DNA from: a virus
Taxonomy: Duplodnaviria > Heunggongvirae > Uroviricota > Caudoviricetes
Length of the DNA: 64,000 bases
Reading direction: 5' to 3' (one strand)
IMG/VR virus record: IMGVR_UViG_3300033067_000504
Coordinates: 31,203 to 95,202 of that record
In this document: positions 1-64,000 of the stretch, one piece after another
Position numbering within the stretch: position 1 is the first letter of the stretch
How the letters are laid out: every line of letters begins with the position of its first letter
The notes under the pieces: model-generated
What the model saw: the letters and a program-made list of their open reading frames with translations, nothing else
Database searches by the model: none
What the model was told of the DNA's origin: nothing
Made by a program: the position numbers and the translations under genes

Positions 1-1
1 G

Positions 2-141
2 AAAATAAAGTATCTTGAGCAATCTGGATCACAAGAATTTGATGAGACAGAGTTTAAAGTGTGGAACACTCTTCAGCTTCTCAAGGGTAAAAAGAACGAC
101 CTTGAGAAGGCGAAAGCTATTGCCGCTTTGATTAATGCCTA
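2..141 (+). CDS. 3' end of an upstream plus-strand ORF (partial, ...KAIAALINA*)
   Basis: Open frame running in from the window edge to TAA at 139-141; no homology recognised. Confidence 0.3.
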
Positions 142-303
142 ATGGAAAATCAACAAGGCCTGGCTCTTATCTTTATTATTCTTGGTGTTATTCTAACTGA
201 GGCTATATTTCAGCCCAGATTAGAGTGGACAAGAAAAAAGCACCTCTTATTGTTTTTTAACGATAAGGGTGCTCCTAATAGAGTACACATTAGAATTTGG
301 TAA
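142..303 (+). CDS. small hydrophobic protein (53 aa, one predicted TM segment)
   Basis: ATG at 142 directly after the previous stop; hydrophobic core LALIFIILGVILTEAIF; followed by a strong terminator hairpin. Confidence 0.35.
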   Translation: MENQQGLALIFIILGVILTEAIFQPRLEWTRKKHLLLFFNDKGAPNRVHIRIW

Positions 304-306
304 TTA

Positions 307-344
307 ATAACCTACTTGCTTCGGCAGGTAGGTTATTTTTTTTA
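307..344. terminator. bidirectional rho-independent terminator (13-bp stem, TTCG loop, T8 run)
   Basis: AATAACCTACTTGC-TTCG-GCAGGTAGGTTATT followed by TTTTTTTT; it sits between convergent ORFs (plus ORF ends 303, minus ORF ends 342). Confidence 0.7.
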
Positions 345-725
345 CCAAGCACTATAAGGGTTGTAGTTAAATAGGATCAATAGAATAGAGAATACCATTA
401 GTAAAAACTTCCAGAAGAACCAAACATTTTCACCAAATGACTTCTTTTCCAGCTGGTCTATTTGAGCATTACCAAGATAAGTGAGTGGCTTCTTTCTTGC
501 CCAATTTAAACCATAATCAAACACAAACCAATAAATAGGTACATAGCTTATTACATTCCTAAGCCATAACCACACCTCTTGGTTGTAACCAATAATGGTT
601 CCTACCAAGGCTCTAATAGCCCAATTGAGGGGATGATCTGGTTTTACTTTCTTTTTCACGATCAGCCACCAATTGATAGCTATATCTATAGCAATTACGG
701 CACAAAGTAATAATAAAGTTTTCAT
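342..725 (-). CDS. membrane protein, 127 aa (N-terminal and C-terminal hydrophobic segments)
   Basis: ORF from the six-frame track; hydrophobic N-terminus LLLLCAVIAIDIAINWWLIV and C-terminal FFWKFLLMVFSILLILF; its stop overlaps the terminator. Confidence 0.5.
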   Translation of the reverse strand: MKTLLLLCAVIAIDIAINWWLIVKKKVKPDHPLNWAIRALVGTIIGYNQEVWLWLRNVISYVPIYWFVFDYGLNWARKKPLTYLGNAQIDQLEKKSFGENVWFFWKFLLMVFSILLILFNYNPYSAW

Positions 726-726
726 A

Positions 727-3700
727 TTATCTCCACCCTTTTGTTATTAATCTTACACTTGTATCTAATTCATCAAATTGGTCAAGTTGTCCAAGTGGGG
801 TTAAAGCTCTTGTCCTATACCACACTTCAGTCAGTCCTTTACCTTTTCCTTGTTCCATTACTTTTAACTCTTCCCCAGTTAATAATGCTCCTGCAGCATT
901 AACAGTAGAGTATAAAGCTTTATTCATAGCATCTATTGTGTTGATAGCTACTGAAGGAGATCTTAATACATCCCAAGCTGTAGAAGGAGATATGAATGTC
1001 ATCATCTCTCTTCTCATTCTGGCTAACATGTAAAGTGCATAGCTATCTTGGTCATCATCGTCAAAACCAGCAAACATAAGTACTGATAATCCAGCTATTA
1101 CGTAAAGCTCAAATATTGTCTTTCTTACATTAGCTTTACGCATATTGATAATCTGCTGTTTCTTCTCTTCAGGTAGTCCAAGTTCATTAGGAAGTAATAA
1201 TGACTCAGGGTCAGTTGCTTCCATCCATAACATTGTTTTAAGAGAATCCAGTGTCCCCTTAACAAAACCATTATCTGGGTGAAAGTAGTTATTAAACAGA
1301 ACTAAAGCTGATATATAATGACCTTCATTTTCCTGTTGTAATCTTTCATCAAAGTGTCTTAGTCTATATCTTGTAGCAATACCAGGAGCTAGCCAGTTTC
1401 TCATAAACATTATGAGAGATCCAGCTACTGTTTCTTTAATTGCAGAAGAGTCAAGCTTATTGTAAACACCATTCATGTTCTGATACAGACGTAATGCGTA
1501 GTCACGTACCTCATCTATATCTTTACCTTCTAGTGTAGATTTACTTTTGTACTTGTATCCCTTACTTAGACTAATCTTACCATCCATAGAAACTTCTATA
1601 GCATCATATAGTGATACTTCTTTACCTTCACTATTTGCAGCTTTAAATCTGTCAAATACAGCTCCTAAGGCTACAGAGGATAGATTGAATTCGGTGGATT
1701 CAGATAAACCTCTTGTTAAATGAGGAAGTACAGTTCTCATTTTAGTAGTATCAATACCAATATGATCTACTGGTCTTTGATTATCAGCCGGATTAAAGTA
1801 GGTATAAACTCTACCAAACTTAGTCTTCTTTTCTCTATTGCCAAGATCTAGTATTGCATCTTTAAGTACTTTACCATAAAACGCTTGTCCAGCTTTCCAG
1901 TTAGACATACTAATAAGATTACCACCAATAGCCTCTTTAGCCATTGTAAGATGTCCCATACCTAAGTTAGTCAAAGGTATAGCAAGGTTACCAAATAGTA
2001 TTCTAAGTCCTGTGAACTTCATAAATGAATCCACACTCTTACGTATATCTATATTCTGTCCAAATACTTTAGCTTGTCCAGCATCTTTCTTGAACTGTCC
2101 ATATATTAATCTCCTTATTCCAGTTTCAGCAGCTTTATAAGCATTAGATTCAGAACCTTTTATGGTCTGCATTAATCCTGACTCTGGGTCAGTTATGGCC
2201 TTTCTCTCTCTTGTTAGGAATCCAGTTAAGCCGTGACCTTCTACTCTATTACCTTCTTTAACAAGTTCTCTCTGTTCAAGAGCAGACTTTATCAATTCAG
2301 CATCAGCAACAATCTTTTCCAACTGTTTATAGGTATGCATCTCATTCATAAATATACCTACTGTTGTAGCTATATCTAATGATACCTCTCTAGTGCTTAA
2401 TCTACCATCCTTACCATCTTGTCTTGAGATAAATCTAATAGGAATGTAGTCTTGTGGTTTACCATTCTCATCAACAGCTCTAAAGTCAGTTTCATCGTAT
2501 CTTCTTCTAATTGTATCAATAGCTTCTTGCTTTAATACATCAAGCTTACCCAATCCCTTTTCAGCTAGTATACCTTCCATTAAGGATCTTTGAATAGTTG
2601 GTATTCTTAATCCAGGACGCATAGAAGGTAGGTGTATGGCTTCTTGTGACTTCAAGTAACCTAGCACAAAGTTCTCATAGAACTGTCTTAGGGGATAATC
2701 CTTACTACCCTCTTTTATAGCTAGTATCTCTTTGCCTCTAGGTGAAATAGGGCTGATAAAGGACACACCATTAGAGTTATTTTGTAAGGTTTCAGTATCA
2801 ATAATAGCTTTAAACTTATCTGCTATGGTATCTTTTTTACCTGTCCAAGCTTCAAAGTCCTGTAATGCTTTAAATAAACCTACAGCCTTATACTTAAATC
2901 CATCCTTACCAATCTTCTTATTCTTTTCGTTATAGTGCTTGTATTCTACTGTAACCTCTTTAGGCTCTTTAGTGTACAAGTCCTGGTTGGTTAATCTACT
3001 GCCTTCTGAGAAAGCGTGTTTAATTAACTTATCAAGTGTAGCAAGAGCCTCATCAGAACTATCAGCAAGAGGATCAAATAGTCTATTAGTCCAGGATATA
3101 TCTCTGTCCGCTACTTCTAGTCTATCCTTTATCTCAGCTATTTTCAAGTCTGGGTTATTGGACTTTTGTTTAATTACTGTGGCTACTCTATTAATAGTAA
3201 TGTTACGTATGTCCTCTTTTCTATCTTTAATAGTGTTAAACAATTCCTCAAATTGTTTTAGTAGTGCAGGAACAGCTTCTTTTACAGGAGCAAATGCTTC
3301 TGGGTTCTTTCTAAGTTCAAGACGTATCTGGTCAAGTACAGAGTAGGAATCAAGTTGTTCTTTTGCTGCAAGTAATACACCAGTGTTAACATTAGCAGGA
3401 TCTACTGCAGATAATCTCTCTACTGTCTTATTTAATGCATCTACTTCCTTACCAACAATAGCAAGGAACTTAACTATAAACTGGTTTCTCTTTACACCAG
3501 ATAATTGCTTAAGTACGTCTATATCCTTCTTTAACAGGTCAGCCTGTTCTTTTTGCCCAAACACTCTCAATCTTTCCTCCCTAGCTTTTAGTGAGGACAT
3601 AACTCTTTCTATTATATCAAGACGTTTTCTTTGCGAAGGAGTTTTCTTTTCATTTTCCATTAACAAGTCAAAATCAGAAGCACTTATTCTTTGTAACTGC

Positions 3701-6700
3701 TCTGTTTCATTGATAATAGAATACATTTCATCTAATGCCTGATCAAACTCTGAAGGTAAGCCTAACACTTTACGTACTAGTCTTAATAGTGTGGACCATA
3801 ATCCACCACTCTTTAGCCTATCTCTGAAGGCTGCATTAGAAGCTAATTCAGCTACAAACTCCTGTAAGTTATAGATTTGCTTGTTTTTAGGATCAAGCTT
3901 CTTAGCTTTCTCCCACAACCTCTCCATATTACGTTTGAAGTTTATTTCTCTCTCTGTTTGGGGATGAGCTATAACTCCAGATATAAATGCGTGGGTTAAT
4001 TCGTGAAGAATAACATAACGCTGTGCTGAATCTGATTTGATATTAGCCTCATTGTTAATTATGATCTTTGTATTTCCACTTTCAAACATTCTGTAAGTAC
4101 CTACTCTTCCATAACTCTTACCATCTACTATTCTTGGTTCAAGAGCTTCTGCAAATAGGTCACTATTTATCTTATCAGCATTATTGAGTAATACCGAAGC
4201 AAGTTGTTTACTCCTTACGTTAGTTTCTCTTTCCACTATTCTTTGCAGAGCTACCTCAGGTGTAGTCTTGTGTCCTGGAATATAGGTAGCTACATACTTA
4301 TTGGTACCAACACTACCACCATTTAGTGGCATGTCTATACTTTTACCTGTACCAAAAGGAGTAGGTTTACCACTATCTTTATTTCTATCCAGATAGGACT
4401 TATTATCACCATTAGGAGATACTTCAAAGAAATTACCAGCTTCTCCAAGCGGTTGTACTTCTTTATATAGTGTTTCCTGTCTTGAAGGTTTACTTGGTGA
4501 AGCTTCATACAATCTGTATCTTCTGGAATCATAATCCCATAGTTTTACAAATTGAGGCATAGTTTCTGTACTGTTCCTACCATTAAAGGTACGATCATCA
4601 TCACTAACCACAAAGCTGTCCAACTGTTGTCCAGTAGTAAATGTCTTTTTTACATTCTTTAAATTAGTCTTTGTATCTCCATCTTTACTTTCGTAATAGA
4701 ATACTTCTGGTATATCAAGATCTGCAAAGTTATGTCTAATGAAGGAACGAACTACACCTAAGCTATTTAGTTGTGTAGCACTCTGTCCTGATTCATCAGT
4801 GGTGTACATTCCTTCTAATACTACTCTGTGATTCTCAGCTATACCATTTTGTACCCAGAACTGTACTGGTACTAAGTCTATAAAGGATTTAGTATTGTAA
4901 CCAAATCCAGAAGTATAGATAGCAAACCTGATTAAGTCACCAGCAAGTATTCTTACAGCCTCATTTGGTGAGGTCATCATATCCCACCAGCCTTGTATCA
5001 TTTGTGTTTTATCCAAGTTAGAGTTAGTGTTAACTACTCCAATCATTGGTATTCCATCTCTTCTATTAGTAGGGATAGACTCTATACCTTTTATTAAAGC
5101 ATTGTCTTTTAATCCTGGGTATTTCTCTACTACAGATTGTAAGTGTCTCCAGATAGTCTTCTCATTGTCAAAGAATGACCACCTGCTGGTGTAGTTGGGG
5201 CTTACCTTATCCAAGGTAGGACGTAATAGGTTCTTTCCTTCTAATACGTAGAAGTCAGTAAACTGATTAAGTTTTATTAGTGTATCCTTATCTGTAAGGT
5301 TAGCTATACCTGCAGCATTAGCATAGGTATTCTTTATATCTCTGTAAGAATTAGAGAAATAAGGATAGAACTGTGATGTAAGACTTATAGCATCATTAAG
5401 TGAATATTTGTAGAACGCAGCTAATCTCTTTGCCTGAGGAGGAGCTGTGGCCAAATCAAATACTCTTTTGCTTATTGATACAGGACTATCCTGATTAGTT
5501 ACTTTAGCTACCTTAGCACTGAATGATTCAATAGCTTCTATACCAGTCATATCCTGGAATGTATCTATTGAAAGTACAGTGTTTAGATCACTCACCAGTT
5601 GTGCATGATTTAAGTAGTTAGTAAAGTCATCAAAGATCTTAGCTTGATTAACTACGTTTTGACTTATTGGAATAGTTAACCCTTCTTTTATCTCTGGTAT
5701 AGTGATGTACTTACCTTTCTTTTCTTCACCAGTTCTAAAATCATCAACTGCAGCTTTTATTTGAGGATACTCTTCCAGTAATTTAGCCGTGGCTGTGTAT
5801 ATGTTTGTACCACCACTAATACCATACATTCTTAACCACTCTCTAATAATAGGCTGGTTTAAGAAGTCCATAGTAAGTGATAAACTCATACCAACATCTA
5901 CCATGTAACCAGCTAGTGGTAACAATACAGGTGGTACATTAAGTTTAGCAAGTAATGGATCTTTAGCTCCATCCAATTCAGCATGTTGCAGCTGAGCATG
6001 GTTATTAGAGATTAAATTACCTTCATTATCTAATACTCCACCCACCTTATTAAACTTGTAGTTGGAGGTATTTATTCTAATACCAGGAACAGTAATGAAG
6101 TCTTTTAATGCTTGCATCATAGCGTGTCCAGTATTGAATCTGGAGGCTATACCAATACCAGACTTAGCCTGCTTATTCTGACGTTCCATACGAACATCAG
6201 TAACAGTAGACAATACGTATCCTTTATTAGTAGTATTAACAATATTACCAGAACCAAGAGGATCAGGTAGTTTGGAATATTCTTCCACCTTCTCTTCTAA
6301 TGTAGGAGCTGCTAATGGTGTTAGTAACTCCTCGGCGTGAGCTTTATTTGTAAGAATGCTCCAAGCTAGATCGAATAGTTTGGTATCAATACTCTCTTTA
6401 TCTATCTTACCTTCTTTGTCTAATACTCTTTTGATCAAGCTGGATTTATCAACATCAAAGTCAAAACCCATTTGAGTAGTACCTTCACCAGGAACCATAA
6501 CTACTGAACCCATTGCTTTAGGTAGTATCATAGCTACTCTAACAGGCATCATAGAAGACTTATTAGATGTAGGTATACGTACCATAATCATCTGTAAAGC
6601 TTCTTTCTGTTGTTGATTTAGCTTTTCCCACTTGATCTTATTTGTAATAGGATCAACATCCTCTATCCAGTTAAGTTTTATCTGACTAAAGAACTCTATG

Positions 6701-9700
6701 GGCATTCCTATTTCAGCTTCCTCTATTTCACCCTTATTGTTTCTAATAAAGCTTAAGTTAGAGTTCTGTTCTTTATTACTAATACCAAAGTCAGCAAGGT
6801 TAATCATGCTATAACCAGGCTCCTTCTGCTTAAGAATATTCTTCTTAAACAGGTTAGTAAGTACTGATAGGAACTTACGTCCAAGCATAGGGAAACCCAG
6901 CTGTAATGTAAATTCAGGTCTATCTATATTTCTAAGTATCAGCTGTAATGAGTCGTGATAGTTATCATTAAGATCTCTTGACATCAACTCACTTTGTAGT
7001 AATGTCTTTAATTTAAACAGTTGATCCTTACGCTTAGCTTTATCTTCACTTAATTTCCAAGTACTATCAAGTCCAAGCTTGTTCTGTAGTTCTTTAGAGC
7101 TTGTGGCTGTTCTCTCTGCCCACAACTCATTTAACTGCTCCATAACCTGTTCTCCAGTAAGTTCCTTATTACCTACTGAGTATTTGGTCTTAGGATCTAT
7201 ATTACCTGGTAATAGCTTCCAGAACTGAGTAAGCATTGTTACTTCAGTCTTAACTTTATCAGGTATAATCTGTGGGAATCTAATATCGTTAATAGATACT
7301 TCTCTACTTTGAATACTTGTAGGAGGTACACTAAAGTCAGTTATAACACCATAAGCACCTACTTTAACAGCATCATCAGAGGATATAATATCTATATTGT
7401 GCTGGGTCATGTAGGTTAACAAGCTACCATAGCCACCTTCTTGATTATTGTGTTTCTTAGCAAAGTCGGGAATTAGTGGGCTAATAGAGTCCTTAAATTG
7501 TTCTTTAAGTATCATTTTACCTGTAGGAGTATCAAGTACTCTATCACTAATTTGGAAAGGTTTAAATGGTTGTAGTACTACCTTAGCAGCTAAACCTCTC
7601 ATCTCTTTAGCTTGTTCTGGGTTGTAACCATTAGCTTTTATAGCTTCTGATATAGTTAAGTTCTTACCCCAAGCAAAATCATAAACTCTTTGGTGATCTT
7701 TAGTCCAAGCACCAAATCTCTCCATTATATTCTTCCAAGCGTGTACTGTACACAGTGATTGTGCATCAGTCTTATTTACCTTCTTATATTTAAGAGCTTG
7801 TTTAACTGCAGATTTGCCAGTCTCTTTTAAGCTCTTTACAGAAGGGTCAATAAGTTGTGCTAATGAAAGTAAATACTCATCACTATTTGTTTTAATTATT
7901 CTTTGGAAGATAGCCCTAATTAGTTTAAGAGGTTTCTCAGGATTATCCCAAGCCTTTAAACCAGGAGTAACTATCTGGTATCCTCTCTTGTAATAAGCAT
8001 CATCATCTTTATATAATGCCATGTCACCATGAAATACCTTGGACATCTCTGTTCTCCAAGCTATATCATTATAGAAGAATTCCTGTAATAATGTATTTAT
8101 TTCTTTACCCTGTAGTATTGCTGGTGATATTTCTACATTCTCAAGTTTACCTTCCTTATTTCTTTTAATAACTCCTTCATTAATTAAATCAGATACAAAT
8201 TGTGCATAATTAGTATCAATGAATTTAGTTATTACCTGATCTATTTCTTTATTAATTCTATCCAGATCTGCTGGTTTAACTTCCCCGTCAGATACAGAAT
8301 CAGTAATACCTTGTATATTATTAAGCTCAGGTAAGTACACAAACTTCTGTCCTCTGTCCTGATAAGTACTTAGATCTACAGGTAACCCAGCCTTTATCCT
8401 TTTTATTCTGGAAATCTCATTATCAACTGTATTCCTCATTACCTTCCTTAGGAATGATTCTGCATTTTTGCCAACATGTTTAGGTAGTGTCAAAAATACT
8501 TGTTTACTCTTGTCAGACAATGTACCCACAGAAACAAAGCCTTCATTAGCTCCACCATTGTGAAAACCAATAAGTCTCATTAGGTAGCTATCTGTAGTAG
8601 TTCTATCTCCAAACTCCTTAGCTTTACCCTCATCCTTACGCATTGCTGATGGTAAGTAGAAGTTAACTCTAGAGGCTGTCTTGTCATGCTTCCATAGATC
8701 TATAAAAGCATTACCCTGATAGAATTTATCTTGTAAATAAAATGCTGCTTTTTCAGCACCATTATTATGTAGGTCATTTATAAACTCTGCTATATAACTA
8801 GGAGTGTTAATAGAGTTAACTTGATTACCAGCTTCATTTAAAAATACATCAGCTCTTACATCATCAATGTAGGATTTCTCTACTGCAGCTAATCTGTTAA
8901 GTACAGATAGCTTAGACAAATTTTCAAATGGATCTTTCTCTCCTTTAACAGCTTCTTGTAAGAAGTCCAATAAGCTAGAACTCTTTTCAAGGAATAGCAT
9001 ATCCCTGATTGTCTTAGGTGCACCTCTTTTGTTGGACATTTCTATCCAGGTTTGAGGAGCAAGCTCTATTCCAATTTCTTTTAACACACCCTTAAACTGT
9101 TTTTCTACATCAGCATAAGGAGTAGTAGATGTAATTAAACTTTTAGCTTCAAGTAACTTCTTAAGTAAGTGCTCAGCCTTTGTAGTTACTACAGTACCAT
9201 CACTCTTAATAAAGTTTCTCTTTACTGCCCCTTCTCTCCACTTATTTACAATTGTTCTTTGTAAGTCAGCTCTATCTGCAGCTATAACTTTAGCTATAGG
9301 TGTACCTTGTTTATCCCTACCATACAAGAATGTAACATAAGGATGTCTTACTAGGTTTAGCTTGGTATTGAATTCAGCAAGTAGTCTTTGATTACCACTA
9401 GCTACCTCTTTAGACAAAGCATCATAAATAGCTTTACTAATAGGGTCTAATTTGCTTAATTCTTCCAATCTGGTCAACGGAGTACCATGATCAGCTATTT
9501 TACCAGTAAGGTTTCTGAATGCCTTTCTAAAGTCAATAATCTGTGGTGATCCAAGTACTGTAGTTTTTACTCTTTGTGTTCCATCCTCGTTATAAACTAT
9601 CTCTCCTTTATCACTAATTACTGGTTCAGGTATAGTACTCAGGAATGACTTGATTCTTTGTGTTAAAGACTTAGCTGGTGAAACAAGGGTATGGTCAAGA

Positions 9701-12700
9701 TCATAAATTCTTTCTCCTTCATCTTGAGCTTTTAATTCTTGTATTTCATCTGTAGAGCTGTCCTCACCATCCTCAGGTACACTATATTCAGTACCGTCTT
9801 TTAGTTTAACAGTGAATCCCCATTTAGCAAAGTTCTTAAGTACTTCCGTTTTAAAACCAGTTTCTACCTGTAAATCAGTACCAATATCTTCCCACTGTCC
9901 TATTAACTCCTTTTCATCTTCTTCAACTTTTGAAGGATCAATAATACCCATTGAGATGTATATCTGTCTACGATATTCATCCTCGTCTACTCTATCATCC
10001 TCAGGTATAGCTACTATCCTATCGTAATCCTTTAGGAACTTGTTCTTTACTTCAGCAAATAGTTTATCTATTACTCCTTGTTGGGTAAATAGATCTTCAA
10101 ATTCAAGGTTTGCCTTTACAGCCCATTCTCTGGCAATATTCACTACCTCTTGAGTAGTTGCTGCTATAATTTCGTTCTGTTGTTTTGAATTAACCTGCCC
10201 AGGTAATAACCTGAAACTAGGGTCTTGGTCCTTTATACTAGCAGCAATATTAGCTTTCTGTTCTGCAGTTAGCCTTGTTGTTGCTATTTCTTTAAACAAT
10301 CTTTCTATTGGACTTCTTAATCCAAGCAAGTTCTGTATAGCCTGCCATAGTCTGGCAAAAAAGTTCTTTACTTCAAGTTTCTTAGGTTTTACTTTGCCAC
10401 CACTTAACATGTAAGCTCTGAAGTCTTCAGCAAGCTGCTCTTCAGTACCATACTTAAGTACTCCTTGTTGTTGTCTTGGAGATAATAAGTTATCAAACAC
10501 AAAGTGGAATGCTTCGTGGTAAGCTGTACCAGTCTCAGCGTAATCAGCTATAGTAACTAAGGCATTATGATATACACCAAAAGCCTCTATTCCACCATTA
10601 GCTATAATACGATCTACACCTTTTGCTATAGATAAGAACTCTTCTCCAATAGTATCTTTAAACCACTGAAGTTCTCTTGGGGTAATTACTTTGAAGGCAT
10701 GTTTACCAAATTCTGTTAAATCATAAGTGGAATAATCCTCTTTATCTTTAGCTCTGCCTATATCAAGTTTAGTTTTAAATATATCATTGTGGCTAGAGAT
10801 AAGTAATGGTCTTGTTTTGCCACTATAATTATATTGATAGGATACTAGATCTCTTTCTTTTGGGTCTATAAAGATGTCTACTAGAATACCTCTTTCCCCT
10901 GTAAAGCTTTCTTTACTATCATTGAATTGATAAGTACCAACTATTGATGGTAGGGGTGAGGAAGTATCCTCTACTAAATTGTAGGATAGTATTCTACCTT
11001 TAGAAGATTTACGTATATCTGCTACCTTAGTTCCAGGAGCTGGTACTATAAAAGTTAAGGTCTTGTACCCATTTGAATCAAAGTCATAAACTTTAATAGC
11101 ATTAGGGTAAGTTTCTGACATTAACTTACTTGCATCAGTACTTGATAGTTGATTTGTAATAAAGTCCAGATCATGAACTCCATACTGAGCATCTCTATAA
11201 ATACTTCCTTGCACAGATAGTGCTAAACTACCAGTTAAAGCTATTCTATTATTTGAAAGCTTTTCTATTACATCTGCGGCTAATGGGTTACTATCCAGAA
11301 TTTGGTTAAAATTAACAAGCTTTTTGCCAAGGCTTACTTCTCTAGTTTTACCATATAGGTCACTTAAAGATCTTTTACCTTTAGTCTTCTTTTGATCAGT
11401 TGGTTTAGAAACCTCAGGAACATTCTTTATTACAAGCTCATTAGGTGCTACCTCGTCAACAACTATTTGACTAGGATTAGGATCTAATGATACTGTAGCG
11501 TTGTGTATGGAGAATCCAGACTCATTACCTACACCTTGGTTTTTAGCTCCAAGTAATTTAGTTTGTAAGCTATTAGTAGCTGTAGCATACTCAAAGTAGC
11601 TATTATATGTAGTACCAGTTACAGGATCAGTGTAAGGTAGTTCTGAGTTGATATTAGTCTTCTTTACGTTCTTAAAAGAATGATCAAGAATAGTATCTAT
11701 TGCAGAATATAATACTGTGGTTGTCTCTGGGGTTACATTATATCTGTCTTTAGGGTTTGTATCTTTAAATGGTACCCCTGTCTTGCTAAGTAAATTTAAA
11801 CCAGCTACTGGACGTTTATTCATTAAATCGTCGAGTTGCTTTATAGTTAGTCTAGCCCAACCATACTTATAAGGCATTAATACTTCATCAAGTTCTTTAC
11901 CTTTAAAATCAATAAAGTAAAACTTGTCTCTTTTCAACTTTTGTATTTCACCTTTTTTAAGTACTCCTACCCCTTTATTTGGAATGTTAAGTACTTCTCT
12001 AAGAGTTTCTATCTGTCCATTGGAAAGTAATTTTACTATATTACTTTTAACCCAACCTTTCTCATTAGCATCAAGTTGTCTATTATCTAGTGGTATTACC
12101 TTTAGATCTCCTTTGGAATTGGTACGTAATACTACTGTTTGTCCTGGTTGTGGTTCTTTAGCAAATAATGATGTATCAAGAGTTTTTAATCTCTCAAATT
12201 CATTCTTACTCATACCCTTCATAGATTCTACATTAGGTAGTTTTAAACCACCTACATAGATACCAAGGATAGGGTTATGTTCTAGTTTACCTAGTTTCCA
12301 GTTATTATTCTCATCTTGGTAATAGTCAAACTGTAATACCTCAAGTGAGTTACTTACATCTGATTTTCTTACATCACCAAAGCTTTTATCACTAATGGTA
12401 GTTTCAAGCTTACCTGCAGCTATAACTTTCTTTCTTAGTTGCTCTACAAGTTTAGCATTACCTTTCTTGTTGTCCTCAAGATGTTTATTATCAGCTGATG
12501 GTAATTGAAATACAGGTTTACTATGACCTTCTACATAAGCATTAATTACAAAGTTATCCTGACTTGTGGGTTTAAACCCTGGAGTTATAGTAAAGGGGAA
12601 ATCGTTTTCAACCTTTAAAGTAACCTTCATTCCAGGTTGAATCATTGGAGTGTTAATTAACAGGTTACCATGTTTATCACTTGCAAATACTTCTGTAGGA

Positions 12701-15126
12701 TTAACAAGTTTACCAGAGTTATTGTCATACCACTCCTGTATAACTGCAGCTCCAGTTGCATCTAACTTTGTTTCAAACTTATTACCATTCCAAGTACCAG
12801 CTAGTTCTTTAAGATATACTGAAGCTTGGTTTGCAGTCTTTAGTTCTGTATTAGCTATTTTGTCCTGTGTTTTCTTAGAATCAGGTATTGCTTTCTCTTC
12901 TTGATCTTGCTCTTTTTCTACTTTAGCAAATATTTGAGCAGCTACTTCAGGACCAAACATTCTGGCACTTTCTTCTCTGGTTAATCCATTAATTACTTCT
13001 GGATCAGTTTCTGGTAGGTTAGAATCCTCCAAGAATGTCTCATCAGGCATAGGAGGTCCATTCTCAATATAGTCAGGAGGCCTAGCAATCAGATCTTCAG
13101 AATCTAATGCAGGAGGCCCATCGTTTGTAGCCTCAAGTGTATCTTCAAGAGCTTGTTGTACACTTGTTTTAACTTGTTTCTTATTTTCATCTTGCTTAGC
13201 CTTCTTTATCTCATCAAATCTAGCTGCAATCTTAGCTTTAGTTTCTGGACTAGAAGCTTTCTTTTCCATTTCCATTAATTCAGGAACTGAAGCTTTAGGT
13301 AGTTTAGCTTCTATACCTTTATCAATAGCTTTTTGAGTATAAGCCTTTAACCCTTCAGGAGTAGTTAAACTAACTAAATCCTTTTTGATTGCTTGCATCT
13401 TCTCGTCTGTAGAAGCTAATTGAAAAGCTTTCTTAAACATATCAGCATCCTTACTGGTATGTAGTATTGTATTTACGTCCTGATCAGGGAATGCAATAGA
13501 AGCCTGCATCTGTAGTGCTGTAGTAAGTTCTGCTGCTTTAGCTACAAATTGAGGATTAGTTTCAGCTAGTTTAGCATAACCAGCAGCACTAATTTGAAGA
13601 TCCTTTATTGCAACAGCTTCAGAAGATAATTCCTTAGCTTTAATTGCTTCCTGTTTTAGATCATTTAACTCTCTAGTTAGATCATCATTTAATCTGGTTA
13701 AATGACGTTGTTCCAGTTTAGTAGCTAATACAGCTGTGTGTATTTCTCCAGGTAAATTAGAGTTCTTTAGTTTAGCTTGTTCATCTTGTAGGAATTGTGC
13801 GTCCTCTACGTATTTACGTATATTAGCCTTAGCTTCTGGTGAAGCTTTAGGATCTTTTTCTAATTGTTCTAGGTCTGCTTTGTATTGTGGTAACTTCCCT
13901 GTAGCTATTTTTTGAAAAGCTAATTCAGTAAATGTTAAGTCATCTAATTTCTTAGATGTACCTGTATCACTAGTATAATTAGCATTTTCTTTTTGAATAC
14001 CTCTTTTAGTTACTTTATCTGTTTGTTTCTTTAATACTTCAGAAATTTTAGGTTGAGTGGGTGACTCAGTGCTTTCTTTATCCTTTTCTTCTGCAGCTAT
14101 ACCAGCTCCAGCAAATACAGCCCCACCTACGCCGCCTAAGAAAGCTGATGCTTGAAACTCTGGATCTTGTACGTAGTCAGATAATCTTTTACCAAAACCT
14201 CTACCAAAGAATTCAGTCTCAGCTGTTGCTGAGGAGTAGGCCTCTTCTGCTGTTACAAACTGTCCAGCCTCTTCTAGTGATTCAGATCCTATAGTTTTAG
14301 CTATCTCTCCAATACTTCTACCCATTACACCTTTTGATGCAGTAGTAAACCCTTTTAGTAAAGAGTTGTACTGCATGAAATCCATAGCAGAGAATACCCA
14401 GTTAGTATTCCATGTTTTAGATGCTGCTTCTCCTGCTTTTTGTCTGGCTATTTCATCAGACATTGTAGGATCTTCTTTTAGCTTAGCATAAGTCTTCTCA
14501 AATACCTGATTAGCCTCCATTGTAGACTCAGCGTATCTTGAAGCAAATGTTGCAGCTACACTACCTGCAGTTTTAGTTGCAGTTGCTCCTAAGTTTGCAA
14601 GTTTAGCAAATTTACTTGCTACACCCGCAGCACCCATAGCTGGAACCATTAATGATAGTGCTGTACCAATTGTAGATGGAGCATTCTTAGCCCACCAAGT
14701 TGCATCACCAGGAGCAAATCCTTCCTGAGCATCATCTGTTTGATAAACCTTAGTAGCATCCTGTACTTTAGCTTTTGCCTCTTTCATAGCATCAGCTAAC
14801 CAGTTAGTATACTCTTGTTCATCACCTTGAAGCTTTTGTACAGCTTGTTCCCAGTCTAATAAATAAGAAGCTCCTTCTATTGTTCCTAAAGTAGCTTCAG
14901 AGATTGTTTGTACTGCAGCTTTACCAAGTAATCCCCATTTGGATTGATTTGTAGCAATGTAGTTTTCTACATTACTATCAAATGGTAACGCATAATCCTG
15001 AAGGCTGGTATCTTCTGATTTAGTCTCTGCTGGGTAAGCATCATCTTTTGTTACTTGCATTGCTGCAGGTGTAATCTTGTACTTACTCTCCCCAGGAGTT
15101 TCTATATATCCACCTAATTTGTACAT
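727..15126 (-). CDS. giant 4799-aa virion-associated multidomain protein, candidate crAss-like virion RNA polymerase fused to a zincin-like domain
   Basis: Uninterrupted 14.4-kb ORF at the distal end of the tail-gene block, which is where crAss-like phages place their giant RNAP/cargo ORFs. It contains GFDFDVDKSS (DNA ~6448-6462) resembling the Asp-triad loop of DPBB RNAPs, and YVILHELTHAF (DNA ~3987-4007), an HExxH zincin motif with a Glu ~19 aa downstream. The N-terminus is Gly/Ala-rich with coiled-coil segments. Confidence 0.6.
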   Translation of the reverse strand: MYKLGGYIETPGESKYKITPAAMQVTKDDAYPAETKSEDTSLQDYALPFDSNVENYIATNQSKWGLLGKAAVQTISEATLGTIEGASYLLDWEQAVQKLQGDEQEYTNWLADAMKEAKAKVQDATKVYQTDDAQEGFAPGDATWWAKNAPSTIGTALSLMVPAMGAAGVASKFAKLANLGATATKTAGSVAATFASRYAESTMEANQVFEKTYAKLKEDPTMSDEIARQKAGEAASKTWNTNWVFSAMDFMQYNSLLKGFTTASKGVMGRSIGEIAKTIGSESLEEAGQFVTAEEAYSSATAETEFFGRGFGKRLSDYVQDPEFQASAFLGGVGGAVFAGAGIAAEEKDKESTESPTQPKISEVLKKQTDKVTKRGIQKENANYTSDTGTSKKLDDLTFTELAFQKIATGKLPQYKADLEQLEKDPKASPEAKANIRKYVEDAQFLQDEQAKLKNSNLPGEIHTAVLATKLEQRHLTRLNDDLTRELNDLKQEAIKAKELSSEAVAIKDLQISAAGYAKLAETNPQFVAKAAELTTALQMQASIAFPDQDVNTILHTSKDADMFKKAFQLASTDEKMQAIKKDLVSLTTPEGLKAYTQKAIDKGIEAKLPKASVPELMEMEKKASSPETKAKIAARFDEIKKAKQDENKKQVKTSVQQALEDTLEATNDGPPALDSEDLIARPPDYIENGPPMPDETFLEDSNLPETDPEVINGLTREESARMFGPEVAAQIFAKVEKEQDQEEKAIPDSKKTQDKIANTELKTANQASVYLKELAGTWNGNKFETKLDATGAAVIQEWYDNNSGKLVNPTEVFASDKHGNLLINTPMIQPGMKVTLKVENDFPFTITPGFKPTSQDNFVINAYVEGHSKPVFQLPSADNKHLEDNKKGNAKLVEQLRKKVIAAGKLETTISDKSFGDVRKSDVSNSLEVLQFDYYQDENNNWKLGKLEHNPILGIYVGGLKLPNVESMKGMSKNEFERLKTLDTSLFAKEPQPGQTVVLRTNSKGDLKVIPLDNRQLDANEKGWVKSNIVKLLSNGQIETLREVLNIPNKGVGVLKKGEIQKLKRDKFYFIDFKGKELDEVLMPYKYGWARLTIKQLDDLMNKRPVAGLNLLSKTGVPFKDTNPKDRYNVTPETTTVLYSAIDTILDHSFKNVKKTNINSELPYTDPVTGTTYNSYFEYATATNSLQTKLLGAKNQGVGNESGFSIHNATVSLDPNPSQIVVDEVAPNELVIKNVPEVSKPTDQKKTKGKRSLSDLYGKTREVSLGKKLVNFNQILDSNPLAADVIEKLSNNRIALTGSLALSVQGSIYRDAQYGVHDLDFITNQLSSTDASKLMSETYPNAIKVYDFDSNGYKTLTFIVPAPGTKVADIRKSSKGRILSYNLVEDTSSPLPSIVGTYQFNDSKESFTGERGILVDIFIDPKERDLVSYQYNYSGKTRPLLISSHNDIFKTKLDIGRAKDKEDYSTYDLTEFGKHAFKVITPRELQWFKDTIGEEFLSIAKGVDRIIANGGIEAFGVYHNALVTIADYAETGTAYHEAFHFVFDNLLSPRQQQGVLKYGTEEQLAEDFRAYMLSGGKVKPKKLEVKNFFARLWQAIQNLLGLRSPIERLFKEIATTRLTAEQKANIAASIKDQDPSFRLLPGQVNSKQQNEIIAATTQEVVNIAREWAVKANLEFEDLFTQQGVIDKLFAEVKNKFLKDYDRIVAIPEDDRVDEDEYRRQIYISMGIIDPSKVEEDEKELIGQWEDIGTDLQVETGFKTEVLKNFAKWGFTVKLKDGTEYSVPEDGEDSSTDEIQELKAQDEGERIYDLDHTLVSPAKSLTQRIKSFLSTIPEPVISDKGEIVYNEDGTQRVKTTVLGSPQIIDFRKAFRNLTGKIADHGTPLTRLEELSKLDPISKAIYDALSKEVASGNQRLLAEFNTKLNLVRHPYVTFLYGRDKQGTPIAKVIAADRADLQRTIVNKWREGAVKRNFIKSDGTVVTTKAEHLLKKLLEAKSLITSTTPYADVEKQFKGVLKEIGIELAPQTWIEMSNKRGAPKTIRDMLFLEKSSSLLDFLQEAVKGEKDPFENLSKLSVLNRLAAVEKSYIDDVRADVFLNEAGNQVNSINTPSYIAEFINDLHNNGAEKAAFYLQDKFYQGNAFIDLWKHDKTASRVNFYLPSAMRKDEGKAKEFGDRTTTDSYLMRLIGFHNGGANEGFVSVGTLSDKSKQVFLTLPKHVGKNAESFLRKVMRNTVDNEISRIKRIKAGLPVDLSTYQDRGQKFVYLPELNNIQGITDSVSDGEVKPADLDRINKEIDQVITKFIDTNYAQFVSDLINEGVIKRNKEGKLENVEISPAILQGKEINTLLQEFFYNDIAWRTEMSKVFHGDMALYKDDDAYYKRGYQIVTPGLKAWDNPEKPLKLIRAIFQRIIKTNSDEYLLSLAQLIDPSVKSLKETGKSAVKQALKYKKVNKTDAQSLCTVHAWKNIMERFGAWTKDHQRVYDFAWGKNLTISEAIKANGYNPEQAKEMRGLAAKVVLQPFKPFQISDRVLDTPTGKMILKEQFKDSISPLIPDFAKKHNNQEGGYGSLLTYMTQHNIDIISSDDAVKVGAYGVITDFSVPPTSIQSREVSINDIRFPQIIPDKVKTEVTMLTQFWKLLPGNIDPKTKYSVGNKELTGEQVMEQLNELWAERTATSSKELQNKLGLDSTWKLSEDKAKRKDQLFKLKTLLQSELMSRDLNDNYHDSLQLILRNIDRPEFTLQLGFPMLGRKFLSVLTNLFKKNILKQKEPGYSMINLADFGISNKEQNSNLSFIRNNKGEIEEAEIGMPIEFFSQIKLNWIEDVDPITNKIKWEKLNQQQKEALQMIMVRIPTSNKSSMMPVRVAMILPKAMGSVVMVPGEGTTQMGFDFDVDKSSLIKRVLDKEGKIDKESIDTKLFDLAWSILTNKAHAEELLTPLAAPTLEEKVEEYSKLPDPLGSGNIVNTTNKGYVLSTVTDVRMERQNKQAKSGIGIASRFNTGHAMMQALKDFITVPGIRINTSNYKFNKVGGVLDNEGNLISNNHAQLQHAELDGAKDPLLAKLNVPPVLLPLAGYMVDVGMSLSLTMDFLNQPIIREWLRMYGISGGTNIYTATAKLLEEYPQIKAAVDDFRTGEEKKGKYITIPEIKEGLTIPISQNVVNQAKIFDDFTNYLNHAQLVSDLNTVLSIDTFQDMTGIEAIESFSAKVAKVTNQDSPVSISKRVFDLATAPPQAKRLAAFYKYSLNDAISLTSQFYPYFSNSYRDIKNTYANAAGIANLTDKDTLIKLNQFTDFYVLEGKNLLRPTLDKVSPNYTSRWSFFDNEKTIWRHLQSVVEKYPGLKDNALIKGIESIPTNRRDGIPMIGVVNTNSNLDKTQMIQGWWDMMTSPNEAVRILAGDLIRFAIYTSGFGYNTKSFIDLVPVQFWVQNGIAENHRVVLEGMYTTDESGQSATQLNSLGVVRSFIRHNFADLDIPEVFYYESKDGDTKTNLKNVKKTFTTGQQLDSFVVSDDDRTFNGRNSTETMPQFVKLWDYDSRRYRLYEASPSKPSRQETLYKEVQPLGEAGNFFEVSPNGDNKSYLDRNKDSGKPTPFGTGKSIDMPLNGGSVGTNKYVATYIPGHKTTPEVALQRIVERETNVRSKQLASVLLNNADKINSDLFAEALEPRIVDGKSYGRVGTYRMFESGNTKIIINNEANIKSDSAQRYVILHELTHAFISGVIAHPQTEREINFKRNMERLWEKAKKLDPKNKQIYNLQEFVAELASNAAFRDRLKSGGLWSTLLRLVRKVLGLPSEFDQALDEMYSIINETEQLQRISASDFDLLMENEKKTPSQRKRLDIIERVMSSLKAREERLRVFGQKEQADLLKKDIDVLKQLSGVKRNQFIVKFLAIVGKEVDALNKTVERLSAVDPANVNTGVLLAAKEQLDSYSVLDQIRLELRKNPEAFAPVKEAVPALLKQFEELFNTIKDRKEDIRNITINRVATVIKQKSNNPDLKIAEIKDRLEVADRDISWTNRLFDPLADSSDEALATLDKLIKHAFSEGSRLTNQDLYTKEPKEVTVEYKHYNEKNKKIGKDGFKYKAVGLFKALQDFEAWTGKKDTIADKFKAIIDTETLQNNSNGVSFISPISPRGKEILAIKEGSKDYPLRQFYENFVLGYLKSQEAIHLPSMRPGLRIPTIQRSLMEGILAEKGLGKLDVLKQEAIDTIRRRYDETDFRAVDENGKPQDYIPIRFISRQDGKDGRLSTREVSLDIATTVGIFMNEMHTYKQLEKIVADAELIKSALEQRELVKEGNRVEGHGLTGFLTRERKAITDPESGLMQTIKGSESNAYKAAETGIRRLIYGQFKKDAGQAKVFGQNIDIRKSVDSFMKFTGLRILFGNLAIPLTNLGMGHLTMAKEAIGGNLISMSNWKAGQAFYGKVLKDAILDLGNREKKTKFGRVYTYFNPADNQRPVDHIGIDTTKMRTVLPHLTRGLSESTEFNLSSVALGAVFDRFKAANSEGKEVSLYDAIEVSMDGKISLSKGYKYKSKSTLEGKDIDEVRDYALRLYQNMNGVYNKLDSSAIKETVAGSLIMFMRNWLAPGIATRYRLRHFDERLQQENEGHYISALVLFNNYFHPDNGFVKGTLDSLKTMLWMEATDPESLLLPNELGLPEEKKQQIINMRKANVRKTIFELYVIAGLSVLMFAGFDDDDQDSYALYMLARMRREMMTFISPSTAWDVLRSPSVAINTIDAMNKALYSTVNAAGALLTGEELKVMEQGKGKGLTEVWYRTRALTPLGQLDQFDELDTSVRLITKGWR

Positions 15127-15127
15127 A

Positions 15128-17086
15128 TTAATCTTGTATAAAATCGTTAGCCACTTGATTCACACTGAAGTATATTCTCTCTTCTTTTTCACCAGGAACT
15201 TTAACAGTAAAGATTTTATCGTACTGTCTGGCAAGCTCTTTCTGAGTTATTACTGAGCCATTTGGTAACGTTATTGGTGTATCTGGTAACTTATTAATTA
15301 ATTCTTCCCTTTGTCTTCCAACGTGTTCTTGAGCCTCTAACTCAAAAGCTTTTTCTCTACCTGCACCATTATATAGTGTAATAGGTACTGATACCTTATA
15401 TCCAGGTTTAGAACTTACTGCTCCATAAAACTGATTAGCAAATTCTGCACGTAAGTGTGGTTTAGCCTTAAGTTCTCCATCTGATTTTGTTACAACGTAC
15501 TGTTTAGCTTTACCATCCTTATTTACATGTTGTACAACGTAACCATCTACGAACTCTGGTCCTGCAGCTCTTGCTATTGGTCCTAGAGGATTTAGGTTAC
15601 CTGTTATCTTTACATCTTCAGGTTTGGCAGCTAAAAATTCATTGTAATCATCTCTTGTCTGTTGATCGCTATCCTGTGTAGTATTTCCTTCCTGATCTGG
15701 TATACTATAAATCTTTCTTCTTGTAATATTATTCATTACCTCCTTAGTTGTTTGTTCTACCAAAGAAGGATCAAACGTAAACATAGACTGATTTTGCATT
15801 CTGGCATTAACCCAATCTCTGTACTTTTGGGCATTTGCTATTGCAGCTTTTTTATTAGTTTTAGCATCTGCTCTTTCTAGTCCTAATGCATCACTAGCAA
15901 CATCAGATTCTGTTTGTAGTTTGGATAAGTAATCCTGATAAGCTTTGTAATCCTCGTTATAACGTTCTTGCTGCTTTGCGAAGGTATTATCATTATTAGT
16001 GAATCCATTAAAGGTTTGTTTAGAACCTCCAGATCCTGGACCAGCAACACCTAGTCCATACTGCACTTTATTTACTTGTTCAGGCGGTCTTGGTTCAGAT
16101 TGATCAAGATCAAAATCAAATTTAACGTCACCTACTTTTTGTGCTCCAATAGCTTCCTCACCAATAAAGTTATCAGCAGTTGGTTTACCTGGCTTGTTTA
16201 GTCCGCCAAGTCTTGGTATAGCTTTAGTATCCACATCAGTTTGTAGGTAAGTATACAACTTAGCGTACTTCATCAGTTCTTCCTTGATCTGCTCATCACT
16301 TTTACCAAATCCATCACCAAGGTTCTTGTTCTTTTGTTGACTATATGAGTCCATATTTCTATAAGAACTCATTAGTTCATCTTCTAAACTTTTCAATTTT
16401 TGTTTAGTAACTCCTTGTGCTTGTATTTGTGTTAAGAATAAAGGCATATCAATGTCTCCATTTCTATAAGCTTGTAGTAATGTCTTAACACTATTAGCTT
16501 TATCTGGAGCTAGTCCTTGAGCTAACCACTTATCAGGTTTAATCTTTTCAAGCAACTGTTCCCAATCTTTAGTAGGATCTTTATAGGGTTGTACTTCTGC
16601 TGCGTATGGAGTATTATAAATTGGATCATCTACAGAAGCATTTTCTAAATAAGTTCTTCTTTCCTGATCATAGACTGGTGTGTGACCCTGAGCCATTAAA
16701 GCATCTCTAAGTTCAGTTTGTTTTCTATGCTCTTTAGCTCTTAACCCAGCATTGAGGATACCTTGGTCTCCTTTTAATGCGTTAGCTAAAGCCATTATTC
16801 TAGCAGTAGAATTTTCTCCACCAGATTTAGCCATTTCGTCAATAGCTTCACCCAGAGCACCTATGTGTTTGTCCACATGGGATTTTGCTCCAGGTAAAAG
16901 CTCAGACTTTAATTGGTTTGCTAGTATTTCTAGCTGACTTGCGTTGGCTAGATTGCCATAATGTCTTGTGGATAAGACATCCGCAGTTTCTTGTAGTTCC
17001 TTTAATGGAGCACCAGCGTATTGTGGTATGTACTGTCCATTATTTAATTGTAGGTCAGAATATAGTCCCATAGGGTGTAAAACCAA
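15128..17086 (-). CDS. structural (tail/ejection) protein, 652 aa
   Basis: Tightly coupled upstream of the giant ORF (stop/start abut); no recognisable catalytic motif. Confidence 0.5.
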   Translation of the reverse strand: MVLHPMGLYSDLQLNNGQYIPQYAGAPLKELQETADVLSTRHYGNLANASQLEILANQLKSELLPGAKSHVDKHIGALGEAIDEMAKSGGENSTARIMALANALKGDQGILNAGLRAKEHRKQTELRDALMAQGHTPVYDQERRTYLENASVDDPIYNTPYAAEVQPYKDPTKDWEQLLEKIKPDKWLAQGLAPDKANSVKTLLQAYRNGDIDMPLFLTQIQAQGVTKQKLKSLEDELMSSYRNMDSYSQQKNKNLGDGFGKSDEQIKEELMKYAKLYTYLQTDVDTKAIPRLGGLNKPGKPTADNFIGEEAIGAQKVGDVKFDFDLDQSEPRPPEQVNKVQYGLGVAGPGSGGSKQTFNGFTNNDNTFAKQQERYNEDYKAYQDYLSKLQTESDVASDALGLERADAKTNKKAAIANAQKYRDWVNARMQNQSMFTFDPSLVEQTTKEVMNNITRRKIYSIPDQEGNTTQDSDQQTRDDYNEFLAAKPEDVKITGNLNPLGPIARAAGPEFVDGYVVQHVNKDGKAKQYVVTKSDGELKAKPHLRAEFANQFYGAVSSKPGYKVSVPITLYNGAGREKAFELEAQEHVGRQREELINKLPDTPITLPNGSVITQKELARQYDKIFTVKVPGEKEERIYFSVNQVANDFIQD

Positions 17087-17139
17087 TTTTATGTTTCACA
17101 CCAAAATTAGAAAATTCCTAGCTACAAAGCAAGAATTAC

Positions 17140-19554
17140 TTACAGTATCTTAGTAGTACGCTTCTTTATTTTGCCCCCAAACCTATTAGGAGCCTTTATA
17201 ACACCTGCATTTACAGCGTCGAACACTGTGGGGTACTTAGCCCTCATCTCTGCTGGTAGGTCACCGTATTGCTTAGAAATGATGTCGTAACGTGACTTGT
17301 CCAGCTTCATTAGGTTTCTTTCTCTTCCTTGTGTTAGAAGCTTGGTTGATAGGTTGGCTACATTGTCAGAAGTAAGTCTGGTTTTAGCATTAGAAAGTCC
17401 TACAAGTTCGTTATTGTATTCAGTTCTACGTCCAGCATTTCTAGCATTAACCCCTTGGTTCATGTAAGCTTCCTCGTTATTAACCTGATTATTTAGGTTA
17501 TTTACCTGTCCAAATACCTGATTATTTGCACCTAGTTTTCTGGATAATAAACTACCTACAGCTGAGGTGTAGTTTGCTCCTTGTGCTGTATTTCTTCTGG
17601 TTGTTTCTAAAGCACCTCTAAAATCACTAGCATTCTCAGCTAATTGAGCATTAGGGCTAAATCTCTTTAGTCTTGTAGCTGTTTCCATAGCTGGAGCATT
17701 AGGGGCTTGTAACCCGCTAGTTAAAGCCTGATTAACCATATTAGGTACAAAGGTAGATAAAGAAGTAGCTACATCATCAGGATTAACATTAAAACCAAGC
17801 TTACCACCTTTCTTCATCTTTTTAGCTGGTGTAAACTTAATATCTCTTCTTGGCCCACCTTCTGTTGTAGGTAGTTGGTGTCTACGTACAACAGAGATCT
17901 CATGACTATCTGGTGTTCCAGGAGTTACAGGTACATTGTATTCATCCAACTCCTGTAAGTTCTTACCAGGATAGTTCTTTAGCAATAATTGATCTATAGA
18001 TTCTCTTGTAACTATGTTAGCTTTACTTAAATCACTTTCAAATAATTTTGTTTCTATTGATTGTTCATTAGGTGCACTAACTAAAGTAGTATTATCTTTC
18101 TTCTCATCACCAACCTCTTCACCACCAAAAGCAAATCTCTTTTTATATGGAGTATACATCAAGGCAGGAGCTTTACTTCCTATTCTTCCACCTTTTTCCC
18201 AGTTCATCTTTTCATAACCAGTAGCACGAAGTCTAGCTATTTCTCTTTGTGTTAAAGCTTGTTCAATACCTGTTTGAGGATCTAATCTACCTCCTAATAG
18301 GTGATGCCATTTAGCTGCATTTCTTGCAAAATTAGCCATCTTACGTACGTGTGGATCTGAAGAATGTAAGGCTTCCTCTGTAGTTTTACCAGTACGTTTT
18401 TTATAAGCTGTAAACTTACCTCTATTTTCAGGTTTGATATGTATTTTACCTCCTTTAGCTAATGTGTCCTCATTGTTTAATGCTGACCAGGTGGGCAAGT
18501 CTGTGGGTGTATTTATCTTACCTCCTTTTGCAAAGGTGAATAATAACTTTTGCTTTTTAAGTCTTTTAGCTTCTTCAGCTGTTCCAACAGGTACAACATC
18601 ACTAGTAACATCAGGTAATATTACTGAGTTATTATAATTAGCGGTTCTTGGTAATTTTGATAGTCCACCACCAATACGTCCACCAAATTTCAAAGAAGCT
18701 AATCTTCCTCTGGTTGATCTTTTACCATTACTTACAACAGCAGGATTAGCAACTGTAGATGGTTGTCTATAGTTATCAAACATTGCTGGCTCATGTAATA
18801 CAGAATTATGAAAAGGACTGGTTATACCAGTTATGATACCGCCTCTTGCTTTCTTTGGTTTACCCATTGCTTGTTCTTCATTTTTAGAAGATTCCTGATA
18901 TGCAAACAACTCATCCAGCTTTTGATCTATTCTTTGATTGGCTGATTTGAATCTTGTTTCGTAATCTTCTGCTTTTTGTTTCTCTAACCTTTTAGCCTCT
19001 TTAGCAACACTTTTACCATTAGGTAAGAATACTGAATCTGAGAATACTCTATTCTTTCTGTCTATAATCTCACTATCATCAACGTAAGCATCTTTTAGCT
19101 CTACTGAATCAGTTTGATTAGGATTGTTAGCATTAACCTCTACAGCATCATCAGAAATAGGTGTTAAACTACCTCCCTGTACTGCATCTAGTTGTTTAGC
19201 TAATAGTACTCCACCATGCTTAAATGCGTTACCTGCATTATTAAGTAAGTTCTTGTCAACACTATAAGTTATTGCTGCTTTTCTTTGCTCTTTAAGTTCT
19301 TGAGCTTTTTTAGCATTAAGTACACTAGCTGTTCCGCCTATTATAGCTCCTGCTGCTGCTCCCCAAGGCCCAAGTGCTGCACCTGCAGATGCTCCCTGTA
19401 ATGCGCCACCTACACCCTGTCCTACCTCACTTGTTTCTGGGGTTAAGGAGGACAATGTATTTCCAGCAAGATTACCTAATCTTGAGTATTGACTCAAATT
19501 GTCACCTAAAGCTAGTTTAGGCTTTCTTGATTTTGTTTTCTTACTTCGTTGCAT
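17140..19554 (-). CDS. structural protein, 804 aa, with a Gly/Ala-rich segment
   Basis: ORF with the GQGVGGALQGASAGAALGPWGAAAGAIIGG segment near its N-terminus; sits in the tail module. Confidence 0.5.
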   Translation of the reverse strand: MQRSKKTKSRKPKLALGDNLSQYSRLGNLAGNTLSSLTPETSEVGQGVGGALQGASAGAALGPWGAAAGAIIGGTASVLNAKKAQELKEQRKAAITYSVDKNLLNNAGNAFKHGGVLLAKQLDAVQGGSLTPISDDAVEVNANNPNQTDSVELKDAYVDDSEIIDRKNRVFSDSVFLPNGKSVAKEAKRLEKQKAEDYETRFKSANQRIDQKLDELFAYQESSKNEEQAMGKPKKARGGIITGITSPFHNSVLHEPAMFDNYRQPSTVANPAVVSNGKRSTRGRLASLKFGGRIGGGLSKLPRTANYNNSVILPDVTSDVVPVGTAEEAKRLKKQKLLFTFAKGGKINTPTDLPTWSALNNEDTLAKGGKIHIKPENRGKFTAYKKRTGKTTEEALHSSDPHVRKMANFARNAAKWHHLLGGRLDPQTGIEQALTQREIARLRATGYEKMNWEKGGRIGSKAPALMYTPYKKRFAFGGEEVGDEKKDNTTLVSAPNEQSIETKLFESDLSKANIVTRESIDQLLLKNYPGKNLQELDEYNVPVTPGTPDSHEISVVRRHQLPTTEGGPRRDIKFTPAKKMKKGGKLGFNVNPDDVATSLSTFVPNMVNQALTSGLQAPNAPAMETATRLKRFSPNAQLAENASDFRGALETTRRNTAQGANYTSAVGSLLSRKLGANNQVFGQVNNLNNQVNNEEAYMNQGVNARNAGRRTEYNNELVGLSNAKTRLTSDNVANLSTKLLTQGRERNLMKLDKSRYDIISKQYGDLPAEMRAKYPTVFDAVNAGVIKAPNRFGGKIKKRTTKIL

Positions 19555-22500
19555 CTCTATAGTCTATATTAGATTCCAGAAGCAGAAACCTGTTTCCAGA
19601 AGCATTACTGTACTCGTGACGGCAAATTACGAACTTATCAGTGAATTTCCTCTGGTCAAACCAGCTCATGTTTGTATTAAGCTTTGTAAGATCCAGATTG
19701 TAATTATTGTAGAAATCAAGGGTAAAACCTGGTTGTAGGGCTATATCTCTTATCTCATTAAAGTACCAAACACGATTTAGGTTACGTATGTTTGTGCTGT
19801 ATAACTGGTCTATCTGAGCAAAATTAGACAAATCAATTTTACCTGAACAGTGGTCTAAGGATCTAACTGTTAGGTTTGTTAATGTGTCTGTGTACTGCAG
19901 TTGACCAGAACCATTGTAGGATTCAGACAACCAACTCAAACCAGTAAATACTTTATCCTGATTAACATCTGGATTGTGAACTACATCTACTATGAATGGG
20001 TATACTGTTCCTGAGTAGAAGGTGCTATAATTACCTATATTGTGTTGATACAGTGCTCCACTTTTTAAAGAGTATATTTGGTTATTAACTAAACTAAACA
20101 TATAATCTGGAGTGTAATCGTGGAAGCTAACCCATGAATTTGTAATCGGGTTATAGCTTACTGTCCATGATGTAGCACCTTGTTTTTTAGTTATTAATAG
20201 TCTATTATAATACTCATCATAAACCAGTGTATAGCCATTTGCAGTAAATGGATTATCACTTGTTATCTTCATATTGTCTCTAAAGAATATCCTTAAACCG
20301 CTGCTTGATATTTCATTAGCTCTACTTTCTCCATTATACAAGAATACTTTACCTTGTGAATCATCTACAAAGAAGTACCCTACCTTAGTAAGTAAGCAGC
20401 CAAACTTATTTTGTGTACCAGCATAACTTGTATTAGCTGATACTATTTCCTCAGGACGTATTGCAAATAAGTCATTAGACTTAAGATAGATGTTAACTCC
20501 ATCTCCTTGTACTCCAGCATCTGTCCTGGTTCTAAACAAGCTATATGTATGATGTATTAGTAAGTCTCTATTATTGATACCAGCAATATTAATAATGTCT
20601 CCTTTGTTTCTAGGCATTACATATCTATTACCTGCTGGAAAGGTTCTCCATGACATCTCCTTAGCCTCCTCACCTTGAACAATAGACCAAGCTATTGTAG
20701 TAGGAAACTTAGTCTGGTTAGTGCTATTAGGATCATACGTAACTCCTACCTGTACGTTATTTAGATAGCTATAGTCATTATTGTAAGATAACTTATTAAC
20801 TGGTTGTAGAAGATCTAGTAAACAGTTTGTATTTAGTGGTTGACTAACAGCTGGAGGACTAAACAAGTTCCTTACATCAGTTTTACCATAGTAGTAAGTA
20901 CCTACATCACCAGCATCTTGTTGTCTGTAGTTCCAGTTATTTCTTGAGTATCCTACATAACTTCTCCACACTCTTACTCCTTCTACTGAAGGATGACCTA
21001 ATGATGTGTCTGGTGTGGAGGATAGTGGTGCTCCTGTAAAGTAACTCATGTAGCACAAGAAGGTATCTCCACCATTAAAGGCTATGCTAGTAGTTACAAG
21101 GTTAGTTTGATCTGGTGTTCCAAATCCTTCCATAGGTACTGTGTCCTGTGTAAGGAATGAGCTATGTACATCACTTAGTACTCTTCTGTACTCCATATGC
21201 ACTGTCTCTTCAAATCCTGTGGTCCAAGGACTATCTATAGTTCCTGAGTTAGTACCAGAACCTAATGCAGATAGTGTATCTGTGTTTATTGAAGTAATAG
21301 CACTAACATCAGCTACAAAACACCCCTCGTTGTATAAGTTTTTATACCTATTAACTGAAGAGTTTTGTGGCATGTATGTGAAGTTACTCAGCTTCTTAAG
21401 TGTGTTATAAGAGCTTCTTGTTACTTGAGCATTAGTTGTGTAATCTATTACAGTTCCTATACTTGTACCACGGTTTAAACCTGATACAGTCATTTTAGCT
21501 CCTGCAGAACCAAAACCAGTATAGAACGTATTTAAGCTGTTTCTCCTTAGTTTATAGTTCATCCAAGTGTAGGTAGGAGTAACTTGTCCTATATCCTTAA
21601 GTAGGTCTAAGGCATGTATTCTTATACCATCAGTCTTTATAAAACCAAAGCCTGGGAATGGTGTAGAAGCCATAATCCAGTTACCACCTGTTGACCAGTA
21701 TGTAGTTGTACCACTAAAATCAGTGGCTGGTAAGTGTAGTAAGTCATTACCTACAATAAGTGAATTACTTGTATCTTTTTTAGCAAACGCTATACCCCAT
21801 CTTCTAATCTTACTTTGTATAGCTAATGGTATATTTACATTGCTTACAGTTAATCCTATTCTTGGTAATTTAGATACGCCAACAGTAGTATCACCTGAGT
21901 AAGTTGTATTAACTAAATAAGAGGTTGTAGGCATTCTATGGTGCCTAACTTTTTGTCCAGCTAAACTACCATAAACAGCGTTGTTAGGATAAGTTTCATT
22001 GGCGTTTTCCCAGAAACCTAAGTTATTGCTAGCACCACCATAATTACTTGTATCTTCTACCTGGAATCTAGTGTACGTTAATCCATCTTGAGTTACTATG
22101 TCTCTTTCGTTTGACACAGCAGCTCTTCCTGGAATATGATAGTATACTCTATTACCATTGTTCAGCTCTACTTCAAGATATAATGCATAAACATCACCAG
22201 GCATTAAGGATAATGCTAAGGAGTCTTTATGGTTATTAAAGTTAGTCATTACATCAACTAAACTTACGTTGTAGTTGACAGTAATATTCATTGCTGTACT
22301 TTGTAGTTCAGGAAGATCGTCAGAAGTGAGATTAGCTAGTACTAGCTGTCCATTTACTTGTGTTATAGCTTTAGCATTGTTATAACTAGCATTAGCTGTT
22401 AATACTTCAGCAAGAGCTAATTTAGTAGAAGTCTCAGAACCAGTTACTGCAGCTGTTACTGTAGTTCCAGGTAAGCTCTTAGTTAATGCTTGATAAGGTG

Positions 22501-23230
22501 TTAATACTTGATCTTTAGATTGTATGTAGCCTATTACAATGTTGTCAAATGCTGTATCACAAGAGCTGAAAGTAAGGCTAATTGATTTGGAGCTGATTGT
22601 GCCTGCATCACAACCATCATTATTATTGAATGCATCAGATTTACTGTCATCATTTATGTAGAATACTTTATCGTGTACAAACCAGTTTGTCTCAGTTCCA
22701 TCATTACTTGTGTATTTTGTAATGATGACGTATGCACCAGTAGGTAATGATCCACCAGTATCATTTATTGCGTAAGAAGATAGTACAGGATTAGTTACAG
22801 CTTGGAAGATTTCTGTATCTTCTAAACTGTTTATAGCTGGGTTATCAAGGTTTATAATCCTTGGTTTACCATTATCAGAAATAAAGGCTACTACCCTTTC
22901 ACCATTAACATTCTGTCTAAACTCACCTTTAATTGGGTAAGATGTGGAGAATCCTAGTGATGGGTTGTTGTATACTGCAGTATAAACTCCATTACTCCAT
23001 GAGCCTATTTCACAGTTAGTATTATCTGTAGAGAATACAGCAAAGCTTGTTCCTGTAGGGACTATTCCTATTATTGTATATGGAGCAATTATACCAAGGT
23101 TAGAGAACCCCTTCTCGTTTTCAAGAGTTCCTAATATATTAGTAGATACCACATTTTTAGCAAATCGGTATGTTCCTTCTGGCTGATCAGTTTCAGCACA
23201 ATCAGTATATAGTCCTTTTATTGGTTTCAT
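19541..23230 (-). CDS. large tail protein, 1229 aa (Ser/Thr/Asn/Gly-rich, beta-rich character)
   Basis: Long ORF overlapping the next gene by 14 nt; composition typical of tail spike or tail tube proteins. Confidence 0.5.
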   Translation of the reverse strand: MKPIKGLYTDCAETDQPEGTYRFAKNVVSTNILGTLENEKGFSNLGIIAPYTIIGIVPTGTSFAVFSTDNTNCEIGSWSNGVYTAVYNNPSLGFSTSYPIKGEFRQNVNGERVVAFISDNGKPRIINLDNPAINSLEDTEIFQAVTNPVLSSYAINDTGGSLPTGAYVIITKYTSNDGTETNWFVHDKVFYINDDSKSDAFNNNDGCDAGTISSKSISLTFSSCDTAFDNIVIGYIQSKDQVLTPYQALTKSLPGTTVTAAVTGSETSTKLALAEVLTANASYNNAKAITQVNGQLVLANLTSDDLPELQSTAMNITVNYNVSLVDVMTNFNNHKDSLALSLMPGDVYALYLEVELNNGNRVYYHIPGRAAVSNERDIVTQDGLTYTRFQVEDTSNYGGASNNLGFWENANETYPNNAVYGSLAGQKVRHHRMPTTSYLVNTTYSGDTTVGVSKLPRIGLTVSNVNIPLAIQSKIRRWGIAFAKKDTSNSLIVGNDLLHLPATDFSGTTTYWSTGGNWIMASTPFPGFGFIKTDGIRIHALDLLKDIGQVTPTYTWMNYKLRRNSLNTFYTGFGSAGAKMTVSGLNRGTSIGTVIDYTTNAQVTRSSYNTLKKLSNFTYMPQNSSVNRYKNLYNEGCFVADVSAITSINTDTLSALGSGTNSGTIDSPWTTGFEETVHMEYRRVLSDVHSSFLTQDTVPMEGFGTPDQTNLVTTSIAFNGGDTFLCYMSYFTGAPLSSTPDTSLGHPSVEGVRVWRSYVGYSRNNWNYRQQDAGDVGTYYYGKTDVRNLFSPPAVSQPLNTNCLLDLLQPVNKLSYNNDYSYLNNVQVGVTYDPNSTNQTKFPTTIAWSIVQGEEAKEMSWRTFPAGNRYVMPRNKGDIINIAGINNRDLLIHHTYSLFRTRTDAGVQGDGVNIYLKSNDLFAIRPEEIVSANTSYAGTQNKFGCLLTKVGYFFVDDSQGKVFLYNGESRANEISSSGLRIFFRDNMKITSDNPFTANGYTLVYDEYYNRLLITKKQGATSWTVSYNPITNSWVSFHDYTPDYMFSLVNNQIYSLKSGALYQHNIGNYSTFYSGTVYPFIVDVVHNPDVNQDKVFTGLSWLSESYNGSGQLQYTDTLTNLTVRSLDHCSGKIDLSNFAQIDQLYSTNIRNLNRVWYFNEIRDIALQPGFTLDFYNNYNLDLTKLNTNMSWFDQRKFTDKFVICRHEYSNASGNRFLLLESNIDYRDATK

Positions 23231-23622
23231 TACTTTGTTATATAAGCCCAGCTAAGAACTACAATACTAATTCCTTCCAGGATCATTATTTTAACTGCTT
23301 TCCACTTGCTTTTACGTAGTGCTTTTTTATTGTCAGCTATTTGAGCTTCTCTTATTCTTACTACCTCTTCAAGATCTTTTATGATCTTATTGTAGGTTTC
23401 ATCTTTAGTTTTATAGATAGTTATCTCTCTATCTTTAGCATTCACCTCTTTTACCAGGAATGTTATAATAGAGTCCTGTCTGTTAACAGTAAACTGAAGA
23501 TGGTCTTTAACTATTAGTTCGTCTATAATCTTAGAAGCAGTAGAGTCAGGTATACACACATCTTGTGCACATAGCGTAAGGCTAATGCTTATAGCGATTA
23601 AGAAGGAAATCAACTTTCTCAT
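23230..23622 (-). CDS. secreted or membrane-anchored small protein, 130 aa (N-terminal signal peptide, C-terminal TM)
   Basis: N-terminus MRKLISFLIAISISLTLCAQD is signal-peptide-like; C-terminal hydrophobic ILEGISIVVLSWAYI. Confidence 0.4.
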   Translation of the reverse strand: MRKLISFLIAISISLTLCAQDVCIPDSTASKIIDELIVKDHLQFTVNRQDSIITFLVKEVNAKDREITIYKTKDETYNKIIKDLEEVVRIREAQIADNKKALRKSKWKAVKIMILEGISIVVLSWAYITK

Positions 23623-23932
23623 TGTGTGTAAATTTAGCTGCTTGTTTACGTCTTAAATCTGTCTCAACACCATCTTTTTTAATACTGTATTGTAAGTTAG
23701 ATATTTTAGCTGAATCGAATTTAACTTGTAATTCCAGTTCCTGTATTTTTAGATCTAGTGTGTGTATTTTTTGTTTATACCCAGAAACCTCCTCTTTCAA
23801 CTCTTTTGCGTGTTGTTCAGTTAGTTTCTTTATTTCCTTATCAGAATTGTTACTGGATAGTAAATATCCAGCAACTGTACCAATAAGTATTGCTATAACT
23901 AGTGCTATTATTTGATACTTATATTTGTCCAT
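23582..23932 (-). CDS. small TM plus coiled-coil protein, 116 aa
   Basis: N-terminal TM segment IIALVIAILIGTVAGYLL followed by a coiled-coil region; overlaps its neighbours at both ends. Confidence 0.35.
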   Translation of the reverse strand: MDKYKYQIIALVIAILIGTVAGYLLSSNNSDKEIKKLTEQHAKELKEEVSGYKQKIHTLDLKIQELELQVKFDSAKISNLQYSIKKDGVETDLRRKQAAKFTHNEKVDFLLNRYKH

Positions 23933-24161
23933 CTTTAGGCTTCTGTTTAACTGTATAATTACTAATTATATAGGACAGTGCAGCACAACTCCAGATTGTA
24001 TATCTAACCCATGAAGGAATCATTAGATCGGCAGGTATTGCTCCTAACATGTTAGTAAGTTCCCCTACAACCCCGATTATAGTTATTAGTTTAAAGCCCC
24101 AAGTGTGAAGTAATTCACCAATGTCTGATCTATCAGCTGCCCAACGTTCTTTTAATGTCAT
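23919..24161 (-). CDS. two-TM small membrane protein, 80 aa (holin-like topology)
   Basis: Two hydrophobic segments (LITIIGVVGELTNMLGAI and YTIWSCAALSYIISNY). Confidence 0.35.
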   Translation of the reverse strand: MTLKERWAADRSDIGELLHTWGFKLITIIGVVGELTNMLGAIPADLMIPSWVRYTIWSCAALSYIISNYTVKQKPKDGQI

Positions 24162-24165
24162 TTTA

Positions 24166-25026
24166 TTATTTGTTTAATCGTTCTGGTTGTTCACTGTTAG
24201 TGAAAAAGTCTTCATAGTAGTTGTAAGGAGGTATTAATCTAATAAAGCTCCTATTTAGTTTAGCTGCTCCCTCAGGTGAGTAGTAGGATACCTCTCCCAT
24301 TCCTCTTCCTGCATATATCTCATATTGTTCGTTAGCGAATTGATAGTTGAATACAGGGTGTTGGTATCCAGACCCAATAAGCCTACGAATAACATGCCAT
24401 TCCAAACCCTGTTTAAAATTTTCATTATCTGGTATTAAAGGATAACCGTCTTTATCTGTAGGTACTGCATAATAGTGAATTTTAACATACCCAGACTCAA
24501 AACTGGTTTGTATGTAGTTACCAACTATCTTGTAGTAGTTCTTTACTCTTGTACTGTCGTTTACTTTACTTTGTACTATATCTGTACCATCTGTGTAATA
24601 AGGAGGTCTTACCCCAGCTGTACCACTAGGTAAACCAGTGCTTGTCTGGTGCTGAAATGGGTCAACCTGAAATGAGGATACTCTATTTTGAGTGACTACA
24701 TTAACCCCTCTTGCAGAACTTTCTGACCTCAGGTCTGTTTGATCTCCACCTTCAGGTAGTCTGTTACCGTTCTCGTCTTCAACAGCTATAATGCTTACAA
24801 AACCACAAGGCAATTGTGCACAGTGATTACTGGTTAATATTTCTCCAGGACAATCTTGATCTCCTGTAGATTCTATTATTAAGCTATTAGTTACTTGCAT
24901 CATGCCTAAACCTTCAGCTATCCACTCTAACACATCATCATGATATGTAGAAGGTAACTTGTAGCCTAAAGCTCTGATAACTCTAGCTAATATTTCTTTT
25001 CCAGATGTAAGCTTATACTTTGACAT
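24166..25026 (-). CDS. structural protein, 286 aa
   Basis: ORF in the tail module; no motif recognised. Confidence 0.45.
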   Translation of the reverse strand: MSKYKLTSGKEILARVIRALGYKLPSTYHDDVLEWIAEGLGMMQVTNSLIIESTGDQDCPGEILTSNHCAQLPCGFVSIIAVEDENGNRLPEGGDQTDLRSESSARGVNVVTQNRVSSFQVDPFQHQTSTGLPSGTAGVRPPYYTDGTDIVQSKVNDSTRVKNYYKIVGNYIQTSFESGYVKIHYYAVPTDKDGYPLIPDNENFKQGLEWHVIRRLIGSGYQHPVFNYQFANEQYEIYAGRGMGEVSYYSPEGAAKLNRSFIRLIPPYNYYEDFFTNSEQPERLNK

Positions 25027-25027
25027 G

Positions 25028-25597
25028 TTAAACTGGTTGTGGTACCTGGTTAGAGTATAGTAAGTGTAGTGTTGGATTAATCCTATTAGCTAATACAAGT
25101 TTACCTTTGTTTCCTAGTTTATTAGGATTGTTATCTCCACCTTTCTTACTTCTATTACTTGTTGGTATGAACTTATAAACTGTTTGATTTTTAACTCTAC
25201 AAATATTCTTTTTTACCCATCCCCAACGTAAATACCAAGGATCAGAGAAGTAAACTAACCACGCTTCTCCTTGTTCAGAACCAGCTTCTCTTGGTGTTTC
25301 TCCTCTTGCAATTATTTCAGCTTTTAACTGTTTACTTGCCCCCCAGTCTACTTTTGGGTTTTCGTAATTACGTCTTATTTTCTTTATTAATAAATTTCCT
25401 AAGTTACTTCCAAAGTTAAGTACTTGACCAAAGATTACAGCATCAGCCGCTTTTCTATTGAATCTTGAAATAACTTCTTTATACATCCAATAAGGCTCTT
25501 TACTTTTAGGATACTTAGCTTTGTAATGAGCATACATTTCCTTTGTTGAATGAGTTACTGGAGGTCTTATTACTTTTCCTGTTCTTACTTGCTCCAT
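25028..25597 (-). CDS. hypothetical protein, 189 aa
   Basis: ORF; start abuts the neighbouring gene. Confidence 0.45.
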   Translation of the reverse strand: MEQVRTGKVIRPPVTHSTKEMYAHYKAKYPKSKEPYWMYKEVISRFNRKAADAVIFGQVLNFGSNLGNLLIKKIRRNYENPKVDWGASKQLKAEIIARGETPREAGSEQGEAWLVYFSDPWYLRWGWVKKNICRVKNQTVYKFIPTSNRSKKGGDNNPNKLGNKGKLVLANRINPTLHLLYSNQVPQPV

Positions 25598-25617
25598 AGT
25601 TTAGTTAGTTTGTTAGA

Positions 25618-26274
25618 TTAGTAAGTTGATGCTTCTGTCCAGTCTACAGTTACTGTTAGCTGCCAAGTTCCTGTACCAGGTACTGCAGGTAGTGTTAGCA
25701 CAAAACCCTCTTTTGCTGCTAATACTAAAGGATACTCTCCAGCTTGAACCTCAAGTAGGTTTGTTGGAGCTAGTATTTGTGGTTGTAGAGAACCTGTTAT
25801 TGGACAACCAGCCACTATTGTTGTAATAGGGTTGGCTTCTATTGTTTTAGTTCCTGCAACTAATGCTGTAGTATTTATAATCTGTGCAAAACCTAATAAA
25901 GAGTTAGCCATTGTAGTTTTCTTCTTTAGTATTGCTGCTGGAGTTAACGTAGTACCACCAGAACCGTTTGCTGACCAACCAGTAGCTTTAAACAAGCTTA
26001 TTTGCATTGGTACACCAGCTGCAAAGAACGTAGTTGATACTGCTGCACTAATAGTTATTGTGTTAATTATTGCTAGCCTTGTGGCATCTGTCCATCTAAA
26101 TTGGAATAATTCAGAGTTAGCAGCTAATCCTGCAGCTATAACACCACTACTCATACCAGCTTCAAAAGAACCATTATTGCCTGGATCTACTGGCTTTATG
26201 TTTACGTTTAGTGCACTGTGTAATGTTCCACCAATTTCTGCAGCTAAACCTGTTGTTCTACTTGTTATATCCAT
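25618..26274 (-). CDS. structural protein, 218 aa (Ala/Thr/Gly-rich)
   Basis: ORF; the antisense ORFs 25626-26290 are rejected in favour of this frame. Confidence 0.45.
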   Translation of the reverse strand: MDITSRTTGLAAEIGGTLHSALNVNIKPVDPGNNGSFEAGMSSGVIAAGLAANSELFQFRWTDATRLAIINTITISAAVSTTFFAAGVPMQISLFKATGWSANGSGGTTLTPAAILKKKTTMANSLLGFAQIINTTALVAGTKTIEANPITTIVAGCPITGSLQPQILAPTNLLEVQAGEYPLVLAAKEGFVLTLPAVPGTGTWQLTVTVDWTEASTY

Positions 26275-26286
26275 TTCTTTAAACTT

Positions 26287-26724
26287 TTAATGTTGTGTCT
26301 TTCTAATTACTAACTCAAATGTATCAGGAAGCATATCATAAATCATCTGTAAAGCTACAGTAGATTTAGCTACATCCATCATTCCATCTTTATTTAAGTC
26401 AACTATATCCATACCAGGAGCTATACATCCAAGTAATTGACTTACATAATTACCCCTATGAATACAGATTCCTATACGTTTAGGTACATTTTGTAATCTA
26501 AAGTGTGGATAGGGAAAATGATCAGTTGGTAGTTCCTTCTTAACAATATAAGGTACCCCTACATCTTTTGTTTCTGGTATGCAGTTTTGATTTATGTGAT
26601 TACCACCATCAAGATAAGGTAACTCCATAGTATGACAAACTAATTTACCATCTATAAATAAGTTACCAAGTGTTTCAGTTGGTAAATAAGTTCTTTCTAA
26701 TATTACTTGTTTAAGCTTGTCCAT
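26287..26724 (-). CDS. hypothetical protein, 145 aa
   Basis: ORF. Confidence 0.4.
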   Translation of the reverse strand: MDKLKQVILERTYLPTETLGNLFIDGKLVCHTMELPYLDGGNHINQNCIPETKDVGVPYIVKKELPTDHFPYPHFRLQNVPKRIGICIHRGNYVSQLLGCIAPGMDIVDLNKDGMMDVAKSTVALQMIYDMLPDTFELVIRKTQH

Positions 26725-27370
26725 CTTGTTTATCTAATGCTACCTCACCTATTTCTTTAGTCATTAAGACTTTTAATTCATTCTTTAATACATCTTGCAT
26801 AATAGTATTAATGATGTCATCAGGTATTTCCCACTGATCATCATCAGTATAACAAGCGACTCCAGAGCACTTAAATGGAGATAGTTGTCTGGCGTCTGGC
26901 CATATTCCCCTTACTCCAAGATACTCAAGGTCATCCTCATTATATACGTAAATCCTTTTATTAACGTAGAAGTACTTTGGTCTATCTGGTGTCCACTTGG
27001 AACCAAACTTTATTATCCAATATAACTGTTCTGGTGTTGTGTAAGTGTAGCTATCCAGTTTATCAGGATCTCCTACATAATCAAACAATCCATAAGAAGT
27101 ACGAATCGGTAGAGGGATTTCCTCTACCGTTCTAAGTACTGTACAATCAACTTCTACAGGGCATTCAGCTTTATCCACCCTTTCTAGTGCTGCAGAGAAG
27201 TCTTTCAAGAAGTACTTTCTCTGTTCTGGGTGTTTATCTATTACCTTCTGTAGCCAGTCTGCTCTCTTATAGTTTAGAATAACCTTCAACTCCTCTTGCA
27301 GGGGTATATTAAAAGGCTGTCCTACCCGATCAGCTAATAAGTCTACAAGTTCGTTTAAGGATATTTTCAT
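26711..27370 (-). CDS. hypothetical protein, 219 aa
   Basis: ORF; 14-nt overlap with the downstream gene. Confidence 0.45.
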   Translation of the reverse strand: MKISLNELVDLLADRVGQPFNIPLQEELKVILNYKRADWLQKVIDKHPEQRKYFLKDFSAALERVDKAECPVEVDCTVLRTVEEIPLPIRTSYGLFDYVGDPDKLDSYTYTTPEQLYWIIKFGSKWTPDRPKYFYVNKRIYVYNEDDLEYLGVRGIWPDARQLSPFKCSGVACYTDDDQWEIPDDIINTIMQDVLKNELKVLMTKEIGEVALDKQDGQA

Positions 27371-27375
27371 ACTAA

Positions 27376-27624
27376 TTAAGCTTGAGCTACTTCTTTTTTA
27401 GCTTTTTTCTCTTTTTTGGCAACTGGAAGATCAAATACTAATGTACCATCTTCTTTCAGCTGTGCATTTTCTATTGGACCAGCAACATTGTTTTCCTCAA
27501 GAATCAACTCAAGGATTGTGTTTTGCTTGTCTTCTAGCTCTTTGTAAGCTGCCATCAATTGTTGCTTTTGAGCTTCAATCGTTTTGATAGCTGTTACAGC
27601 CTTTGCTCTTAATTTAATTTCCAT
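27376..27624 (-). CDS. small coiled-coil protein, 82 aa
   Basis: ORF; charged helical sequence. Confidence 0.4.
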   Translation of the reverse strand: MEIKLRAKAVTAIKTIEAQKQQLMAAYKELEDKQNTILELILEENNVAGPIENAQLKEDGTLVFDLPVAKKEKKAKKEVAQA

Positions 27625-27695
27625 ATTAGTTTTATTTAGTTTAGATACAAAGATATGATAATTCTAGGGTATAATCCAAATATTTAGTAAGCTTT

Positions 27696-28175
27696 TTACT
27701 GGTCATAGGCGTGGTAAATAGCATCTTCTGTTTGTAGAATTTGAAGAATTAGGGGGTATACTTTAACTGGGGAGTTCATTATAACCGCAAAGAAGTAGTC
27801 AAATTGTCCCATAGGAGTATCTACAGTAGCTCCTAATGAGTCAATATAATGACCAGTTTGGTATTGAGTTATATTTCCTGACTCATCTCTTACTTCAGGA
27901 AGATCTTGAACAAATGTAGCATGTAAACCACTAGCGGGGTTTACCAAGGTACTATTGGTTGCTGTAAGTATTCTTGAAAAAGGTCTAACTTCTTGATTTG
28001 ATAGTTCTTTTCCATAACCATCTTGTTCTTTTGAATCACTTTCAAAAAAATGGCATGAAGTGTTAATTGATACAGATCCCCCATCTTTATTGACAGAGAA
28101 ACTAGACCATGTAATTGCCCTTTTTATCTTGGAAAAGGGACTATTTGAAATCGGTATGTAATGCTGTGGTAACAT
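27696..28175 (-). CDS. hypothetical protein, 159 aa
   Basis: ORF immediately upstream of the fibre gene. Confidence 0.4.
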   Translation of the reverse strand: MLPQHYIPISNSPFSKIKRAITWSSFSVNKDGGSVSINTSCHFFESDSKEQDGYGKELSNQEVRPFSRILTATNSTLVNPASGLHATFVQDLPEVRDESGNITQYQTGHYIDSLGATVDTPMGQFDYFFAVIMNSPVKVYPLILQILQTEDAIYHAYDQ

Positions 28176-28179
28176 ATTA

Positions 28180-31100
28180 TTAGGTTAAAAGTCCAAGGTT
28201 TTGTAATGCCTGTACTATTTGTTTTATTGTGTATCCTCCAAATGTAGAGGCATCATTTACTGCTGTTCCTGCGTTCGCAACAAAGGCCGCAGCAGCTACG
28301 GCTGTGGTAGGCCTTGTTATCGCCGCTACGTTATAGAATCCCAACTTACCAGTTGACCTTGATTGTACGTTTACAGCACCTTCTGCCCCGGAGCCATTGG
28401 GGACGCCAGATGAAATGTTTATGTTTCCTGCGGCATTATTTCCAACTGTATACCCGTTACCAGATTTTAAGTTAAAATCACCGCCTGTAACAGAGGCAGC
28501 GTGTCCATTTGCGGATGTGATGCTAAAAGCAGCAACTGCACCTGCTGTGTAAATGTTTACTATGCCCGTTGATGAAAACTGAACGGATGTTGTGGGTACG
28601 GCTGGGTCGTACATTAAAATAGCGTTGGCCTGAAGCCGCATCACTGCCGTTCCTTTAGTGATTATATTAATGTCAACATTAGCTGCAGATCCAGACGCTG
28701 TAAGAGTTCTAACCGATCCCGCCAACCCAGTGTCACCAAATGTTAGGTCACCACTGCTGGGTACAAATAATTTACTACTCACGGCATTTGTGCCGTTAGA
28801 CATCATCAATTCAGTGTTGGCAGCAGAGTTCGTAATACCACCTCCAGCGACGCCCACAGTTACCCAAGAGGCCCCATTGTAGTACTTCAGGTTTCCGGCG
28901 TCACTCGTAAGCATGCCCGCAGAAGGTGACGCAATACTCGCAGACGCCGCTGTAGTGAGCTTAAGCGCCTGAGTTGCGCTCTGGAGATCAAGTATTGTCG
29001 ACGCGTTTGTTATCGCCGTTCCACCGATAAGGGCTTGCCCAGATGCCACAAAATTACCATTGAGCCCAAGCGCCCAGTTGTTTGTTATAGTTACACCGGC
29101 ACCAGCAGACGGAGCATCTATATATACAGAGTATGCACGGGTAAATGTGGCCGATGTAGTGGTCTTGTTGTAGGTTATACCGCGAACATAGATGTCCCGC
29201 TGAGTTACTACAGTGCCATCCGCCCATGTTTTAGATGCAGTACCAGCACTTAACGAAGCACCCGACGAGAAGCTGGCGTTTGCATTTGCGCTGTTAAGAA
29301 TAATATTAGATTGCTCGGAAGCAGCAGTTATTGCTGTGTGTGCTGCTGCATCAATCCTAGTTGCTGGAATCCATGAAGCAGAAAGATTAGATTGTAATAT
29401 GTAAAATTTAGCTAAATCAGCACTTGCAAGTGCATAACTACCTATTCTTACATTACCAGAAGTGTAAAAGGCAAATGGCTGATCTCCTAATATTGCTCCA
29501 GATACGTTTACACCTTGACCTCCAAATATAATTCCACGCCCTGTACCCGTTGTTCTAAGTGAAAAATAGTAAGGTGCTCCATAACCAGCAGACTCCAATA
29601 AAACAGTATCTGCTAAAATTGCTGTGTTTCCTAGTGATATATTGTAACCTCCACTGCCTGTAGCATTTGTACCAACAAAAGAAGCTATAGTTTTTGTTGT
29701 ATTATTTGCCAGAAAAGCTGAACCAACCCCCAAAGAAATTGCATTTGTAATTGTTGCATTAGTTCCCGCTATAGGATTATCAATATAAACTGTATAGGCG
29801 TTTGTGAACGTCTGGGCACTGGCACCTGCAAGAGTAATGCCCCTAAAATACGTGCTTCTCTGTGTAGCAACAGTTCCACCTCCAGCCCAAGTTTGGGTTG
29901 CGGTCTGAAAGTCTTGATTTATATTTTCAAGTGTATTAGTGATCGCAGTGTGTGCTCCCGGATCTATTCTAAGCGTCGGTATCCACCCAGTTGATAGGTT
30001 TGCTTGTCTTACGTATAACTTTGCGGCATCTGCAACAACTGCACCAAAACTTGCAGACCATATAGTATAGTTGCCAAGAGTTCCGCTAAGAAGCGTTGAA
30101 TTTACTTGAAAGTTTCCAATGTTTGAGTAATATACTTTTGGCGTTCCGTTTTGGGAAAATCCCCACCCAGTAGACCCTATTGCATTGAACCCAAAGTCGT
30201 TATTTCCACCAGATAGACTTCCTACTCCGGGTCCAATCTCCCAGTTTATTCCACCAGCAGTTAACCAAATTGGTTTTGTTACACCCAGTGCATAGTTGGC
30301 TGAAAAAGTGTTATTAAATGTGGGGTTAATGTAAACGGCATAGGCGGTTTGTGTAGCCGGATTCCCCACATTTCTAGTTAATGTGGGATCAAATACATAT
30401 CCAAATAAGGTATCGCTTGCTGTGTTGCGTGAGGTGAATGTTCCAGCAAATTCAACATGATTTTGATTATTTGCTGTGGCAGTCCATGTGCCGCTAAATA
30501 AGAGTTGGTTTGCTGTATTGGAGGTTATGGTATTTGTACCAGTAAGAGTACCACCGGAGGCCAGCAGCCAAGAACCTGCATTAGTAACAACCGTAGCATT
30601 ATTACCTGGATCATCAGTTACAGTAAGTCCAACAAATTTTAAGTTGGTTCTTTGAGTAAAGCTTGTAGGAACGCTATCCTGTATTACGTGTCCTGTAGTT
30701 AATAAAGAAGTCCAGGCAACATTACCACCACTTATAGATAATACTTGTCCGTTAGTTCCTGGTGCTAAAGGTAAAGCATTACCACCAATTGTTCCAACCC
30801 ATAGATAGTTAGCTGTTAAGCTTGGTGATCTTAATGTAATAGCGTTAAGTTGTGCTTGTACATCAGAACTTAAACCATTGAGAAATTGTAGTTTAGCTGT
30901 AGTTATACCAAAAGCAGCTAGACCAGTTAATAGATTTACATCAGCAGTGTTAGCTGTAACACCTGTTAAGGAAGAAACACTTAATGTTGACCATTGAGTG
31001 TTGTAATTAGTTCCATCTATTTTATTTAAATACTGACCTGCAGTACCACCAGTGGGTAATCCATTGGCGGTAGCAGCTCCCCAAGCTGGTACTCCACCAG

Positions 31101-31782
31101 TAACTGTTAGTACTTGTCCTGCAGTACCAATAGGTAATCTAGTCCATACACCACCAGTGTAAATAATTGTATCACCAGTTGCTGGAGTTAATGCAGAGCT
31201 AAAAGAAAGTTTGTTACTTAGTAAAGTTGTTAAAGAGGATGATATATCTAAAAAACCTAATGTTGTAGTTGTTGTAGTACTGTGTATTGGTAAACCATTA
31301 GCATCAGATATTAATACTCTATTAGCTGTTATTGCAGTGTTTTCAGTAAATATACCAGAAGCATCATTGATAAGGATTCTATTAACATTACCAGTTGCTA
31401 GTTTAGTTCTAGTGATTGCTGCAGCTACAGCTATGTCAGCATTCTTTATCTGTAAAGTTAGATTTAACTTTGAGTAGGCTATGGCAGCTGCACTATTGAT
31501 ATTATTATTAGTAATTACATCTGCAGCAATAGAAGATACACCAGTGTTGGAGAAGGTTATAGCTCCAGTTGGTAATACTGGAGTAGCTAAGTTTGAACCA
31601 TTACCAATAAGTATATATCCATTAGTTAATGCTGTGGTTAAGTAAGAAGATGGATCTATAGGGTTTATAGTTCCAACACTTTTATCTGCAGCATCTCTAG
31701 TTAATACAGGATCACCAATACCTGAGCTTAAATTCCCAAGTATTGTTAATCCTTTTCTTATTACTGTTTGTTTAGTCGCCAT
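28180..31782 (-). CDS. tail fibre / receptor-binding protein, 1200 aa, with an internal ~120-aa domain duplication and a GC-rich C-terminal third
   Basis: Thr/Gly/Asn/Ala-rich fibre-like composition. Two diverged copies of a domain (AKLYVRQANLSTGWIPTLRIDPGAHTAIT...YTVYIDNP at aa ~585-690 and AKFYILQSNLSASWIPATRIDAAAHTAIT...YSVYIDAP at aa ~790-910). DNA 28200-29400 is markedly GC-richer than its flanks. Confidence 0.6.
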   Translation of the reverse strand: MATKQTVIRKGLTILGNLSSGIGDPVLTRDAADKSVGTINPIDPSSYLTTALTNGYILIGNGSNLATPVLPTGAITFSNTGVSSIAADVITNNNINSAAAIAYSKLNLTLQIKNADIAVAAAITRTKLATGNVNRILINDASGIFTENTAITANRVLISDANGLPIHSTTTTTTLGFLDISSSLTTLLSNKLSFSSALTPATGDTIIYTGGVWTRLPIGTAGQVLTVTGGVPAWGAATANGLPTGGTAGQYLNKIDGTNYNTQWSTLSVSSLTGVTANTADVNLLTGLAAFGITTAKLQFLNGLSSDVQAQLNAITLRSPSLTANYLWVGTIGGNALPLAPGTNGQVLSISGGNVAWTSLLTTGHVIQDSVPTSFTQRTNLKFVGLTVTDDPGNNATVVTNAGSWLLASGGTLTGTNTITSNTANQLLFSGTWTATANNQNHVEFAGTFTSRNTASDTLFGYVFDPTLTRNVGNPATQTAYAVYINPTFNNTFSANYALGVTKPIWLTAGGINWEIGPGVGSLSGGNNDFGFNAIGSTGWGFSQNGTPKVYYSNIGNFQVNSTLLSGTLGNYTIWSASFGAVVADAAKLYVRQANLSTGWIPTLRIDPGAHTAITNTLENINQDFQTATQTWAGGGTVATQRSTYFRGITLAGASAQTFTNAYTVYIDNPIAGTNATITNAISLGVGSAFLANNTTKTIASFVGTNATGSGGYNISLGNTAILADTVLLESAGYGAPYYFSLRTTGTGRGIIFGGQGVNVSGAILGDQPFAFYTSGNVRIGSYALASADLAKFYILQSNLSASWIPATRIDAAAHTAITAASEQSNIILNSANANASFSSGASLSAGTASKTWADGTVVTQRDIYVRGITYNKTTTSATFTRAYSVYIDAPSAGAGVTITNNWALGLNGNFVASGQALIGGTAITNASTILDLQSATQALKLTTAASASIASPSAGMLTSDAGNLKYYNGASWVTVGVAGGGITNSAANTELMMSNGTNAVSSKLFVPSSGDLTFGDTGLAGSVRTLTASGSAANVDINIITKGTAVMRLQANAILMYDPAVPTTSVQFSSTGIVNIYTAGAVAAFSITSANGHAASVTGGDFNLKSGNGYTVGNNAAGNINISSGVPNGSGAEGAVNVQSRSTGKLGFYNVAAITRPTTAVAAAAFVANAGTAVNDASTFGGYTIKQIVQALQNLGLLT

Positions 31783-33377
31783 TATACTTCATAAGTTATA
31801 GTTACCCAACCACGGCTACTTGCTGTGGATTGATAGTTAGCATTAGCAAAATATCCACCAGGAGAAAGACTACTTACAACTACTGATCCAGCACTCCAGT
31901 ATACAGGTGAAACTGTGCCATTACTTGCTGTCATAGCATCTATAAAGATTGTTCCACTATCATCTACTATTGTTACAAAGACATTTCTTATTTTAGAGTC
32001 TGTAACTCCATGAGCTACTGAAGTAGATGTCGCAAATCCTGGGTTCATATTCCAGGTTGGTAAAGCAATTACCTTAGTTTTTAAGTAAGGACCAGCACCA
32101 CCATTGGTTCTAATTCCATTAGTTACATCCAATCCACCAGCAACAGTTACTATTGTACCACTATCAGTAATTATACTGTTTGTAAGTGTTGTAGAGGAAG
32201 ATGCTTTAGGTACTGTTCCTGTAGTTAATCCAGTTATACCTCCTGGTACGTTAGCCCAAGCAGGTACACCACCTACAACAGTTAATACCTGGTTAGTAGC
32301 TCCTATGGCTAGTCTTGTAGTTACATTAGAAGCATTTCTTATTACTATATCCCCAATGCTAGTCATTGGATCGGGCATTTTAGCAGCTAACAATGTTGTT
32401 AAGCTGCTACCTACATCCACATATCCTAACTTTGTAGTTAGTGTTGCTGTAGTTATACCACTAGAAGTTAAGAAACCACTAGCATCAGTACCAACTACCA
32501 CACTAGCTGTTAAAGCCTGTAGTTTGTTAACAAGTATACCTGCTCCTGCTGCTATTACAGCATTAGTGACTGGTGTTCCATTAAAAGAAGTTACACCAGT
32601 GTTAGTTATTGTAATTACACCACTTACTGTTTGTGAAGTAGCTTGATTACTTACGTTACCAATATATATTGTTCCATTAGGTAATACTGAACTTACTGGT
32701 CCAGAACCATTACCATTATTAGGGATAAAGTATCTACTACCAACTACTGTCCAAGTACCACTTGTAGGAGTAGCTAATAGTTGTATATTACCTGCTGAGA
32801 ATATTACATCAAACTCTATAAGACTAGTATCACCTACAATATCTGGTGTAGAGTTATCGAACATGTCAATAGCACTACCATCAGATTTCCAGGTTCCAAT
32901 TATAGACCCTGATCTCTGTTCACCAGTTCCTGACTTAGTTACTGTATAATCCCACCTTGCAGCCTTAGCACTAGCTATAATAAAGGTATCCACTACAGTT
33001 GGTATGGCAAATGTTGATTGGAAGTCTGTAGCTAGACCTGTGGCTCCAGTTGCTCCAGTGTCACCAGTAGCCCCCTTAGGACCAGGTAATCCAAAGAGAA
33101 TTGCTGGTGGAGAAGCTACGTTTACTGTTGGAGCTGCTGGGAACTGATTTAACTCACATAATTGAATTAAGCACTCAAGAATGTAGTTCATCTGAGTGAT
33201 GTCATCAAGCTTAAGTCTTTCTTCCCAAGCCTCTAAGTAACTAAGAATAAGGTCGGCCTTACTCCACTTTTTATTTAAAGCCTTGCCAAGTCTCTTATTT
33301 AGAATTAAAGAGTCCACAAGAGTAACTAAATACCCTTGAGATTGATAGATTATTGTATTTGCTCTTAAATCAAGCAT
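31782..33377 (-). CDS. tail fibre protein, 531 aa, with a short collagen-like Gly-X-Y run
   Basis: GLPGPKGATGDTGATGATG (seven Gly-X-Y triplets) after an N-terminal helical region; the rest is Thr/Gly/Ser-rich. Start codon overlaps the stop of the 1200-aa fibre gene. Confidence 0.55.
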   Translation of the reverse strand: MLDLRANTIIYQSQGYLVTLVDSLILNKRLGKALNKKWSKADLILSYLEAWEERLKLDDITQMNYILECLIQLCELNQFPAAPTVNVASPPAILFGLPGPKGATGDTGATGATGLATDFQSTFAIPTVVDTFIIASAKAARWDYTVTKSGTGEQRSGSIIGTWKSDGSAIDMFDNSTPDIVGDTSLIEFDVIFSAGNIQLLATPTSGTWTVVGSRYFIPNNGNGSGPVSSVLPNGTIYIGNVSNQATSQTVSGVITITNTGVTSFNGTPVTNAVIAAGAGILVNKLQALTASVVVGTDASGFLTSSGITTATLTTKLGYVDVGSSLTTLLAAKMPDPMTSIGDIVIRNASNVTTRLAIGATNQVLTVVGGVPAWANVPGGITGLTTGTVPKASSSTTLTNSIITDSGTIVTVAGGLDVTNGIRTNGGAGPYLKTKVIALPTWNMNPGFATSTSVAHGVTDSKIRNVFVTIVDDSGTIFIDAMTASNGTVSPVYWSAGSVVVSSLSPGGYFANANYQSTASSRGWVTITYEV

Positions 33378-33384
33378 TGTAGTA

Positions 33385-34089
33385 CTATTGAGTTAAACAA
33401 CCACAATCACTACAGTATTTTTCAGCTTCTCTAGCTGCTCTTTCTCCTTGTAAATACTGTTGTCTGGTGTCTGATATTCTCATTACAGATAACAGTGTTC
33501 TAATCCTATTTCTGGATTTACATAGTCCAGAGCTACAATCGCAATCATCTGCACAGCTATCCTTAGATGCTAAGATAGCAACATTAGCATAACATTTTGC
33601 AGTTTGATAGTCAATTATTTTTTCTAATACTTGATATACAACGTTATTAGATGCAGTAGAAGTTCCTACATTAGCTATTACTGTTGTAGGATCTGTTATT
33701 GGTTGCCAGTAAGTTGTATTACTTACCGCATTACCTGCTGATGGGGTTACGTTTATATACTGGTAAAAAGCATTACCTGTTGTATCCCAAGCTAAGTCAT
33801 ATCTATTAAAGGTAGTACCAACTAACCAGTTGGGTACAATAACAAACTTAAACCTATATCTACCATCTGTACCATTTGTCATGGTAAATGTGGTGGCAAG
33901 TTCAGGATCAAAACTAGCTAAAACCTGAGCAGTCTCAATTAAACTCTCATCTACTTTATAAGCTTTTAAATATACTGCTACAGCTGTTCTTAATGGATTA
34001 GCACCACCATAAACAGTTGAGTCAGTCAATATACTGGTAACACCATCTGCTGAAACAGAGGTGAATGTTAGTGCTGCTGTTAGTGCCAT
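33385..34089 (-). CDS. Cys-rich small tail-associated protein, 234 aa
   Basis: C-terminal CADDCDCSSGLC...CSDCGC cluster, a possible metal-binding knot. Confidence 0.45.
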   Translation of the reverse strand: MALTAALTFTSVSADGVTSILTDSTVYGGANPLRTAVAVYLKAYKVDESLIETAQVLASFDPELATTFTMTNGTDGRYRFKFVIVPNWLVGTTFNRYDLAWDTTGNAFYQYINVTPSAGNAVSNTTYWQPITDPTTVIANVGTSTASNNVVYQVLEKIIDYQTAKCYANVAILASKDSCADDCDCSSGLCKSRNRIRTLLSVMRISDTRQQYLQGERAAREAEKYCSDCGCLTQ

Positions 34090-34153
34090 ATTTTAAAAAT
34101 AAACCCTTGTAATAGTGTTTGCTACTACAAGGGCTATCAGATTTAGGTTATTA

Positions 34154-35425
34154 TTATAAACCGAATACTGTCTGTAGTGTAGATCCTGAAGTTGAACCAA
34201 CAACTGTACAGATGTGAATACGTTCGTATTGCGTTGTCTGGAAGTCAACTGGGTTAGCACCAGGGTTAATTGTGTTAGCAAACACCAGGAATATCTGGTC
34301 GTATGTTAATGCAGTAGAACCATATCTTGTAGGTTGACCATAATCAGCTGCAAATGCTGCGTTGATAGTAGATCCAACACCTTCAAAAATTGCTCCTTCT
34401 CTTGCTTCCAATTCTACAATAGACTGTCCGTAACCAGAACCAAGTAACCAGTTTTGAGTGGTAAGTACTGGAGCGTTAATCAGGTTAAAGGAACCTGCTA
34501 CGATAAAGGTAGGGTTGTTAGTAATACCACCAACAGTTGTTTTACCAGTAAATCTAACACCAAGTTTAGAAGTACCAGAAACATAACCGTTTACGTTAAG
34601 TACGTTAGCGATAGCCAGAGTTGCGTTAGTAGCACCTTGATAAATTCTATCAAGAGTGTAAGTTACGTTATCAGCAGCTATTGCTGTTACTTTATAAACC
34701 ACACCAGTGTTAGCAGTACCCCCGATTGCAATAAGACCACCAACTGCAGGAGCACCTGTAGGAGCAGCGTTAAATACAACTGTGTTAGTACCGTTAGTTA
34801 CTGATAATGTAGCAGCTACAGTGATAGCAGCGTTAGATGCGTTTGTTTGAATTTCTCCATAACAGAAGGCATCAGGAGCAGTTCTTCTTTCGTAGTCAAG
34901 ATCAAAGTTGATCTGAGAAACTATTTGAGAAAGTACTGTGTACTGATCTTGTGTAGAGGATGTAACTGTTGCATAACCTTCTTGTACAGGGAATGGTTGG
35001 TTTCCAGGAGTTGTTTCTCTCACAGCGATACCAAAGGTAACTGTGTTAGTAGGAGAAGCACTTGAAAAGTTGAAACCCATATCAGAAGTCGTGTTGGTGT
35101 TGTTATAACCAATGCTAACGATTTTTGGTACAGGGGCTGTGTAGGCTTGACGGTTGCTTCTATTTAAGCTACCATAGTTGATTGTTGGTGTTCTATGAAT
35201 AGCACCATCTCTTTTTTGTGCTATGAAGAAGTTCAAACCAGAGGTTAGTAACGTGGTTCTTACAGCACCAGTATCCAAGAATACACCAATTTCTCCATCA
35301 GCTACAGCTGCAGAGTTTACAAAGTTGGCGAAAGTTGTCTGAGCTGTGTAGGCAATATTAGGTACTACAAAGACTTTCTCTGAAATACCTGATAAGCTTT
35401 TGGCATAAGGTGTAATTGCTGGCAT
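34154..35425 (-). CDS. structural protein, 423 aa (Thr/Asn/Gly-rich beta-type)
   Basis: ORF. The nested 34093-34281 ORF is rejected. Confidence 0.5.
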   Translation of the reverse strand: MPAITPYAKSLSGISEKVFVVPNIAYTAQTTFANFVNSAAVADGEIGVFLDTGAVRTTLLTSGLNFFIAQKRDGAIHRTPTINYGSLNRSNRQAYTAPVPKIVSIGYNNTNTTSDMGFNFSSASPTNTVTFGIAVRETTPGNQPFPVQEGYATVTSSTQDQYTVLSQIVSQINFDLDYERRTAPDAFCYGEIQTNASNAAITVAATLSVTNGTNTVVFNAAPTGAPAVGGLIAIGGTANTGVVYKVTAIAADNVTYTLDRIYQGATNATLAIANVLNVNGYVSGTSKLGVRFTGKTTVGGITNNPTFIVAGSFNLINAPVLTTQNWLLGSGYGQSIVELEAREGAIFEGVGSTINAAFAADYGQPTRYGSTALTYDQIFLVFANTINPGANPVDFQTTQYERIHICTVVGSTSGSTLQTVFGL

Positions 35426-35442
35426 AATCTATTTTAAATTTT

Positions 35443-36561
35443 TTAATTTGTTCTTGTTTGTGTGTCTTGAACTGTTGCTGGATACGCTTTGTCCTTAGTA
35501 TCAAGTCTTAGTATTTCTACAGCTAAGTCTATGATCTTGGGGTGAGTAGGGTCAGCTAGTTCACAACCTTGGTTCAAAGCTAAGCTAATTGTTCTTGGCT
35601 TCCTAATGTAGTCAAAGTAGCTTCTAGTTATTAGAAAGCTTTTATCTAAATAATATACTAAATAATCCTGAGTTTGGTTCAAAACAGGCTGTGTACCCCT
35701 AGTATAATAGAAAGTATTATTCGTTAGTACGTCGTATAATACCCCTTGATTCTTATTGGTTGCAGAGGATAAAAATACCTTCTTATTTACAATATTGGCT
35801 ATTAGAGATCTATTGTAGATATTATAAGTATTTTGTACACTAGTTCCAGTAGTGCTATTATCTATTGTAACCCCGTCACTTCTATACAGTGTAACTGTTA
35901 CTGTACCAAGAGGAACGGCGGAAACAAAGATGAATTGTCCTGGATAGTAGGTATCTCGGTATCTCTCCCAATATACTTTATAGGTACGGTTTCTACTGAA
36001 ACTCTCAATTATGTTTTGTATTACTACGTAATTACTATTATAACTGTTAAATGATGCAGTTATAAATGTACTTGGTGAGTTGTAAAGAGTTCCTACTGTA
36101 CTGGAATTAATGTTAATTCTGGAGAAATAAGGTGGTACACCTACCCCGTTACTAGTGGGAAAAGCTACTGGAGTGACATACTCTACTTTAGTAGTTGTAG
36201 CTAAAGAAGGTGCTGTACCACAATTTACAGGATCTGTAATAATCTCTACTCTACTGTTTAATAACCAGTAAAAATCAGCTGGTAAAACAGCATAAACGCT
36301 TAATTGATTGTCTTCTAAAAGAGGATCACCTGCACCAGGGATAATAACTTCTTCAATGCTATTCTTTTGTATTAAAGCAGCAACATGGCCTAGATTTATT
36401 TGAGCATCCTCAAAGTTAGAATCTACACCTTGTTCCAAAAGTCTAAACATGGCCTTATTAAGGGCCATGTCTATCTCTTCTGGTTTAAACTTATCTCTTT
36501 TATAACTTGCAACTTCTTGTAAACGCTGGTTTACCTGAAGATGCATTTCAAAGACTCTCAT
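35443..36561 (-). CDS. structural protein, 372 aa
   Basis: ORF; start/stop coupled with the next gene. Confidence 0.5.
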   Translation of the reverse strand: MRVFEMHLQVNQRLQEVASYKRDKFKPEEIDMALNKAMFRLLEQGVDSNFEDAQINLGHVAALIQKNSIEEVIIPGAGDPLLEDNQLSVYAVLPADFYWLLNSRVEIITDPVNCGTAPSLATTTKVEYVTPVAFPTSNGVGVPPYFSRININSSTVGTLYNSPSTFITASFNSYNSNYVVIQNIIESFSRNRTYKVYWERYRDTYYPGQFIFVSAVPLGTVTVTLYRSDGVTIDNSTTGTSVQNTYNIYNRSLIANIVNKKVFLSSATNKNQGVLYDVLTNNTFYYTRGTQPVLNQTQDYLVYYLDKSFLITRSYFDYIRKPRTISLALNQGCELADPTHPKIIDLAVEILRLDTKDKAYPATVQDTQTRTN

Positions 36562-36908
36562 TAACTTTTAGTTTTCTTCTTAATTCTAAAGAACCCAATA
36601 ATTTGTTGTTCCATTACTTGACAAAACTCCATTCTTTTTGAGCTTATCTCCTCATCTGTTTCCACAGGTAAAGTACCATCATGCTCAAGTTCAAACTTCT
36701 CAACGATAATACCTTTCATTAGTTTTACAGCATCTCCAGGTCTTACTTCTGTACAGTCCTTTCCTACTTTAATTACAGTGTAAATCTTATCGTTGTTCTC
36801 AGTTATAAATTCGGTAGAGGGTAACAATATACCCCCCGCCGTTTTCGTTATCTTAACCTCACGTAATAGAACATTACGCGAAGTTGGTGAATAGTTTTCA
36901 AGTTTCAT
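36561..36908 (-). CDS. small structural protein, 115 aa
   Basis: ORF. Confidence 0.45.
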   Translation of the reverse strand: MKLENYSPTSRNVLLREVKITKTAGGILLPSTEFITENNDKIYTVIKVGKDCTEVRPGDAVKLMKGIIVEKFELEHDGTLPVETDEEISSKRMEFCQVMEQQIIGFFRIKKKTKS

Positions 36909-36934
36909 AGTTAGTTAGTTGGATTGGCTTGTTA

Positions 36935-37906
36935 CTATTCAGTTTTTGAGTCTGCTACTTTCAAATCATTAGCTTTTGGCTCTTTTGGAAGGTAGCTTTC
37001 ATTCTTTTTAACCTTGGTTAGGTACTGTGCTCTCAATAGGTTTAGTTCTCTTGAGTTTTTAGGGTTCTTGTAGTACATAACTGCCGCTTCCATGTCTTGT
37101 CCTATAACCTCACCAGATTCACTTAGGTGGATTGCTGTACCTACTTTCTTCAAGTATTGTGCACCAATCATTTCCTGAATCAAATACTTGTATTCCAAGT
37201 CTCTATCCTCCGCTATAGTGATAAATCTCTCAAAAGCACCTTTCTGCTCGAAATCATTATACTTAGGGTTAATTTTGGAGAACTCTTTGAAAGCAAGAAG
37301 TTTAGCCTCAGGTTTCATACCTTTAATGTTTATGCCAAGGATCGTAAGTATCTGATCAAGTTTAATTGCATCATCCTTGTATTTCATGTAAACAACTGTT
37401 GCTTTATCTTCCAAATCACTGATAGATACAGCTATTGTAGATACTCCATCTGGATCATGAATATAGAACTTCTTATTGTAAAGTCTTTGGGCTGACGCCT
37501 CGTCTGGGGCTACTTCTGGATGACCAAGTAGGTGCTTGTAAATAACATAATCCTTAATGTTTATAGGCATGTTATTAGTGCTAAGAGGCAGAGCATCATT
37601 TTCAAGTGAAATTTGAAGCTTAAGACCATCTTTAGGTACTCTTGTATTGATTTCGTGATAGAAGTTGGTAACTACTCGTCTAAAGTCTTTATCCTCAGCT
37701 TCTATACCTAATAGTGCAGGCATTAGAATCTTCTGCTCTTCAAAACTTAATCCAGTTCCTACGGTTCTTAGTCCAGCCTCATAGTAAGGTCCAATAGCCC
37801 TAAAAGACTGTCCATACCACTCTTTAACCTCTGGGTCGTTCTGAGCTAATGCCAACATGTTAAATTGGCGGTGGATTTCAATTGATTTTCCTTTGTAAAT
37901 GTTCAT
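36935..37906 (-). CDS. structural/head-associated protein, 323 aa
   Basis: ORF between the MCP gene and the tail genes. Confidence 0.45.
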   Translation of the reverse strand: MNIYKGKSIEIHRQFNMLALAQNDPEVKEWYGQSFRAIGPYYEAGLRTVGTGLSFEEQKILMPALLGIEAEDKDFRRVVTNFYHEINTRVPKDGLKLQISLENDALPLSTNNMPINIKDYVIYKHLLGHPEVAPDEASAQRLYNKKFYIHDPDGVSTIAVSISDLEDKATVVYMKYKDDAIKLDQILTILGINIKGMKPEAKLLAFKEFSKINPKYNDFEQKGAFERFITIAEDRDLEYKYLIQEMIGAQYLKKVGTAIHLSESGEVIGQDMEAAVMYYKNPKNSRELNLLRAQYLTKVKKNESYLPKEPKANDLKVADSKTE

Positions 37907-38076
37907 GTTTAATAGTTTAATTGTTTAGTACAAAGATATGCTTAATAATGTTTCACAAGCAACAAGACGTTTATATTAAGCTTATTTGGTATATAAAAAA
38001 GAAAGGCTTGATTTCTCAAGCCAATCCCAACTAAACTAAACTATGAAGTCTGTTTTATTGTACTACTAATTCAAGA

Positions 38077-39633
38077 TTAGTAGTTAACCACTGTAGGGCT
38101 GATTTCCAAGTGAAGTGAAGTATTACCTCTCCTCAAGTTGACACCACCTGTAGCAAGTCTATGATATGAAGCTGCATCTATGTCGCTAGACAATAGTGAC
38201 AGATCTCCACTAGACAGGTTCTGTATACCTTGGATGATCTTGTACTGTTTAGGCACAGGAGTCAAACCAGTTACAACACCGTGTAGCATTCTACGACCCT
38301 TCTCAGCAACGAATTGCAAGTTAGGTTCACCGTCGAACATACCATCATCAATAAACACCATTCTGTACGATTCCAGAGGGAACCCTGTTTCAGGGTGCAA
38401 AGGAGATTTAACTGCTCTACGTCCGTAATCGAAGATTGGATTATGTTTTACTTTAATGTAGTAACCATCTATGTGATACATTGCATTGAAGAAACCAGTA
38501 GAAACTAGGTCATAGTTACTGTCACCCTTCACGAATTTATCAGCGATATTACCACCACCTTGTGCAAGCAAGTTGGCAATTGTACCAGCTTCTTTCATTG
38601 CACGGTCAAACTCTCTCATTCCACCACGACCAGTGAAGAGCGTAATGCTCATACCATCTGTGTCAGACTGACCAAAGAATGCGTTAGCTACAACGTTTTG
38701 TAGGAAGGCATAGGTCAATCTTGTGTAAGTAGAGTAGTTGTTAATTTGCTCAAGCAAACCAGCACCAGTAGGGATTACCTTACCAGTAATATAGTCTTTC
38801 AACGGAATTGTACCGTTAGCAAGTCTATTGTATCTGGAATACCAGAACATGTGTTCTACTTCTTCCAACCAAGCACGCTCAAATTGATACTGCTCGAAAT
38901 CCATCCACAAACGCATAGGTTCTTTACCTTCTGCATCAATAGCGATAGACATTACTCTGTTGGCTGAGTTACCTGCCCACTGGTGTGACATACGAATAAC
39001 CGACATTTGGTTCTTGTGTTTACCAGGAGCAACACGCTTGAATTCAGTACCTCTAGATTCAGATTCAGCGTTGAAAGTGTTAAGATCACACCACAGAACA
39101 CCAGCTTGTACCTCAGATGCTGGGATAACAGTTTTATCTGATACAGCGTTTAACTGCAGCAAATACTGATAACCTTCATCCGTCTTGATAGGATCACCAA
39201 GAATATAAGCCTGAATTCCAAGGGGAGATTCAATCATGTAGTTTCTCTTGAACCAGTTGTCTTCAAACACAAGAGTGAAAGGGATTAAGCCAAGACCCAA
39301 ACCAGTTGCTGGAATGGTAGGAGTAGTCTTTACTCTTACTGCTCTGTTTAAACGGCTCATGACAGGCCAGGTAAACTGGAGATCGTCAAGTTCCTTTACT
39401 TTGTTATTGGTTTTCTTAAAACCACCATCAGCTGATACGATGTCTCCCATCGTAGCCATTGCTAGAGGGAATGATTTTGTAGAATCTCCCAATAGCCAAG
39501 TTAATTTCATTGTCAGCTCAGCTGGTTTCCCATGTCTGGCTGCGTAGAAATTGTTTTCGTCAAGCATAGCCTTGGCATCAAAGATGTCCTGCTGTACCTG
39601 GAACCGAAATTTATTACCGCGATTACCTGCCAT
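38077..39633 (-). CDS. major capsid protein candidate, 518 aa
   Basis: Size and position (downstream of portal and scaffold-like genes) match crAss-like MCP. Local GC and codon usage are shifted relative to neighbours, consistent with a highly expressed gene. No homology search was possible. Confidence 0.5.
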   Translation of the reverse strand: MAGNRGNKFRFQVQQDIFDAKAMLDENNFYAARHGKPAELTMKLTWLLGDSTKSFPLAMATMGDIVSADGGFKKTNNKVKELDDLQFTWPVMSRLNRAVRVKTTPTIPATGLGLGLIPFTLVFEDNWFKRNYMIESPLGIQAYILGDPIKTDEGYQYLLQLNAVSDKTVIPASEVQAGVLWCDLNTFNAESESRGTEFKRVAPGKHKNQMSVIRMSHQWAGNSANRVMSIAIDAEGKEPMRLWMDFEQYQFERAWLEEVEHMFWYSRYNRLANGTIPLKDYITGKVIPTGAGLLEQINNYSTYTRLTYAFLQNVVANAFFGQSDTDGMSITLFTGRGGMREFDRAMKEAGTIANLLAQGGGNIADKFVKGDSNYDLVSTGFFNAMYHIDGYYIKVKHNPIFDYGRRAVKSPLHPETGFPLESYRMVFIDDGMFDGEPNLQFVAEKGRRMLHGVVTGLTPVPKQYKIIQGIQNLSSGDLSLLSSDIDAASYHRLATGGVNLRRGNTSLHLEISPTVVNY

Positions 39634-39670
39634 TTTATTTTATTTATTATTTGTTTAACAATATTGTTTC

Positions 39671-40834
39671 TTAATCTACTTCATAAGACTTAAGAGTTTT
39701 AGCTTGTTCTGCTTTATCTTCCTGAATCCTATTCTTTTTAAATCCTTCTTGCTCCTTTTGAAGTCTGAGTTTCAATTTTGTTGCTACTACTGTTTCAGCT
39801 TTTTGCTGTATGATCTTTGAAAGATCTCCATTCTTAAACTGAAAGTACTGGAACTGTAATGCTTTAGCAATATTAGCAGAATCCAGAGGAGTAGCTAGTT
39901 CATATTTATCTCCTACTTTCCTAACATTCTTTAGAACATATTCTCTAAACTGAGAAGCTTCATTCCTGTCAGCTATTTTGAAGCTACCAAGTTGCCTTGT
40001 TTCTATTGCTTCATCTACAGCTCCTACAAGAATTTGATCCCTCTTTTTTGCTTCTTTAGCCTTTTCTTCCTGGCCTTTAAGAATAGAGTTTCTCTGTTCT
40101 TCCTGTTCAGCTTTTAATTCGTCTAGTGCGGCTTTAGCTTCTTTAACTATTCCGCCATCAGACTCCTCATCAGCTTCTATCATCTTAGCTATTCTAGCTT
40201 CATTCTTTACACCTTTAGACTTGTAGTACTCTTTAAGGATTTCCTTAGCTAGTACTTCATCTTCATCAGCAATAGTTACTTTTGAGTAATCTCTTGATAA
40301 TGTTTGTGCAAATAGTTCTGCTGGATCTCCACCATTGTTAGCATGTTTTAAAGCTTTAAACACCATAGGGTATTTGTCTTCTATTTCTGCCAACCAATCG
40401 TCGAGTACAGCTTCTTTTAAAGCTATTTCCCTAATTGCCACTCCTTGTGGAGACAATGGATCAGTATCACCATAGTCTATGTCAAGTTCATGACCTGTTA
40501 GTTTTTCAACCTCTGCAAAGAACGTTTCTGCATCTGCAGTTTCTTCTTGTTCCTCAGTTTCAACTTCTTTAACCTTTTCAGCAGCTTTGGTTTTATCCTC
40601 TGCTTCTTCCTCCTCTTCTTCTTTAGGTTCTTCAGTCTTAACTTTTTTCTCTTCTACCTTCTTTTCAGCTTTCTGCTTCTTTTCAGGTTTTACTTTCTTT
40701 TCTTCCTGCTCCTCCTCTTCTTCCTTTTCTACCTCGTCCTCTACTTCTTTTTCTGTTTCCTTTTCAGTGTCAACAGCAAGTAAATTTTCTTCGGTAAAAT
40801 CGTCAAAGCTAGCAGCTTTTTGACTTTTAGCCAT
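39671..40834 (-). CDS. acidic Glu/Lys-rich coiled-coil protein, 387 aa (scaffolding-like)
   Basis: Long EEEEKK / EEEEEEAEDK low-complexity N-terminal region immediately upstream of the MCP candidate. Confidence 0.45.
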   Translation of the reverse strand: MAKSQKAASFDDFTEENLLAVDTEKETEKEVEDEVEKEEEEEQEEKKVKPEKKQKAEKKVEEKKVKTEEPKEEEEEEAEDKTKAAEKVKEVETEEQEETADAETFFAEVEKLTGHELDIDYGDTDPLSPQGVAIREIALKEAVLDDWLAEIEDKYPMVFKALKHANNGGDPAELFAQTLSRDYSKVTIADEDEVLAKEILKEYYKSKGVKNEARIAKMIEADEESDGGIVKEAKAALDELKAEQEEQRNSILKGQEEKAKEAKKRDQILVGAVDEAIETRQLGSFKIADRNEASQFREYVLKNVRKVGDKYELATPLDSANIAKALQFQYFQFKNGDLSKIIQQKAETVVATKLKLRLQKEQEGFKKNRIQEDKAEQAKTLKSYEVD

Positions 40835-40918
40835 AGTTTAATTAGTTTAGTTGTTCAAATATACCCTAATGTTTAGTTACTTACCAAATTCGTTAAGCTT
40901 TTGAGCTGTTACCATAGT

Positions 40919-41122
40919 CTATTCAGCTTTTTGCTTATTTTTCTTTATGAATTTACGTTCCAACCACGGTTTTATTACCGCATTAAAGAACCAACCAGCA
41001 AAGGCACCAAGTATGCCAAGAAGGAATACACCCAATGCTTGGAATATAATTGAACCTATACTAGTTGCCGTAACTGTTCCAAGTATAACTGATAGTACTT
41101 CTGTTGATCTTGTCTGACTCAT
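40919..41122 (-). CDS. small two-TM membrane protein, 67 aa
   Basis: Two hydrophobic helices followed by a basic tail KKNKQKAE. Confidence 0.35.
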   Translation of the reverse strand: MSQTRSTEVLSVILGTVTATSIGSIIFQALGVFLLGILGAFAGWFFNAVIKPWLERKFIKKNKQKAE

Positions 41123-41127
41123 CTTGA

Positions 41128-43515
41128 TTATTTTTTAGATTTTGCTTTATTTCTTTCTCCTACTACTTTGTTTTTTAGTGCTGTTGCATTTGCTTTATCT
41201 GCTATACGTTCTCTAACTGTCAGCTCGTGCTGTTTCAGGTCTAGTTCTCTATCTTTCTGTCTGGCTTTTACTGCAGCTTCTCTTTCCTTAAGACCTATTT
41301 CTCTCTTCTTGTTTTGGTCGTCAAGAGATACTTTTTGAGCAGCTGAAGGATCAATAACAGGATCAGGATTTTGATCCATACCTGATTGTTTAAGGATTTC
41401 GAGATCCTCCTCCCTGTCATACTGTACATGTATTTGTCTTTCTTTTAGGTAGCCATCAAGTTCAGCAAAAGACTGTTTGATCATTTCTATTCTCTGTTCA
41501 TGTTCTTGCTCATTCTGAGTGGCAGCTTGTTGAGCCTCAATTGATCTTTGTTCAGCTTCTTTAAGTAATGATCTAAGTTTAGACAAGGATTGAGCTTGTA
41601 CTACATCTACTATGGTAGAGGGGCTTGAACCATTTTGTGCAAATGATTGCACCTGTTGTCTAACCATTTCCAGGTTCTGCAGATCTCTTGGTGATCTTGA
41701 TATATCCACTCCAAAATCTGTTTCAATGTACTGTGCTGGTTCTATCTGTAATAACGATGTTCTCATGTCATCACCTTGATGAACAGCTTGAAAGCCATCA
41801 ACCCAAGCTAACTTAGATACATCTAATAAACCCTGTAGTTCAGCTCTTACAAATTCTTCAAATCTTGAAAATACTTTTTCAGATATTACTGCAGATTGAG
41901 ATACAGCTGTCTGTGTTCCCCTAACAGTATCAGAGGATTTTACATCACCTTTACGTTGTCTGGTTATACCAAGTACTTCATCCCACTCTTTCTTAACATA
42001 CTCCATTAATTCAATAAGGCTGGTGATATGTTGGTATAATCCCATATCAAGAACTCCGTATTGATTAGTTACTGTTCTATCAGTACCTGGCTGATTAGTG
42101 TCTACCAGTGCAAAGCCGTTAGCTTCCGCCCAGTAGAAAAACTTCTCCTCATCCCAACCATCCTTCTTAGGGATAAGGTTTTTATTAAGGAGCATGATCT
42201 TACCTTTAGATTTGGCAATAGTCTTCTCAAGATTAAAGTGAAGTATTCTATGTAGTGTTTCATAAGGTAATCCCATTTCAACTATTGACACGTTTTGAGC
42301 ATGTCTGTCTGAAAACCTTTTACCGTTGTAAGGTAGTTTGCACTCAGACAAGTTATTTACTGTGTTTCTTTGGCTAGGAACTGGTCTAATACCAAAGTAT
42401 AAGTTGTTGGATACTCTATATCCTTCCCATACCTGGTTTACCCAATACCACTCTACTGATTCTCCTTTTGATTTATCTACCTTGTATTGTTCTGGTACTT
42501 CCATCTTTTCCATTTCTCCCATTTCATTAGGATAGGTTAGAATACCAACCTTTATAAGATACTTCCACACAACGTGGTAAACTATTACTTTTGATCTACG
42601 TAGATCCTTGTCGTCACGTATTGCTGATTGCATTCCAGTTCCAACAGCTCTTAGAGTTAAGTGACCATTCTCGTCTTCGATAAGGTCCATCTCATCTTCT
42701 TTAAGCTCAGAGTAGAATCTATCAAAAACATCTGCAGGTGTAAGGTACATCCTACGAGTAGCCCATTGACCATCCTCTATATATTCTGTATCTGGTGATT
42801 TATCATAGTCAATGTCTAGAGGTGATACTACCTCATAAATCATTTTATCACCAATAAGTCCTTTGTAGGTAAAGCATTCACCAGCTATCATCCAGTCGTG
42901 GAAAAGTCTTTTAAACTTTTCTTCTAGTCTTTGTCTATCTATGATGATGTCCAGAGCGGCCTCACCCATTATAGCTCTTTGGTCTCTGTAGTTTGACAGT
43001 GTTTTCTGTTTTACCTTTTCAGGAGTTTCAACAGGTTGGCTAGGTTGACCAGTATCTACACCCTTTTCATTAAGGGCATTAATTAGTTGTTGTTGTAGTG
43101 TCTGCAGCACTTCCTTATAAACAGCATCCTGCATGTGATTAGCAGCATCTGCGTTATGTACTTTAACTGCAAAAGCAAAAGGTCTTTTTTCATATTCTCC
43201 CTCCAATAGATCTATGTTGGGACGAATAATTGTGTAAGGTCTTAATCTTGCTGGCCAATTAGTGTAATCAGCATTAGAAGAGTTAAGAGGGTTTACTACA
43301 TATCTAAAGTAGGAATCTGGAAGTCTGTTGTTATAAGCTTCGTAGAATATCCTTACATCTCGTACTGTTGGGTTTACTATTTCATCTACAAAGGTACAAG
43401 CTGAGATGTAATGATCCATCACACTCTTTGTATGTTCAAAGTTATTAGCTCTCTTTATTGAATCAGAGACACGTAGCTTTGGTACTCTAGTTGTTTTACT
43501 TTTTACTTGTGCCAT
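41128..43515 (-). CDS. portal protein candidate, 795 aa
   Basis: Large ORF immediately downstream of, and translationally coupled to, the TerL candidate; its C-terminal region is charged coiled-coil, as in crAss-like portals. Confidence 0.5.
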   Translation of the reverse strand: MAQVKSKTTRVPKLRVSDSIKRANNFEHTKSVMDHYISACTFVDEIVNPTVRDVRIFYEAYNNRLPDSYFRYVVNPLNSSNADYTNWPARLRPYTIIRPNIDLLEGEYEKRPFAFAVKVHNADAANHMQDAVYKEVLQTLQQQLINALNEKGVDTGQPSQPVETPEKVKQKTLSNYRDQRAIMGEAALDIIIDRQRLEEKFKRLFHDWMIAGECFTYKGLIGDKMIYEVVSPLDIDYDKSPDTEYIEDGQWATRRMYLTPADVFDRFYSELKEDEMDLIEDENGHLTLRAVGTGMQSAIRDDKDLRRSKVIVYHVVWKYLIKVGILTYPNEMGEMEKMEVPEQYKVDKSKGESVEWYWVNQVWEGYRVSNNLYFGIRPVPSQRNTVNNLSECKLPYNGKRFSDRHAQNVSIVEMGLPYETLHRILHFNLEKTIAKSKGKIMLLNKNLIPKKDGWDEEKFFYWAEANGFALVDTNQPGTDRTVTNQYGVLDMGLYQHITSLIELMEYVKKEWDEVLGITRQRKGDVKSSDTVRGTQTAVSQSAVISEKVFSRFEEFVRAELQGLLDVSKLAWVDGFQAVHQGDDMRTSLLQIEPAQYIETDFGVDISRSPRDLQNLEMVRQQVQSFAQNGSSPSTIVDVVQAQSLSKLRSLLKEAEQRSIEAQQAATQNEQEHEQRIEMIKQSFAELDGYLKERQIHVQYDREEDLEILKQSGMDQNPDPVIDPSAAQKVSLDDQNKKREIGLKEREAAVKARQKDRELDLKQHELTVRERIADKANATALKNKVVGERNKAKSKK

Positions 43516-43516
43516 G

Positions 43517-45709
43517 TTACATTATTAAATCATTATTTGCACCATCTGGTATCATTTCTCTTCTGGATAACATATAGTTTCCTCTCGACTCCTCATCTGA
43601 ATACAGTGGTCTGTTAAATATATGATCTTTGTTTCGTTTAGTTTGTAGTTCTACCTGTTGTAATTCAGCTTCCTGTATTACCATCATTAATACTAGTAAG
43701 CATGAAATTCTGTCAAAGTTACCATCTGGACGGAACTTTATCAACTCCTGGAGTAGTGCTCTATCGTATATCCTGTCTAAGTTAAGAACATATTGAGTTT
43801 CATTACCAACTATTTTCATAGCTCTTTCTTTTAGGAGCCAGTCAGTAGCTTTTTGGAGTAATTCTGGTTTGTTGGATTCTTCTATCCTTACAAAAAACTG
43901 CCTTCCAGACATTTTCTTGAATTCCTTATCGTGGTTAAATACGGTAGGCCTTTCCCCACAATACTCTAAAAAGTTATGGTCTTTTGCGTAGTTTAGTAGT
44001 TCCTGTCCTCCACCCTTTATTTCAGTGTGCACTATGGCATTGTAGAACCTTGCAGCAAGGAATACGTTTCTATGGAAGTCCCTTACTCTAGGTGGTCTTC
44101 CTGCATACCAAGCCACAAGAATATCATCCTCTGTAGGGAACATGTTGTTTATCTTTTTGTAGACATAGTAGGTTCCTAATGAAACCCAGTCTGTGGCTTG
44201 ATCTGTATCAACAGCAAAACAGTCAGCAACAATGTAGTATAAGCTACTTGGAACTTTACCAAACTCATCCTTTAATGGTGCTTCAAACATTGTAAATGCA
44301 CCATTAAGTACTGTTTCTGTCTTGTGAGGATATTGATCTACAGGCTCTAGTTTGGGGTTAAGTTTAAACCTTACAGCCCCCTCGTCTATTTCTAATTCCC
44401 CAACCTTTAATACCCCCTTTACATCTGGTGTATTGTCTACGTACTGTAGTTGTTTTTGTAGTTGTCCTACAGGGAATGGGTTGTTGTTAAGACGCATTAA
44501 TGCTTCAGAGGGGGTAAATGGTTGTTCTGAAACACGTTTATCAAGTAAGGCTTGAGATCTCTTGGAAAGCTTTTCTCTTTCTTCTTCTCTGAATGCTTTA
44601 GCTTTAGCAAAGTCAGTATTACCCCACTTGTCCATGAACTTAGTCATGTTAGCCCAAGAAGGAAAAAAGAACCCATGATCCTTTGGTAGTGGAGCTTCTT
44701 CCCAACAGTTTTCAAATGGTAGGCACTCGTATGCTTCAGGATTAAGGAAGATCTCTTCAAGACCTGCTATACCTGGCCCTTGCTCTCCTCCAGTACCCCA
44801 CACACACATCATTGCAAACTTAACACCACCTTGTTCAGCCAAGTCTTTAGCTGTCATCCAAGCATCTACAAGGTTAGGAAAAGAACCACCCTCCTCAAAG
44901 TTTACATAACCACGAGCACCTCGAAGTTTACGTGGATGATCAACTACTGCTCCCTGTATCTCTCCACCAGTTTTCTTTTCAGAACCAGTCTCAGGATTAA
45001 AATAAGAAGCTCTCTTGTGTAGGTCTTGATCTTTATATTGACGTAAGTGTTTAAATGCTCTTTCAGTTTGTTCGTTATGAAAGTTAATCTGATCCCATGC
45101 TTTAGAAAGCACACCATCCTTGTTAAGGTATCTTTCAATAGCTACAAAGAAGAATACAGGATCTTCAGTTTGGAAGGTATATTCGTGTACTCCAAATGAA
45201 GATAGTAATTCAGAGAAACCAGTATCACGAGGTTTTAGTACTGATAGATTTAAGCCTTCTTCTTTTGCCAGTTGATAGTCTTTACTAAAGAAGTAGTGTA
45301 TAGGCCAGAACCTAGGGAACGTAGTAATACGTTTTGCCGACTTCTTTTTCTTATCCCCCTCAGCAATAACTTTCATTTGCTTATAGTTGAGGAAGTGGTA
45401 GTACTTACCAGGTATCCATAACTTGGTTATAGGATTTTCATATCCTTCTATACAACGTTCTTTCTCTCTTCCCCAGAATATGTTGTACTTTTTAGAATTA
45501 AATACCTCACCACAGTACTTACCTTCTTTCATGAACTTATTAGCTGCTGGACTAAATAGTTCAGTATGCTCAAAAAACGAATTAAGGAGTAAGTCCTTGT
45601 TGAACTTACCCCTTACTTTTTGAACTTCTTTTGCTATGTCTTGTATTTGAAATGTTTCAATCATCTTCGTCCTCTTCTGATATTTTACCTGGTGCCTTCT
45701 CAGCACCAT
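43517..45709 (-). CDS. terL: terminase large subunit candidate, 730 aa
   Basis: Size, position at the head of the packaging/structural block, and acidic-residue motifs in the C-terminal half (IVADCFAVDTDQATDW) resemble an RNase H-like nuclease domain. The N-terminal ATPase motif is divergent. Confidence 0.55.
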   Translation of the reverse strand: MVLRRHQVKYQKRTKMIETFQIQDIAKEVQKVRGKFNKDLLLNSFFEHTELFSPAANKFMKEGKYCGEVFNSKKYNIFWGREKERCIEGYENPITKLWIPGKYYHFLNYKQMKVIAEGDKKKKSAKRITTFPRFWPIHYFFSKDYQLAKEEGLNLSVLKPRDTGFSELLSSFGVHEYTFQTEDPVFFFVAIERYLNKDGVLSKAWDQINFHNEQTERAFKHLRQYKDQDLHKRASYFNPETGSEKKTGGEIQGAVVDHPRKLRGARGYVNFEEGGSFPNLVDAWMTAKDLAEQGGVKFAMMCVWGTGGEQGPGIAGLEEIFLNPEAYECLPFENCWEEAPLPKDHGFFFPSWANMTKFMDKWGNTDFAKAKAFREEEREKLSKRSQALLDKRVSEQPFTPSEALMRLNNNPFPVGQLQKQLQYVDNTPDVKGVLKVGELEIDEGAVRFKLNPKLEPVDQYPHKTETVLNGAFTMFEAPLKDEFGKVPSSLYYIVADCFAVDTDQATDWVSLGTYYVYKKINNMFPTEDDILVAWYAGRPPRVRDFHRNVFLAARFYNAIVHTEIKGGGQELLNYAKDHNFLEYCGERPTVFNHDKEFKKMSGRQFFVRIEESNKPELLQKATDWLLKERAMKIVGNETQYVLNLDRIYDRALLQELIKFRPDGNFDRISCLLVLMMVIQEAELQQVELQTKRNKDHIFNRPLYSDEESRGNYMLSRREMIPDGANNDLIM

Positions 45710-46274
45710 CCTTCATCCAACCTATTTCATGATCTCCTTTAGATCTTGGAGTACCAACTAATCCAAGGTTAACTTGTTGTTCAAGTTCTTGTATTGTTTG
45801 TGCCATTCCTGGTAGTTGTCTGAGTGTAGTCATTACTTTAGCTGGATCATGTACTACACCACCAGAGGAGTTACGCTCATTGAGATCTATACTATTCAGA
45901 TGAGCTTCAAACTTCTCTAAAAAGTTTTCAACAGTTGAAAGTAGTCTTCCAGTTTTAGACTTAGTTCCTTTAATAAACTTAGGTATTAGTAGTTTGAGTT
46001 GTGTAGACTCTTCCCAGTCTGCAGGAAACTTACAGTCCTTTCTAGCCTCCTCTAGTCTCTCCTTACTTGAGTAGTCTCTGTAAGGGGATTTAGTAGAATA
46101 TGCGAGACAAAGATATTTTATTTCCTCTTTTGCTCGTTTCTTAAATCTGCCTTGGGCATCTCCTTCTTTCTTGTTGTACTCTAAAGTAAGTAGAGCTTGT
46201 ACCTCAGGAACTAATTTTACCTCCTCAGTTACAAACTCTACCTCACCCTCGTCGTTTATTTTGAACCACTCCAT
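45657..46274 (-). CDS. hypothetical protein, 205 aa
   Basis: ORF overlapping the terL start by 53 nt. Confidence 0.4.
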   Translation of the reverse strand: MEWFKINDEGEVEFVTEEVKLVPEVQALLTLEYNKKEGDAQGRFKKRAKEEIKYLCLAYSTKSPYRDYSSKERLEEARKDCKFPADWEESTQLKLLIPKFIKGTKSKTGRLLSTVENFLEKFEAHLNSIDLNERNSSGGVVHDPAKVMTTLRQLPGMAQTIQELEQQVNLGLVGTPRSKGDHEIGWMKDGAEKAPGKISEEDEDD

Positions 46275-46277
46275 TAT

Positions 46278-46691
46278 TTACTCTTCTCCGTAAGGTTTAT
46301 ACAATGGGTATTTGTTTCTAAAGGCTGTCCACCGTTTAATCATTTCTTCAAAGTCCCCAAGTACTAATATCTCATTATTTTTACCTGCTAATAATATTGT
46401 ATGTTTTGGACCTTTAAAGGCAGTCCAATCATCAGGATAAGCATACTCACCTACTGCCCTGACATCCTCCCAACCAAAGGATAGTCTAAATCCATATTCT
46501 TTAGCTGATACTTGTACTTCTGGAGCACTTCTAAGCTCACCAGTTATTAGCTCACTGGAGTCAGGCTCCTGCTGTCTTTGTACAGCTTCCGCAACAGGTA
46601 CTCTAAATACTTCTGTAACTATTAATGGGTTGTTAAAGTTTTCTTCCTGTTCAAATTCTTCTTTCATAGTTTTTGTTTCTTGTCCTGCCAA
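46278..46691 (-). CDS. hypothetical protein, 137 aa
   Basis: ORF. Confidence 0.4.
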   Translation of the reverse strand: MAGQETKTMKEEFEQEENFNNPLIVTEVFRVPVAEAVQRQQEPDSSELITGELRSAPEVQVSAKEYGFRLSFGWEDVRAVGEYAYPDDWTAFKGPKHTILLAGKNNEILVLGDFEEMIKRWTAFRNKYPLYKPYGEE

Positions 46692-46969
46692 GAGTTTAGT
46701 TTTATTCTACCAGTTCTTACATCCTTCTTAAATCTTTCAGCTTGATCTGGAGTCATTCCCTCAAGATACTGTAACATTTGTATCTCTTTGGGTTTGGATT
46801 TGAATACTCCAAGATAAGGCCATCTTATGCAATCAAAGCTATTAGATTCAATAATGATTCTAGTATATTCTGATTGAGTAGTAATTATGTTTCTAACTAC
46901 TTCTACAGTAAGCCCAAGTTCATGAGCTACCTCCTTTATGATAAAATCGTTACAGAATATCCGTTCCAT
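46664..46969 (-). CDS. hypothetical protein, 101 aa
   Basis: ORF. Confidence 0.35.
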   Translation of the reverse strand: MERIFCNDFIIKEVAHELGLTVEVVRNIITTQSEYTRIIIESNSFDCIRWPYLGVFKSKPKEIQMLQYLEGMTPDQAERFKKDVRTGRIKLNSWQDKKQKL

Positions 46970-47238
46970 TATACTGTGAACTCATTTAAAGTTCTGTCTA
47001 TAAATTGTTTTTGTGTATTTAGTCTTGCTAGTATAACCTCTCTTACCTCAGGGGACAGCTCTTCAATTATTGTTTGTATTCTCCAGAGTAGCTCGCCACT
47101 ACTAAACTTTTCTTTTGTAGTATTACCCAATGTTAATTCTCTAAGAACTATATCCTTTGTGAATACACCCTCCCCTGTATTTTGTGTAACACAAGTAACA
47201 ATATTGTTATTTACTCTTTTAAACCAGATTTGTTCCAT
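46969..47238 (-). CDS. hypothetical protein, 89 aa
   Basis: ORF. Confidence 0.35.
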   Translation of the reverse strand: MEQIWFKRVNNNIVTCVTQNTGEGVFTKDIVLRELTLGNTTKEKFSSGELLWRIQTIIEELSPEVREVILARLNTQKQFIDRTLNEFTV

Positions 47239-47539
47239 CTATTGTTATTTTTTGTTTGAAGAATAAAGGATGAAGTTTGTCCTCTTTGGTTATTACTCCC
47301 TTGTTCTTAAACTTGTTTATGTAATTAGCTGTTACCTGCAAACTTTGGTTTAACTGATTAGATACCTCTATTCTTAATTCTTTAGTGATATAGTTATCTC
47401 CTGCAGTTGCCAAGATTACAGCAATAACAGTACACTCCTTAGGGCTTAGGCCATTAGGATTGTCCTTGGTGATAAAAAGCCCTGAGAGGGATCTTACGAA
47501 CCCTCCCAAGGATTTAGGTTTAATCAGTTGTTCAGTCAT
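47219..47539 (-). CDS. hypothetical protein, 106 aa
   Basis: ORF. Confidence 0.35.
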   Translation of the reverse strand: MTEQLIKPKSLGGFVRSLSGLFITKDNPNGLSPKECTVIAVILATAGDNYITKELRIEVSNQLNQSLQVTANYINKFKNKGVITKEDKLHPLFFKQKITIDGTNLV

Positions 47540-47784
47540 TAGCCTTCTACTACTGGTGTAGTGTCTTGAATTACTTCTTCTGTGAAATCAATGTAGTATG
47601 CTCTACCAGGGATAAACAGTGCTGCAGTATCCTTGTTAATCATACCTAGTTCTATTTTACCAGTTGGTGTCCATTTAAAGAAGTTCTTATTTTCTTCGCT
47701 ACCTGTCATTACTGGTTGTAGTGTTACAGCTGCACCCTCGGCATAGTTGATAACACTGTGTACAATGAATTTTGCTCTTACCAT
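47539..47784 (-). CDS. hypothetical protein, 81 aa
   Basis: ORF with ATGA-type coupling to the upstream gene. Confidence 0.35.
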   Translation of the reverse strand: MVRAKFIVHSVINYAEGAAVTLQPVMTGSEENKNFFKWTPTGKIELGMINKDTAALFIPGRAYYIDFTEEVIQDTTPVVEG

Positions 47785-47807
47785 TTTATTGTTTAGTTTA
47801 GTTTAGT

Positions 47808-48383
47808 TTATAATCCTTCTTTCTTACGTTCTTCAGCCAACCATTGTTTATAATCTTCATCTGCCTTGGTTAGTGGTGCTGGCATTTGACTTGTTATTTC
47901 TATGCTGGGCTTTTGCAGTTCCAATTGTTTTTCAGCGTCCTCTCGTTGCTTAAGTCTACGCAGCAATTCAGCATACTCCACTCCTGCAGCAGCTAATCTA
48001 GCTAGAGCATTAACGAATAATTGTTCTTTCCATCTAGCTCTTGGATTTACTCTTTCTTTAATGTTTTTGAAGATATAGTACTCCTGGTGGATGAGTGTTG
48101 ATGACCATCCATCTTCCTCCTTTTGTCCTTCTACCCTATCTCTTGAATGTCTATCCAGTCTTAGATAGGCCACATCTTTATTACCTTCTGGGGTAGCTAC
48201 CTTGTGAACAGTTATTGTAAGGATAAACTGTGACTCTGACTTATCATTGTCTTTGTTTATGTTATCCTGATAACCCTGTATGATTGATCTTAGAAGTTGT
48301 TCAGAGAATGAACTACCCTTAGGTATTTCAAATACTTCTCCTACTTCTATTTCTCCCACCTTATCTTTTTGATTTTCTTGCAT
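47808..48383 (-). CDS. hypothetical protein, 191 aa
   Basis: ORF. Confidence 0.4.
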   Translation of the reverse strand: MQENQKDKVGEIEVGEVFEIPKGSSFSEQLLRSIIQGYQDNINKDNDKSESQFILTITVHKVATPEGNKDVAYLRLDRHSRDRVEGQKEEDGWSSTLIHQEYYIFKNIKERVNPRARWKEQLFVNALARLAAAGVEYAELLRRLKQREDAEKQLELQKPSIEITSQMPAPLTKADEDYKQWLAEERKKEGL

Positions 48384-48714
48384 AGTTAGTTGGTCTTTTT
48401 CTCCTTCTGGAGTGTCTTAGTTGTTTAGCTTGACTTCTGTTACCCCCCTTGTGAGGATGCCACTGGAAAGTGGATGAGCTTAGTTTGTTTAATCTTAATA
48501 GTTTAATCTCACCTTCCATAGCTTGCCTTTCAGCTTTGCTTACTGCTATGGCATCCTTTAGGGCAGCTTTTTCTTCTTCAGTTTTAGCAGCTACTATCCT
48601 TTCTACCATATCCTCGTTAGACTTGGTTATGGCTAGTTTTAACTCACGAATTTTTTGTTTTCTAAGGTCTATACTTTTCATGCTTCTATTTTTACTGAAG
48701 TCCATGCACCACAA
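48361..48714 (-). CDS. basic coiled-coil protein, 117 aa
   Basis: ORF with a C-terminal Arg/Lys-rich tail. Confidence 0.35.
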   Translation of the reverse strand: MWCMDFSKNRSMKSIDLRKQKIRELKLAITKSNEDMVERIVAAKTEEEKAALKDAIAVSKAERQAMEGEIKLLRLNKLSSSTFQWHPHKGGNRSQAKQLRHSRRRKRPTNYARKSKR

Positions 48715-49403
48715 TCTTTACACTGACACTTTCTTTTCTTTACTCCTGCTGCTGTAATGCTGTAACCACGATTTATAAGGTTTATACTTCCACATTTGTT
48801 ACAACCATGTTTATCCATATCCATGTAATTTGTAATTACTGGGTGGTTTTTCATGTATGGTCTTAATCTTAGGTATACCTTTTCTAAGACTTCTACATCA
48901 CCTATGTTGTACTCCACCATTTTAGGTACAGAGGAAATATCTCCTTTAGCTATCTCTAGCCACATACCCTGATCATGACTTACCTTACCCTCACCAAATA
49001 GAAACTTACCAAGGTAGTCAAGTCTATTTGATGTAAATTGTGCAATCTTCTTTACCTCTTTTAGCGTGTCTACTGTGGCAATGTGAGGAAGAGGATCTAA
49101 ACCATGATAGATAAGTCTGGCATTAAGTTTCTTTAAATCAAACTTATCACCATTATGGTGTACTATAATGTCTGCGTCTATTAAAGCTTCTCTCAATGTT
49201 TTGCAAACCTGCTTGTCATCTTTATTCTTTGAAATTTGTACTGACTTTGTTTCCTTACCAAGTTCCTTCCATGCTCCACAGATTATAAACCAGTCCTGCA
49301 GTATTCCATCATGGGGTATTCTATCTGGGTAGAGACTAAATGTTGTTGTTATCATTAGGGAAGTCTCTATATCCCAGAGAATAATTTTTGGTTGTTTACT
49401 CAT
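48678..49403 (-). CDS. DEDD-type 3'-5' exonuclease-like protein with a C-terminal Cys4 finger, 241 aa
   Basis: ILWDIETS (an Exo I-like D-x-E motif) near the N-terminus; C-terminal CNKCG...CQCKDCG. Confidence 0.4.
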   Translation of the reverse strand: MSKQPKIILWDIETSLMITTTFSLYPDRIPHDGILQDWFIICGAWKELGKETKSVQISKNKDDKQVCKTLREALIDADIIVHHNGDKFDLKKLNARLIYHGLDPLPHIATVDTLKEVKKIAQFTSNRLDYLGKFLFGEGKVSHDQGMWLEIAKGDISSVPKMVEYNIGDVEVLEKVYLRLRPYMKNHPVITNYMDMDKHGCNKCGSINLINRGYSITAAGVKKRKCQCKDCGAWTSVKIEA

Positions 49404-49671
49404 TTTCTTTTATTAAGATTAAACTATTGAAGAAGTTCTTTTTGGGGATGACTATTTCATTAGGTTCAATTGAAATATGAGCCTGTTGTTTTATAAGGTC
49501 ATTGAGAATTTTTTTATACTCTTCCATTCCAGCTTGACCTGTGTGTAGCATATACATACCTGAACTTGTGCCCGAAGATGCAGTAGTAAAGGTTGCATCG
49601 TATATTGTATTGAATGCCGCTGCCGCTTGTGTCATAAGGTCTAATTGTGCTATTTGTTCCTCTTCTGTCAT
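49396..49671 (-). CDS. hypothetical protein, 91 aa
   Basis: ORF. Confidence 0.35.
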   Translation of the reverse strand: MTEEEQIAQLDLMTQAAAAFNTIYDATFTTASSGTSSGMYMLHTGQAGMEEYKKILNDLIKQQAHISIEPNEIVIPKKNFFNSLILIKENE

Positions 49672-50066
49672 TTTGTTTGTATGCTATTTATCATTTGTAG
49701 AAAGATTTCTTCTGGAGTATCTAGCTTCATTAAGTTAATTGCTGTACATACTAGCTGTACATTTTCTTTTGTATAACCTTTTTTTGAATCTTTTCTGTCA
49801 ATTGATAACGAGTAGTATTTATTATTACTGTTAAACTTTATGCCTGTATAAATACAGCGACTATCCTGCTTAACTAGTAGTTCTCTTAAGTAATCTAAGT
49901 CTATATCAAAATCTAGATGCTTTTTAACACTTCTTTTCTTTGCTGAGTTTAGTCTTAAGTCTAATATTTTACAAGTTCTACATTTAGTTTTTACTCCTGT
50001 ATCAAACTTGATTGGATCATCTTCACCACAAATACCACATTCTTGTTTGGCCTTTCTCCAATTCAT
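49668..50066 (-). CDS. HNH endonuclease, 132 aa
   Basis: N-terminal Cys cluster (CGICG...CRTC) and SIDRKDSKKGYTKENVQLVCTAINLMK, which matches the HNH core (His/Asp...N...N). Confidence 0.55.
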   Translation of the reverse strand: MNWRKAKQECGICGEDDPIKFDTGVKTKCRTCKILDLRLNSAKKRSVKKHLDFDIDLDYLRELLVKQDSRCIYTGIKFNSNNKYYSLSIDRKDSKKGYTKENVQLVCTAINLMKLDTPEEIFLQMINSIQTK

Positions 50067-50124
50067 GCTTCAAATATAAAACTAGTTTATTAGATCTCCA
50101 AATATTTTTTGTGTTTTATTTTAG

Positions 50125-50208
50125 TGCCTCTGGTAGGACTCGAACCTACTCACCCCTAAGGGAACAGATTTACAGTCTGTCGTAACTCTCCAACTTTACC
50201 GCATAGGC
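50125..50208 (-). tRNA. tRNA-Tyr (GTA), type II with long variable arm
   Basis: Hand-folded: anticodon stem-loop ACAGA-CTGTAAA-TCTGT; T-arm GTAGG-TTCGAGT-CCTAC; long variable arm. One mismatch in the acceptor stem; no encoded CCA. Confidence 0.7.
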
Positions 50209-50213
50209 TTAAG

Positions 50214-50299
50214 TACTCCTAACAGGAATCGAACCTGTACCCCTATTACTAGGGAAGGGATTTTAAGTCCCTCGCGTCTACCAGTTCCGCCATAGGAGC
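50214..50299 (-). tRNA. tRNA-Leu (TAA)
   Basis: Hand-folded: anticodon loop CTTAAAA; T-arm ACAGG-TTCGATT-CCTGT; long variable arm; G1-U72. Confidence 0.7.
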
Positions 50300-50304
50300 A
50301 ATTG

Positions 50305-50377
50305 AGGGGAAGGTAAGGATCGAACTTACGACCTAGACATTAACAGTGTCTTGCTACTTCCGCTGAGCTACTTCCCC
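50305..50377 (-). tRNA. tRNA-Asn (GTT)
   Basis: Acceptor GGGGAAG/CTTCCCC perfect; anticodon AGACA-CTGTTAA-TGTCT; T-arm GTAAG-TTCGATC-CTTAC. Confidence 0.75.
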
Positions 50378-50382
50378 TTTAG

Positions 50383-50464
50383 TACTTTAGGAGGGACTCG
50401 AACCCCCACGCCTTTCGGCACCAGATCCTAAGTCTGGCGTGTCTACCAGTTCCACCACTAGAGC
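50383..50464 (-). tRNA. tRNA-Leu (TAG)
   Basis: Anticodon CCAGA-CTTAGGA-TCTGG; variable-arm hairpin GCCGAAAGGC; T-loop TTCGAGT; acceptor has G1-U72 and one C-A mismatch. Confidence 0.6.
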
Positions 50465-50469
50465 GTAAG

Positions 50470-50541
50470 GTGTTAGATGAGATTTGAACTCACGATCAAG
50501 GTTCCACAAACCTATGCTTTAGGCCGCTAAGCTACTAACAC
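50470..50541 (-). tRNA. tRNA-His (GTG), no genomically encoded G-1
   Basis: Acceptor GTGTTAG/CTAACAC perfect; anticodon TAGGT-TTGTGGA-ACCTT; T-arm GTGAG-TTCAAAT-CTCAT; discriminator C; position -1 is U. Confidence 0.7.
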
Positions 50542-50543
50542 AG

Positions 50544-50620
50544 TAAGGTATCCAGGATTTGAACCTGGGAATCTCTTCCTTCCAAGGGAAGCGAGGACGA
50601 CCGGACTCCTCCAATACCTT
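50544..50620 (-). tRNA. tRNA-Pro (TGG)
   Basis: Acceptor AAGGTAT/ATACCTT; D-arm GAGG-AGTCCGGTCGT-CCTC; anticodon CTTCC-CTTGGAA-GGAAG; T-arm CCAGG-TTCAAAT-CCTGG. Confidence 0.75.
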
Positions 50621-50631
50621 ATAAACAATAA

Positions 50632-50660
50632 ACCCTCCACGTAGGAGGGTCTTATGTTTT
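50632..50660. terminator. hairpin with a U-rich flank, probably terminator/attenuator between the peptidase gene and the tRNA array
   Basis: ACCCTCC-ACGTA-GGAGGGT stem-loop with T-rich sequence on both strands. Confidence 0.35.
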
Positions 50661-50761
50661 GATAAACAATACTCTAGCCCTCCCTAAACTTTGGGTAGTA
50701 AATAATTGGGATTTAGGAGGTGGGTATTTCTCATGTGGTAAAGGTCGTTAGAGGATATGAA

Positions 50762-51301
50762 TTAAGCAAGTTTTTGTTGGATTATTTCTTCTAATTTTTT
50801 AGGATAAGCCACCATTATTTGCCTAATTACAAGGTTTTTAGGGTCTGCTGATATTAAAGGTTCTTTCCAATCAAACCAAACTCTTAGGAAATCTTCATGA
50901 GGTATTCCTCTCTTTTCCCCTATTTCTGGATCTAGTAAGTGTATCTTTTCCTTATCCAATTCAACTACTACACTAGAATGTCCATTAGGCATATCCTCCA
51001 AACCAGAGTTTAAACCTGGACTAAACCAATCTACTATTACTGGGATATTGTGGTCTAACCAGTACTTAATGTCGTCTAGTGTGCTGTCGTTTTGAATAAT
51101 ACATCCCAGTCCATACGACTCGATTGCTGCTTTCATGTCAGTATCGTAACAACCAAGTTTGTAGGTATGGTTACATCTTTTAGCTATTTCTTCCTCAGTA
51201 GTATCTATGTGGTAGTAATACAGTATCATTCGTATTGATGCTGGGCCACATAAGCTAGAATCACTCTGTTTGAATATTGGTATCTCTATCATAGGGTACA
51301 A
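50762..51301 (-). CDS. C39-like papain-fold cysteine peptidase, 179 aa
   Basis: QSDSSLCGPASIRMIL (Gln...Cys catalytic motif of C39/C39-like peptidases) with a downstream NGHSSVVV His and a later Asp. Confidence 0.5.
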   Translation of the reverse strand: MYPMIEIPIFKQSDSSLCGPASIRMILYYYHIDTTEEEIAKRCNHTYKLGCYDTDMKAAIESYGLGCIIQNDSTLDDIKYWLDHNIPVIVDWFSPGLNSGLEDMPNGHSSVVVELDKEKIHLLDPEIGEKRGIPHEDFLRVWFDWKEPLISADPKNLVIRQIMVAYPKKLEEIIQQKLA

Positions 51302-51426
51302 AGGTCTAAAAAGTAGGGGTAGGAGTCAAGGATATTAGTGGATATAACTTAGTCCCCTGGGTCTTAAGGGGTTAGAAAGTACCCCCCTACCCTAAATTAT
51401 TAAGCCTGTGAATTGAGTAAGGTACC

Positions 51427-51450
51427 CGATCACTCTAACTCCCCCTCATA
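51427..51450 (+). promoter_or_regulatory. repeated leader/promoter-like motif, copy 1 (CGATCACTCTAAC...CTCATA)
   Basis: Near-identical 13-mer plus downstream TCTCTCATA-like element; occurs three times in the ORF-poor region, each upstream of a small plus-strand ORF. Confidence 0.35.
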
Positions 51451-51502
51451 CTTGGAGTGAATCTTGTACCCCCTAACCTAACTGTTATGAAAACGAAAAG
51501 TT

Positions 51503-51652
51503 ATGGAATTTGAATATTATCTGCAATTGGCTATTGAGGAGTATTTAGTGAAGTTTGGTGATGATGGGTTGACAGTTCATCTCCTTCATAAGTTAATAAC
51601 AAGAGCTAATAAATTGCAAAAAGAGGCTGAAAATCGTCTTAATAAAGCTTAA
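51503..51652 (+). CDS. mini-ORF, 49 aa (MEFEYYLQLAIEEYLVKFGDDG...)
   Basis: ATG 60 nt downstream of motif copy 1; below the ORF-track cutoff; helical, charged sequence. Confidence 0.3.
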   Translation: MEFEYYLQLAIEEYLVKFGDDGLTVHLLHKLITRANKLQKEAENRLNKA

Positions 51653-52270
51653 ATATTTCCTCCTGTGGGTATGTAGCCAGCGCAGGGTAACATAGATTGG
51701 AGTCATTATGACTTAGCCAATGTTACAAGGAATACTGGCAGCGAATGCACCATAACTCATGTAGATATAAAGACTTCTTAGCAATATGTAAATATATCAA
51801 GACTATTGAGCATTAAGGACTGTAAACAGTAAATATAGGCTCTACAACTACTTGAATGACTAAGATGTGAAACTACCTGATTACAAAAACTAACCACATA
51901 CCAAGCGCAATATGAGTATAGGCTCTAATCCTATCAAGGTATAAGTATTGTGTGGCAGGTAATCAGCTCCCAAGGATGAGCAGTTGTAATAGGTAGCCCA
52001 GCGAGAATATCGTGGCAAGACACTCCTTCAATGGGAGATTACAGAACTATTACAACTGAGTTGCAGAGGGTTAAAATATTTTAATATTATCGACAAGTTG
52101 AATATAATTGGACAATAGTATTTGATCCTAAATTAATCTAAAATTGGTATCATTGTGGTTTTACTAGGTGTATTATTTACGTCTGCTGTCATTGCTTATG
52201 CAATCCAATCAGCACATGTAACTGGTTACTAGTATGTTGAGCCTGCAATATGGCTCAACCACCAAGGACA

Positions 52271-52294
52271 CGATCACTCTAACATTCTCTCAAT
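52271..52294 (+). promoter_or_regulatory. repeated leader/promoter-like motif, copy 2
   Basis: CGATCACTCTAACATTCTCTCAAT; ~60 nt upstream of the 52333 ORF; shares a CTAACC..TA.AC.GTTATG pre-start segment with copy 1. Confidence 0.35.
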
Positions 52295-52332
52295 TTGGGC
52301 AATATTGCCACATTATCTAACCCTATACGGTT

Positions 52333-52581
52333 ATGAAATTCTTGAAAACGTCCATCAATAAGAGTGGACAACAGTTCATCCAGTGTCGTGAAGAGTCAGT
52401 GGATGATGATGGTGTAGTTACTGCAACTCAGGGCTTCATCGAAGTTGCACCTGAAAAGGCAGATGGCTTGATTGCGAAACTCCAGAACGGAGAACGCAAG
52501 GCTGAATTCGGAGCCAAAAACCGCACAACTGGCCTTTATGAGGTCATTGTGTCGAAAGTTGAGGCTGAAACTGCAGCGTAA
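52333..52581 (+). CDS. small acidic protein, 82 aa
   Basis: ORF downstream of motif copy 2. Confidence 0.45.
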   Translation: MKFLKTSINKSGQQFIQCREESVDDDGVVTATQGFIEVAPEKADGLIAKLQNGERKAEFGAKNRTTGLYEVIVSKVEAETAA

Positions 52582-52700
52582 TGTAAGTTGTAGTTAATGG
52601 GTTAGTGCTCTCTGTAGAGGGAGCACTTTCCTATGACTTTACGTAACTAAAGTTGTATTGATAGTGAGTAGCTACTAATGTAGTTATTCACTAACCAACA

Positions 52701-52724
52701 CGATCACTGTAACTATCTCTCATA
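52701..52724 (+). promoter_or_regulatory. repeated leader/promoter-like motif, copy 3
   Basis: CGATCACTGTAACTATCTCTCATA. Confidence 0.3.
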
Positions 52725-53971
52725 CAGGGTTAGTTATTCAATAGTCTAATTAGTTGTTATTATTCTAATAGTCTGTAGTAATACTAGCTATTTAACTAGT
52801 AATCAATTAGTTATTCATATTCTCTATTCATTATGAACATGATAAATCATTATTCAATAGTCTTGCAAGCTATTGATAGTCAAATAATTGGTGTAACTTA
52901 TTTACACTTGCAATAGTTTTAATAGTTATTAGCGTGAGGATTGAATGTGATAGTTAGTCCTATACCCTATATTTCAACCTATTTTAACTATCAACCTGGA
53001 ATTGCCTTTAATTAAGCTATTAAGCTGGCTGGTATTTATACCTCTAATTTATAGCTATTCAACATACAATTAATTACTCAAAACATACAATCTAACCACC
53101 ACTTTATGGCACATTCAAGCAAAGAACAAGTATTTGAAGTACTATTTCAGGAACTTAAAGAAGGTGGAATGGCAAGTGAATAGACAAGAAAATATTATGA
53201 TTTTGAAATCATAATTAGTACATTCATATTATTCTCATCAAATAGTGTGAATAGAGAAATTACTAGTTGGTTGTGAGAATTGATCTTCTCATGTATCCAC
53301 GGAATAGCAGCATTCACGACTCTGTAAACAGGGAAGTAAAACATGCGACTAGTAATTTCTTACTTTATTTTACTTATAACACACCTTTTTCCCTCCTTAA
53401 AAGAAAGAAAACCTGTTAGTTTAATATGCCAGCTGTATCAAGTCTGTTAAACTGTGCACGAATTCTAACAAAGGATTCACAGTACTAATCAATTGGTCAT
53501 GAGATGGTTACAACCGACCTTTGCTACTAATTGTGGGATGTCAACGCAAGCAATTGATTATCAGGGATATTTGCGGGGCTTACTGTACCTGATCCAAGCT
53601 ATTCTCATAGCAAGTTAAAACTGGCCTAACCAGAGTAACACAAAGCTAGAGTGAGAAATTAGAATTTCCAAGTATAATGTTGTTTATTTACTAAACAGTA
53701 TTCAGTAACTAAACAGTGTTTACTTTATAGATACAGTCAGGTAGTGACATATTGTCACACAAATTGAGGAGTGATTTGAGACTGACAAAATGACACTCAC
53801 TCCAATGTATGATAGCCTATAATGGGATACGTTTGTATGTCTGAGTTAAAACATGGGTAAAATATTACAATTCGGGTTTTTGTAATATCTTGCTAAACAG
53901 CTTGCTGAACAACATGTATAGGACACCGTGGAAAAGCCCATTATTTTACTGAACTAACAAAATCTAACTAT

Positions 53972-54265
53972 ATGCCTATTAAACAAACAGAACATAGGAG
54001 AAAGAATGGTGGCCTTAAACCAAAATCTCCAAACAATCCAAATCCTGACCCTAACTCTAAACGTTCAAAAAAACGTAAGGCTCGTGGATTCAAATCACTT
54101 GAGTTATCTTCTCGCAAACACAAAAGAGCAGAGAGAAGATTGGCGATTAGCCAAACAATTGCTGGTAAACGTTATCCAGCAGGAACACCTGTAGATGGTG
54201 CATATAGCCAAGATGATTTTACTTATCATTCAGGTGGTGCACGTAAGTATCACGCAACAAAATAA
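53972..54265 (+). CDS. highly basic Lys/Arg/Pro-rich protein, 97 aa (nucleic-acid-binding-like)
   Basis: ~30% K+R; KRSKKRKARG / RKHKRAERR clusters. Confidence 0.45.
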   Translation: MPIKQTEHRRKNGGLKPKSPNNPNPDPNSKRSKKRKARGFKSLELSSRKHKRAERRLAISQTIAGKRYPAGTPVDGAYSQDDFTYHSGGARKYHATK

Positions 54266-54271
54266 CCAAGC

Positions 54272-54412
54272 ATGGCAAAGAAAACAGGATTTAACAAAGT
54301 TCTTGGAAGACAAGACTATGTTGTGAAAGGTCTAAGGATCTACAAAGGTAAAACCAAAGAAGGTAAAGCAATCACAGAAGAGCTTACCTACCTTGATTTT
54401 ACTGGTAAGTAA
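54272..54412 (+). CDS. mini-ORF, 46 aa (MAKKTGFNKVLGRQDYVVKGLRIYKGKTKEG...)
   Basis: Starts 7 nt after the previous stop (operon-like); below the ORF-track cutoff. Confidence 0.3.
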   Translation: MAKKTGFNKVLGRQDYVVKGLRIYKGKTKEGKAITEELTYLDFTGK

Positions 54413-55231
54413 CGATTTAACTCTTCTGCTTGAAGACAAACAACTACTCAAACCAGAGTTTACTGGGCTGTAGTAATACATTCGGTTAATCCGTAGAGAG
54501 TGCGCTGTTCTAGCAGTTAATGTTTGTTGTAGAGATGTGGGACTCTGGAGTAATGCACATTCCAACTAGAAAATTTGGACAGAAGAGTTATTAATACTAA
54601 AACTATTACTTTGTATTACCGAAAACTGGGGTGCAGTTGCTAGGGGTGTGCACACTGAGCAATCAAGACGAAAACCTAAATTCATACAGTTCGAGTAGTA
54701 GTTTTAACATAACCAGCACATACCAACAAACACTGGTTCATAGTGGTATAAGGTGATAAACCACTATTTTAAAACATTGCAATCACGGAAGACAATGACA
54801 AACTACACATATTGAAGGCTTCAGGGTATTAAGGTTCCCATTACGCGAATGGAGAAAGGTATTCACCGAACAGTAATGATAGTTATGAGTCTTGAGCCGT
54901 GTGGGTTAGTATTAGAGTTGCTTTTGTAACTTGATGACTAACCTAAAATAATAGGCTAAACATTGATCCTTATAACAAGAGAGTTAATACTCCCTGTAAT
55001 GAGGGGAAATTACATATCATTACTAACAATACATATCGCATATTGTTACTCTTGTTTAAAAAGTAATAACTACTTGAACGGAATACAGGAAGCATAATGG
55101 AATCCAATGCGTGTTAATTAAGCTGGAAAGGACTGAGGAGTAGTAGATGATAAATCGACTTAAAACTCTGAAACTCACAGAACTGTGTTATTACTTTTAA
55201 TTTGAATTCTCTAAACCATAAACTATACTTT

Positions 55232-55354
55232 ATGAAAAGATTCATTATTCTTATTGTTGCAGTAACTTTAATTGCTTTTATAGCAATGAGTTGCTCAACG
55301 TACACCTGCCCTACCTATGCTGGTAGTAAAGCAGATCATCATCGGGTGAATTAG
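55232..55354 (+). CDS. mini lipoprotein/secreted peptide, 40 aa
   Basis: MKRFIILIVAVTLIAFIAMSC: signal peptide with a lipobox-like AMSC, then a Cys-containing tail. Confidence 0.3.
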   Translation: MKRFIILIVAVTLIAFIAMSCSTYTCPTYAGSKADHHRVN

Positions 55355-55386
55355 TTAAGCACTAGAAATTAACATTAAATAATTAT

Positions 55387-56112
55387 ATGAAAATACAAAT
55401 AGTGAAAAAGGATAGCAGTAAGAAATTCAATTTTCTTGCTGGTATAAATCGTGCAATTCGTCCAGCGCAAGTAACTAGACTAGCAGAGTCTCTAAAGAAA
55501 ATGGGATGTCTTAGACCAGTTGTTATTGCCCACCTCTCTTTTAAAGAGCTAGTAGGTAACTACGTTATTGATGGTCAACACCTATTTCATGCACTCATTC
55601 GTAATAATATGGATATCCCATTTGTTATGATAGATGTAGCAGATGAGCAAGACTTAGTAGAAAAGTTAGCACTACTAAATAATAGCTCAAAAAGTTGGAC
55701 ACTTGCTGACTATCTACAGGTGTGGGCATGGAGAAGTGAGGAATATAAAAAGCTTCTCAAATATTACAATACCTATGATTTTGAAATAGGAATTCTTGCA
55801 TCTATTCTTTCTGGTAGGGTAGATGGGGGATCACTTACGCAAATGATTAAGCGTGGAAAGTTTAAGGTTGTAAATGAAGAACAAAATAAGAATCTGTTAG
55901 ATTATCTAACGGACGTACTTGCAATAGTTCCTAGAATGCGTAGATTTGAAAACAGATACCTCTGCAAAGAGTATGTGACGTTCTATCGTGCAATGGGTAG
56001 TAAGTATGACCATGCAAAGTTTCTTAAAAAGCTAAGCAAAAACAAGCTAGAATTTGTGCTTGCAACACAAGAACCAGGTAAGCTAGTGAATTTATTCACT
56101 CACTTGGTATAA
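55387..56112 (+). CDS. ParB/sulfiredoxin-fold (DGQH motif) nuclease-like protein, 241 aa
   Basis: YVIDGQHLFHAL resembles the ParB-N / DndB-type DGQHR catalytic-loop region. Confidence 0.4.
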   Translation: MKIQIVKKDSSKKFNFLAGINRAIRPAQVTRLAESLKKMGCLRPVVIAHLSFKELVGNYVIDGQHLFHALIRNNMDIPFVMIDVADEQDLVEKLALLNNSSKSWTLADYLQVWAWRSEEYKKLLKYYNTYDFEIGILASILSGRVDGGSLTQMIKRGKFKVVNEEQNKNLLDYLTDVLAIVPRMRRFENRYLCKEYVTFYRAMGSKYDHAKFLKKLSKNKLEFVLATQEPGKLVNLFTHLV

Positions 56113-56205
56113 TAAAGTACTAACATTAAATGTGAGGAGCACGGTTTTATAGACCTCTCGTATATAGGAATAGTACGCACAGTTAATGTTTAAACAAAAA
56201 CAAAC

Positions 56206-56394
56206 ATGATTTATTTAATTTATTTATTTTGTTACCTTTTAATAGGGATAATAGTAGTGGTTTTTGAAATCATTAAAGAACACTTAATTGCACCAATTAA
56301 ATTGCAGGATATAATTGATGCTGGTAAGCCAATGATTATAGTGCTACTATTTTGGCCAGCCTATTTAGGTTGGTTAGTATGGAAAAAATTTTAA
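56206..56394 (+). CDS. two-TM small membrane protein, 62 aa
   Basis: Hydrophobic segments LIYLFCYLLIGIIVVVF and MIIVLLFWPAYLGWLVW. Confidence 0.4.
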   Translation: MIYLIYLFCYLLIGIIVVVFEIIKEHLIAPIKLQDIIDAGKPMIIVLLFWPAYLGWLVWKKF

Positions 56395-56406
56395 AACAAA
56401 CACAAG

Positions 56407-58104
56407 ATGTTTAAGCAAAAACAAAAACAACTGATTGAGATTTCTCAATCAACATCTGGCACAACCACAATGGAATCACCATTTGTAGCAGCTGCAAACA
56501 AGAAATCAGCACGTACCTTAAGTGGTAATGGTGCACTCAAATACTCAACAACAGGTAATGACTTTGTTGATCAATTTGGTAAGCTAGGATCTTATAAAAC
56601 TCCTCGTACATATGAAGAGATAGCTAATGATATGGCAACACTGTGGGCAATAAACCCATTGCTAACTGTATGCTTTACTCTGTTCATTCGTATGATTACA
56701 AGAGTGGTAGTATCATTTGATGGTATCAAGACAGCATCACCTCAACGTGGAGCAGGATTGAAAAATGAAGGTATTATGAGAATGATGTGGATTAACATCA
56801 ATCATCGTGATACGTTCTGGAAGAACTTTGGTTTATTTGTTATGGTGGGTTCATGGAAAGATGTCTTTGTGATGTTGTCCTTAGATCTTCAGTATAATGG
56901 ATGGAAATCAAGAATGTTAGATTGGGATAAGTTTGGACAAGCAATACTTGTTGGACTTGAGAATCCTAATACTACCAACTTGGTTAAGAAATATCTACCC
57001 CAACTAAAATCAAACGCACAGTGTAAAACATTGGAATCACAAGCTAATAACATCATTGCAAAATGGTTGTGCAGCTTGTTGTTTGGTGGTAAAAATGGTG
57101 ATACACAGTTTCAGAATTATAAGAAGTATCGCCAGTTAAAAACCAGTGGTACAGCTCACACATGGCAACAACACATATCTCGTAAAGATCTAATTAAGCT
57201 TGACTTTAATACTGTACATGGTAGAGCTTTAGCTCAAATGGTGTCAGGTAAGTTCTTGGCTAATAACGGATTAGAGAAGAGGTATGAGGAATGGATAGCT
57301 AACAAACCAATAGCTAAGTTTACTGGTTATGTAACTGAGTTGTTCATCAAAACTCCAGAGAAGAAGTATCAAATTGATACATTGAATGCTCAGTTCAATG
57401 GATTAATAGAAACAGCAAAAAAGAGTGCAATTACTGCAACAAACTTTATTTCTGTTGTTGATACCAGTGGTTCAATGAGTACACCTAATAGTGGAATCAA
57501 GATGGAGAATGTGGATGTTGCTAAGTCATTAGCATTATTCTTCTCACAAATGTTAAACAAAGGTCCATTTGCTAACGCATGGTTTGAGTTTAACAGTTTT
57601 GCGGTTCTTCATACCATTAAAGGTTCAACACCTTGGGAGAAATGGTGTGACATGAAGAGATATAGTCATACTGGTAGTACAAACTTTATTTCAGTAGTAG
57701 AATATCTAATTGATATCAGGAAAAAGAATCCAAAGTTAGCAGAATCAGATTTCCCACAAGGATTTCTGGTAATGTCAGACATGGAGTTCAATCCTACTCA
57801 GTTTGGTACTAATACTGAAACTGTATTCAAGAGATTGCGTACAGTATTCTCTAAAGAGTTTGTAAACAACTTTAAACTTGTATTCTGGAACCTACAAAGC
57901 AATGCGTATGGTCGAGGAACAGGTGAAAAGTTTGAAACACATGGTAATGAGAAGAATGTATTCTATTTCTCAGGATACGATGGTAGCATAGTAGCATTCT
58001 TAACTGGTGTGGAGGGTAAAGCTGAAAAGCCTACACCCACTACTGCAGAAGAGTTGTTCAAAGCCGCTATGGACCAAGAGGTTCTTAAACTTGTAGAAAT
58101 TTAA
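56407..58104 (+). CDS. vWA-domain protein with an N-terminal helical domain, candidate Ro60/Rsr-like (TROVE+vWA) RNA-binding protein; alternative: DUF2828-type vWA protein
   Basis: Canonical MIDAS motif VVDTSGSMS at aa ~345 with downstream Thr and Asp candidates. The 565-aa length and vWA placement match Ro60 orthologues. The gene is immediately followed by an array of tRNA-mimic structured RNAs, as at rsr-yrlA loci. Confidence 0.5.
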   Translation: MFKQKQKQLIEISQSTSGTTTMESPFVAAANKKSARTLSGNGALKYSTTGNDFVDQFGKLGSYKTPRTYEEIANDMATLWAINPLLTVCFTLFIRMITRVVVSFDGIKTASPQRGAGLKNEGIMRMMWININHRDTFWKNFGLFVMVGSWKDVFVMLSLDLQYNGWKSRMLDWDKFGQAILVGLENPNTTNLVKKYLPQLKSNAQCKTLESQANNIIAKWLCSLLFGGKNGDTQFQNYKKYRQLKTSGTAHTWQQHISRKDLIKLDFNTVHGRALAQMVSGKFLANNGLEKRYEEWIANKPIAKFTGYVTELFIKTPEKKYQIDTLNAQFNGLIETAKKSAITATNFISVVDTSGSMSTPNSGIKMENVDVAKSLALFFSQMLNKGPFANAWFEFNSFAVLHTIKGSTPWEKWCDMKRYSHTGSTNFISVVEYLIDIRKKNPKLAESDFPQGFLVMSDMEFNPTQFGTNTETVFKRLRTVFSKEFVNNFKLVFWNLQSNAYGRGTGEKFETHGNEKNVFYFSGYDGSIVAFLTGVEGKAEKPTPTTAEELFKAAMDQEVLKLVEI

Positions 58105-58140
58105 AATCTTACTGTGACAAGTAAGTGGGGCGGCAAAAGT

Positions 58141-58168
58141 GATAGGTGTAACAGCCTATCACTTTTAT
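58141..58168 (+). terminator. hairpin GATAGG-TGTAACAGC-CCTATC plus T-run; also carries the AACAGC motif in its loop (element 0 of the RNA array)
   Basis: 6-bp stem with the loop sequence shared with the downstream repeat bulge, followed by ACTTTTAT. Confidence 0.4.
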
Positions 58169-58169
58169 A

Positions 58170-58232
58170 AGAGCAGAAACAGCAAATTTAAAAACAATCA
58201 AAGGTTAATTGATAAAGTTAAATCACTGCTCT
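58170..58232 (+). ncRNA. structured RNA unit A (outer helix AGAGCAG/CTGCTCT, AACAGCA bulge, inner ATTTAA/TTAAAT helix)
   Basis: Complementary 7-nt ends flank the conserved bulge motif. Confidence 0.45.
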
Positions 58233-58237
58233 GATAA

Positions 58238-58295
58238 GATTACCAACAGCAAATCAAAAAACTTCTAAATTTACTTGGAAAAACAGATGGTAATC
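58238..58295 (+). ncRNA. structured RNA unit B (outer helix GATTACC/GGTAATC, AACAGCA bulge)
   Basis: Same architecture with a different, compensatory outer helix. Confidence 0.45.
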
Positions 58296-58301
58296 TGATA
58301 A

Positions 58302-58423
58302 GTTCTGTAACAGCAATTTTAAAGCTAATTCCAACAGTGGGTCGCAAGTTCGAGTCTTGCATGGTTCGTAAGAGCCATTAGCTCAGGTGGTAGAGCAACC
58401 GTCAATGCAAAAAAATTCAGAAC
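58302..58423 (+). ncRNA. Y RNA (YrlA)-like unit C carrying a tRNA mimic
   Basis: Outer helix GTTCTG/CAGAAC; bulge TAACAGC; inner AATTTT/AAAATT. Apical module: T-arm GCAAG-TTCGAGT-CTTGC, ATGGTTC, GTAA loop, GAGCCAT (complementary, G-U at one position), U8, D-arm GCTC-AGGTGGTAG-AGC with G18G19. Confidence 0.55.
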
Positions 58424-58429
58424 TGATAA

Positions 58430-58544
58430 TGTGAGTAACAGCAATTTTAAATGAATTTGGTTCCGTAGACGTAGGTTCGATCCCTACACCCCTACCATAA
58501 GGTTTGGGTTCGTCTAGTGGCTAGGACAACGTAAAATTCTCACA
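58430..58544 (+). ncRNA. Y RNA (YrlA)-like unit D carrying a tRNA mimic
   Basis: Outer helix (A)TGTGAG/CTCACA(T); bulge TAACAGC; inner AATTTTA/TAAAATT. T-arm GTAGG-TTCGATC-CCTAC, ACCCCTACC-ATAA-GGTTTGGGT acceptor-like hairpin (7 of 9 bp), D-arm GTCT-AGTGGCTA-GGAC. Confidence 0.5.
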
Positions 58545-58550
58545 TGATAA

Positions 58551-58646
58551 AGTGTCACGCAGCAAAACAAAAACTATTCTTTTTGAAACAGAGACGAAGC
58601 TTGGAGGCTAGTAATAGTACGGGTTCGATTCCCCGAATTTGACACT
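58551..58646 (+). ncRNA. structured RNA unit E (outer helix AGTGTCA/TGACACT, variant CGCAGCA bulge, T-arm-like CGGG-TTCGATT-CCCG element)
   Basis: Same outer-helix/bulge architecture; the apical part holds a T-arm-like hairpin only. Confidence 0.4.
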
Positions 58647-58663
58647 TGTTAAACAAACAAACT

Positions 58664-59077
58664 ATGAAACATTTATTCCTTATTCTAATCCTATTTGCTA
58701 CAGCTTGTTCTAAACAGGATGTAGCACCCAAAGCACCAATAACTATTGAAGGCAATTGGAGCTTTGATTTCACTGATAAAACTGTTGGTGGCTCATTTAC
58801 TATTGAAACAGTAAATAATAAACTGGCAGTGACTAAAGGTTCTTATTATACTACCTGTTGTGGTGGTATTAAGAATACAGTAATCATTGGTAAAGTTACA
58901 CAACTACCTGATGATAAGACAGTTATTACATTACAAGGAGCTGATATTAGTAATGCACTGATACTGCATGTAAGCTCTATTAGTACAGATGGTAACACAA
59001 TAATCAGTGATAATACTACTGATTACCACACGTTACAGTTCTGGACACAAGTAGTAACAATTAAACGTACACTCTAA
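58664..59077 (+). CDS. lipoprotein, ~138 aa
   Basis: MKHLFLILILFATAC: signal peptide plus lipobox (FATAC) from the ATG at 58664. The track's 58646 start is a TTG inside RNA unit E and is unlikely. Confidence 0.5.
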   Translation: MKHLFLILILFATACSKQDVAPKAPITIEGNWSFDFTDKTVGGSFTIETVNNKLAVTKGSYYTTCCGGIKNTVIIGKVTQLPDDKTVITLQGADISNALILHVSSISTDGNTIISDNTTDYHTLQFWTQVVTIKRTL

Positions 59078-59090
59078 CCTTCTCTCATGT

Positions 59091-59315
59091 ATGGCTAGAC
59101 ATTTATTTAAAGTACCATTACCAACAAGTGATATGTTTATTTATAGTGTTAGCCTAAAAAAGAAAGAAATAGGTTATGAAGTAAGAGATCCTGAAGGTAA
59201 GTTGCTTGAAACACCAGGAGTAGCTAAGATCACAACAGATGCTACCAAAGCATATTTTGATTCTAGATTTATTCCTATTGATCTGATAAAACACATTGAA
59301 ACAGTATTATCATGA
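59091..59315 (+). CDS. hypothetical protein, 74 aa
   Basis: ORF. Confidence 0.35.
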   Translation: MARHLFKVPLPTSDMFIYSVSLKKKEIGYEVRDPEGKLLETPGVAKITTDATKAYFDSRFIPIDLIKHIETVLS

Positions 59316-59581
59316 AACAAAAGAAAACACCAAAACCACAGCAGATGTGGGATGTTTGTATAATGTTGAAACAAGGTGATGATAGAGAACCAAGACACTT
59401 ATCAACACCACATTATAATTTACCTTATAAGCTAGCCTCAACACTTGGCAAAGCTGAAGAAAGTAAACCTACTAACCAAAAAGGTACATTCTATAAGTTA
59501 GTAAAGAATGGAGAAAAACCTACAAAACAAATGAGTATACCATTTCAACATAGTATACCAAATGAGTTAGTAGTTATGTAA
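59312..59581 (+). CDS. hypothetical protein, 89 aa
   Basis: ORF with ATGA start/stop overlap with the previous ORF. Confidence 0.35.
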   Translation: MKQKKTPKPQQMWDVCIMLKQGDDREPRHLSTPHYNLPYKLASTLGKAEESKPTNQKGTFYKLVKNGEKPTKQMSIPFQHSIPNELVVM

Positions 59582-59940
59582 GTAAATTAAGCAGTCAGTT
59601 ATATTTAACCCCTTTCCAATGGATGATGATGAATTGCTTGTTGAGGATGAGAACGAAATATCGTTTCAAGTCCAAGAGTATGTTCAAGGAAGTAATGGTG
59701 CAATACCAGAACTTCCTGAAGACTACGAAATAGTCAAGGGTGGTTATCGCAGCAGAGAGTTTTAATAGCGTCATTTCGCCCAGTAACTGGGTTAGTTAGT
59801 GACTAAGAAATTAGTTAAGCAACAAATAGAGTTAATGCTTAGATTAGCGTTTAAGCACAACAAAGAACAATGAAATTGAGATGCCCCTCGCAAGGGCTAA
59901 TCATTCCTTGACTTTTTATTTTTAACCAAACAAAAATTGA

Positions 59941-60555
59941 ATGAGATGGATAATAACCATACTACTGATAATAAGTACAGGTCTGGTAAAAGGCCAAGAC
60001 TCGCTACAGTGTATTTTGGAGGAACGAAATATCGTAGAGTTCTCAGAGGAGAACTTAAAGGAGTATATATGCCTAAAGAAAATAAAGCATCCTGAGATAG
60101 TATATGCTCAGGCTTTAATTGAGACAGGAGGTTTTACTTCAACAATATATAAACAGAATAACAATCTGTTTGGAATGAAGTATGTTTATGATTGTAAGTC
60201 ATGCAAAATAGTAAAGCAGGCTCATCATAGACAAACAACAGCAGTAGGATCTAAATATGGACACGCAAAGTATAATCATTGGACACATTCTGTTGATGAT
60301 TATCTATTATGGCAGAAGATGTTTAGTGATACCTGGATAAATAAAGAGAAGAACTATCTGTATTTGTTAGGTAAATACTATGCTGAAGATAAGAAGTACA
60401 TAGAGAAAATAAGAATAGTGATAGCAAAAACAAGACAACAGTATTATGATGACAAGAGAAGAGCTATTGACTCTAAAATGGATGTCAATGCAGCAACTTA
60501 TATCAGCACTCGAAGCAAAAAAGATACTGTTTGCTTATATAGTATGCTCAGGTAA
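59941..60555 (+). CDS. secreted peptidoglycan hydrolase (FlgJ-type N-acetylglucosaminidase domain), endolysin candidate, 204 aa
   Basis: N-terminal signal/SAR-like segment MRWIITILLIISTGLVKGQ; AQALIETGGFTS...NNLFGMKY matches the glucosaminidase (PF01832-type) consensus. Confidence 0.55.
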   Translation: MRWIITILLIISTGLVKGQDSLQCILEERNIVEFSEENLKEYICLKKIKHPEIVYAQALIETGGFTSTIYKQNNNLFGMKYVYDCKSCKIVKQAHHRQTTAVGSKYGHAKYNHWTHSVDDYLLWQKMFSDTWINKEKNYLYLLGKYYAEDKKYIEKIRIVIAKTRQQYYDDKRRAIDSKMDVNAATYISTRSKKDTVCLYSMLR

Positions 60556-60680
60556 AGGAACACACTTTTGGGTAATAGATGTAGACATAGTACCTACAGC
60601 TAAATTTGAGCAAGCTGTTACTATAGCAACTAACTTCTTTTTAAACTTAGATATTGATAAATACCTAAACCATATAAAGA

Positions 60681-60845
60681 ATGAAAGATCCTAATGGTAG
60701 AAATCCAAGAGAAGAAGTTAAGAAGGCTCGTAAAGAGACTACTAATTATCTTGGTGACGTGCTTTATGTCGTCGATTCGTATAGATACTATGCAGATCAA
60801 AAACAAGCAAACATACACTTAACAGTAGGTAAACAAAGAATATGA
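60681..60845 (+). CDS. small basic protein, 54 aa
   Basis: ORF below the track cutoff; its stop overlaps the next start (ATGA). Confidence 0.3.
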   Translation: MKDPNGRNPREEVKKARKETTNYLGDVLYVVDSYRYYADQKQANIHLTVGKQRI

Positions 60846-60979
60846 TAAGATTGGCAGCAGCAGCAGCAATTTTGGCTGTAATAGTCATAGTTGCTTGGGC
60901 AGTGACAGTAGTTGTAGGAAATTACACACAGCCTAAAAAAGAAGAAGAAAAACCAAAAGAAGAAACAAAAACAAACTAA
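60842..60979 (+). CDS. single-TM small membrane protein, 45 aa (holin/spanin-like)
   Basis: MIRLAAAAAILAVIVIVAWAVTVVVG then a charged KKEEEKPKEETKTN tail; downstream of the endolysin candidate. Confidence 0.35.
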   Translation: MIRLAAAAAILAVIVIVAWAVTVVVGNYTQPKKEEEKPKEETKTN

Positions 60980-60982
60980 ACA

Positions 60983-62215
60983 ATGAAAACAAATCAAATA
61001 GTAGGATTGGTAGTGGGAGTAGTATTACTATTTCTAGGACTTATGATGAACCCATTTTCCTGGAATGATGCAGGAAATCGAACAGTGGTAGAACAGGCTG
61101 GAGGAACACAATTTGTGGAATTCACTCCTGGTATTTTCTATGCTGGATTCTTTGCAAAAGAAACAGAATGGCCCAATCAGATTTCAGTAACTTATATGAA
61201 AGATCAGGCAGACCTCGATCTTCGTGATAATGGTATTGAGATTGGTAAGATTCAGGTAATGTTTAATGATGGAACTACAGCAGATGTAAAGGGTATAGCA
61301 CAATTTGTGTTGCCTTCTGATGCTAAAGACATGATTTTGATTCACAATACACACAGAACCCCACAATCATTAGTTACTAAAAGATTAGCTACTTTCACTA
61401 AAGAATGTCTACAATCATCAGCTCAATCTATGAGTAGTGATAAGCATTATGGAGGAGGTAGAGCACAGATGTCACAAGACTTTATTGATCAGCTTCGTAA
61501 TGGTGTTTATATATCCTTTACAGAAGAGAAGGTAGTCTATGATTCTGTAGCTAAAGAGAATAAAAGATTGTACATAACATCTGTTAGGAAAGGGGAAGAT
61601 GGTCAGCCTACACGTAAAACTTCAGCAATTAAAGAATATCAAATTTCTGTTGCTGATGCTTCTATTGTAGACACTGATTATGCAGATGTAGTTGATCAAA
61701 AGTTGAAACAAGTAATTGATGCTGCAACCAAATCAGCAGTATCAAGACAAAACCTTATGACCGCACAGCAGGAAGCTTTAACAGCTAAAGCTCAAGGTGA
61801 AAAGGATCTTGTGGAGATAGAGTATCAACAAAAACAAGAGCAAACAAAACAAGTAGTAGAAGCTGAAACTAAAGTAAAGGTTGCACAACAAGACCTTGAA
61901 CAACAAAAGATTCAGTTTACAGCTGCAACATTTGAGGCTAAGAAAAAAGTAACGTTGGCTGATGCTAGTGCTTATGAGAAGAAGACTACAATTCAGGCGG
62001 ATGGAGCTTTGGAGCTTAAACTTAATGCTCTTGTAAATATTCAAAAGAGTTGGGCAGATGCTTTTAGTAAGTACCAAGGTAATATTGTTCCCATGTACCA
62101 GACGGGTAATGGTGGAACAGGTAATGGTGCTGTAAGCTTCATGGAACTTATGACAGCTAAAACGGCTAAAGATCTTGCTCTTGATTTGAATGTTCCAAAA
62201 GGAAAGAATCCTTAA
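60983..62215 (+). CDS. membrane-anchored SPFH/band-7-like protein with a C-terminal coiled coil, 410 aa
   Basis: N-terminal TM segment IVGLVVGVVLLFLGLMM, a beta-rich middle domain, then a long Gln/Glu/Lys coiled coil. Confidence 0.4.
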   Translation: MKTNQIVGLVVGVVLLFLGLMMNPFSWNDAGNRTVVEQAGGTQFVEFTPGIFYAGFFAKETEWPNQISVTYMKDQADLDLRDNGIEIGKIQVMFNDGTTADVKGIAQFVLPSDAKDMILIHNTHRTPQSLVTKRLATFTKECLQSSAQSMSSDKHYGGGRAQMSQDFIDQLRNGVYISFTEEKVVYDSVAKENKRLYITSVRKGEDGQPTRKTSAIKEYQISVADASIVDTDYADVVDQKLKQVIDAATKSAVSRQNLMTAQQEALTAKAQGEKDLVEIEYQQKQEQTKQVVEAETKVKVAQQDLEQQKIQFTAATFEAKKKVTLADASAYEKKTTIQADGALELKLNALVNIQKSWADAFSKYQGNIVPMYQTGNGGTGNGAVSFMELMTAKTAKDLALDLNVPKGKNP

Positions 62216-62446
62216 AGATAGTAGCTGGATTGTAATTACAGCTAAGGTTAAACGTAAGATGTAATCATAGAAGATATTCTACTGGTTAATAACCAATTGT
62301 TACAGATAAAAACGTTAAAGTGGGGTGAGAATCCCTGCGCTAATACCACTTATGAAATAGAGCTGTTCATAAACTGTCCAAAGTCAGTATAAAGGTAGAT
62401 GGGCGAAAATTGATACAATTGATACAAAAACTAACAAAAAAGTAAA

Positions 62447-62938
62447 ATGGAAACTCCTAGTATTAAATTTAAACGTGCAGCCCTTGCTGGCTACGCATTT
62501 ATCACACCCTCAATGAAGGGTCGTAAAATCGAGCTTGAAGTATCAAGCAATGTAACCGAAAAGAATCGGGTGATCAGTGAAACTGGTCGCGAAAGCTACA
62601 TTGTTGGATTGAAAGCTATTGCTCCTGACAAGGTGCTGGCTGTGAAACAACTGTTTGCAAGTCGTGAAGAGGTTGATATTGAAGAAACCAATGGCCTGTT
62701 TTTGACAGGTAACATCTGGATCAACAATGGTCAACCAAGCACAGCTCTCCCTATGAAAGGTGAGAAGATTGATGTTACTATTGATGAAGTTGCTGATCGT
62801 GAAGGTGAAGCAGTTCTTCGTGTAACTAACTTGAAGACTCGTGCAGCTGAACAAGCTAGCAAAGTTAACCTGGACAATTTCTTTGCTGGAGAAGGACAGG
62901 AACAACCAGCTTCAGGTGAGTTGGTAACCAAGAAGTAA
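62447..62938 (+). CDS. hypothetical protein, 163 aa (GC-richer codon usage)
   Basis: ORF followed by a strong terminator. Confidence 0.45.
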   Translation: METPSIKFKRAALAGYAFITPSMKGRKIELEVSSNVTEKNRVISETGRESYIVGLKAIAPDKVLAVKQLFASREEVDIEETNGLFLTGNIWINNGQPSTALPMKGEKIDVTIDEVADREGEAVLRVTNLKTRAAEQASKVNLDNFFAGEGQEQPASGELVTKK

Positions 62939-62944
62939 TAATTT

Positions 62945-62985
62945 AACCCTAACTAAAAAGCTCATTAGTTAGGGTTACTTTTTTG
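62945..62985 (+). terminator. rho-independent terminator (12-bp stem plus T-run)
   Basis: AACCCTAACTAA-AAAGCTCA-TTAGTTAGGGTT followed by ACTTTTTTG. Confidence 0.65.
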
Positions 62986-63031
62986 ACAACTAAAAGAAAT
63001 ATTTAAGGAACGAGATTAAACAAACAATGAT

Positions 63032-63256
63032 ATGAAGGATGATAACATTTATCGGGAGCAATACAAGCTACTGAAAAAGGCACTTAGAACGGCTGTCGCT
63101 GATTACATGAGATCAGAAGGATGCTCGTGCTGTGAAGGTCCAGACCATAAGGAACATAAGGAAGTTATCGCAAAACTTCTTTCAGTTCAAAAATACTCGG
63201 ATGGCTCAGGGTACGATTTTTCAAAGTATGAATCTAAGGTAACCCCAACACTATGA
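63032..63256 (+). CDS. small Cys-containing protein, 74 aa
   Basis: ORF with a CSCCEGPDHKEHKE motif. Confidence 0.4.
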   Translation: MKDDNIYREQYKLLKKALRTAVADYMRSEGCSCCEGPDHKEHKEVIAKLLSVQKYSDGSGYDFSKYESKVTPTL

Positions 63257-63930
63257 ACCCAACCGAAACCATGCAACGGCTTATTGAATTAGGAGCCTGT
63301 GAAGAAGCCCGCAAGTGGGCTAAAGATAAAACCGCCCAAGAATGTTGGGAACAATGCCATCGTGGAGATTGGCTCTTGTGGTGGGCAAAAAAAGAAGGTA
63401 TTGGATTACGCGAATTGACGTTGGCTAAAGGTAAGTGCGCTGAAACGGTTATTCACTTGATGAAAGACCAGCGCAGTAAAAAAGCGGTTCAGGCGGCTAT
63501 TGACTATGGTAATGGATTGATTACTGACGATCAATTACGGACTGCTTATGCTGCTGCTGCTTATGCTACTACTGATGCTGCTGCTGCTGCTTATGCTACT
63601 GCTGATGCTGATGCTGATGCTGATGCTGCTGATGCTGCTGCTTATGCTGCTGCTGCTGCTGCTGATGCTGCTGCTTATGCTACTGCTGCTGCTGATGCTG
63701 CTGCTTATGCTACTGCTGCTGCTGATGCTGCTGCTTATGCTGCTGCTGCTGCTGCTGCTGATGCTGCTGCTTATGCTACTACTGCTGCTGATGCTGCTGC
63801 TTATGCTTATGCTGCTGCTGATGCTGCTGCTGCTTATGCTGCTGCTGATGCTCGGAGAAAAGCAAGAGAAGAAAACCAACAAATGACAGCCGATATAGTC
63901 CGCGCCACAATTAACCCCACCTGGATATGA
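63253..63930 (+). CDS. protein with an Ala/Asp/Tyr low-complexity tandem-repeat tract (AAADAAAYA x~10), 225 aa
   Basis: Well-formed N-terminal domain (MNPTETMQRLIELGACEEARKWAKD...), then in-frame 27-nt tandem DNA repeats at 63538-63850; ATGA coupling on both sides. Confidence 0.5.
   Translation: MNPTETMQRLIELGACEEARKWAKDKTAQECWEQCHRGDWLLWWAKKEGIGLRELTLAKGKCAETVIHLMKDQRSKKAVQAAIDYGNGLITDDQLRTAYAAAAYATTDAAAAAYATADADADADAADAAAYAAAAAADAAAYATAAADAAAYATAAADAAAYAAAAAAADAAAYATTAADAAAYAYAAADAAAAYAAADARRKAREENQQMTADIVRATINPTWI
63538..63850 (+). repeat. imperfect tandem repeat, ~27-nt unit GCTGCTGCTGATGCTGCTGCTTATGCT(ACT), ~10 copies, in-frame within the CDS
   Basis: Directly visible periodicity of GCT/GAT/TAT codons. 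Confidence 0.8.
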
Positions 63931-64000
63931 ACCCAACAAAAGAAGAACTGGACGAGGCGATTGCATTTCTGAAAGATGGATTTCGTCAAGATGCCAGCAT
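63927..64000 (+). CDS. 5' end of an ORF (MNPTKEELDEAIAFLKDG...), partial
   Basis: Begins with the same MNPT as the preceding gene; runs off the window. Confidence 0.3.
   Translation, partial: MNPTKEELDEAIAFLKDGFRQDAS

What the first reader, a model, noticed from the sequence alone, without database searches (positions are those of the whole stretch)
58233..58550. Conserved (T)GATAA linkers between consecutive RNA units: likely processing sites of a polycistronic precursor
Every junction between units is the same short sequence: CTGCTCT-GATAA-GATTACC, GGTAATC-TGATAA-GTTCTG, CAGAAC-TGATAA-TGTGAG, CTCACA-TGATAA-AGTGTCA. Only one strong terminator-like hairpin precedes the array and none separates units. 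This suggests a single transcript cleaved at AU-rich single-stranded linkers (RNase E-like) into individual Y-RNA-like molecules, analogous to tRNA-array processing.
Basis: inference. Interest (0 to 1): 0.5.

Follow-up and report, generated by a model that had tools for sequence, protein, structure and literature searches.

The report
Junctions of a phage Ro-RNA array
The repeated TGATAA "linkers" are real, but they are mostly the conserved end nucleotides of five back-to-back small RNAs that partner a phage Ro60-like protein, and this RNA class closely resembles the enigmatic Class I RNAs of social amoebae.

Summary
Five tandem RNA units (58170-58647, + strand) are joined by four identical T-GATA-A junctions. 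In 115 non-identical junctions from related phage contigs, 92 are 4 nt long and 68 read GATA.

Co-transcription is well supported: spacers are 4 nt, there are no internal promoter or terminator matches, and in relatives promoters and terminators lie only outside the arrays or tRNAs sit between units. Cleavage is inferred.

The junction sequence is not mainly a nuclease site:
- T and the final A are the closing A-U pairs of neighbouring terminal stems.
- G(+1) is kept after last units (95%) and in every distant phage examined.
- A(-1) and A(-3) are kept before first units (100% and 90%).
- The same A|AG...CU|G frame surrounds the start codon of the adjacent Ro60-like gene, where no array needs cutting.
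- It matches the published termini (AAG...CUGU) of Dictyostelium Class I RNAs.

Each unit is a constant handle (stem plus (U/A)ACAGCAA) carrying a variable tRNA-like cargo.

There is no evidence for RNase E specifically. The same ends occur in phages of Firmicutes, which lack it.

Verdict: a new variant of the Ro60/Y-RNA type of particle, with a surprising link to Class I RNAs.

The parts
56405..56458 (+). Handle-like fold over the start codon of the Ro-like gene: 5' arm AGAUGUU (56405-56411, AUG at 56407), degenerate motif UAAGCAAAA, inner hairpin, 3' arm AACAUCU (56451-56457), G(+1) at 56458. Candidate site of autoregulation.
   Evidence: Sequence read. In relatives the covariance model hits the gene start in 7 loci. 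Of 20 distinct gene starts preceded by AG, 13 have the exact complementary 6-mer followed by G within 25-95 nt; 0 of 16 starts without AG do.
56407..58104 (+). 565-aa Ro60-like protein (DUF2828/DUF7788 family: helical ring domain plus vWA domain with a DTSGS MIDAS motif).
   Evidence: Pfam DUF7788, 2.9e-20. PHROG 850 'RNA-binding protein', 1.3e-34. AlphaFold model with pLDDT 82.7. Best PDB matches are Ro60 structures over the full length: 2i91 E 1.7e-7, 9kop, 9l5y, 2nvo.
58135..58166 (+). 13-bp hairpin directly before the array; its 3' arm ends in UUUU.
   Evidence: Fold -23 kcal/mol, z -3.8. Not scored as a terminator. Strong hairpins precede unit 1 in many related arrays and follow the promoter in Staphylococcus phage Alsa_1.
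58167..58169 (+). AUA leader of unit 0. It is the same three bases as the AUA of each GAUA junction, although no unit precedes it.
   Evidence: Logos of first units: A(-3) 90%, A(-1) 100%.
58170..58232 (+). Unit 0 (63 nt): stem AGAGCAG/CUGCUCU, motif AAACAGCAA, inner hairpin with a 7-nt loop.
   Evidence: Model R1 scores 49.0 bits, E 8.6e-10.
58233..58236 (+). Junction 1, GAUA: G(+1) of unit 0, then A and U, then A(-1) of unit 1.
58237..58296 (+). Unit 1 (60 nt): stem AGAUUACC/GGUAAUCU, motif AACAGCAA, anticodon-arm-like hairpin (loop AAUUUAC).
   Evidence: R1 52.8 bits. Rfam Dicty_Class_I_RNA 31.7 bits, E 5.5e-4, full-length match to the model.
58297..58300 (+). Junction 2, GAUA.
58301..58424 (+). 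Unit 2 (124 nt): stem AGUUCUG/CAGAACU, motif UAACAGCAA, cargo of T-arm, closed acceptor-like stem and D-arm.
   Evidence: Rfam YrlA 36.5 bits, E 2.7e-6, for 58337-58399, covering the tRNA-like part of the model only. Fold.
58425..58428 (+). Junction 3, GAUA.
58429..58545 (+). Unit 3 (117 nt): stem AUGUGAG/CUCACAU, motif UAACAGCAA, cargo with a T-arm (GUAGGUUCGAUCCCUAC) and a D-arm-like hairpin.
   Evidence: (T-arm fragment match).
58546..58549 (+). Junction 4, GAUA.
58550..58647 (+). Unit 4 (98 nt): stem AAGUGUCA/UGACACUU, motif variant CGCAGCAA, cargo with a T-arm (GGGUUCGAUUCCC).
58648..58648 (+). G(+1) after the last unit. The next gene (lipoprotein-like, ATG at 58664) follows 16 nt later with no terminator in between.
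   Evidence: G(+1) follows 95% of last units.

Best explanation
The region is an array of five small RNAs that partner the Ro60-like protein encoded just upstream. Each RNA has a constant handle and a variable cargo. The handle is a 7-9 bp stem joining the two ends, opened by conserved A-U and G-C (or A-U) pairs. It is flanked by an unpaired A on the 5' side and an unpaired G on the 3' side, and (U/A)ACAGCAA starts exactly 10 nt from the first paired base. The cargo copies parts of tRNA: an anticodon-arm-like hairpin, or a T-arm, closed acceptor and D-arm module, or in relatives almost a whole tRNA. Read in this frame, U|G-A-U-A|A is the last base pair of unit n, its 3' G, two spacer bases, the 5' A of unit n+1, and that unit's first base pair. 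The array is transcribed as one precursor and is most probably cut once inside each 4-nt junction, next to the central U. That would give monomers of the form 5'-AAG...CUG(A)-3', whose ends are defined or protected by the bound protein. Shown here: the anatomy, its conservation, the Ro60-like fold, and the fact that the flanks belong to the units. Inferred: co-transcription (strongly), cleavage, protein binding to the handle, and the position of the cut. The nuclease is unknown.
For: Four of four junctions are identical. GAUA is 68 of 92 four-nt junctions in relatives. The distance from unit start to CAGCAA is fixed at 10 nt and the stem arms differ between units. All 124 model hits lie on the gene's strand. 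The flanks belong to the units: G(+1) is 95% after last units and A(-1) 100% before first units, whereas G(-4) is only 24% before first units. G(+1) is present after units in seven distant phage groups with long or tRNA-containing spacers. The same frame surrounds the Ro-like gene's own start codon, where no array processing applies. Dictyostelid Class I RNAs, which share the stem, the ACAGCAA motif and the register, have ends AAG...CUGU, with CUGU included in the mature RNA according to RNA-seq. The Rfam Class I model hits the units end to end at 28-39 bits. The protein has a Ro60 fold. Evidence for one transcript: no internal promoter or terminator; terminators only after the last unit in L013, L015 and L088, and 38 nt downstream of a further, variant unit in L030; promoters before unit 1 in Staphylococcus and Listeria phages; tRNAs interleaved or abutting. 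No known self-cleaving ribozyme family matches, even at E<=10.
Against: No RNA ends have been mapped for any phage member, so monomers are not demonstrated. The middle AU of the junction is also fairly conserved (A 76%, U 66%). The Class I analogy only partly explains this, so some cleavage-site constraint may exist. Unit selection required a 7-bp stem, so the pair statistics are circular; the strand asymmetry and the array clustering are the independent controls. Binding of the Ro-like protein to the handle is inferred from adjacency and from the start-codon mimic, not shown. In the window the start-codon mimic has a degenerate motif.
Confidence: 0.6

Rival explanations
1. One reading: the linker is conserved because it is an AU-rich single-stranded recognition and cleavage site for a host RNase E-type enzyme, as in tRNA operons.
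For: The junctions are unpaired and A/U-rich between two stems. The middle AU is conserved above background. The 4-nt GAUA form is found in the window's clade and in a phage of a cyanobacterium, a phylum that has RNase E (host enzyme from general knowledge). The units share operons with tRNAs.
Against: G(+1), A(-1) and A(-3) are equally conserved where there is no neighbouring unit. They are also conserved at the Ro-like gene's start codon and in individually transcribed Class I RNAs. The same ends occur in phages of Staphylococcus, Listeria and Bacillus, which lack RNase E (general knowledge). GAUAAG does not fit RN|WUU (from memory). The window's own tRNA array uses different 4-nt spacers: CTAA, CAAT, CTTA, TTAC.
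Confidence: 0.2
2. The array is not cut. It acts as one multivalent RNA that carries several Ro-like proteins and several tRNA-like baits, and GAUA is only a hinge.
For: No processing data exist. Spacer length is tightly fixed at 4 nt (92 of 115 junctions), which could reflect geometry. No nuclease is encoded next to the array.
Against: Relatives have solitary units, spacers of 8-33 nt, and tRNAs between units. tRNAs have to be excised, and excising them necessarily separates the units. The conserved flank nucleotides equal the mature ends of Class I RNAs.
Confidence: 0.15
3. Each unit has its own promoter, or the repeat acts at the DNA level (a protein-binding iteron, or tandem TGA-TAA stop codons), or it is chance.
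For: TGATAA reads as two in-frame stop codons. The motif recurs at regular places.
Against: Four nucleotides leave no room for a promoter, and none is predicted inside the array. The stem arms differ between units while staying complementary, all hits are on one strand, and unit lengths put the TGATAA copies in different frames. Chance is excluded.
Confidence: 0.03

Closest known systems
Bacterial and phage Y RNAs (YrlA, Yrl1/2) with Ro60/Rsr
   Same: The RNAs are encoded next to a Ro60-fold protein. The 5' and 3' ends pair. Some units carry a T-arm, closed acceptor and D-arm module that matches the Rfam YrlA core. A mycobacteriophage 'Ro-like' gene is followed by three such units, the middle one resembling YrlA. 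Chen 2014 reported YrlA-like RNAs beside Ro60 orthologues in several mycobacteriophages (PMC4201824). The Thermus phage phiLo Ro60 binds two adjacent Yrl RNAs (PMC12135203).
   Different: The handle has (U/A)ACAGCAA instead of the CGAA/GNCGAAN0-1G bulged helix. The YrlA model's terminal stems do not align and scores stay below the gathering score (36-42 against 69). Many units have no tRNA-like elbow, only an anticodon-arm-like hairpin. Units are chained with 4-nt junctions. The protein is in the DUF2828/DUF7788 family rather than Pfam TROVE.
Class I RNAs of dictyostelid amoebae (Rfam RF01414)
   Same: They are 42-65 nt long, with a short terminal stem of variable sequence and a conserved motif ..UACAGCAA directly after the 5' arm in nearly the same register (one base longer in the Rfam alignments). 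The interior is variable and A-rich. The termini are AAG...CUG(U).
   Different: Class I genes are scattered, each with its own DUSE promoter and T-run, not arrayed. Class I RNAs are described as unique to Dictyostelia. Their known direct binder is the RRM protein Rnp1A/CIBP. Phage units score 28-39 bits, below the gathering score of 41.5. Phage units can carry large tRNA-like inserts.
Polycistronic tRNA operons matured by RNase E, P and Z
   Same: Compact head-to-tail structured RNAs with spacers of a few nucleotides. The phage units lie in or beside tRNA clusters.
   Different: The ends lie at a stem that is not an acceptor stem. There is no CCA or RNase P/Z-type context, and the junction sequence differs from the spacers of the window's own tRNA array.
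Type III toxin-antitoxin RNA arrays (ToxI/ToxN); comparison from memory
   Same: A tandem array of short structured RNAs lies next to the gene of the protein they bind, separated by a hairpin, and is cut into monomers at a fixed short sequence.
   Different: ToxI repeats are near-identical copies and are cut by the partner endoribonuclease. Here the units differ, only the handle is shared, and the partner has a Ro60 fold with no nuclease domain detected.

Membership tests
Y RNA / YrlA (RF02553) | Encoded adjacent to a Ro60/Rsr orthologue | tested here: met
   The array starts 66 nt after a gene whose model matches Ro60 structures over its full length. The adjacency recurs in more than 40 loci.
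Y RNA / YrlA (RF02553) | Terminal helix with the conserved Ro-binding bulge (CGAA / GNCGAAN0-1G motif) | tested here: not met
   The handle carries ACAGCAA. YrlA model positions 1-23 and 85-114 are either not matched or are aligned with many non-pairs.
Y RNA / YrlA (RF02553) | tRNA-like domain (T-arm, closed acceptor, D-arm) | tested here: met
   Met for unit 2 (36.5 bits, model positions 24-84) and, by reading, for unit 3. Absent from units 0 and 1.
Y RNA / YrlA (RF02553) | Reaches Rfam's gathering score (69 bits) | tested here: not met
   36.5 bits in the window; 31-42 bits in relatives.
Dictyostelid Class I RNA (RF01414) | Short stem joining the 5' and 3' ends, variable in sequence | tested here: met
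   7-9 bp in all five units. The arms differ between units and across 74 aligned units.
Dictyostelid Class I RNA (RF01414) | Conserved 11-nt motif (CCUUACAGCAA) next to the 5' arm | tested here: inconclusive
   The 7-8 nt core (U/A)ACAGCAA is invariant in nearly the same register (the Rfam alignments need a one-base deletion); the first 3-4 positions differ.
Dictyostelid Class I RNA (RF01414) | Conserved termini AAG...CUGU in the mature RNA | not testable with these tools
   The genomic flanks match: A(-1) A G ... C U G(+1). Mature phage RNA ends are unknown.
Dictyostelid Class I RNA (RF01414) | Reaches Rfam's gathering score (41.5 bits) | tested here: not met
   31.7 bits in the window; up to 39.3 bits in Leptolyngbya phage Lbo-JY46.
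Dictyostelid Class I RNA (RF01414) | Independent genes, each with an upstream DUSE element | tested here: not met
   The units are chained with 4-nt spacers. DUSE is a eukaryotic element.
RNase E-processed polycistronic precursor | Units co-transcribed, with no internal promoters or terminators | tested here: met
   Consensus scans find none inside the array; comparative context. This is inference, not transcript data.
RNase E-processed polycistronic precursor | Cleavage by RNase E at the spacer | not testable with these tools
   No transcript ends are available. The same unit ends occur in phages of hosts without RNase E.
Ro60 / TROVE protein | Ring of helical repeats plus a vWA domain with a MIDAS motif | tested here: met
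   Foldseek probability 1.0 to 2i91, 1yvr, 9kop, 9l5y and 2nvo over about 520-570 alignment columns. DTSGS is present in the sequence.
Ro60 / TROVE protein | Sequence-level match to solved Ro60 chains or to Pfam TROVE | tested here: not met
   Only DUF7788 passes in Pfam. No PDB chain is matched by sequence at E<=1.

The most novel reading that the evidence does not exclude
The phage handle RNAs and the Class I RNAs of Dictyostelium would be one RNA class whose conserved stem, ACAGCAA motif and AAG...CUG ends form the docking site for a DUF2828-type Ro60-like protein. On this reading Class I RNAs are not unique to social amoebae, as published. They would be the amoebal branch of a widespread virus-borne Ro-like particle. 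Their missing partner could then be a DUF2828 protein. [quoted passage not shown] In phages the particle would display tRNA mimics, would repress its own mRNA through a handle copy on the start codon, and would be made from arrays cut at the GAUA junctions.
Probability: 0.35. Interest if true: 0.85.

Novelty: new variant of a known kind. Interest (0 to 1): 0.68.

Why it matters
Phage Ro60-like proteins are common: 494-703 GenBank phage records have a homologue, including Felix O1, the Listeria phage P100 and relatives of Staphylococcus phage Twort. Outside mycobacteriophages and one Thermus phage, I found no description of their RNA partners in the papers I could search.

This work defines a simple, searchable handle and shows that it carries interchangeable tRNA mimics. 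It also explains the conserved junction as RNA ends rather than a nuclease site.

Three testable ideas follow:
- The arrays mature by one cut per junction.
- The protein represses its own translation by binding a copy of the handle on its start codon.
- The Class I RNAs of Dictyostelium, whose molecular function is still undefined, belong to the same kind of particle.

Cultured phages that carry the system make experiments straightforward: Leptolyngbya phage Lbo-JY46, Felix O1, Listeria phage cka15/P100 and Staphylococcus phage Alsa_1.

Tried and rejected
- A single-sequence scan of viral contigs found no relatives; the profile scan did.
- A sequence search of the PDB found nothing; only fold comparison revealed Ro60.
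- Rfam at gathering score sees only the six tRNAs of the window. At E<=10 no self-cleaving ribozyme or other family fits the array, so a ribozyme explanation was dropped.
- Literature searches for DUF2828, PF11443 and DUF7788 gave nothing on function.
- DDB_G0281243 appears in one preprint only, as 'function unknown'. Avesson 2011 is not held, and the AlphaFold library needed to look for Dictyostelium DUF2828 proteins was unavailable. The amoebal protein link is therefore untested.
- The Listeria cka15 paper's supplement has no transcript coordinates. Its most abundant RNA region (CKA15_059-061) is a different RNA: it is not hit by my model or by Rfam.
- The Bacteroidetes -7 box TAnnTTTG is not enriched in the window and is absent before this array, so the host and the promoter of the window's array remain open.
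- The pair counts are circular, because units were chosen for having a stem. I do not use them as proof of structure.
- Type III toxin-antitoxin arrays and CRISPR-like arrays were considered and rejected: the units are not repeats of one sequence, and no nuclease is adjacent.

Full report
**Observation**

TGATAA lies at 58232, 58296, 58424 and 58545 on the + strand. The hexamer occurs 84 times on both strands of the window. Five copies on one strand within 341 nt compares with about 0.22 expected (my arithmetic).

Each copy sits exactly between the 3' arm of one terminal stem and the 5' arm of the next. There are five units:
- U0: 58170-58232
- U1: 58237-58296
- U2: 58301-58424
- U3: 58429-58545
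- U4: 58550-58647

The T and the last A of each TGATAA pair with the first A and last U of the flanking units. The unpaired spacer is therefore GAUA.

No promoter-like or terminator-like match lies on the + strand inside the array. The hairpin at 58135-58166 is strong (-23 kcal/mol, z -3.8), but AUAAG follows it rather than a T-run.

**What the units are**

Every unit has three shared features:
- a 7-9 bp stem joining its ends, whose sequence differs from unit to unit;
- the motif (U/A)ACAGCAA, whose CAGCAA always begins 10 nt after the first paired base;
- a 3' arm ending in (C/U)U.

The interior varies:
- U0 and U1 hold a small hairpin.
- U2 holds a T-arm, a closed acceptor-like stem and a D-arm. 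This part matches the core of Rfam YrlA at 36.5 bits, below the gathering score of 69.
- U3 and U4 hold T-arm-like hairpins.
- U1 matches the Rfam model of Dictyostelium Class I RNA end to end (31.7 bits, E 5.5e-4, gathering score 41.5).

**The neighbouring protein**

ORF 56407-58104 encodes 565 aa. It matches Pfam DUF7788 and PHROG 850 'RNA-binding protein', and many of its homologues also carry DUF2828. No solved structure matches by sequence.

An AlphaFold model (pLDDT 82.7) matches Ro60 structures over its full length. The hits are Xenopus 2i91 and 1yvr, human 9nfa, Thermus phage 9kop and 9l5y, and Deinococcus 2nvo, with E down to 1.7e-7 and probability 1.0. Isolated vWA domains come next. 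The gene therefore encodes a distant Ro60-like protein.

**Comparative evidence**

A profile of 31 homologues retrieved 80 viral loci. A finder anchored on CAGCAA plus a 7-bp terminal stem detects 43 arrays of 2-7 units, all on the gene's strand. Most lie just downstream of the gene and some upstream.

Of 115 non-identical junctions, 92 are 4 nt long: GATA 68, GACA 8, GAAA 7, GTTA 5.

A covariance model built from 74 short units gives 124 hits at E<=1e-3 in these loci, all on the + strand and none on the - strand.

The same model finds units beside the homologous gene in seven cultured phages:
- Leptolyngbya phage Lbo-JY46: five units with GAUA junctions
- Staphylococcus phage Alsa_1: three units
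- Salmonella phage Felix O1: three units interleaved with tRNAs
- Klebsiella phage KP2025
- Bacillus phage Thrax4
- Listeria phages LMTA-57 and cka15: three units directly upstream of the gene
- Mycobacterium phage Nicholasp3: a short unit, a YrlA-like unit and a short unit, then a terminator

Homologous proteins occur in 494-703 GenBank phage records.

**What the junction is made of**

Position-specific counts split GAUA into two halves.
- The G directly after the 3' arm is present in 97% of units, and in 95% of last units, which have no downstream neighbour.
- The A directly before the 5' arm is present in 99-100% of units, and A(-3) in about 90%. Both hold for first units.
- By contrast, G at -4 falls to 24% before first units.

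In the distant phages the spacers are 8-33 nt or contain tRNAs, yet a G follows the 3' arm after every confident model hit and every array unit I read there.

Two independent contexts show the same frame without any array.

First, the Ro-like gene's own start region. In many loci it reads ..A AG|AUG UUU (A/G)AC AGC AA ... (A)ACAUCU G. This is a handle whose 5' arm contains the start codon.
- The model hits it in seven loci.
- Of 20 distinct gene starts preceded by AG, 13 have the exact complementary 6-mer followed by G within 25-95 nt. The other seven keep AUCUG.
- None of the 16 starts without AG has such a complement.
- The window has the stem (56405-56411 with 56451-56457) and the G at 56458, with a degenerate motif.

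Second, Dictyostelium Class I RNAs. [quoted passage not shown] RNA-seq shows that CUGU is in the mature RNA (bioRxiv 10.1101/2020.04.05.026054). These genes are transcribed one by one.

The phage frame A(-1)-A-G...C-U-G(+1) is the same. The Rfam Class I model matches phage units from first to last position at 28-39 bits in several loci.

I therefore read the conservation of T-G-A-T-A-A mainly as conservation of RNA ends and of a protein-docking frame. Only the central A and U (76% and 66%) are left as possible cleavage-site preference.

**Co-transcription and processing**

These points are inferred.
- Four nucleotides cannot hold a promoter or a terminator, and none is predicted.
- In relatives, intrinsic terminators follow only the last unit: L013 and L015 and the mycobacteriophage. 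In L030 the terminator lies 38 nt downstream of a further, variant unit.
- A sigma-A-type promoter plus leader precedes unit 1 in the Staphylococcus and Listeria phages.
- A TATCTTTG box precedes several arrays.
- tRNAs abut or alternate with units: L020, L027 and L045 at 6-8 nt, and Felix O1. Excising those tRNAs separates the units.

Because A(-3) and A(-1) are as conserved before first units as before internal ones, the first unit probably also loses a leader by the same step.

The Listeria cka15 study reports very abundant RNAs from unannotated regions near the tRNAs, with no intrinsic terminators at their 3' ends. It also found the Ro-like protein in virions (PMC12282133). I could not link its coordinates to the three units.

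**The nuclease**

Nothing here identifies it.
- RNase E is possible in some hosts, but the same unit ends occur in phages of Firmicutes, which lack RNase E (general knowledge).
- The window's own tRNA array uses other 4-nt spacers.
- No known ribozyme fits.

A simple alternative is any endonucleolytic nick followed by trimming back to the protein-protected handle.

**Comparison with known systems**

The closest system is Ro60/Rsr with Y RNAs, including YrlA-like RNAs beside mycobacteriophage Ro-like genes (PMC4201824) and Yrl1/2 of Thermus phage phiLo (PMC12135203). Five things differ here:
- the handle (ACAGCAA, not the CGAA bulge);
- the short units with anticodon-arm-like cargo;
- the nesting of whole tRNA-like bodies in some relatives;
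- the chaining with fixed 4-nt junctions;
- the start-codon mimic.

Neither Rfam family is reached at its gathering score, so I do not file the units as members of either.

The likeness to Class I RNAs is the most surprising result, since the paper states that these RNAs are unique to dictyostelids. DUF2828 proteins are also reported from mimivirus-like sequences. Whether Dictyostelium has such a protein could not be tested.

**Verdict**

The polycistronic-precursor idea is well supported by inference. The claim that the linker is an RNase E site is not supported: the sequence is better explained as the abutting conserved ends of Ro-like-particle RNAs.

Noticed in passing
window 56405-56458: The start codon of the Ro60-like gene lies inside a handle-like stem (AGAUGUU ... 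AACAUCU, then G). In relatives the full motif AG|AUG UUU AAC AGC AA ... ACAUCU G is present and is hit by the RNA model. This suggests the protein represses its own translation.
   Followed up: yes
window 58237-58296; L081:5733-5790; L023:6526-6583; L008:2138-2196: The Rfam model of Dictyostelium Class I RNA matches the phage units end to end (28-39 bits). The published Class I termini AAG...CUGU equal the phage flanks. The literature calls Class I RNAs unique to dictyostelids.
   Followed up: partly
short units in L001-L080 and window 58170-58296: 63 of 88 short units hold a hairpin with a 7-nt loop that resembles an anticodon loop (U at loop position 2 in 42, a purine at position 6 in 49). 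The commonest 'anticodon' is UUU (11 cases), then UUG, CUU, UGG and UGU. They may be decoys or baits for tRNA-targeting enzymes. AT-rich composition may inflate these counts.
   Followed up: partly
L030:2931-3050; L054:5489-5602: Some units nest a nearly complete tRNA inside the handle: ARAGORN calls a tRNA-Tyr at L030:2961-3033, and Rfam tRNA model positions 6-65 match L054:5528-5588.
   Followed up: partly
window 50124-50620 (- strand): Six tRNA genes (Pro, His, Leu, Asn, Leu, Tyr) lie head to tail. The spacers are 1-4 nt, four of them 4 nt (TTAC, CTAA, CAAT, CTTA), not GATA. No CCA is encoded.
   Followed up: partly
L089:3256-3518 (Listeria phage cka15, OR088597.1 25268-25607): Three units lie in an unannotated gap between a TTGACA promoter and CKA15_055. 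The published multi-omics paper found the CKA15_055 protein in virions and speculated about Y RNAs without locating them.
   Followed up: partly
L089:2050-2600: The region annotated as the small ORFs CKA15_059-061 is reported to give up to about 67% of phage transcripts. It follows a consensus promoter and looks like a roughly 550-nt non-coding RNA. It matches neither my model nor any Rfam family at gathering score.
   Followed up: partly
L088:2963-3219 (Mycobacterium phage Nicholasp3): The 'Ro-like' gene is followed by three units: UGGACGC-UAACAGCAA, a YrlA-like unit with UACAGUAA, and UGGUCAC-UAACAGCAA. Each ends CCA-G, and a strong terminator follows. The short flanking units are not among the mycobacteriophage YrlA-like RNAs mentioned in the passages of the 2014 paper that I read.
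   Followed up: partly
L004:5422-5781; L020:5320-5393; L027:5211-5282: A phage tmRNA gene follows one array. tRNAs with a CUA anticodon (amber suppressors; ARAGORN labels them 'Pyl') lie near two others, which hints at stop-codon reassignment in those phages.
   Followed up: no
window 58135-58166 and upstream of unit 1 in L015, L020, L023, L026, L027, L043, L048, L082: A strong hairpin ends 3-6 nt before the first unit in many arrays. In Staphylococcus phage Alsa_1 it lies downstream of the promoter, so it is part of the precursor's leader rather than only a terminator of the preceding gene.
   Followed up: partly
window 55387-56112 and 58664-59077: A ParB-like gene lies upstream of the Ro-like gene. 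A small lipoprotein-like ORF starts 16 nt after the array with no terminator in between, so the array may also be the leader of that mRNA.
   Followed up: no

What the first reader, a model, noticed from the sequence alone, without database searches (positions are those of the whole stretch)
58345..58527. Two near-canonical tRNA mimics in YrlA-type permuted order (T-arm, 3' acceptor, loop, 5' acceptor, D-arm)
In unit C the sequence GCAAG-TTCGAGT-CTTGC is a textbook T-arm (T54, T55, C56, A58). It is followed by ATGGTTC, a GTAA tetraloop, GAGCCAT (complementary with one G-U), then U8 and a canonical D-arm GCTC-AGGTGGTAG-AGC with G18G19. Unit D repeats the arrangement: GTAGG-TTCGATC-CCTAC, ACCCCTACC-ATAA-GGTTTGGGT, GTCT-AGTGGCTA-GGAC. 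Thus all tertiary-interaction nucleotides of the tRNA elbow are present, but the acceptor stem is capped by a loop and the anticodon stem is replaced by the long helix formed from the unit's ends. That is the architecture reported for bacterial YrlA Y RNAs (tRNA-like elbow plus Ro-binding stem). It is not a decaying tRNA gene: the order of halves is inverted relative to a tRNA, and two independent copies preserve it.
Basis: seen in the sequence. Interest (0 to 1): 0.85.

Follow-up and report, generated by a model that had tools for sequence, protein, structure and literature searches.

The report
Phage Y-like RNAs with tRNA mimics
Two small phage RNAs that imitate the corner and acceptor end of a tRNA in swapped order are real, and they belong to a five-unit RNA array beside a gene for a Ro60-shaped protein, which appears to be an undescribed branch of the Ro60/Y-RNA system found in many phages including Felix O1.

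Summary
Units C (58302-58425) and D (58430-58546) each hold a T-arm, a loop-capped acceptor hairpin and a D-arm in permuted order. A covariance model built without unit D finds it at 40 bits. Across about 100 related loci the three helices covary, the tRNA elbow nucleotides are nearly invariant, and the tertiary 15:48 pair covaries.

The two units are part of a five-unit tandem array (58170-58648). Every unit shares a frame: a variable 6-7 bp terminal stem, then unpaired ACAGCAA after the 5' arm, variable cargo, the 3' arm, and CUG plus a UGAUAA linker.

Best reading: these are Y-RNA-like ligands of a Ro60-like protein, with tRNA-like adaptor or decoy modules. They are not YrlA members: they score below Rfam's gathering score and lack the GNCGAAG Ro-binding strand. 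I rate this a new variant of a known kind.

The short units also match the Dictyostelium Class I RNA model at 27-39 bits. That lead is untested.

The parts
56407..58104 (+). Gene for a 565-aa Ro60-like protein: an alpha-helical ring plus a vWA domain with a DxSxS MIDAS motif. Pfam DUF7788 here; close relatives also match DUF2828.
56405..56459 (+). Copy of the RNA frame over the gene's own start codon. The stem AGAUGU/ACAUCU contains the AUG, followed by AAGCAAA (one mismatch to ACAGCAA), an inner hairpin, and UG after the 3' arm. Proposed translational operator.
   Evidence: Minimum free energy -12.8 kcal/mol, z -2.75. Among 74 non-identical homologous gene starts, ACAGCAA lies at +5..+8 in 25, and ACATCTG lies at +25..+110 in 35, against 0.015 expected per window.
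58135..58166 (+). Leader hairpin (12 bp, perfect) followed by UUAUAAG. It stands in for the 'previous unit' stem in front of unit A.
   Evidence: Inverted repeat I3. An equivalent hairpin plus UAUAAG precedes the first unit in L002, L003, L012 and L035.
58170..58233 (+). Unit A: stem (A)GAGCAG/CUGCUC(U), ACAGCAA at 58179-58185, cargo without a tRNA-like part.
   Evidence: z -2.0. Orthologous cargo in L002 unit 2.
58238..58297 (+). Unit B: stem GAUUACC/GGUAAUC, ACAGCAA at 58246-58252, small inner hairpin, A-rich 3' part, CUG tail.
   Evidence: z -2.9. Full-length match to Rfam Dicty_Class_I_RNA at 31.7 bits, E 7e-4.
58296..58301 (+). UGAUAA linker between units. Further copies at 58232-58237, 58424-58429 and 58545-58550; a UUAUAA variant at 58165-58170.
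   Evidence: Direct-repeat family D1. Position-specific consensus over 248 units.
58302..58425 (+). Unit C: stem GUUCUG/CAGAAC, ACAGCAA at 58310-58316, permuted tRNA-like cargo, CUG tail.
   Evidence: z -2.5.
58339..58397 (+). tRNA-like domain of unit C: variable-loop GGGUC, T-arm 58344-58360, acceptor hairpin 58361-58378, U8 A9, D-arm 58381-58396, A26.
   Evidence: R1 69.1 bits. Rfam YrlA 36.5 bits.
58430..58546 (+). Unit D: stem UGUGAG/CUCACA, ACAGCAA at 58438-58444, permuted tRNA-like cargo with a tRNA-Glu-type D-arm.
   Evidence: z -2.5. Orthologous units in L002, L012 and L035.
58466..58528 (+). tRNA-like domain of unit D: T-arm 58471-58487, imperfect acceptor hairpin 58488-58509, U8 C9, D-arm 58512-58527, A26.
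   Evidence: R1 40.2 bits, E 2.5e-9; the model was built without this unit.
58551..58648 (+). Unit E: stem AGUGUCA/UGACACU, GCAGCAA variant at 58559-58565, cargo with only a T-arm-like hairpin (58620-58635), followed by UG. Last unit of the array.
   Evidence: The whole-unit fold is not better than shuffles (z +0.27). T-arm-only units recur in L001, L035 and L109.

Best explanation
Units C and D are two members of a five-unit array of small structured RNAs. They are encoded on the same strand as, and directly behind, a gene for a Ro60-like ring protein of the DUF2828/DUF7788 family.

Every unit has the same frame. A 6-7 bp stem joins its two ends. The unpaired heptamer ACAGCAA follows the 5' arm. 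CUG follows the 3' arm, and UGAUAA links it to the next unit.

I infer that this frame is the binding site of the Ro60-like protein. That would make it the functional counterpart of the Ro-binding stem of Y RNAs, and the units would be this protein's Y RNAs.

The cargo between the arms is the variable, specialising part. In C and D it is a tRNA elbow plus acceptor stem, with the frame standing where the anticodon arm would be. Enzymes or toxins that read tRNA shape but not the anticodon would therefore be attracted to, or diverted by, the RNP. Candidates are RNase P, the CCA-adding enzyme, TruB/Dus, exoribonucleases and tRNA-directed defence nucleases.

The protein probably also represses its own translation by binding a copy of the frame that encloses its start codon.

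Shown here: the anatomy, the covariation, the genetic linkage, the protein fold and the start-codon mimic. Inferred: protein-RNA binding, processing of the array into units, and a role in RNA metabolism or anti-defence.
For: Structure
- The tRNA-like domain covaries over 104 distinct sequences: 95.3% of cells paired against 60.3% in shuffles and 40-48% when the partners are slid; covariation score 0.824 against 0.22.
- The 15:48 tertiary pair covaries (Fisher 1e-8, not corrected for phylogeny) and the elbow nucleotides are nearly invariant.
- I tested the frame stem without imposing any pairing. In 92 units defined only by sequence anchors, 67% have at least 6 of 7 pairs, against 5% for shuffled partners, with 80 distinct arm sequences.

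Linkage
- All 61 chains of 3 or more abutting units lie next to a DUF2828 homologue. Where the gene is visible they are on its strand; for L082 and L083 the array sits at the locus edge and the gene is not visible. No chain was found in about 100 unrelated viral loci.
- 40 of 70 metagenomic homologue loci have such a chain.
- A 22-base two-unit pattern found one real array in 596 Gb of bacterial genomes, and that one again sits next to a DUF2828 gene.
- The same frame, including permuted tRNA-like units, lies beside DUF2828 genes of only 24-26% (Felix O1, Bacillus phage Izhevsk, Klebsiella phage) and 44% (Leptolyngbya phage) identity.

Protein

Start-codon mimic
- ACATCTG occurs in 35 of 74 gene starts, against about 1 expected, at variable distance and with fixed codons.

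Literature
- Bacterial and phage Ro60 proteins bind adjacent Y RNAs, and YrlA carries a tRNA-like domain (PMC4201824).
- Phage phiRo60 binds two adjacent Yrl RNAs and host PNPase (PMC12135203).
- Gp130 of the Felixounavirus Bas63 is Ro60-like, lies directly upstream of the tRNA genes and counters the Ppl defence (PMC11482910). Its orthology to Felix O1 ORF86 is inferred from position, not verified by sequence.
Against: - No binding, expression or processing data exist for any of these RNAs.
- The frame could be a processing signal rather than a protein-binding site.
- Felix O1 has the frame but lacks the UGAUAA linker, has nearly constant arms, and shows no start-codon mimic.
- About half of the close homologues lack the start-codon mimic.
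- 30 of 70 loci lack a strict chain of three units. Some of those have dispersed units; others have too little flanking sequence.
- Unit D's acceptor hairpin has two mismatches.
- Unit E does not fold better than shuffled sequence.
- The alignment used for the covariation counts was fitted to the model, and the model's seed units were chosen by a parser that required pairing. Both favour the structure.
- Pfam TROVE is not detected by sequence.
Confidence: 0.7

Rival explanations
1. The frame is an RNA-processing or stabilising cassette, not a protein-binding site. The terminal stem, ACAGCAA and UGAUAA direct a host or phage endonuclease to cut the polycistronic precursor into units, as tRNA clusters are cut. 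The Ro60-like protein then acts on something else, such as the tRNA-like cargo or damaged host RNAs.
For: - The units abut with a constant 6-nt linker and a constant CUG tail.
- Frames can carry genuine normal-order tRNAs as cargo (L147 1839-1950; tRNA at 69.8 bits).
- In Felix O1, Bacillus phage Izhevsk and the Klebsiella phage the units are interspersed with tRNA genes.
- A frame at the 5' end of the mRNA could mark a cleavage site just as well as an operator.
Against: - A processing signal for a host enzyme should not track one phage gene so strictly across hosts as different as cyanobacteria, Bacteroidota, Firmicutes and Enterobacteria.
- Felix O1 keeps the stem plus ACAGCAA but not the linker, so the conserved core is not the cut site.
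- Ro60 proteins are known to bind adjacent small RNAs through a terminal stem (PMC4201824, PMC12135203).
- The two readings do not exclude each other.
Confidence: 0.2
2. The tRNA-like units are precursors of two-piece, acceptor-open tRNA mimics. RNase P and a 3' processing enzyme remove the acceptor loop and CCA is added, as reported for M. smegmatis YrlA. The active form presents a free, possibly chargeable acceptor end and serves as a decoy or substrate for acceptor-end-directed enzymes or toxins. This is a variant of the best explanation and differs only in how the cargo works.
For: - Acceptor stems are 7 bp, the length that allowed RNase P cleavage of M. smegmatis YrlA (PMC4201824).
- Acceptor loops range from 3 to 174 nt, as if dispensable.
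- The loop begins with AC in 15 of 41 parsed units (my count on the table), which looks like A73 C74.
- Acceptor-open versions exist in which the frame stem is capped by the linker: L146 2358-2471, which Rfam scores as tRNA at 44.4 bits, and L215, which ends in GCCA.
Against: - No end-mapping data exist.
- S. Typhimurium YrlA and D. radiodurans Yrn1 are not cleaved in this way (PMC4201824).
- Unit D's acceptor stem is imperfect.
- The G3:U70 pair in unit C is not conserved in L002.
Confidence: 0.25
3. These are decaying tRNA genes or junctions of tandem tRNA genes: the T-arm of one pseudogene followed by the D-arm of the next.
For: - Real tandem tRNA junctions in the same window hit model R1 at 20-33 bits.
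- Chen et al. flagged such junctions as false positives for YrlA searches (PMC4201824).
- The D-arms resemble specific tRNA types such as Glu and Leu.
Against: - The 3' and 5' acceptor strands of one unit pair with each other and covary between loci: 6 of 6 pairs show double changes and 91.8% of cells are paired. Real tRNA junctions lack this pairing.
- The order of halves, the frame and the elbow nucleotides are conserved over proteins of 24-65% identity.
- No anticodon arm is present.
Confidence: 0.02
4. These are circularly permuted tRNA genes of the Cyanidioschyzon type. The unit's ends would be joined through a circular intermediate and the acceptor loop removed, giving a functional tRNA.
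For: - The order of halves is the one found in permuted tRNA genes, with the 3' half before the 5' half.
- The unit's ends are brought together by a stem.
Against: - Joining the ends would give no anticodon stem-loop. The D-arm is followed by a weak 4-of-5 bp helix, then A-rich strands, ACAGCAA and the terminal stem.
- I saw no bulge-helix-bulge motif at the unit ends on reading the sequence.
- Most units of the same arrays have no tRNA parts at all.
- The Cyanidioschyzon system is recalled from memory (Soma et al. 2007) and was not read here.
Confidence: 0.03

Closest known systems
YrlA / bacterial Y RNAs bound by Ro60 (Rsr); Rfam RF02553; Chen et al. 2014, PMC4201824
   Same: - A small RNA encoded next to a Ro60-fold protein gene.
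- Two modules: a terminal stem formed by the RNA's ends with a conserved 5'-side motif, and a tRNA-like domain in the order T-arm, loop-capped acceptor, D-arm.
- Conserved tRNA tertiary nucleotides and Levitt-pair covariation.
- Several different RNAs per locus, some with only a T-arm (as in YrlB).
   Different: - Scores reach only 31-41 bits against a gathering score of 69, and only the tRNA-like core aligns.
- The GNCGAAN0-1G Ro-binding strand is absent, replaced by unpaired ACAGCAA directly after a 6-7 bp stem.
- The partner protein is Pfam DUF2828/DUF7788, not TROVE.
- The units stand in head-to-tail arrays of 3 to about 10 with a fixed UGAUAA linker.
- Most units have no tRNA-like part.
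- The mRNA of the protein carries a copy of the frame.
Thermus phage phiLo phiRo60 with Yrl1/Yrl2 (PDB 9KOP, 9L5Y; PMC12135203)
   Different: - phiRo60 is deposited as a TROVE domain-containing protein.
- Its two RNAs were picked by their CGAA motif.
- They are not described as an array.
- The paper's text never mentions YrlA and mentions tRNA only twice, so no tRNA-like domain is described for them.
Bas63 (Felixounavirus) gp130, PhageMaP preprint PMC11482910
   Same: Described as structurally Ro60-like, directly upstream of the phage tRNA genes, and as a counter to the Ppl defence. The authors guessed that some of the 'tRNAs' are Y RNAs. Felix O1 ORF86 occupies the same position and is a DUF2828 homologue.
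   Different: The RNAs themselves were not identified. Here they are: ACAGCAA-framed units lying between the annotated tRNA genes, not the tRNAs themselves. The orthology of gp130 and ORF86 is inferred from position only.
Dictyostelium Class I RNAs (Rfam RF01414; Kjellin et al. 2021, PMC7919456)
   Same: - Length 42-65 nt.
- A short stem joining the 5' and 3' ends.
- A conserved motif ending in UUACAGCAA directly after the 5' arm, then a variable, A-rich remainder.
- The 3' arm is followed by CUG.
- Seventeen phage units in total match the model end to end at 27-39 bits.
   Different: - All hits are below the gathering score of 41.5.
- Class I RNAs are nuclear genes with a DUSE promoter and are reported to be restricted to dictyostelids.
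- The only protein shown to bind them directly is the RRM protein Rnp1A.
- Only 7-8 of the 11 motif positions are shared.
- Whether dictyostelids have a DUF2828 protein could not be tested here.
Circularly permuted tRNA genes of Cyanidioschyzon merolae (Soma et al. 2007; recalled from memory, not read here)
   Same: The 3' half of the tRNA precedes the 5' half, and the acceptor ends are joined by a short linker.
   Different: Those genes yield functional tRNAs with anticodon arms through a bulge-helix-bulge-dependent circular intermediate. Here no anticodon arm can form and I saw no bulge-helix-bulge motif.

Membership tests
YrlA (Rfam RF02553) | Score at or above the curated gathering score (69 bits) | tested here: not met
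   Unit C 36.5 bits. Unit D has no YrlA match at E<=10. Twelve units in 14 related loci score 31-41 bits.
YrlA (Rfam RF02553) | tRNA-like domain in the order T-arm, loop-capped acceptor stem, D-arm, with conserved tertiary nucleotides | tested here: met
YrlA (Rfam RF02553) | Ro60-binding stem with the 5'-strand motif GNCGAAN0-1G (PMC4201824) | tested here: not met
   Model positions 1-23 and 85-114 either do not align or align with non-pairs. The units carry ACAGCAA instead.
YrlA (Rfam RF02553) | Encoded within about 4 kb of a Ro60 (TROVE) orthologue | tested here: inconclusive
   The gene ends 65 nt before unit A (about 200 nt before unit C). It has the Ro60 fold, but it matches Pfam DUF7788 and not TROVE.
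YrlA (Rfam RF02553) | Bound by Ro60; modified by TruB/DusA; recognised by RNase P or the CCA-adding enzyme | not testable with these tools
   Needs experiments.
Ro60 / TROVE proteins | Ring of alpha-helical repeats followed by a vWA domain | tested here: met
Ro60 / TROVE proteins | Sequence match to Pfam TROVE (PF05731) | tested here: not met
   Only DUF7788 is reported at E<=0.01. phmmer against PDB sequences finds nothing at E<=1.
Ro60 / TROVE proteins | MIDAS motif (DxSxS) in the vWA domain | tested here: met
   D352, S354 and S356 are invariant in 34 homologues.
Ro60 / TROVE proteins | Binds Y RNA on the outer surface and single-stranded RNA ends in the central hole | not testable with these tools
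   Needs binding assays or a solved structure.
Dictyostelium Class I RNA (Rfam RF01414) | Score at or above the gathering score (41.5 bits) | tested here: not met
   Unit B 31.7 bits. The best related unit scores 39.4 bits; 16 units score 27-39 bits, all aligned over the full model.
Dictyostelium Class I RNA (Rfam RF01414) | Short stem joining the ends, plus the conserved 11-nt motif CCUUACAGCAA adjacent to the 5' arm | tested here: inconclusive
   The stem is met. Of the motif, only (U)(U/A)ACAGCAA is shared.
Dictyostelium Class I RNA (Rfam RF01414) | Dictyostelid nuclear gene with a DUSE promoter about 60 nt upstream (PMC7919456) | tested here: not met
   These are phage loci, and the units abut each other with 6-nt linkers.
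tRNA gene | Cloverleaf in normal order with an anticodon arm | tested here: not met
   ARAGORN and Rfam tRNA find nothing in 58105-58663 but do find the six tRNAs at 50124-50620.
Permuted tRNA gene (Cyanidioschyzon type) | Joining the unit's ends restores an anticodon stem-loop; bulge-helix-bulge motif at the junction | tested here: not met
   Sequence and folds show A-rich strands, ACAGCAA and a plain terminal stem at the ends. The bulge-helix-bulge check was by eye only.

The most novel reading that the evidence does not exclude
The stem plus ACAGCAA plus CUG module may be an ancient recognition element for DUF2828-type Ro60-like proteins, and the Class I RNAs of dictyostelid amoebae may be its eukaryotic form. 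Class I RNAs are abundant, developmentally regulated, of unknown function since 2004, and thought to be unique to Dictyostelia. On this reading they would be the Y RNAs of a DUF2828 protein, and the phage arrays would be their viral counterparts. From memory, Pfam lists eukaryotic DUF2828 members; I could not check here whether dictyostelids have one.
Probability: 0.2. Interest if true: 0.9.

Novelty: new variant of a known kind. Interest (0 to 1): 0.78.

Why it matters
- It extends the Ro60/Y-RNA system to a large phage protein family that was functionally blank. The family has 3111 clusters at 50% identity and about 494 GenBank phage records, including Felix O1, Staphylococcus, Campylobacter, Bacillus and Vibrio phages.
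- It gives the RNA partner an exact, searchable definition.
- It supplies concrete RNAs for the published guess that a Felixounavirus Ro60-like anti-defence protein works with Y RNAs.
- It shows that one protein-binding frame can carry many cargos: tRNA elbows of several tRNA types, T-arms alone, whole tRNAs and small hairpins. That points to a modular adaptor or decoy system.
- It predicts an autoregulatory operator that can be tested with a simple reporter.
- It offers a testable lead on the function of Dictyostelium Class I RNAs.

Tried and rejected
- The search for related loci in IMG/VR with the single protein found no relative. I used a DNA-pattern scan and an alignment-based metagenome scan instead.
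- The 14-base pattern gave mostly single chance hits in IMG/VR. Only loci with several copies were real.
- My first unit finder is permissive and gives many isolated chance hits. I therefore used only chains of abutting units and a separate test that does not impose pairing.
- The MAFFT alignment of 97 short units (A2) was too ragged at the 3' arm to build a model from, so I dropped it.
- The sigma-70 promoter and terminator scan was uninformative.
- The genome-contig scan gave 8 chance matches out of 9, mostly in coding repeats.
- Full-text searches for DUF2828, its Pfam and InterPro identifiers, and the RNA motifs found no functional study.
- Avesson et al. 2011, which lists the four Class I RNA-binding proteins, is not held. 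The afdb50 library is not installed. So I could not check whether Dictyostelium has a DUF2828 protein.
- My guess at the Bas63 accession was wrong: MZ501108 is Bas27. The orthology of gp130 and Felix O1 ORF86 therefore rests on position and description only.
- Hammerhead or other ribozyme readings of CUGAUAAG were rejected. There is no ribozyme hit in the array, and the motif lacks the hammerhead's G8 (from my own knowledge of the hammerhead core).
- No RNA-repair or PNPase gene was found among the neighbouring ORFs.
Full report
**1. Observation**

The stretch 58105-58663 is intergenic. It lies between a 565-aa ORF (56407-58104, + strand) and a small ORF.

Unit C contains, in order:
- T-arm GCAAG-TTCGAGT-CTTGC, 58344-58360.
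- Acceptor hairpin ATGGTTC-GTAA-GAGCCAT, 58361-58378, with 7 bp including one G-U.
- U8 A9.
- D-arm GCTC-AGGTGGTA-GAGC, 58381-58396.

Unit D contains:
- T-arm GTAGG-TTCGATC-CCTAC, 58471-58487.
- ACCCCTACC-ATAA-GGTTTGGGT, 58488-58509, which forms 7 of 9 pairs around a central 2x2 mismatch.
- UC.
- D-arm GTCT-AGTGGCTA-GGAC, 58512-58527.

ARAGORN and Rfam at gathering thresholds find six ordinary tRNAs at 50124-50620 on the - strand and nothing in this region. In sensitive mode Rfam YrlA matches unit C at 36.5 bits (E 3.6e-6), but only over model positions 24-84 of 114, which is the tRNA-like core.

**2. The two units belong to a five-unit array with a common frame**

A 29-nt direct repeat occurs five times, starting at 58165, 58232, 58296, 58424 and 58545. 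The pattern TGATAAG-N7-ACAGCAA, with up to 2 mismatches, hits all five sites. The whole window has 7 hits, against 1.1 expected by chance.

Each unit reads as follows:
- a 5' arm of 6-7 nt that differs between units
- 1-2 nt of spacer
- ACAGCAA
- the cargo
- a 3' arm complementary to the 5' arm
- (C)UG
- the linker AUAA

The arms are GAGCAG/CUGCUC (A), GAUUACC/GGUAAUC (B), GUUCUG/CAGAAC (C), UGUGAG/CUCACA (D) and AGUGUCA/UGACACU (E).

Minimum-free-energy folds form the terminal stem and leave ACAGCAA unpaired in all five units. The z-scores are -2.0 to -2.9 for units A to D and +0.27 for unit E. A perfect 12-bp hairpin (58135-58166) followed by UUAUAAG precedes unit A.

Units A and B have no tRNA parts. 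Units C and D have the full permuted domain. Unit E has only a T-arm-like hairpin at 58620-58635.

**3. The neighbouring protein has the Ro60 fold**

By sequence the ORF matches only Pfam DUF7788 (E 2.9e-20), and close relatives also match DUF2828. PHROGs labels the family 'RNA-binding protein'. phmmer finds no PDB relative.

An AlphaFold model built from 34 homologues has pLDDT 88 and pTM 0.88.
- The seven best Foldseek PDB matches are all full-length Ro60/TROVE structures: 2I91 at E 3.7e-8, 9KOP, 1YVR, 9NF8, 9NEP and 2NVO.
- The MIDAS residues D352, S354 and S356 are invariant.

The family is large. It has 3111 representatives at 50% identity with E<=1e-3 and 494 GenBank phage records.

**4. 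The array and the gene travel together**

- Leptolyngbya phage Lbo-JY46 (44% protein identity) has five framed units directly after its gene.
- A protein-blind scan of IMG/VR for the 14-base pattern returned 120 loci. Every locus with tandem copies had a DUF2828 homologue next to the array and on the same strand, or had the array at the edge of the locus.
- All 61 chains of at least 3 abutting units lie next to the gene, and on its strand wherever the gene is visible. There were none on the opposite strand and none in about 100 unrelated loci.
- Of 70 metagenomic homologue loci with enough flank, 40 have such a chain. Of the chains, 34 lie downstream and 14 upstream, and a locus holds 3 to 10 chained units.
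- A 22-base two-unit pattern found 9 places in 596 Gb of bacterial genomes. The only real array, in a Bacteroides-binned contig, again sits beside a DUF2828 gene of 54% identity.
- The frame also lies next to DUF2828 genes of only 24-26% identity, in Felix O1, Bacillus phage Izhevsk and a Klebsiella phage. There it includes full permuted tRNA-like units and is interspersed with genuine tRNA genes.

**5. Is the structure real?**

Frame stem. I defined 92 units by sequence anchors alone, with no pairing imposed. Of these, 67% have at least 6 of 7 pairs between the first 7 nt after one linker and the last 7 nt before the next. With shuffled partners the figure is 5%. There are 80 different arm sequences, with three to four Watson-Crick pair types at each position.

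tRNA-like domain.
- A strict parser found 41 full domains among 248 non-identical units. Acceptor loops range from 3 to 174 nt, and there are several D-arm types, including Glu-like and Leu-like ones.
- Model R1 was built from 17 of these units without unit D. It finds unit D at 40.2 bits and gives 106 hits at E<=1e-3 in 96 sources.
- On that alignment 95.3% of cells are paired, against 60.3% in shuffles and 40-48% with slid partners. The covariation score is 0.824 against 0.22. All six acceptor pairs and 14 of 15 pairs overall show changes on both sides.
- In the top 58 hits T54, T55, A58, U8, A14 and G18 are invariant, C56 is kept in 56 and G19 in 51.
- The tertiary 15:48 pair is G:C in 42, A:U in 10, G:U in 3 and A:C in 0. 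The Fisher p of 1e-8 is not corrected for phylogeny.
- 47 of those 58 hits lie inside or beside chains of framed units.

Caveats. The alignment is fitted to the model, and the seed units were chosen by a parser that required pairing. The slid-partner control and the hit on unit D, which was left out of the model, argue that the signal is real.

**6. The frame also sits on the protein's own start codon**

In many homologues the gene begins ..AUAAG-AUGUUUA-ACAGCAA-A... About 45-55 nt later comes (A)ACAUC-UG. The AUG therefore lies in the 5' arm of a unit-like stem.

Among 74 non-identical gene starts:
- ACAGCAA lies at +5..+8 in 25, and in 37 if one mismatch is allowed.
- ACATCTG lies at +25..+110 in 35. 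The rest of the same ORFs predicts 0.015 per window.
- 33 of those 35 are in frame 0, with fixed codons, at variable distance, in a stretch where the protein itself is not conserved.

In the window the stem is AGAUGU/ACAUCU (56405-56410 with 56452-56457) and the motif is AAGCAAA. The fold has a free energy of -12.8 kcal/mol and z -2.75.

An RNA-level constraint that copies the array's frame onto the mRNA of the adjacent protein is what an autoregulatory operator looks like. This is my strongest, though indirect, argument that the protein recognises the frame.

**7. Topology**

The frame stands where the anticodon arm of a tRNA would be. Three arrangements occur:
- Acceptor closed and frame open, which is the arrangement in units C and D.
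- Acceptor open, with the frame stem capped by the linker. Examples are L146 2358-2471, which Rfam scores as tRNA at 44.4 bits, and one in L215 that ends in GCCA.
- A complete normal-order tRNA as cargo inside a frame, as in L147 1839-1950, a tRNA-Thr at 69.8 bits.

This rules out junk and argues for one three-dimensional design that tolerates either end being open.

**8. Comparison with known systems**

YrlA and Y RNAs share the two-module design, the position next to a Ro60-fold gene and the tRNA mimicry (PMC4201824). The defining Ro-binding strand GNCGAAN0-1G is absent, and scores are about half the gathering score. These RNAs work like YrlA but are not members of the family.

Thermus phage phiRo60 binds two adjacent Yrl RNAs and host PNPase (PMC12135203). 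Jumbo-phage TROVE proteins with tRNA-like partners have also been noted (PMC7824862).

The PhageMaP preprint reports that Bas63 gp130 is Ro60-like, lies directly upstream of the tRNA genes and counters the Ppl defence. Its authors guessed that some of the tRNAs are Y RNAs (PMC11482910). The framed units between the Felix O1 tRNA genes are a concrete candidate for those RNAs.

No paper in the library links DUF2828 to RNAs. No Rfam 15 family reaches its threshold on the array.

**9. An unexpected resemblance**

Unit B matches the Rfam model of Dictyostelium Class I RNAs end to end at 31.7 bits. In 14 related loci, 16 more units do so at 27-39.4 bits, against a gathering score of 41.5. All of them lie within the arrays on the gene strand.

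The shared features are the terminal stem, (U)UACAGCAA directly after the 5' arm, an A-rich body and CUG after the 3' arm.

Class I RNAs are reported to be unique to dictyostelids and their function is unknown (PMC7919456). I could not test whether dictyostelids have a DUF2828 protein, so this remains a lead only.

**10. Verdict**

What is actually there is larger: a modular array of Y-like RNAs with a new protein-binding frame, tied to a Ro60-like protein family that is widespread in phages.

- Mechanism: RNP formation through the frame, cargo acting as a tRNA-shaped adaptor or decoy, and autoregulation. These are inferred, at confidence 0.7.
- Novelty: a new variant of a known kind.
- Interest: 0.78.

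Noticed in passing
window 56405-56459: The start of the Ro60-like gene folds into a copy of the RNA frame with the AUG inside the stem. The feature is conserved at the RNA level in about half of 74 homologues (ACATCTG in 35 of 74 against about 1 expected). Likely a translational operator.
   Followed up: yes
window 58238-58297; also L164 4111-4165, L001 4734-4791, L177 3529-3585 and others: Short framed units match the Rfam Dictyostelium Class I RNA model over its full length at 27-39 bits (gathering score 41.5). They share the stem, UACAGCAA and the CUG tail.
   Followed up: partly
L207 (Felix O1, AF320576) 5356-5422, 5523-5580, 5977-6044 and about 6062-6196; record coordinates 23872-23938, 24039-24096, 24493-24560 and about 24578-24712: Unannotated ACAGCAA-framed RNAs, one with a full permuted tRNA-like domain, lie between the annotated tRNA genes of Felix O1. 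In the GenBank record small 'unknown' ORFs on the opposite strand overlap some of them (ORF91, ORF94).
   Followed up: partly
L147 1839-1950; L146 2358-2471; L215 (- strand, upstream of 1313-1390): Frames can enclose a complete normal-order tRNA (tRNA-Thr, 69.8 bits). The opposite topology also exists: an acceptor-open tRNA-like RNA whose anticodon arm is replaced by the frame stem capped by the linker. The example in L215 ends in GCCA.
   Followed up: partly
window 58361-58378: Unit C's acceptor stem has G-U at the position equivalent to 3:70, the alanine identity pair. It is not conserved in the L002 orthologue, so it is probably incidental.
   Followed up: partly
41 parsed units in related loci (table): The loop after the acceptor 3' strand starts with AC in 15 of 41 units, against about 6% expected. 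This may be a relic or a functional A73-C74. Acceptor loops range from 3 to 174 nt.
   Followed up: no
L130 4596-4660: Match to the twister-P1 ribozyme at 50.1 bits (gathering score 67.2, E 3.7e-8), about 2 kb downstream of that locus's array.
   Followed up: no
L148 747-1236: tmRNA-like match at 37.6 bits (gathering score 47, E 1.7e-11), upstream of the DUF2828 gene in that locus.
   Followed up: no
window 50124-50620 (-): A cluster of six genuine tRNA genes (Tyr, Leu, Asn, Leu, His, Pro) lies 6 kb upstream on the opposite strand. Their junctions give weak false hits to the permuted-domain model.
   Followed up: yes
window 60983-62215; L002 6566-7689; L005 6222-7004: An SPFH/Band_7 gene is conserved a few genes downstream of the DUF2828 gene and its array in several relatives.
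   Followed up: no
L207, L208, L209: In Felix O1, Bacillus phage Izhevsk and a Klebsiella phage the DUF2828 gene sits at the edge of, or inside, the phage's tRNA gene cluster. This suggests a general link between this protein family and phage tRNA biology.
   Followed up: partly
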